Of a DNA stretch of 6,279 nt, positions 1-6,279 are shown one piece after another. The notes beneath the pieces were generated by a model. The model saw nothing but the letters and a program-made list of their open reading frames with translations, was not told where the DNA came from and did not search any database. The position numbers were made by a program, and so were the translations under genes. Positions within the stretch are counted from its first letter, which is position 1. Each line of letters starts with the position of its first letter. The stretch is taken from positions 1 to 6,279 of the forward strand of contig JBBSVW010000001.1 of the NCBI GenBank assembly GCA_038046605.1, written 5' to 3'. Origin of the DNA: Candidatus Micrarchaeota archaeon. Lineage in GTDB: Archaea; Micrarchaeota; Micrarchaeia; Norongarragalinales; SBBD01.

Positions 1-156
1 GGCTAGGGGAGCAAATCGGATTAGATACCCGAGTAGTCCTAGCAGTAAATGATGCAGACTAGGCTTTGCAACGGCTTCGAGCTGTTGCAGGGCCGCAGGG
101 AAGCTATTAAGTCTGCCGCTTGGGGAGTACGGTCGCAAGGCTGAAACTTAAAGGAA

Positions 157-828
<672 letters not shown>

Positions 829-954
829 TGCTGCGGTTCAATTGGACTCAACGCCGGGAAACTCACCAGGAAAGACAGCAGAATGAAGGCCAGACTGAAG
901 ATCTTGCCCGACAAGCTGAGAGGTATTGCATGGCCAGCGTCAGCTCGTGCCGTG

Positions 955-1007
955 AGGTATTCGTCAGTTCTCTGGAGAGCTCGCTAAGACTTACCGATAC
1001 CCGGTAA
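955..1007 (+). other. 53-nt ORF-less BHB mini-intron in 16S, after E. coli-equivalent G1079
   Basis: Removal restores CCGTG|AGGTGTCAGG. Central helix GCCG (949-952)/CGGT (1002-1005); bulges TG^A and AA^A; intron stem GGTAT (956-960)/ATACC (997-1001). Confidence 0.88.
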
Positions 1008-1030
1008 AGGTGTCAGGTTAAGTCCTGCAA

Positions 1031-1675
1031 ATCCCGCGTCCTCGAAATTTTTCAGTCGAAATCACCTCTAGAAAATGCTTTAAATAGGCAAAAAGTACTA
1101 GAAGCATGAATTTCGAATTGGATATCCATACTGCATACATTGCAGGATTATGGAAGGCAGACAATTGTTCTTCTGCAAAGGGAGTCGTTGGAATTAGGAG
1201 CAAGGATAAAATATTGCTTGATAAATTCCAAAACATCATGCTTCGATATTTCCCGAAAGAGAAAATGAGAAGCAGGAAAATAACAAGCGGCTATTCCGAC
1301 ACGGAAGAAACATATGTTTGCTCAACTGAGCTTCAACGATATCTGGAAAATTTAATCAGCAATAGGGAAATGCTTTCCCAGGAACTTGCATATTCGTTTC
1401 TTGCAGGTTTCTTGGACGGCGACGGAAGCGTCGACGGTAAAAAGAGCATGCTCTACTATTGCTATGGATTGAAAGACGTCAAAGAAGCCCAAAGAGATAA
1501 AAAATTCTTGGAAAAATTTGGCTACGAAACATCACTGCTTAAGTCTGGAAAGGCTTGGAAAGTGTTCGTTCTCAAACCAAAATATTTCGCTGAAAAAATA
1601 ATTCAATATGTTGTTCTTGATCGAAAGAGAAAAGAGCTTATTTTGTTGATTTCGAAGAGGACGCGTGGAGCAGAT
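1031..1675 (+). mobile_element. BHB-type 16S intron (645 nt), after E. coli-equivalent A1102, carrying a homing endonuclease gene
   Basis: Canonical BHB: central helix CTGC (1025-1028)/GCAG (1670-1673), bulges AA^A and AT^C, 12-bp intron stem TCCCGCGTCCTC (1032-1043)/GAGGACGCGtGGA (1657-1669). Splicing restores GCAA|CGAGCGAG. Confidence 0.96.
1079..1086 (+). promoter_or_regulatory. Putative archaeal TATA box (TTTAAATA) with purine-rich BRE-like GAAAA upstream, inside the intron
   Basis: Begins 27 nt before ATG 1106, a spacing compatible with a leaderless transcript. No SD-like motif precedes the ATG. Motif match only. Confidence 0.45.
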
Positions 1676-1750
1676 CGAGCGAGATCTCTGCTTACAGTTG
1701 CTAATTTTTCAGAAATGAAGGATGCACTCTGTGAGGACTGCCCGTGTTAA
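1106..1750 (+). CDS. Two-motif LAGLIDADG homing endonuclease; the genomic ORF runs 75 nt past the intron end (1675) into 16S exon
   Basis: Motifs YIAGLWKADN and FLAGFLDGDGS. There is no stop before the 3' splice junction, so the true C-terminus depends on the RNA form translated. Confidence 0.9.
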   Translation: MNFELDIHTAYIAGLWKADNCSSAKGVVGIRSKDKILLDKFQNIMLRYFPKEKMRSRKITSGYSDTEETYVCSTELQRYLENLISNREMLSQELAYSFLAGFLDGDGSVDGKKSMLYYCYGLKDVKEAQRDKKFLEKFGYETSLLKSGKAWKVFVLKPKYFAEKIIQYVVLDRKRKELILLISKRTRGADRARSLLTVANFSEMKDALCEDCPC

Positions 1751-2058
1751 ATGGGAGGAAGGAAGAGGCGACGCTAGGTCAGTATGGTCCGAATTTCCTG
1801 GGCCACACGTGGCATACAATGGCGGAGACAATGAGTCCCAACGCCGAAAGGTGAAGGTAATCCCATAAACTCCGCCCAAGTCCGGATCGGGGGCTGAAAC
1901 TCGTCCCCGTGAAGCTGGAATCCCTAGTAATCGCGTGTCATCATCGCGCGGTGAATATGTCCCCGCTCCTTGCACACACCGCCCGTCAAGTCAACCAAGC
2001 GGGGCTGTATTGAGGCTTGGCTTTAGGGTCAAGTCGAGGTATAGCTCTGTAAGGTGGA

Positions 2059-2097
<39 letters not shown>

Positions 2098-2260
2098 AGA
2101 TCACCTCAATTAATCGCAAAGCATTGCGACCGGTGGTCGCTTTGTAGAGACGATGAACTAAGGTTGACAATTTTGTGCGAGTTGCGAAAGTTCTTTCCGC
2201 AATTCCTTAGGATTGTAATTCCTCAGCACCTGAAATATTCTTCAAACATTTCGCATGCAA

Positions 2261-2286
2261 TTGTTGCAGAGTAATTTTTGCAACAA
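2261..2286 (+). repeat. Spacer hairpin (inverted repeat)
   Basis: TTGTTGCA (2261-2268)/TGCAACAA (2279-2286) form a perfect 8 bp, extendable by GAG/TTT, with loop TAAT. Confidence 0.6.
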
Positions 2287-2345
2287 AAAGTAATGTTTTA
2301 TGGAGGAGAAATCGGTTTATCCGGTTTTTCCCCTAAAAAATAAAT

Positions 2346-2558
2346 GGGCTCGTGGCGCAGCGGTAGCGCGCGTGCTTTGCAAGCACGAGGCCGTGGGTTC
2401 AAATGCCTTGCCCCTTTCTTTTAGAAAAAGAAAGGTGCGATGGCTCCGCGCCAAAGAAAATGGGATTGGCAAAGTGAAAATCGTTTTTCTTTTGCGGCGC
2501 CACACGCTTTTCTTTTTTTGAAAAAGAAAAGCAAGGCGGGGAATTCCCACCGAGTCCA
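2346..2558 (+). tRNA. tRNA-Ala(UGC) with a T-loop intron; exons 2346-2403 and 2545-2558; CCA not encoded
   Basis: Acceptor GGGCTCG/CGAGTCC with G3-U70 Ala identity pair and A73 (2558); D stem GCGC/GCGC; anticodon stem CGTGC/GCACG with TGC at 2378-2380; T stem GTGGG (2393-2397)/CCCAC (2546-2550). This is the usual spacer position for tRNA-Ala. Confidence 0.96.
2404..2544 (+). other. 141-nt tRNA intron at non-canonical position 59/60 (58/59 possible), relaxed BHB
   Basis: Closing stem GCCTTGC (2405-2411)/GCAAGGC (2531-2537); helix TTC/GGA; 3' bulge AT^T. Removal gives the 7-nt loop TTCAAAT. Confidence 0.88.
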
Positions 2559-2577
2559 TGAATAACAAGGGGTAAAT

Positions 2578-2940
2578 ATGCCAAAAATGCTCGAAGAGCA
2601 AATTCGCGAAGCTGCAAAGGAATTGGACATTCCAGAAAAGCACGTAACGGATTTGACAAAGCATGCATCTGACCTATTGAGGGATGTTGCAAAAATGAAG
2701 AAGCTCTCGCCTGCAGAATTGATTGCGGCAAGGGGCCATGTCTTCCAGGCAGTAATTGGCAATTTCGCCCATGGAACAGTCGGGAAAGGCTTTGATGAGA
2801 GACTAGAAAACCGGCTCAAAAGATTCAATAAAAATATGGCAGGATTCCATTTGAACGAAGCAAAATTAAGGGGAACGGCGGAAAAATATTTCCGCAAAGT
2901 GCACGCAGTAGGCCTTTCGGTCTATGCGTCAAGGCAGTAA
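2578..2940 (+). CDS. Hypothetical 120-aa protein in the tRNA-23S spacer
   Basis: ATG 19 nt after the tRNA 3' end; SD-like GGGGT at 2569-2573; protein-like charged, helical composition; followed by a hairpin (about 2948-2979). No family recognised. Confidence 0.7.
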   Translation: MPKMLEEQIREAAKELDIPEKHVTDLTKHASDLLRDVAKMKKLSPAELIAARGHVFQAVIGNFAHGTVGKGFDERLENRLKRFNKNMAGFHLNEAKLRGTAEKYFRKVHAVGLSVYASRQ

Positions 2941-4229
2941 AATTTTCGTCCCCTTTGCAAATTCAGTTTTGCAGGAGACAATCAAGGAAATGCGGTTCGC
3001 GGAGTAAGACCACCCTCGCAAGGGAGGCATCCGGGAATGAAAGTGCTGAGGGATTGTCTGTGCCTCCTAGGCATGGATAATTCCGTTTATGAAGCGGTAT
3101 AGGAAAGAATTTCACTGAGAGTAGTGCTACAAGCCGTTCAGTGGATTGCTAGGCTTGGGTAACGACGACGGGCGCGGCAAGCGGCGAAACGCCCCGGGTA
3201 GGCGCATGCAGCCTTTGATCCGGGGATCCCCTAATTTTTCCGGAAGGAAAGAAGACCGCCTGAATTGAAATATCTTAGTAAGGCGAGGAAAAGAAATCAA
3301 CAGAGATTCCAGTAGTAACGCGAGTGAACCTGGATTATAGGGCAAACCGAATCTTCCCCGCAAGGGAGAAGCATATGTGGTGTGCTAGGCCCCTTTTTTA
3401 ACGCAGTAAGTTAGCCAAGGTTCGTTGGAAAACGACGTCATAGAAGGTGAAAGCCCTGTAGGCGAAAACGATGCTGGGTGTAAGGAGGCCTCGAGTAGGG
3501 CTCGGCGATTTCCGAGTTTGAATGGGAGTATTAACTTCCAACCCTGAATATACCCCAAGACCGATAGCGTATTAAGTACCGTGAGGGAAAGCTGAAAAGC
3601 AGCCAAAAAATGGCAGTGCAAAGTGCATGAAACTGAAACGGCTACATTAAGGTGCGGCTTAAAAGCTGGTATGATCGCAAGTGACAGCGAAGTTGCACCC
3701 TACTTCTTGAAGCAAGAGCCAAGGAGTTCATAGGAGTGGCGAGCATTGAGCGAAGCGAAAGCGAGGCGCACGCACCGTCCGCAAGGACGGGAGGTGCGAC
3801 GTTGTAATTAGCGTCAAGTCACTAATATGAGACCCGAAGCCAAAGCGATCTAAGCGAGCGCAGGGTGAAGCCGTCCTTCCGGATGGTGGAGGCCCGCAAC
3901 CGTTTCTGGTATATCCGATCGGGTGACGCTTGTTTAGGGATGATAGTTCATTCGAGCTTGGCGTTAGCGGGTTCCCTCCGAAGTGTATCTAAGTACAGCC
4001 TCCGTCGAGACTTATAATAGGTAGAGCGACTGATTTGGGGGAGCGGGGAGTAAAATCCTCACCTCCTTGTCAAACTCCGAAGCTATTATGGTCGCAGAAG
4101 CGGGGAGTTGGGATACCCGAGGTAAGCGCGGGTTCCGTGAGGGGAACGACCCCTACTGCGGTTAAGGTCCCAAAGAATTGGCTAAGTGTAAATGCAAGAT
4201 GTCATGGATCTCAGACAGCGGGGAGGTAG

Positions 4230-4975
4230 ACGATACTAGCACGAAAGCAGTTGAAGTTAAGCTTCACTGGAAATCACGTCTAAGAGAACTTATAAACCAT
4301 AAGTTTGATGAGAGATGCGATAATAGATGAAGCCAAATGAACTTGAGAATAAGTTGCCGACAAGGGAGCATATGATTGCTTACCTGTTGGGAGCATTTAG
4401 AGACGGCAGCATTCACAAGTATGGCGCAAGCCGTGAAATAATTGTTTGGCAGAAAAATCCAGTGTGGCTTGAAGGGATTTCATATTTGATTAGGCAGGTT
4501 TTTGAAATCAAGACAATGCCGAAGAAGACGATTGGTGGTTGGAGGTTAAAATTCAAATCAAAGCAAGTATTTGAAATGCTTGTGAAAGATTTTGGTTTTC
4601 CTCAAAGCGGAAAACAAATTTATTGGAAAACGCCTAGTGCGGTTCTTGAGGGAGCAATTCCAAAGGAATCGTATTTAAGCGGATTTTTCGATGCGGAAGG
4701 TTCCGCCCAAATAAAGCCGCCAGCGCTTCATTTTTTCCAATCTTGGAATTTGGAAAACATTTGTCCTCCTCTTGAGGATTTGAAAAACATGATGCAAGAG
4801 TTAAGGATTGATGCGGGCAAAGTCAGATTAAGGAAGCCTACTATTTACGCGAATTATCCAAGGTTTATACTTTCGGTAAGCAACAAGCGCAGCGTAATTA
4901 ATTTTTATCAACAAATTGGATCTCTTCATCCCGATAAGGGAAAAAACCTTCAACTTGCTGCTAGTAACGGCCAAG
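4230..4975 (+). mobile_element. BHB-type 23S intron (746 nt) in helix 43 (GTPase-associated centre), after E. coli-equivalent G1062, carrying a homing endonuclease gene
   Basis: Stem CGaTACTAGCA (4231-4241)/TGCTAGTAaCG (4959-4969), continued by GCAGTTGAAG/CTTCAACTtGC. Central helix AGGT/GCCA pairs at 3 of 4 positions; bulges AG^A and AG^G. Removal restores the H43 length. Confidence 0.92.
4290..4296 (+). promoter_or_regulatory. Putative TATA box (TTATAAA) preceded by purine-rich AAGAGAA, inside the intron
   Basis: Begins 37 nt upstream of ATG 4327. Motif match only, in AT-rich sequence. Confidence 0.35.
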
Positions 4976-4998
4976 GAACAGAAGCTCCCATCCTTTAA
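4327..4998 (+). CDS. Two-motif LAGLIDADG homing endonuclease; the genomic ORF runs 23 nt past the intron end (4975) into 23S exon
   Basis: Motifs YLLGAFRDGS and YLSGFFDAEGS; visibly similar to the 221-799 protein. Confidence 0.92.
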   Translation: MKPNELENKLPTREHMIAYLLGAFRDGSIHKYGASREIIVWQKNPVWLEGISYLIRQVFEIKTMPKKTIGGWRLKFKSKQVFEMLVKDFGFPQSGKQIYWKTPSAVLEGAIPKESYLSGFFDAEGSAQIKPPALHFFQSWNLENICPPLEDLKNMMQELRIDAGKVRLRKPTIYANYPRFILSVSNKRSVINFYQQIGSLHPDKGKNLQLAASNGQGTEAPIL

Positions 4999-5527
4999 AC
5001 AACGCGTAACAGCGGACCCGTCAAGATTCGTGGCGTCGTAAACTATCGGGACTCAAGCCAATCACCGATACCGTGGAATTGCATAGTTAATGCAAATTTG
5101 GTAGGAGGGCGAACGGGCTGGGCAGAAGTTGGGCTGTGAAGTCCAATGGACCAGCTTGTTACGAAAATCTTGGTGCTAGTAGCATCTATTCCAGGCGAGA
5201 ATCCTGGACGTCGAAAGGGCAAGGGTTTCTTGGCAACGCTAATCAGCCAAGAGTTAGCCGGTCCTAACGCTAAACGTAACCGTGATGCGGAAAGGGAAAG
5301 CAGTTAATATTCTGCTGCCTTCTAGGTGAACGCGGCAACGCAAGCTTACATCTGACGCTTGTGGGTACGCCAAGTGCAAGCAATTGCATTCAAGCTGACC
5401 ATCTCAAAGAAGTCTTGTTGAGAGGAGCATTTGAGAAAGCAGCGATGAGCGATGAGTTTGGCTCAGCCCAAAAGCCCATGAAAAGGGTGTATGATTTTTT
5501 CTAGAAGACCGTACCGAGATCCAGTAC

Positions 5528-5836
5528 ATTCCCGCCTTCCTCAGTATTTTTAATTGTGCAGTATGAAATTAGTATGGTGATATTATGCCTGAATTGCTTG
5601 CTGACGATTTAGTAAAAGTCAATGAATTGTTTAAACGTATAAACACTCGTTTACCAACGGTAATTGAGTTGCATAATGGAGGTACAATCAGACAAGCAGA
5701 GCGAGAAAGACTTGCAATGCAAATAAAAACTTTTGAAGAGGCAATCAAAGAGTTTAAACGCAAGCATGGAGGGCATGATTTTTCAAAATATATTGCTTCA
5801 AAATAATACTTATTACGAGGAAGGCGGGATACTGAA
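5528..5836 (+). other. BHB-type 23S intron (309 nt), after E. coli-equivalent C1617, carrying a non-endonuclease ORF
   Basis: Perfect 13-bp stem TCCCGCCTTCCTC (5530-5542)/GAGGAAGGCGGGA (5817-5829); central helix CAGT/ACTG; bulges AC^A and AA^A; exon stem ATC/GGT. Splicing gives CCAGTAC|AGGTGCCCC. Confidence 0.94.
5585..5806 (+). CDS. Hypothetical 73-aa helical protein encoded in a 23S intron
   Basis: The ORF fills the intron loop. GGTGAT (5576-5581) is exactly complementary to the 16S 3' ATCACC in this window. Start and stop are both inside the intron. Confidence 0.72.
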   Translation: MPELLADDLVKVNELFKRINTRLPTVIELHNGGTIRQAERERLAMQIKTFEEAIKEFKRKHGGHDFSKYIASK

Positions 5837-5976
5837 AGGTGCCCCTAGCTGAAAAAGCTAAGACGTGACAGGAGAACTGACGCAAGGGAATTCGGCAAAT
5901 TGGCCCAATACCTTCGGTATAATGGGTGCCTACATCTCTTCAAAGATTTATCGATGGGGATTTGTAGGTCGCAGTG

Positions 5977-6076
5977 ACTTCCAGCAGAAGAAAGAAAAGA
6001 TGACGAGTCTGAACAACCTCTGATCTATGACGATGTTGATAGCGACGGATTTTTCGATATCTGATGGAGGCTGTAT
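5977..6076 (+). other. 100-nt BHB-type 23S intron, after E. coli-equivalent position 1758
   Basis: Central helix GCAG (5971-5974)/CTGT (6071-6074); bulges TG^A and AT^A; stem CTTCCAgCAGA (5978-5988)/TCTGaTGGAGG (6060-6070). Splicing restores GTCGCAGTG|ACCAGGGG. Confidence 0.92.
5994..6055 (+). ncRNA. Putative box C/D methylation-guide sRNA nested in the 23S intron
   Basis: Box C ATGACGA (6000-6006), 13-nt guide, box D' CTGA (6020-6023), 3-nt spacer, box C' ATGACGA (6027-6033), 12-nt guide, box D CGGA (6046-6049). Terminal stem GAAAA (5994-5998)/TTTTT (6050-6054) is placed as required for a K-turn. Confidence 0.75.
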
Positions 6077-6279
6077 ACCAGGGGACATCGACTGTTTAAC
6101 AAAAACACAAGTCATCGCTAAGTCGAAAGGCTGTATACGATGGCTGACGCCTGCTCACTACTAGTACCTGAACCCGGGTTTCAACCTGGTGAAGGGCTAG
6201 CAAAAAGCGGGAGTAACTCTGACTCTCTTAAGGTAGCGTAATACCTCGCCGCTTAATTGGCGGCTTGCATGAATGGCGT

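Follow-up and report, generated by a model that had tools for sequence, protein, structure and literature searches.

Stop-less endonuclease gene in a 746-nt 23S rRNA intron of Candidatus Micrarchaeota and its reading on linear and circular RNA

A long-standing question is which RNA serves to express the endonucleases encoded in archaeal rRNA introns: the precursor, the stable circle or a separate transcript. Excised archaeal introns circularize, a point on which the initial annotation of this locus agrees with the available text of PMC4344496 and PMC3326292, and the circle of the Desulfurococcus mobilis 23S intron is reported, in the available text of PMC11724312 citing Kjems & Garrett 1988, to be translated into a 194-aa endonuclease. 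The routes of expression predict different C-termini, and the DNA analyzed here, together with its relatives, therefore allows a direct test. The whole stretch, of 6279 nt and hereafter called the window, is part of an archaeal rRNA operon, with 16S rRNA (to about 2109), tRNA and 23S rRNA recognized by Rfam. Its operon is crowded by insertions, three of which carry ORFs for LAGLIDADG_3 endonucleases (Pfam). The one under study, the focal intron, is hosted by the 23S rRNA gene (3117..6279, cut at the window end; Rfam RF02540, 1356.7 bits), and this gene, the intron and all of the intron features described below lie on the + strand.

The ends of the focal intron, of BHB type and 746 nt in length (4230..4975), are fixed by an Rfam insertion, by an intron-less allele and by splice-site geometry. 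In the Rfam LSU_rRNA_archaea alignment 759 nt fall at a 13-nt hairpin loop of the model, which is an excess of 746 nt. The best intron-less allele of the 23S site, locus L060 of a Micrarchaeota MAG (flanks of 81-84% identity), has ...GGGGAGGTAG joined directly to GAACAGAAGC..., exactly the proposed exon join, and a length formula based on this allele gives 746 nt for the focal intron. Removal of 4230-4975 restores the conserved mature rRNA sequence, as seen both in the Rfam alignment and in the collinearity of L060 with exon 1 plus exon 2. A terminal AG shared by exon 1 and the intron leaves the position of the cut ambiguous by up to 2 nt, and the sequence of the circle is unchanged by such a shift. 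The intron-less junction of L060 is also a candidate target of the endonuclease. No Rfam family of group I or group II introns reached its gathering score anywhere in the window, and a group I identity of the focal intron was rejected for want of an Rfam match.

The 5' splice site lies in a canonical 3-nt bulge (AG/A, 4228..4230) that is unpaired in the MFE folds and has its homologous counterpart in the likewise canonical bulge of L001 and L002, the orthologous introns considered below. The 5' strand of the central helix (4224..4227) pairs with 4970-4973, the fold giving three pairs (4225-4227/4970-4972) and an A.A mismatch; L001 has four pairs at the same place. The position of the 3' bulge (AG/G, 4974..4976) is supported by symmetry with the 5' cut, by the L060 junction and by BHB scores, and the fold shows a relaxed context there, with no contiguous outer helix. 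The predicted geometry thus has symmetric cuts at 4229/4230 and 4975/4976. A closing stem of 20 bp, with its 5' strand at 4231..4256 and its 3' strand at 4948-4969, is found in both the linear and the circular MFE folds, and the 3' strand is at the same time the last coding stretch of the endonuclease ORF. In L001 and L002 the BHB scorer recovers a fully canonical bulge-4bp-bulge motif at the homologous positions; it did not rank the focal motif first because this motif is relaxed. On the folding models, the focal splice motif is accordingly read as a relaxed form of the BHB. The window does not include the EndA and RtcB genes of its host. Cleavage of non-canonical introns by (alpha-beta)2 and epsilon2 enzymes is described in the available text of PMC5829648.

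Read on linear RNA, the LAGLIDADG homing endonuclease ORF (4327..4998) encodes 223 aa, and its last 23 nt belong to exon 2. The protein matches Pfam LAGLIDADG_3 (PF14528) over residues 115-198 with 30.1 bits against a cut-off of 22.5. Its two LAGLIDADG motifs lie around residues 19-28 and 116-125, and D26 and E124 are invariant in all nine aligned sequences. No stop interrupts the frame of ATG 4327 up to 4975, so that the end of translation depends on which RNA is read. Any unspliced RNA uses the exon-2 TAA (4996..4998), which lies inside the conserved rRNA sequence UUUAAA. On the circle, where 4975 is joined to 4230, the frame continues for 33 further codons and meets TGA 4328-4330, which overlaps the initiating ATG in the tetranucleotide ATGA (4327..4330), for a product of 249 aa. 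This shift of frame, with the stop that follows from it, arises because 746 nt is not a multiple of three (746 mod 3 = 2), and sliding of the cut by -1 or -2 yields the same circle and the same product. The initial annotation had proposed the intron at 4230-4975 with its 746-nt length, the missing internal stop, the two products, the AUGA closure and the independence of this outcome from the AG ambiguity at the junction; the intron is real on the three lines of evidence given above, and all of the other points were reproduced on recomputation. In the circular fold the AUGA region (4322-4331, 10 nt) is predicted to be unpaired. The same TGA also ends an upstream linear ORF (4178-4330), and the AUGA overlap is therefore not specific to the circle.

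The part of the circular frame which lies outside the linear gene is the intron leader (4230..4326, 97 nt), where the frame from 4232 contains no stop and the other two frames contain 2 and 8. Dinucleotide and mononucleotide shuffles leave the 32-codon leader frame open in 5.2% and 7.6% of cases, respectively, and among off-frame windows of 32 codons taken from the ORFs of the window 9.9% are open. The initial annotation had cautioned that an open stretch of 33 codons can arise by chance, and an open leader is expected in 5-10% of cases. An A follows 32% of the ATGs in the window, and the joint chance of an open leader with an A after the ATG is about 2-3%, a figure calculated post hoc. The combination of open leader and AUGA is only mildly unusual and not compelling on its own. 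The codon usage of the leader (+4.26) can be compared with that of stop-free shuffles (-0.18 +/- 3.95), 12% of which reach this score, and with that of in-frame windows (5.05 +/- 3.3), which it resembles more closely; the latter reference is inflated because the training set consists of about 700 codons from the same window. By codon usage the leader would thus appear weakly coding-like. A protein homologue search with the 50-aa frame of exon 1 plus leader (4178-4327) gave no candidate.

The focal insertion site was sought by regex and BLAST screens in all 79 loci of a genome scan. Only L001 (a Woesearchaeota MAG, with a P0005-like protein) and L002 (an uncultured archaeon, with a P0007-like protein) carry an intron there, and about a dozen loci are intron-less at this site. 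The endonuclease of L030 sits in a neighboring, different site. The introns of L001 and L002, of 702 and 703 nt, share with the focal intron the insertion point GGTAG/A..., the closing stem and a GGCC element before the 3' cut, and their endonucleases are homologous to the focal one (48% and 42% identity, respectively). Both have a canonical BHB and an ORF whose TAA forms the last three bases of the intron, in another frame than the end of the window's ORF, so that nothing crosses the junction. The AUGA overlap, which the initial annotation had proposed to look for in orthologous introns together with a preserved open frame, is found in neither of the two, both of which stop on the last intron codon.

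The placement of the stop was also surveyed more widely. Intron-less alleles were sought for 40 endonuclease introns (37 archaeal loci and the window's three) and gave length estimates for 30. The survey comprises 21 introns, namely the window's three, whose ends rest on exon homology, and those of 18 loci in which a canonical BHB of the estimated length ranked top, tied for top or, in L027 and L045, second. The stop coincides to the base with the final 3 nt of the intron in six of the 21 (L001, L002, L006, L013, L018 and L040), lies 1-18 nt before the intron end in four, straddles the cut in one and is located in exon 2 in the remaining ten, where the ORF crosses the 3' splice site. The six terminal stops (L001:4604-4606, L002:4111-4113, L006:4601-4603, L013:4589-4591, L018:4589-4591 and L040:1557-1559) lie directly 5' of the 3' cut, and their last two bases are the first two of the 3' bulge. 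An ORF that crosses the splice site is thus common in related introns, and the absence of a stop from the focal intron can be read, from these sequence comparisons, as one case of a common compact intron design.

When the ten crossing introns are read as circles, the first stop of the endonuclease frame falls at -26, -29, -12, -80, -62, -36, -21 and +1 relative to the ATG, and two of the introns have none. The value of +1 belongs to the focal intron and that of -21 to the window's own 16S intron at 1031-1675; in seven crossing introns, therefore, the stop precedes the ATG by 12-80 nt, and closure by AUGA, found in one of the ten, is unique to the focal intron. The two without a circle-frame stop are the 16S BHB introns L012:3956-4576 (621 nt) and L025:3959-4576 (618 nt), whose lengths are multiples of three and in which one frame is stop-free; once circularized, they would carry an endonuclease ORF without end. 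No ATG lies near the N-terminus of the L025 protein. The same site is also occupied by the intron of L032 (612 nt), where the frame meets just one stop, 12 nt 5' of the ATG. A test for depletion of stops in the circle frame of the leaders was not accepted as evidence of selection. With the window included, the leaders of the ten crossing introns contain 13 stops in the circle frame and 19 and 26 in the others; without the window the counts are 13 versus 17 and 18, which is no depletion, and without L025 as well they are 13, 14 and 11. Of the side results, the stop-less circles of L012 and L025 and the placement of stops on the last three bases stand out most.

A word-indexed protein search yielded nine proteins, and an exhaustive search yielded 137 representatives, only two of them at E <= 1e-30; the lineage of the focal endonuclease is therefore rare. 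Its nearest protein relative, from a Micrarchaeota MAG, is 57% identical, and this match, together with the Micrarchaeota origin of the L060 allele, suggests a DPANN-type host. Five of the nine close homologues (the window's protein, P0002, P0003, P0006 and P0008; alignment A1) share the C-terminal residues encoded by exon 2, in the same frame relative to the splice site and likewise with no intron-internal stop. P0004, P0005 and P0007 terminate about ten aligned positions earlier in the nine-sequence alignment, and the end of P0009 is ambiguous. The junction thus lies beyond the complete endonuclease fold, to which either tail, from exon 2 or from the leader, is an appendage. A sequence search of the PDB gave weak matches (2dch_X, E = 0.13, and another at E = 0.24), none of them significant, and these were therefore left out of the naming. 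Many members of the family, among them P0013, P0015, P0034, P0036 and P0049, have 290-380 aa, with the endonuclease domain beginning at about residue 95-130; their additional residues may be real N-terminal extensions, or the frames may have been called from upstream exon or leader sequence.

The sequences upstream of the endonuclease genes bear on the third route, expression from a separate transcript. Upstream of the window's three endonuclease ATGs there is no match to the anti-Shine-Dalgarno terminus of the 16S rRNA (GATCACCTC, 2099-2107), while both non-endonuclease ORFs have one (GGTGAT 5576-5581 before ATG 5585, and GGGGT before ATG 2578). Shine-Dalgarno matches are almost wholly absent before the endonuclease ATGs of the 19 introns scored for promoter elements. 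The best TATA-like match is centered at -30 to -22 of the ATG in 9.98 of 19 introns against 2.9 expected, a value reached by none of 5000 shuffles and none of 5000 rotations. The scoring covered introns of the fetched loci and the window and used a general archaeal TATA consensus; the 19 introns fall into about ten insertion sites and are therefore not independent. In the focal intron the TATA-like box CTTATAAA (4290..4297) agrees with this consensus at 6 of 8 positions, is centered 34.5 nt before the ATG and is thus weak and outside the enriched -22..-30 band. As far as sequence patterns can tell, the enrichment suggests intron-internal promoters from which leaderless or short-leader endonuclease mRNAs would be transcribed.

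In the explanation that we favor, the focal element is a mobile archaeal BHB intron of the 23S rRNA gene. Its two-motif LAGLIDADG gene is packed against the intron 3' end, and the last codons double as the 3' strand of the stem presenting the splice sites. On linear RNA, whether unspliced or started internally, translation would end at the exon-2 TAA (223 aa), and on a circle at TGA 4328 (249 aa). The arrangement is one case of a common design of DPANN-type rRNA introns, with ORFs that end at, shortly before or past the 3' splice site. The main source of the enzyme would be a linear RNA, most probably a transcript with a short leader or none that starts at a promoter within the intron. Having no 5' half of the splice motif, this transcript could not be spliced, and its translation would terminate at the first exon-2 stop; such unspliceable transcripts would account for the tolerance of stops at or past the splice site. 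The intron ends, the missing stop, both reading outcomes and the frequency of the design are shown by the sequences, and both the RNA that is translated and the internal promoter are what we infer from sequence patterns. Expression from linear mRNA, with the exact AUGA closure as a coincidence and not a coupling device, is on balance the reading that we consider probable.

A tentative, rather unlikely alternative is that the excised circle is itself a working mRNA, on which a ribosome would start at AUG 4327, pass the junction, add the 33-residue tail encoded by the leader and end at UGA 4328 with 249 aa, no special reinitiation being required. The circular frame is real, the leader through which it returns is open where chance would leave it open in 5-10% of cases and is weakly coding-like, and the AUG lies in the predicted 10-nt single-stranded stretch. 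The circularization of archaeal introns and the reported translation of the D. mobilis circle (in the texts cited above) also speak for it, as does the survey, where 10 of the 21 introns have an ORF that could cross the junction. It is weakened, however, by the missing Shine-Dalgarno sequence before the ATG, which internal initiation on a circle might be expected to use, by the 20-bp stem that flanks the junction in the circular fold and by the lack of any homologue of the leader-encoded peptide in the search. Moreover, the fold is complete before the junction, with relatives ending about 10 aligned residues earlier, and the stop-less circles of L012 and L025 indicate that termination on circles does not look selected. 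A broader form of this idea, that circularized DPANN-type rRNA introns serve naturally as circular mRNAs and that only ligation completes their endonuclease frames, appears improbable. If it were true, L012 and L025 would be natural rolling-circle translation templates, the focal frame would close on its own start codon and the focal leader would serve as coding sequence and, at the same time, as the 5' strand of the splice-site stem.

It is decidedly improbable that the open leader is a relic of an ancestral whole-circle frame that was split by a 1-nt change near 4327, where the old frame would now end. Whole-circle frames do exist in the related introns of 621 and 618 nt (L012 and L025), the focal circle would need a single further base to be a multiple of three, the codon usage of the leader is weakly coding-like and many family members have N-terminal extensions of about 100 aa. 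Yet the leader peptide resembles nothing in the homologue search, no intermediate forms were found at the focal 23S site, and L012 and L025 occupy a different site, in 16S, with leaders of only 24-27 nt in which an open frame is unremarkable.

Overlaps of the AUGA type mediate termination-reinitiation in prokaryotes, and the initial annotation had suggested that the focal gene could be coupled to itself, a terminating ribosome restarting on the same circle for repeated rounds. The 4-nt overlap does exist on the circle and is predicted to be unpaired, but we regard such a function as very improbable and the suggestion is not borne out, as the overlap is present in only one of ten crossing introns and in neither of the two orthologues compared at the DNA level, an A follows 32% of the window's ATGs anyway and the same TGA closes the ordinary linear ORF 4178-4330.

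Among the other insertions of the window, a first 16S intron (about 157-800, 644 nt), whose cut can be shifted within GAA, contains a LAGLIDADG ORF with ATG 227 and a TGA (797-799) at the 3' splice site, and is orthologous to the introns of L013, L018 and L040. The second 16S intron (1031-1675) has 645 nt (3 x 215), and its LAGLIDADG ORF (ATG 1106) has no intron-internal stop and extends 75 nt into exon 2, to 1750; as a circle its frame would end at TAG 1085-1087, 21 nt 5' of the ATG. A perfect TTTAAATA is found in this intron at 1079-1086. Between GTGAGGTA and TGTCAGGTTAAGTCC the 16S gene contains an insertion of about 50 nt (about 960-1012), probably a mini-intron with no ORF.

A tRNA-Ala(UGC)-like gene extends from 2346 to about 2560. 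Its T-arm and acceptor 3' strand (…TCCCACCGAGTCCA, about 2546-2559) are split off by about 140 nt containing long inverted repeats, and it appears to have an intron in the T-loop. The Rfam match of this gene is limited to 2346-2414, and ARAGORN reports no tRNA there. The spacer between the tRNA and 23S genes holds a 120-aa ORF (2578-2940) with an SD-like GGGGT upstream, for which no Pfam family was found (best E = 0.0044, below the cut-off). Another insertion in 23S (about 5541-5836), with a 12-bp closing stem CCCGCCTTCCTC / GAGGAAGGCGGG, encodes a 73-aa ORF (5585-5806) which is preceded by a perfect GGTGAT Shine-Dalgarno sequence at 5576-5581 and is not an endonuclease; it gave no family match. 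A last 23S insertion of about 99 nt (about 5979-6077), between GCAGTGAC and CCAGGGGACATCGACTGTTTAAC, has no ORF.

The D. mobilis 23S intron (I-DmoI) and other crenarchaeal rRNA introns are of the same BHB type as the focal intron and encode two-motif LAGLIDADG proteins of about 200 aa. In the available text of PMC11724312 the excised D. mobilis circle is discussed as a protein template, and according to the initial annotation I-DmoI would gain a different C-terminus from the circular form. The two differ in that the focal insertion lies elsewhere, in a hairpin at about positions 1189-1203 of the Rfam archaeal LSU model, and in that its host belongs to another, DPANN-like group; the focal protein has no significant sequence match to solved structures. 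Infinite-ORF circular RNAs, which are eukaryotic or engineered according to the available text of PMC11724312, run through the ligation junction as the focal frame does. The focal frame, however, stops after one turn plus 4 nt, at 249 codons, and is thus not infinite, whereas L012 (621 nt) and L025 (618 nt) fit the definition. The coupling of adjacent prokaryotic genes through AUGA involves the same 4-nt overlap as in the focal intron, yet here the "upstream gene" would be the same gene on the circle and the overlap is not conserved in relatives.

In the literature searched, neither junction-spanning or stop-less endonuclease frames in archaeal introns nor internal promoters for their endonucleases are described, and an earlier description of either may exist in the primary intron papers (Dalgaard 1993, Nomura 1998, Burggraf 1993, Aagaard 1995, Tocchini-Valentini 2011). 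The design rule that emerges, and which the same literature does not state, is that the end of the ORF coincides with the 3' splice site, often to the base. One practical consequence is that gene callers applied to MAGs of this kind append rRNA-encoded residues to endonucleases, as in five of the nine close homologues. For the biology of these introns, the design means that the C-terminus records the RNA that was read: linear RNA would give the exon-2 tail, the focal circle would give the 33-residue tail encoded by the leader, and the circles of L012 and L025 would give concatemers.

Follow-up and report, generated by a model that had tools for sequence, protein, structure and literature searches.

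The closest described counterpart of the locus reported here is the guide RNA within the intron of euryarchaeal pre-tRNA-Trp, known from Haloferax volcanii and as sR50 from Pyrococcus, where, according to the available text of two sources (PMC7994747, PMC7714728), an intron of the bulge-helix-bulge (BHB) type is also a double-guide box C/D RNA for two nucleotides of its host RNA. The cis mechanism proposed for that RNA was later revised, as the accessible part of the review relates (PMC7994747). Here, in contrast, the host is 23S rRNA, the targets belong to the catalytic centre, at a distance of approximately 750 to 800 nucleotides in the mature RNA, most relatives encode the guide as a free gene, and the distribution of the intron, which is inserted after position 1758, is patchy and not fixed (23S positions throughout are E. 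coli equivalents from alignment to E. coli rrlB). Because both host and targets are 23S rRNA, we do not assign the locus to the sR50 type (pre-tRNA-Trp, aimed at C34 and U39), although the two would work alike. Among the genomic contexts of archaeal C/D sRNAs in the available text of PMC7994747, the only introns named are those of tRNA, and in PMC6009581, as far as its accessible text goes, introns were removed before the target search.

Archaeal BHB introns of rRNA (Desulfurococcus, Staphylothermus, and Pyrobaculum; PMC3608112, available in part) are similar in being spliced by proteins and in having a central helix with two bulges, whereas the intron described here has no homing endonuclease, has a relaxed outer helix, and carries a noncoding cargo with a predicted function. 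The consulted portion of that 2013 review treats noncoding RNAs from archaeal rRNA introns as an open question. The intron-encoded snoRNAs of eukaryotes are alike in that a guide is released from the intron of a gene to whose output it is coupled, as outlined in the text available from PMC7994747, but they reside in spliceosomal introns of mRNA-like hosts and undergo exonuclease trimming, whereas the present intron sits in the very rRNA that its guide is predicted to target. A guide in an rRNA intron combines two known kinds of element, the archaeal box C/D sRNA and the BHB rRNA intron; the literature that we searched, a collection that holds few subscription papers, contains no report of archaeal rRNA introns with such a guide.

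Free-standing guides for one of the targets have been described. In the accessible text of PMC4644070, guides are predicted to act on U2552 in five of the seven archaea covered, the free sR17 of Methanopyrus kandleri (U2552) has the same GAACAACC core one base before CUGA, and the D' guide of the free sR10 of Nanoarchaeum equitans is used for alignment position U2826. The second guides of both RNAs differ from that of the intronic guide, so that common ancestry with sR17 or sR10 is not established, and the text available mentions no intron location for either. We take alignment position U2826 of sR10 to be the A-loop U2552.

The stretch of DNA that we analyzed (the window, 6,279 nucleotides) is contig C1 of a Candidatus Micrarchaeota (DPANN) genome, G000 (1.64 Mb in 106 contigs, 90.7% complete), and an Rfam search showed that it holds an archaeal rRNA operon in the order 16S 3' part, tRNA, 23S 5' part. 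The 5' two-thirds of the 23S rRNA gene occupy positions 3117 to 6279 of the forward strand, and the gene continues on contig C43 via a 32-nt overlap. The 100-nt insertion in this gene and its box C/D layout, the observation from which this study started, were confirmed. We consider it probable, at nearly nine chances in ten, that the insertion represents a Micrarchaeota double-guide box C/D sRNA that was relocated into a protein-spliced 23S intron, replaced the free gene, and serves methylation of U2552 and U2504. In the mechanism that we propose, the pre-rRNA would fold into a relaxed BHB at 1758/1759, an epsilon2-type EndA would cut after positions 5976 and 6076, and RtcB would join the exons, which are seen joined in RNA contigs. 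The released 100-nt RNA, probably circular, may then be bound by L7Ae at the C/D kink-turn and the C'/D' loop, with recruitment of Nop5-fibrillarin, and by the +5 rule the resulting RNP would direct 2'-O-methylation to U2552 through the D' guide and to U2504 through the D guide.

Compared with its relatives, the insertion measures exactly 100 nt, but on sequence alone the position of the joint slides by 2 nt, and the choice among the sliding joints was made by bulge geometry. BHB introns are cleaved after the second base of each bulge, and this rule, applied to both bulges, gives an intron at 5977 to 6076 (forward strand), between positions 1758 and 1759. The 4-bp central helix is formed by GCAG in the exon, which is followed by the 5' 3-nt bulge UGA (5971 to 5977; predicted cut after 5976), and by CUGU in the intron, which is followed by the 3' bulge AUA (6071 to 6077; predicted cut after 6076). 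The 1758 site could be read by sequence in 38 genomes, of which 13 carry an intron of 100 to 181 nt and 25 are empty; within the genus, all five genomes that have the site carry the intron. The central helix, both 3-nt bulges, and the intron-side helix are kept in 13/13 introns, with CUGU as the 3' strand of the central helix in 10 and CUGC in 3. The intron-side helix shows covariation: in the terminal stem, formed by 5978 to 5987 with 6061 to 6070, the first four pairs are held in 50 of 52 cells over the 13 introns, as C-G, U-A, U.G, or G-C. The contiguous outer exon-exon helix next to the 3' bulge that defines a strict BHB was found in 0/13 introns, and folding predicted a short offset exon helix. 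Therefore, the motif is a relaxed BHB, and the original prediction of a BHB intron held for the central helix and the two bulges but not for a contiguous outer helix. Folding of the whole intron was no more stable than that of shuffled sequences (z of 1.42 and -0.21) and was dropped as evidence.

The missing outer helix raises the alternative that the insertion stays in the mature 23S rRNA, or is cut without ligation, and that joined exons come from intronless strains. The data bearing on this consist of contigs only, from four RNA runs of four studies, out of 24 runs listed. The joint 5976>6077 is present in contigs of all four runs, in one of them with just 19 letters on the short side. Joined exons extend over 395 nt with 1 difference from the host exons in run X3 (record X3-18), over 273 nt with 1 difference in X6 (X6-24), and over 646 nt with 6 differences in X2 (X2-11); the nearest other species differs at 13 positions over the stretch covered by X3. 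The contigs thus fit spliced rRNA of the host species or a very close one, although an intronless strain could look alike in RNA contigs. None of the four runs showed depth on 5980 to 6059, a result from contigs, which cannot show absence, and for the same reason the fact that the back-joint 6076>5977 is unlisted in their contigs is no evidence. A neighboring intron of 309 nt is indeed variable among species of the genus. Nevertheless, the central helix and bulges persist in every one of the 13 introns, every genome of the genus with the site carries the insertion, exact exon joints occur in contigs of three studies, and the intron is without cover in all four runs. Furthermore, the splicing endonuclease EndA of G000 is of the epsilon2 type, which accepts and cuts relaxed motifs, as reported in the accessible text of PMC12397907. 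We consider an unspliced insertion extremely unlikely. The RtcB ligase gene is also present in G000. Of the structures compared with its EndA, the most similar was PDB 4FZ2 (E = 3.5e-126 over 375 residues), which we take to be the ARMAN-2 epsilon2 endonuclease.

The loop of the intron holds a complete double-guide box C/D sRNA, with boxes C, D', C', and D in order and guides of 13 and 12 nt, within the 10 to 13 nt expected for the class (all on the forward strand). Kink-turn stem I (5994 to 5998) forms five pairs with 6050 to 6054 and is followed by the 3-nt bulge GAU (5999 to 6001); it covaries among the 13 introns, its first two pairs being Watson-Crick in 13/13 as A-U, C-G, or G-C. The sequence fits kink-turn geometry, as both stem I and the bulge recur throughout the 13 introns, although weakly in G020, and the GA dinucleotides are kept in the intronic copies except in one box D. 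By box pattern, box C reads AUGACGA (6000 to 6006), and it is followed by the 13-nt D' guide (6007 to 6019), box D' (CUGA, 6020 to 6023; CUGA in 12/13 intronic copies), a 3-nt spacer, box C' (AUGACGA, 6027 to 6033), the 12-nt D guide (6034 to 6045), and box D (CGGA, 6046 to 6049), which is identified both by box pattern and by covariation with box C. This layout, including the 13/3/12-nt spacing and the GAU bulge, stood as first proposed. So did the suggestion that C6004 of box C compensates by pairing with G6047 of box D, as these two bases, a U.U in the consensus, form a Watson-Crick pair in 9/13 intronic copies (C-G in 4, G-C in 3, A-U in 2), the others being U.U in 1 and mismatched in 3. 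Across the intron alignment the guides are invariant, while the stems vary with compensation and length ranges from 100 to 181 nt.

In an Rfam search of the intron loop, 10 of the 13 matches at E<=10 were C/D families, all below the gathering score. The best match was to sR2 both for the intronic copy (26.1 bits, E = 0.00042, gathering 42) and for the free copies (32 bits against 42). Membership of a curated Rfam family was rejected because all scores fell under gathering, and the class, archaeal box C/D sRNA, is unaffected. A second CUGA at 6061 to 6064 was rejected as box D, since it lies in the terminal stem, is unconserved, and would leave a guide of 27 nt.

The rest of the host 23S gene lies downstream of the window, as anticipated, and helix 92 and both predicted target sites were found on C43. 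Over the 3,564 nt of exonic host rRNA, the D' guide finds its best match at G000:C43:1633, equivalent to U2552 in the A-loop, with 9 Watson-Crick pairs and 1 G.U; positions 6010 to 6019 pair with 2548 to 2557, and the +5 base A6015 falls opposite U2552, exactly as the original prediction had it. The best target of the D guide is G000:C43:1585, equivalent to U2504 in the peptidyl-transferase loop, with 9 Watson-Crick pairs and 2 G.U; here, 6035 to 6045 pair with 2500 to 2510, and the +5 base A6041 falls opposite U2504. Both targets belong to domain V, at a distance of 48 nt from each other, and the loop that the D guide matches, which contains C2503 and A2505, is specific to the lineage. The exact target that had been named, AGGUUGUUC, is absent from host helix 92, which reads GGGUUGUUCAUCC, with GGGUUGUUCA at the U2552 target, such that U6019 forms a G.U pair at +1 and U6010 gains a pair with A2557. 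The first interpretation, a U2552 guide aimed at its own rRNA, was supported as regards the putative D' target but was incomplete, having missed the D guide for U2504, by which it is extended, and the fact that this is an otherwise ordinary Micrarchaeota guide, free-standing in most genomes. Shuffled guides matched the host rRNA as well in 133/2,000 cases for D' and 68/2,000 for D, giving a joint chance of approximately 0.002 as the product of both, before the 48-nt spacing is counted. Each match alone is only modestly above chance, and the weight of the targets comes from their lying 48 nt apart together with conservation and covariation. These data suggest that U2552 and U2504 are most likely the targets for 2'-O-methylation by the intron RNA, which predicts a ribose methylation at U2504 in the host catalytic centre; no report of Um2504 was found in the literature searched, part of which was available only in excerpt.

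Two other pairings were considered and rejected. As an exact target, AGGUUGUUC has seven matches in the genome, namely the guide itself and six in non-rRNA-looking sequence, and the true target has G there. An additional pairing of 6007 to 6014 with the helix 93 word GUUCAGAC of some archaea fails because the host reads GUUCAGAAC and because these guide bases vary among orthologues.

We then compared guides and targets over 79 genomes, in 67 of which the 2500 region, and in 66 helix 92, could be read, the rows of G051 and G179 being read by hand. Boxes and guide persist in all 13 orthologous introns. At +5, the D guide forms a Watson-Crick pair with its target in 67/67 genomes (A-U in 64, C-G in 3), the C-G pairs belonging to genus g30 (3 genomes), in which U2504G in the target occurs together with A>C at guide +5. 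In G019, U2555A in the target occurs together with A>U in the guide, and the +6 pair of the D guide (U-A 46, C-G 17, U.G 4 of 67) tracks position 2505, with A2505/U and G2505/C separating the host order from the others. Related genomes are not independent, so these compensations represent about three events. Positions +2 to +7 are paired in 61/66 genomes for the D' guide and in 64/67 for the D guide, where G014, G104, and G137 each have a single mismatch. Some changes are uncompensated: G142 carries U2555A with no matching change in the guide, G154 and G115 have a mismatch at +3 of the D' guide (G2550U), and pairing of the D' guide with helix 92 is lost in genus g30. In that genus (L115, L116, L118), a lineage with U2555C, the D' guide is replaced, and the rRNA parts searched for a new target of it yielded nothing convincing. 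In locus L194 (G129:C57), an insertion between 2553 and 2555 splits the A-loop target, which thus forms only after splicing; this genome has a free guide.

The covariation bears on whether the RNP, although a real C/D RNP, acts mainly as a folding aid that holds 2500 to 2510 and 2548 to 2557, or methylates U2552 only because its D half is impaired. Chaperone roles for double guides have been proposed (PMC4644070, in the text available), and the location of both targets within 48 nt of domain V would suit such a role, as would the absence of any Um2504 report from the literature found. The boxes point the same way: the box C core UGAUGA is present in 1/13 intronic but 62/64 free copies, and box D is CUGA in 3/13 versus 61/64, as parsed, a divergence that could mean weaker D-half activity. 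However, a folding aid would not readily account for a D-guide +5 pair that is Watson-Crick in every genome read and that changed with its target in g30, the divergent box positions are mostly compensating pairs (9/13), and chaperoning and methylation can coexist. We therefore regard a mainly chaperoning or U2552-only RNP as unlikely, and methylation of both sites as the preferred reading.

The proteins that such an RNP would use are encoded in the genome, as genes for L7Ae, Nop5, and fibrillarin are all present in G000. Um2552 is a near-universal modification, made by RlmE/FtsJ in bacteria and by snR52/Spb1 in yeast. In G000 the FtsJ model gave nothing over cutoff, and TIGR00438 at E<=1e-20, a search that matched 5/14 controls, found RlmE in 0/151 genomes of the phylum. 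The L7Ae gene (G000:C43:4217-4567) and the 23S gene lie on opposite strands, with L7Ae approximately 2.3 kb downstream of where the 23S ends. A strict C/D pattern detected five loci in G000, and the four listed are the intron and three free-standing canonical C/D sRNAs at C32:2353, C78:16797, and C89:47304 (minus strand); these three have weak rRNA targets, and two of them have near-identical D guides.

In order to follow the guide across genomes, a sequence-only model was built from 19 copies (5 intronic, 14 free) and searched with strict filters, with 80 candidates scored per genome and two long copies reported in halves. In the host order, 58/68 genomes have a guide locus, one each, including 22/22 of those at least 90% complete; the ten genomes with no model match are 68 to 88% complete, and a second weak match in G032 has other guides. 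Of these 58 loci, 13 belong to introns at 1758, and the other 45 are free-standing with canonical boxes. The model search found a second guide locus in 0/13 intron carriers and no genome with both forms, and all 23 host-order genomes with a verified empty 1758 site have a free copy (23 of the 45 free-copy genomes). Two genomes are less clear: the empty site of G056 is on one of two differing 23S pieces, which may be foreign, and G037 (72% complete) is intronless by coordinates yet has no model match. In G000, a looser search found no other guide copy at E<=1, and a motif scan found one stray D'-guide-like word on C72, lacking box C. Since carriers yielded no guide copy besides the intronic one, that copy appears to have replaced the free-standing gene and would be made once per rRNA transcript.

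Over the phylum, the model matched 79/151 genomes of a sample (also that of the RlmE search) that includes the unpublished genome G094, used in these tallies only, with 1/46 in family f13 and 6 weak matches of 25 in family f14. A scan of GTDB genomes for both guides gave 17 loci, 16 of them titled Micrarchaeota, Micrarchaeia, or Norongarragalinales, one of the last being the intron of the closest relative. Of the 18 best copies from other orders, none is at the 1758 site, and their flanks are not rRNA-like. In two genomes of family f23, in another order (G154 and G115), the 1758 site is empty and the same guide sits in another 23S insertion, near position 2309. This second intron site, in helix 84, lies at L185:1700-1830 and at L186:1571-1745, both on the reverse strand, with insertions of approximately 112 and 155 nt and box D read as AUGA. 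The location of the other-order copies off the 1758 site, together with the second intron site, suggests that the free-standing gene is likely the ancestral state and that it was captured by introns at least twice.

On a tree of 23S exons (40 of 41 rows considered; G030 was left out for low cover, and G013 and G036 were labelled by their free copy), the intron label requires 5 changes, 4 of them forced by well-supported branches, although such counts cannot tell gain from loss. A single clade of intron carriers was rejected (p-AU 1.3e-6); carriers occur in five families, in three of which they have free-copy sisters. The C' core UGAUGU is found in 10/13 copies at 1758 but in 3/64 free copies, and this common core hints at one origin for most 1758 copies and hence at sideways spread or repeated loss.

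A patchy distribution of this kind would also be expected if a selfish intron had caught a decaying guide copy, with the modification supplied from elsewhere or dispensable. The same operon is rich in homing-endonuclease introns, and the tRNA-Trp intron guide could be removed with no effect on viability (PMC7714728, as far as available). A decaying passenger is nevertheless hard to reconcile with guide cores that stay invariant over 13 introns from five families even as the remaining intron sequence diverges. Moreover, no free copy was found in the carriers, RlmE was not found, and the intron encodes no endonuclease. We judge this explanation very improbable and favor a functional, relocated guide.

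The usual view of introns in archaeal rRNA is that they are selfish or neutral. As the sole detected guide for A-loop U2552 and U2504 in a phylum in which RlmE was not found, this intron would represent an rRNA intron that has gained a host function, with guide supply tied to rRNA transcription. Introns are the dominant location of guides in vertebrates, and the occurrence of this guide either in an intron or as a free gene, a pattern that extends over five families and two intron sites, provides a natural experiment on the movement of guide RNAs into introns. It is possible, although we would lean against it, that guide capture is a general route by which endonuclease-free rRNA introns become indispensable and spread: the intron would have moved sideways between families, recipients would have lost the free gene and become unable to drop the intron, helix 84 would mark a second capture, and the guide might act in, or fresh from, its own pre-rRNA, so that splicing would time modification and folding of the catalytic centre.

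Several other features of the operon were observed. LAGLIDADG-type ORFs lie inside three rRNA insertions, at 221 to 799 and 1106 to 1750 in the 16S gene and at 4327 to 4998 in the 23S gene, and a 16S insertion of approximately 50 nt (approximately 958 to 1010), directly ahead of the second endonuclease intron, has no C/D pattern. The spacer tRNA (approximately 2346 to 2560) is split by approximately 150 nt of hairpin-rich sequence; its Rfam match covers 2346 to 2414 only, and ARAGORN reported no tRNA in the window. A 120-aa ORF at 2578 to 2940, in the 16S-23S spacer, matched no Pfam family over cutoff. The 309-nt 23S intron at 5528 to 5836, present in G000 and in none of four other species of the genus, is skipped in the RNA contigs and contains a 73-aa ORF (5585 to 5806) with no Pfam match. 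The 23S 3' part on C43 has three more insertions (L002, approximately 295 to 1028, 1225 to 1333, and 1353 to 1558), beside helix 80 and the 2449 to 2480 region, in which a C/D pattern scan found none. No further guide-bearing intron was detected in G000 rRNA by a relaxed C/D pattern. In 44 relatives, whose rRNA loci cover part of the 23S only, a strict pattern detected no intron carrying another guide.

DPANN and variants at 2503 and 2505 go unmentioned in the available main text of a preprint that deals with divergent active sites in archaea (bioRxiv 2024.11.12.623245). The catalytic centre of the host (G000:C43:1581-1640 in L002, positions 2500 to 2559) has the unusual residues C2503, A2505, A2499, A2557, and U2558. 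Every Micrarchaeota locus read has C2503, whereas A2505 is found in most of the host order and G2504 in genus g30.

Follow-up and report, generated by a model that had tools for sequence, protein, structure and literature searches.

An Intron in the 23S rRNA Gene

The DNA analyzed here, called the window, is a stretch of 6,279 nucleotides from a Candidatus Micrarchaeota archaeon that contains part of an archaeal rRNA operon. Toward its downstream end, the 23S rRNA gene is interrupted by a 100-nt intron of the bulge-helix-bulge (BHB) type at positions 5977 to 6076 of the plus strand, on which all the window features described below also lie. Compared with the Rfam model RF02540, the intron is an insert between model positions 1876 and 1877, where it splits a conserved strand between two rRNA helices. 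Once it is taken out, the flanking rRNA reads GCAGUG|ACCAGGGG, which is the Rfam archaeal large subunit consensus across that junction.

How would the intron be recognized for removal? The minimum free energy fold of positions 5971 to 6080 reproduces a 4-bp helix, two 3-nt bulges, and an intron-side helix. The central helix pairs GCAG at the end of exon 1 (5971 to 5974) with CUGU of the intron (6071 to 6074). On one side of it lies bulge 1, UG|A (5975 to 5977), with its 3 nt unpaired, and on the other bulge 2, AU|A (6075 to 6077), also of 3 nt; the predicted 5′ splice site falls after 5976 and the predicted 3′ splice site after 6076. The BHB rule fixes the cleavage position within a bulge, and it is because of this rule, together with the restored consensus junction, that the 5′ cut is predicted to come after 5976. 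On the intron side, CUUCCA (5978 to 5983) forms 6 bp with UGGAGG (6065 to 6070), and CAGA (5985 to 5988) forms a second stalk stem with UCUG (6060 to 6063), the 3′ strands of the two stalk helices thus lying together at 6060 to 6070. No exon-side helix adjoining 5970 or 6078 was found in the fold, so the predicted motif is of the relaxed rather than the strict hBHBh′ form. The endonuclease of ARMAN-2 (Micrarchaeum) is reported to have a broad substrate specificity (PMC3239211).

A Box C/D Guide RNA inside the Intron

What does the intron carry? In a generic layout scan, its interior consists, in order, of box C, a 13-nt guide, box D′, 3 nt, box C′, a 12-nt guide, and box D. Box C (AUGACGA, 6000 to 6006) has C in place of U at its fifth position. 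It is followed by the D′ guide, GUCUGAACAACCU (13 nt, 6007 to 6019), in which A6015 is the fifth base upstream of box D′ and whose predicted target is the U2552 equivalent in the A loop of helix 92. Next come box D′ (CUGA, 6020 to 6023), the linker UCU, and box C′ (AUGACGA, 6027 to 6033), the last found both by the layout scan and by a model of family second halves described below. The D guide, UGUUGAUAGCGA (12 nt, 6034 to 6045), has A6041 as the fifth base upstream of box D, and box D itself (CGGA, 6046 to 6049) has G for U at its second position and can pair with C6004. Boxes C and D therefore carry one substitution each, at two k-turn positions that face each other. The stem that closes the canonical, terminal k-turn is formed in the folds by GAAAA (5994 to 5998), which pairs with 6050 to 6054 within the 3′ strand UUUUUC (6050 to 6055), and the 3-nt bulge of the k-turn, which precedes the tandem G·A pairs, is GAU (5999 to 6001). 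All window coordinates of the intron and the boxes were verified by script.

Several features by which archaeal box C/D sRNAs are recognized are present: C and D boxes, a k-turn stem, internal D′ and C′ boxes, and spacers of about 12 nt. An initial annotation of this DNA had described a BHB intron at 5977 to 6076, a C/D layout with 13-, 3-, and 12-nt spacing, and a k-turn with a 3-nt bulge; the consensus restored on excision, the layout scan, and the folds agree with it on these points.

Could motifs this short have fallen into place by chance in an ordinary mini-intron? A generic regular expression for the layout matches the window once and none of 2,000 dinucleotide-preserving shuffles. Eight box C/D families of Rfam, among 13 sub-threshold matches, hit the intron stretch on the same strand and at the same place; the best of them, sR2, scores 26.1 bits (E 0.0013) against a gathering score of 42, and no Rfam C/D family attains its gathering score on the intron. 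Scores under these thresholds speak for a chance resemblance. The archaeal C/D families of Rfam are built from Sulfolobus and Pyrococcus RNAs, though, so that a miss at the gathering score says little about function. The folding energy of the intron is no better than that of shuffles (z of −0.48 and −0.54), as is expected given that the guides must remain single-stranded. In the sR2 alignment, CUGA at 6061 to 6064 is taken as box D; this candidate was rejected, as it gives a 27-nt spacer and disrupts the stalk helix, and in the family described below box D sits 12 nt after C′ (75 of 79 among the matches listed). The generic layout scan found no further C/D-like element in the other inserts of the window or of a related 23S gene described below, nor is there an additional Rfam match at E values up to 0.1 between positions 4000 and 5900.

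A Normally Free-Standing Family of Dual-Guide sRNAs

Is the intron the only home of this RNA? Public genomes were scanned with the first (D′) guide, the second half of the RNA being absent from the search pattern, and at least 120 stretches were returned. The matches listed comprise 88 archaeal-titled loci (89 hits) and 32 bacterial-titled hits, and among them a full second half (C′, a guide of 12 to 13 nt, and D) is found in 79 of the 89 archaeal-titled hits versus 1 of the 32 bacterial-titled ones. The D′ guide core itself is GAACAACC in all 89 archaeal-titled hits, while 25 of the 32 bacterial-titled hits have GAACAGCC, again among the matches listed. The carriers of the family listed are mostly Micrarchaeota and Altiarchaeota, and in all the archaeal loci listed but one, L001, the gene is free-standing. 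We know of no published name for this free-standing family.

The window copy and its free-standing relatives have features in common. It has the same GAACAACC D′ guide, the same order of boxes, and an M-type D guide (ending in GAUAGCG), and its 3-nt D′-C′ linker is the commonest one in the family (33 of 79 among the matches listed). The usual C-D′ spacer is 12 nt (68 of 79 among the matches listed) versus 13 nt in the window, a length typical of the GAUAGCG guide subtype, in which it occurs in 9 of 13 copies among the matches listed. The D guide sequence GUUGAUAGCG of the window recurs, in the same place, in L001, L004, L008, L029, L042, L087, L088, and L108; these eight family members thus share 10 identical bases with the second guide of the window, a guide that played no role in finding them. 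Other D-guide variants in the family begin with GUCAAC, GUUAAC, GCUAAC, or GUUGAU. In addition, a model trained on 47 free-standing copies, using only their second halves, has its best window match at 6027 to 6044 (11.8 bits, E 0.0065), and the next reaches only 3.1 bits. Taken together, the shuffles, the second halves of the family, and the independent model effectively refute a chance resemblance.

The deviant boxes of the window also recur. Its box C variant, AUGACGA, is present in L001, L003, L017, L073, L089, and L118, and its box D, CGGA, in L089, with CCGA in L001, L003, and L073. These D boxes always accompany a UGACGA box C: among the matches listed, a D box other than CUGA is present in 5 of the 8 copies whose box C is UGACGA, versus 0 of 74 whose box C is UGAUGA (Fisher p 2e-6, counting copies as independent regardless of their relatedness). 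The suggestion that boxes C and D of the window deviate in a compensatory way, made at the outset from the single sequence, holds across the family.

The free-standing copies are located between protein genes, unlike those of the window and L001, both of which lie inside a 23S gene and lack a TATA-like context. By eye, a TATA-like element is seen upstream of many free-standing copies; a loose regular expression finds a TATA-like hexamer in 56 of 90 hits, a weak observation in an AT-rich background.

The guide RNA in the intron is, by its sequence, a member of a widespread and normally free-standing dual-guide family. For this reason, it is likelier that the gene of a guide RNA ended up inside an rRNA intron than that an intron turned into a guide, which is the reverse of the domesticated rRNA intron that the initial annotation had envisaged.

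A Second Intron at the Same Junction

The exception among the archaeal loci, L001, is a Micrarchaeota MAG contig of a distant relative, with a 130-nt intron (4204 to 4333) at exactly the same 23S junction as that of the window. It is the only intron-borne copy and the only rRNA-bearing locus among the 120 loci listed. The GCAG/CUGU core of the BHB is kept, though the L001 fold chosen by ViennaRNA is one base out of this register. The intron-side helix, UUCCA/UGGGA, sits in the same place as that of the window, and the second stalk stem, CGCCG/CGGCG, is unlike the window's in sequence while its complementarity is kept. The terminal-stem strand UUUUUC is conserved, box D is CCGA, box C′ is AUGAUGU, and the C-D′ spacer measures 14 nt. 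The second-half model matches L001 at 4282 to 4304 (18.9 bits, E 3.6e-5). A weak match of the same model at 8605 to 8618 is without boxes and was rejected as an sRNA.

Does this RNA do anything where it is? One alternative is an inactive copy of the sRNA gene, a passenger or in decay, that was caught in a BHB intron, itself mobile or neutral, while the real guide is free-standing elsewhere in the genome. Free-standing copies are indeed the rule, accounting for all but one of the archaeal loci among the matches listed, and it is in the two intron copies that the boxes deviate most (a box C of AUGACGA together with a box D of CGGA or CCGA, plus the AUGAUGU C′ of L001) and that the C-D′ spacers are longer (13 and 14 nt, versus 12 nt in 68 of 79 among the matches listed). 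However, the same box deviations occur in the free-standing L003, L073, and L089, and the 13-nt spacer is, as mentioned, normal for its subtype. The two introns can also be compared with each other, a comparison to which the initial annotation had looked for conservation of the boxes and the guide. The window and L001 23S genes are only about 71% identical in their best BLAST segment, and still the introns share the two guides, the four boxes, the stem of the k-turn, and the core of the BHB, with stalks that have diverged through compensating changes. We therefore consider an inactive passenger unlikely.

The insert could also be kept in the mature 23S rRNA as an expansion segment, an unspliced arm with an L7Ae-binding k-turn. 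K-turns do occur in archaeal rRNAs, and the rRNAs of DPANN archaea carry many inserts. Against this, the conserved strand that the insert splits connects two helices, the borders of the insert in both genomes form a 4-bp helix with a 3-nt bulge on either side, and the interior is homologous to a free-standing guide RNA and not to rRNA. We consider retention very improbable.

Predicted Targets of the Two Guides

Within the 6,279-base window there is no convincing complement of either guide; candidate targets there were rejected because the matches were no better than chance or were the guides themselves. This is where L001 becomes informative. Helix 92 of L001 has the sequence UGGGUUGUUCAUCCA, of which GGGUUGUUCA is complementary to the L001 D′ guide, with 10 contiguous Watson-Crick pairs and 11 of 13 overall; an archaeal guide is expected to match its rRNA or tRNA target over some 9 bases or more. 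Within 7.4 kb it is the top match, and we estimate that about 0.007 contiguous 10-mers of this kind would be expected by chance. According to the Rfam structure line, the fifth base upstream of box D′ then stands opposite the first base of the A loop, which Dennis et al. 2015 give as the equivalent of Escherichia coli U2552 (PMC4644070). The window ends at model position 2079 of 2987, before helix 92 is reached. The proposal that the D′ guide targets the U2552 equivalent of its host rRNA thus holds for the pairing in L001, and for the window we infer that its own 23S rRNA would be targeted in the same way.

The D guide is less certain. The candidate target of the window copy is a strand of the peptidyl-transferase loop that precedes the A loop by about 48 nt. 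In L001, the best rRNA match of the D guide lies at 6814, with 11 of 12 pairs, three of them G-U, where about 1.2 such matches would be expected by chance by our estimate, and the pairing depends on L001 having C and A at positions that are A and G in the Rfam consensus. We regard this assignment as weak. If it is right, the two proposed L001 targets, at 6814 and 6862, are 48 nt apart.

Might the RNA act mainly on the shape of the rRNA and not on its chemistry? An RNP assembled on the intron could hold the helix 90-92 region open, or couple splicing to the assembly of domain V, with methylation secondary or absent. Such a cis-acting folding or timing device would fit the position of the intron upstream of both proposed targets on the same transcript and the 48-nt distance between the targets in L001. 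In the Altiarchaeota-type copies, judged by the guide sequences alone, the two guides seem to be directed at neighboring segments of helix 92, which would suit such a device as well. Yet under the fifth-base rule, the base at the catalytic position is precisely a uridine known as a hotspot of methylation, a placement that would be needless for a pure chaperone, and we think it quite improbable that the RNA is a device of this kind in place of a methylation guide, though the two roles are not exclusive.

A Model for the Intron-Encoded Guide

In our judgment, the locus is best explained, with good probability, as a dual-guide box C/D sRNA housed in a 23S BHB intron, its D′ guide directed toward the U2552 equivalent of the A loop. 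Counting against this, boxes C, C′, and D of the window deviate from consensus, and the intron arrangement is found in 1 of the 120 loci listed. Binding of proteins to the intron RNA, methylation, splicing, and circularization are all steps that we infer from sequence, and they would proceed as follows. The intron would be transcribed within the pre-23S rRNA, upstream of its targets. Boxes C/D would form a k-turn and boxes C′/D′ a k-loop, and these would attract L7Ae, Nop5, and fibrillarin, the last of which is found in >90% of the archaeal taxa surveyed in one study (PMC8481954). Pairing of the D′ guide to helix 92, along its 5′ strand and into its loop, would place the first A-loop uridine opposite the fifth base for 2′-O-methylation, and the D guide would probably pair about 48 nt further upstream, with the peptidyl-transferase loop strand. 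The splicing endonuclease would cut both bulges, the exons would be ligated, and the intron would be freed, probably as a circle in which the long stalk closes the terminal stem of the sRNA.

A more far-reaching version can be put forward tentatively, and we give it somewhat less than an even chance. In some DPANN archaea, the sole gene for an A-loop guide may have moved into the 23S intron, so that the RNP would form while the pre-rRNA is still being made and would modify its peptidyl-transferase region in cis, either before the intron is excised or as this happens. Guide supply, modification, and splicing would then be coupled one to one. If so, this would be an archaeal counterpart of the intronic snoRNAs of eukaryotes, with the target itself as the host.

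Comparison with Known Systems

Intron-housed guide RNAs are a hallmark of eukaryotes, and to our knowledge, the intron of tRNA-Trp is the only established archaeal example. In yeast, snR52 and Spb1 act on the A loop. As with snR52, an A-loop uridine would be methylated here by an RNA-guided enzyme, though for the window this is a prediction. Like eukaryotic intronic snoRNAs, which are mentioned alongside archaeal guides in PMC7994747, the RNA would be made from an intron of its host transcript and its supply tied to host transcription. The eukaryotic hosts, however, are genes with spliceosomal introns from which the snoRNA is trimmed by exonucleases, whereas here the host is the target rRNA and release is predicted to occur through the BHB.

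The closest parallel is the pre-tRNA-Trp intron of Euryarchaeota (Haloferax volcanii, and sR50 of Pyrococcus), described as holding a box C/D guide (PMC7994747). There, the interior of a BHB intron is a C/D guide for its host RNA and is freed by the splicing endonuclease (PMC7994747), and the same is predicted here. There are also differences. The host here is 23S rRNA instead of a tRNA. The predicted targets belong to a different rRNA domain, hundreds of nucleotides downstream of the intron, rather than to the adjacent exons, and the guide of the window is a relocated member of a normally free-standing family. A search of the literature turned up no report of a box C/D RNA within an rRNA intron, and the initial annotation knew of none either; subscription journals are thinly covered in that search, and an earlier description may exist.

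The target itself is not new. Guidance of the U2552 equivalent by sRNAs was already predicted for five archaeal species (Dennis et al. 2015, PMC4644070). Those sRNAs share with the window the target nucleotide and the RNA-guided machinery, both of them predictions in our case, and are set apart from the window copy by their description as independent genes of thermophilic Crenarchaeota and Euryarchaeota (PMC4644070). The same nucleotide is also modified without a guide RNA, RlmE/FtsJ/RrmJ being the protein-only methyltransferase that makes Um2552 (PMC7994747). Circular box C/D sRNAs, the predicted end product here, are reported from Pyrococcus and other thermophiles, where the ends are usually without a canonical BHB and the route to the circle is described as unclear (PMC7994747); here, by contrast, the BHB would give a defined route.

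Overall, dozens of MAGs of Micrarchaeota and Altiarchaeota carry this predicted A-loop guide, and their copies vary naturally at the point of the k-turn at which box C and box D are opposite each other. If the model of an intron-encoded guide is correct, it would be a second independent case of an archaeal intron guide, this time within the ribosome itself and aimed at a nucleotide that is critical to the function of the host rRNA. The dosage of the guide would be tied to rRNA transcription, a circular C/D RNA would arise by a defined route through the BHB, and the locus would provide a natural system in which to ask whether archaeal guides act cotranscriptionally in cis. Small-genome DPANN archaea would, moreover, have retained the RNA-guided methylation of the A loop.

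An Archaeal rRNA Operon with Several Inserts

The window covers part of an rRNA operon from an archaeon. By Rfam, it includes a 16S gene at 13-2098, a spacer tRNA at 2346-2414 (38.7 bits; without an ARAGORN match), and a 23S gene that begins at 3117 and runs off the window end at model position 2079 of 2987. Two inserts interrupt the 16S gene at ~138-780 and ~962-1671 (643 and 710 nt by Rfam alignment), each with one open reading frame (ORF; 221-799 and 1106-1750) carrying a LAGLIDADG_3 homing-endonuclease domain (E 2.5e-05 and 5.5e-12, respectively). A third LAGLIDADG_3 match (E 5.9e-07) falls in ORF 4327-4998 of a 759-nt insert in domain II/III of the 23S gene (~4233-4991). At ~5527-5837 the 23S gene exceeds the LSU model by 311 nt; this insert lacks any ORF of at least 80 aa, any C/D layout, and any match in Rfam up to E 0.1. 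The group I intron model has no match at its gathering score anywhere in the window.

A Relaxed BHB Intron in the 23S Gene

The stretch 5977-6076 lies inside a further insert relative to the archaeal LSU model, with the conserved GACUGUUUAA element just downstream. Read by hand and checked by script, its bulge-helix-bulge (BHB) motif has a central 4-bp helix (GCAG 5971-5974 with CUGU 6071-6074) followed on each strand by a 3-nt bulge (UGA 5975-5977 and AUA 6075-6077); directly after the first bulge comes a 6-bp intron-side helix (CUUCCA 5978-5983 with UGGAGG 6065-6070). The minimum free energy (MFE) fold of 5971-6080 consists of exactly these elements. BHB motifs are cut after the second bulge base. 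Cutting by this rule takes out 5977-6076 and leaves GCAGUG joined to ACCAGGGG, in agreement with the Rfam consensus CGCAGUGACuAGGGg, the junction falling between model positions 1876 and 1877. Both the fold and the restored consensus agree with the initial annotation, which had called a BHB intron here. The folding energy of the stretch is not better than that of shuffled sequences (z -0.48, -0.54, and +1.42). No exon-side helix is visible at this motif, which is therefore of the relaxed form. Its absence would fit the splicing endonuclease of Candidatus Micrarchaeum (ARMAN-2), which reportedly accepts relaxed substrates (PMC3239211).

Box C/D Anatomy of the Intron

What does the intron contain? 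In order, it carries box C (AUGACGA), a 13-nt guide, box D' (CUGA), UCU, box C' (AUGACGA), a 12-nt guide, and box D (CGGA). The C-guide-D'-C'-guide-D layout with 13/3/12 spacing had been claimed from the outset, and a generic regular expression for order and spacing matches once in the window versus 0/2000 dinucleotide-preserving shuffles. Above the BHB helix, a second stalk stem folds (CAGA 5985-5988 with UCUG 6060-6063), as does a terminal stem (GAAAA 5994-5998 with UUUUU 6050-6054). The 3-nt bulge after that stem, also in the initial annotation, was seen again in the fold reading: GAU 5999-6001 is unpaired, and tandem G.A pairs follow (G6002.A6049 and A6003.G6048), then C6004-G6047 and G6005-C6046. 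Bulge and pairs at 5999-6005/6046-6049 have the anatomy of a box C/D k-turn. Eight Rfam box C/D families match on the intron's strand and at its place, all below threshold; the best is sR2, whose 26.1 bits (E 0.0013) fall short of its gathering score, 42. The sR2 alignment takes CUGA 6061-6064 as box D, a choice rejected here for the destroyed stalk and 27-nt spacer that it entails.

A Family of Free-Standing sRNAs

Public genome contigs were scanned with a degenerate first-guide pattern (box C, a 2- to 4-nt gap, a guide core relaxed at two positions, and D'). The scan yielded at least 120 stretches, comprising at least 88 archaeal-titled loci (89 matches), mostly metagenome-assembled genomes (MAGs) of Micrarchaeota and Altiarchaeota, and at least 32 bacterial-titled ones. 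The second half of the RNA (C' box, 12- to 13-nt spacer, D box) lay outside the pattern; among the matches listed it is present in 79/89 archaeal versus 1/32 bacterial-titled ones, so that the two groups are set apart by the part of the RNA that the search left unspecified. GAACAACC is found in 89/89 of the archaeal matches listed and GAACAGCC in 25/32 of the bacterial ones. The sole bacterial-titled match with a second half, L093, is titled Pirellulales bacterium; its contig is probably misassigned or misbinned, because its RNA (guide GGUCAACAGCGU) is a perfect Micrarchaeota type. Ten of the 89 archaeal matches listed score below the full architecture. Two, L001 and L089, are genuine but have deviant boxes; five (L028, L031, L056, L113, and L115) have, by eye, the guide order swapped, a UGAUGGGCGA-type guide coming first and GAACAACC second, before box D. 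The other three are the first of two matches in L047, L053 (Thorarchaeota, without a second half), and L097.

Among the 79 complete copies listed, the second guide is of the form ..A(C/U)AGCG.. in 50 (Micrarchaeota) and UGAUGGGCGA in 21 (Altiarchaeota); four contain UUAUGAG, two have CUAAUAGGCGAA, and two have others. The Altiarchaeota type combines UGAUGGGCGA with the same A-loop guide (L007, L015, L021, L038, L039, L048, L049, L059, L061, L063, L066, L068, L082, L084-L086, L091, L103, L107, L116, and L120). Some Altiarchaeota genomes have two different sRNAs that share the A-loop guide and differ in the second, as in L047 (two matches 155 nt apart) and in L032 and L098 (from one MAG). The window's second guide, UGUUGAUAGCGA, has GUUGAUAGCG in common, at the same position, with L001, L004, L008, L029, L042, L087, L088, and L108. 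Of the 13 GAUAGCG-subtype copies listed, 9 have a C-D' spacer of 13 nt (39 of the 40 other Micrarchaeota-type copies listed have 12 nt), and the window's 13-nt spacer is thus a subtype character rather than a defect.

A sequence-only model was also trained on 47 free-standing copies of the Micrarchaeota type, using only their second halves (C', guide, D) and leaving out L001, the window, and, for equal row length, copies with 13-nt guides. In the window, this model scores highest at 6027-6044 (11.8 bits, E 0.0065), with 3.1 bits for the runner-up; its L001 match is 4282-4304 (18.9 bits, E 3.6e-5).

The boxes themselves covary. Among the 80 archaeal copies listed (the 79 complete ones plus L089), all 74 with box C UGAUGA have CUGA as box D, and those with UGACGA have CUGA (n = 3), CCGA (n = 2), or CGGA (n = 1). 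With L001 (CCGA) and the window (CGGA) added, a non-CUGA box D occurs in 5/8 UGACGA copies versus 0/74 UGAUGA copies (Fisher p = 2e-6, relatedness ignored), and the cases span different guide classes. In the k-turn, the two positions that vary lie opposite one another, at what we take to be the 3b.3n site, which is mostly U.U in box C/D RNAs. This covariation supports the predicted fold. It also bears on the compensatory C6004/G6047 pair annotated initially: the covariation holds, and the pairing is Watson-Crick in the CGGA cases only.

The Same Intron Site in a Second Genome

Is the intronic location unique? L001, a 10-kb Micrarchaeota MAG contig with a complete 23S gene at 2381-7319, is the sole locus with rRNA among the at least 120 listed, and it alone among them has 23S exon motifs flanking the sRNA on both sides. 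Its copy sits in a 130-nt insert (4204-4333) at the same junction as the window's, with GCAGUA joined to ACAAGGGG as the predicted spliced sequence. The BHB core is GCAG/CUGU, as in the window; the bulges are UAA and AAA, and UUCCA/UGGGA forms the intron-side helix. ViennaRNA favours a core register one base off; the unshifted register was kept because it agrees with the window's and gives back the consensus length. Looking for introns at the same site in relatives was among the checks first proposed, and in this one the boxes and both guides are conserved columns, along with the BHB core and, in the terminal stem, the UUUUUC strand. The stalks have diverged yet remain self-complementary (CAGA/UCUG in the window versus CGCCG/CGGCG in L001). 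A 28-nt hairpin separates D' from C' in L001, likewise in many free-standing copies. In the best BLAST segment, identity between the two 23S genes is only ~71%, which implies that the arrangement either is old or has spread between distant lineages. L001 also has a group I catalytic intron in its 23S gene at 4461-4683 (62.1 bits, above the gathering score of 50). It follows the C/D intron by ~130 nt, at a site where the window has no insert.

Predicted Targets of the Two Guides

In L001, helix 92 reads UGGGUUGUUCAUCCA and the D' guide AGAUUGAACAACCC, which forms 10 contiguous Watson-Crick pairs with GGGUUGUUCA in the helix. This is the top match of the guide in the 7.4 kb scanned; we estimate the chance expectation at ~0.007 such 10-mers. 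Helix 92 closes, in the Rfam structure line, on a five-base loop, UGUUC, and the first loop U of L001 is opposite the fifth guide base upstream of D'. That first A-loop base corresponds to E. coli U2552, given by Dennis et al. (2015, PMC4644070) as a predicted sRNA target in five species. The window's guide, GUCUGAACAACCU (6007-6019), would pair in the same way with a helix 92 like that of L001, and the duplex would include a G-U pair at the base next to D'. Among the copies listed, 50/53 of the Micrarchaeota type have a U just 5' of GAACAACC, and 16/21 of the Altiarchaeota type have a C; L001 has an A opposite this base, and the pattern may reflect lineage-specific matching to the 23S.

What about the second guide? 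In L001 (GGUUGAUAGCGU), its best rRNA match, UCGCUAUCGGCU at 6814, precedes the helix 92 target by 48 nt and gives 11/12 pairs, 8 of them Watson-Crick. This is a candidate target only, because ~1.2 matches of 11/12 quality are expected by chance (our estimate). In its favour are its closeness to the helix 92 site and, judging from guide sequence alone, an apparent complementarity of the second guides of other classes to helices 90-92 in the Rfam consensus. Opposite the fifth base upstream of D would be the U at Rfam model position 2599; counted from position 2647, this U would correspond to E. coli U2504. Oddly, this strand of the peptidyl-transferase loop (L001 6810-6825) reads CGCUAUCGG versus the Rfam archaeal consensus CGAUGUCgG, and by offset count the differences would be the equivalents of E. 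coli A2503 and G2505. An invariant G stands opposite the first difference in 47/47 aligned Micrarchaeota D guides, as if the C there were general in the phylum.

An rRNA Intron as a Home for a Guide RNA

The text of PMC7994747 on archaeal C/D sRNA gene contexts gives intergenic positions with their own promoter, positions adjoining or overlapping protein genes, positions downstream of tRNAs, and tRNA introns; rRNA introns are absent from the contexts given there. Where Lui et al. (2018, PMC6009581) deal with target prediction, rRNA introns figure solely as something removed beforehand. No description of a box C/D sRNA in an rRNA intron was found in the literature searched, which did not extend to most subscription journals. 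Fibrillarin is reported in >90% of the archaeal taxa surveyed in PMC8481954.

Overall, the observation of a guide RNA in a 23S intron is confirmed, and the initial interpretation, an intron-borne C/D guide aimed at the A-loop of its own host rRNA, is supported with two amendments. We infer the target in the window's organism, together with all biochemical steps, and the sRNA belongs to a widespread, normally free-standing family. In the Altiarchaeota type, the UGAUGGGCGA guide looks complementary to the 3' strand of helix 92 in the Rfam consensus; if it pairs so, both guides of that type would occupy one hairpin, helix 92.
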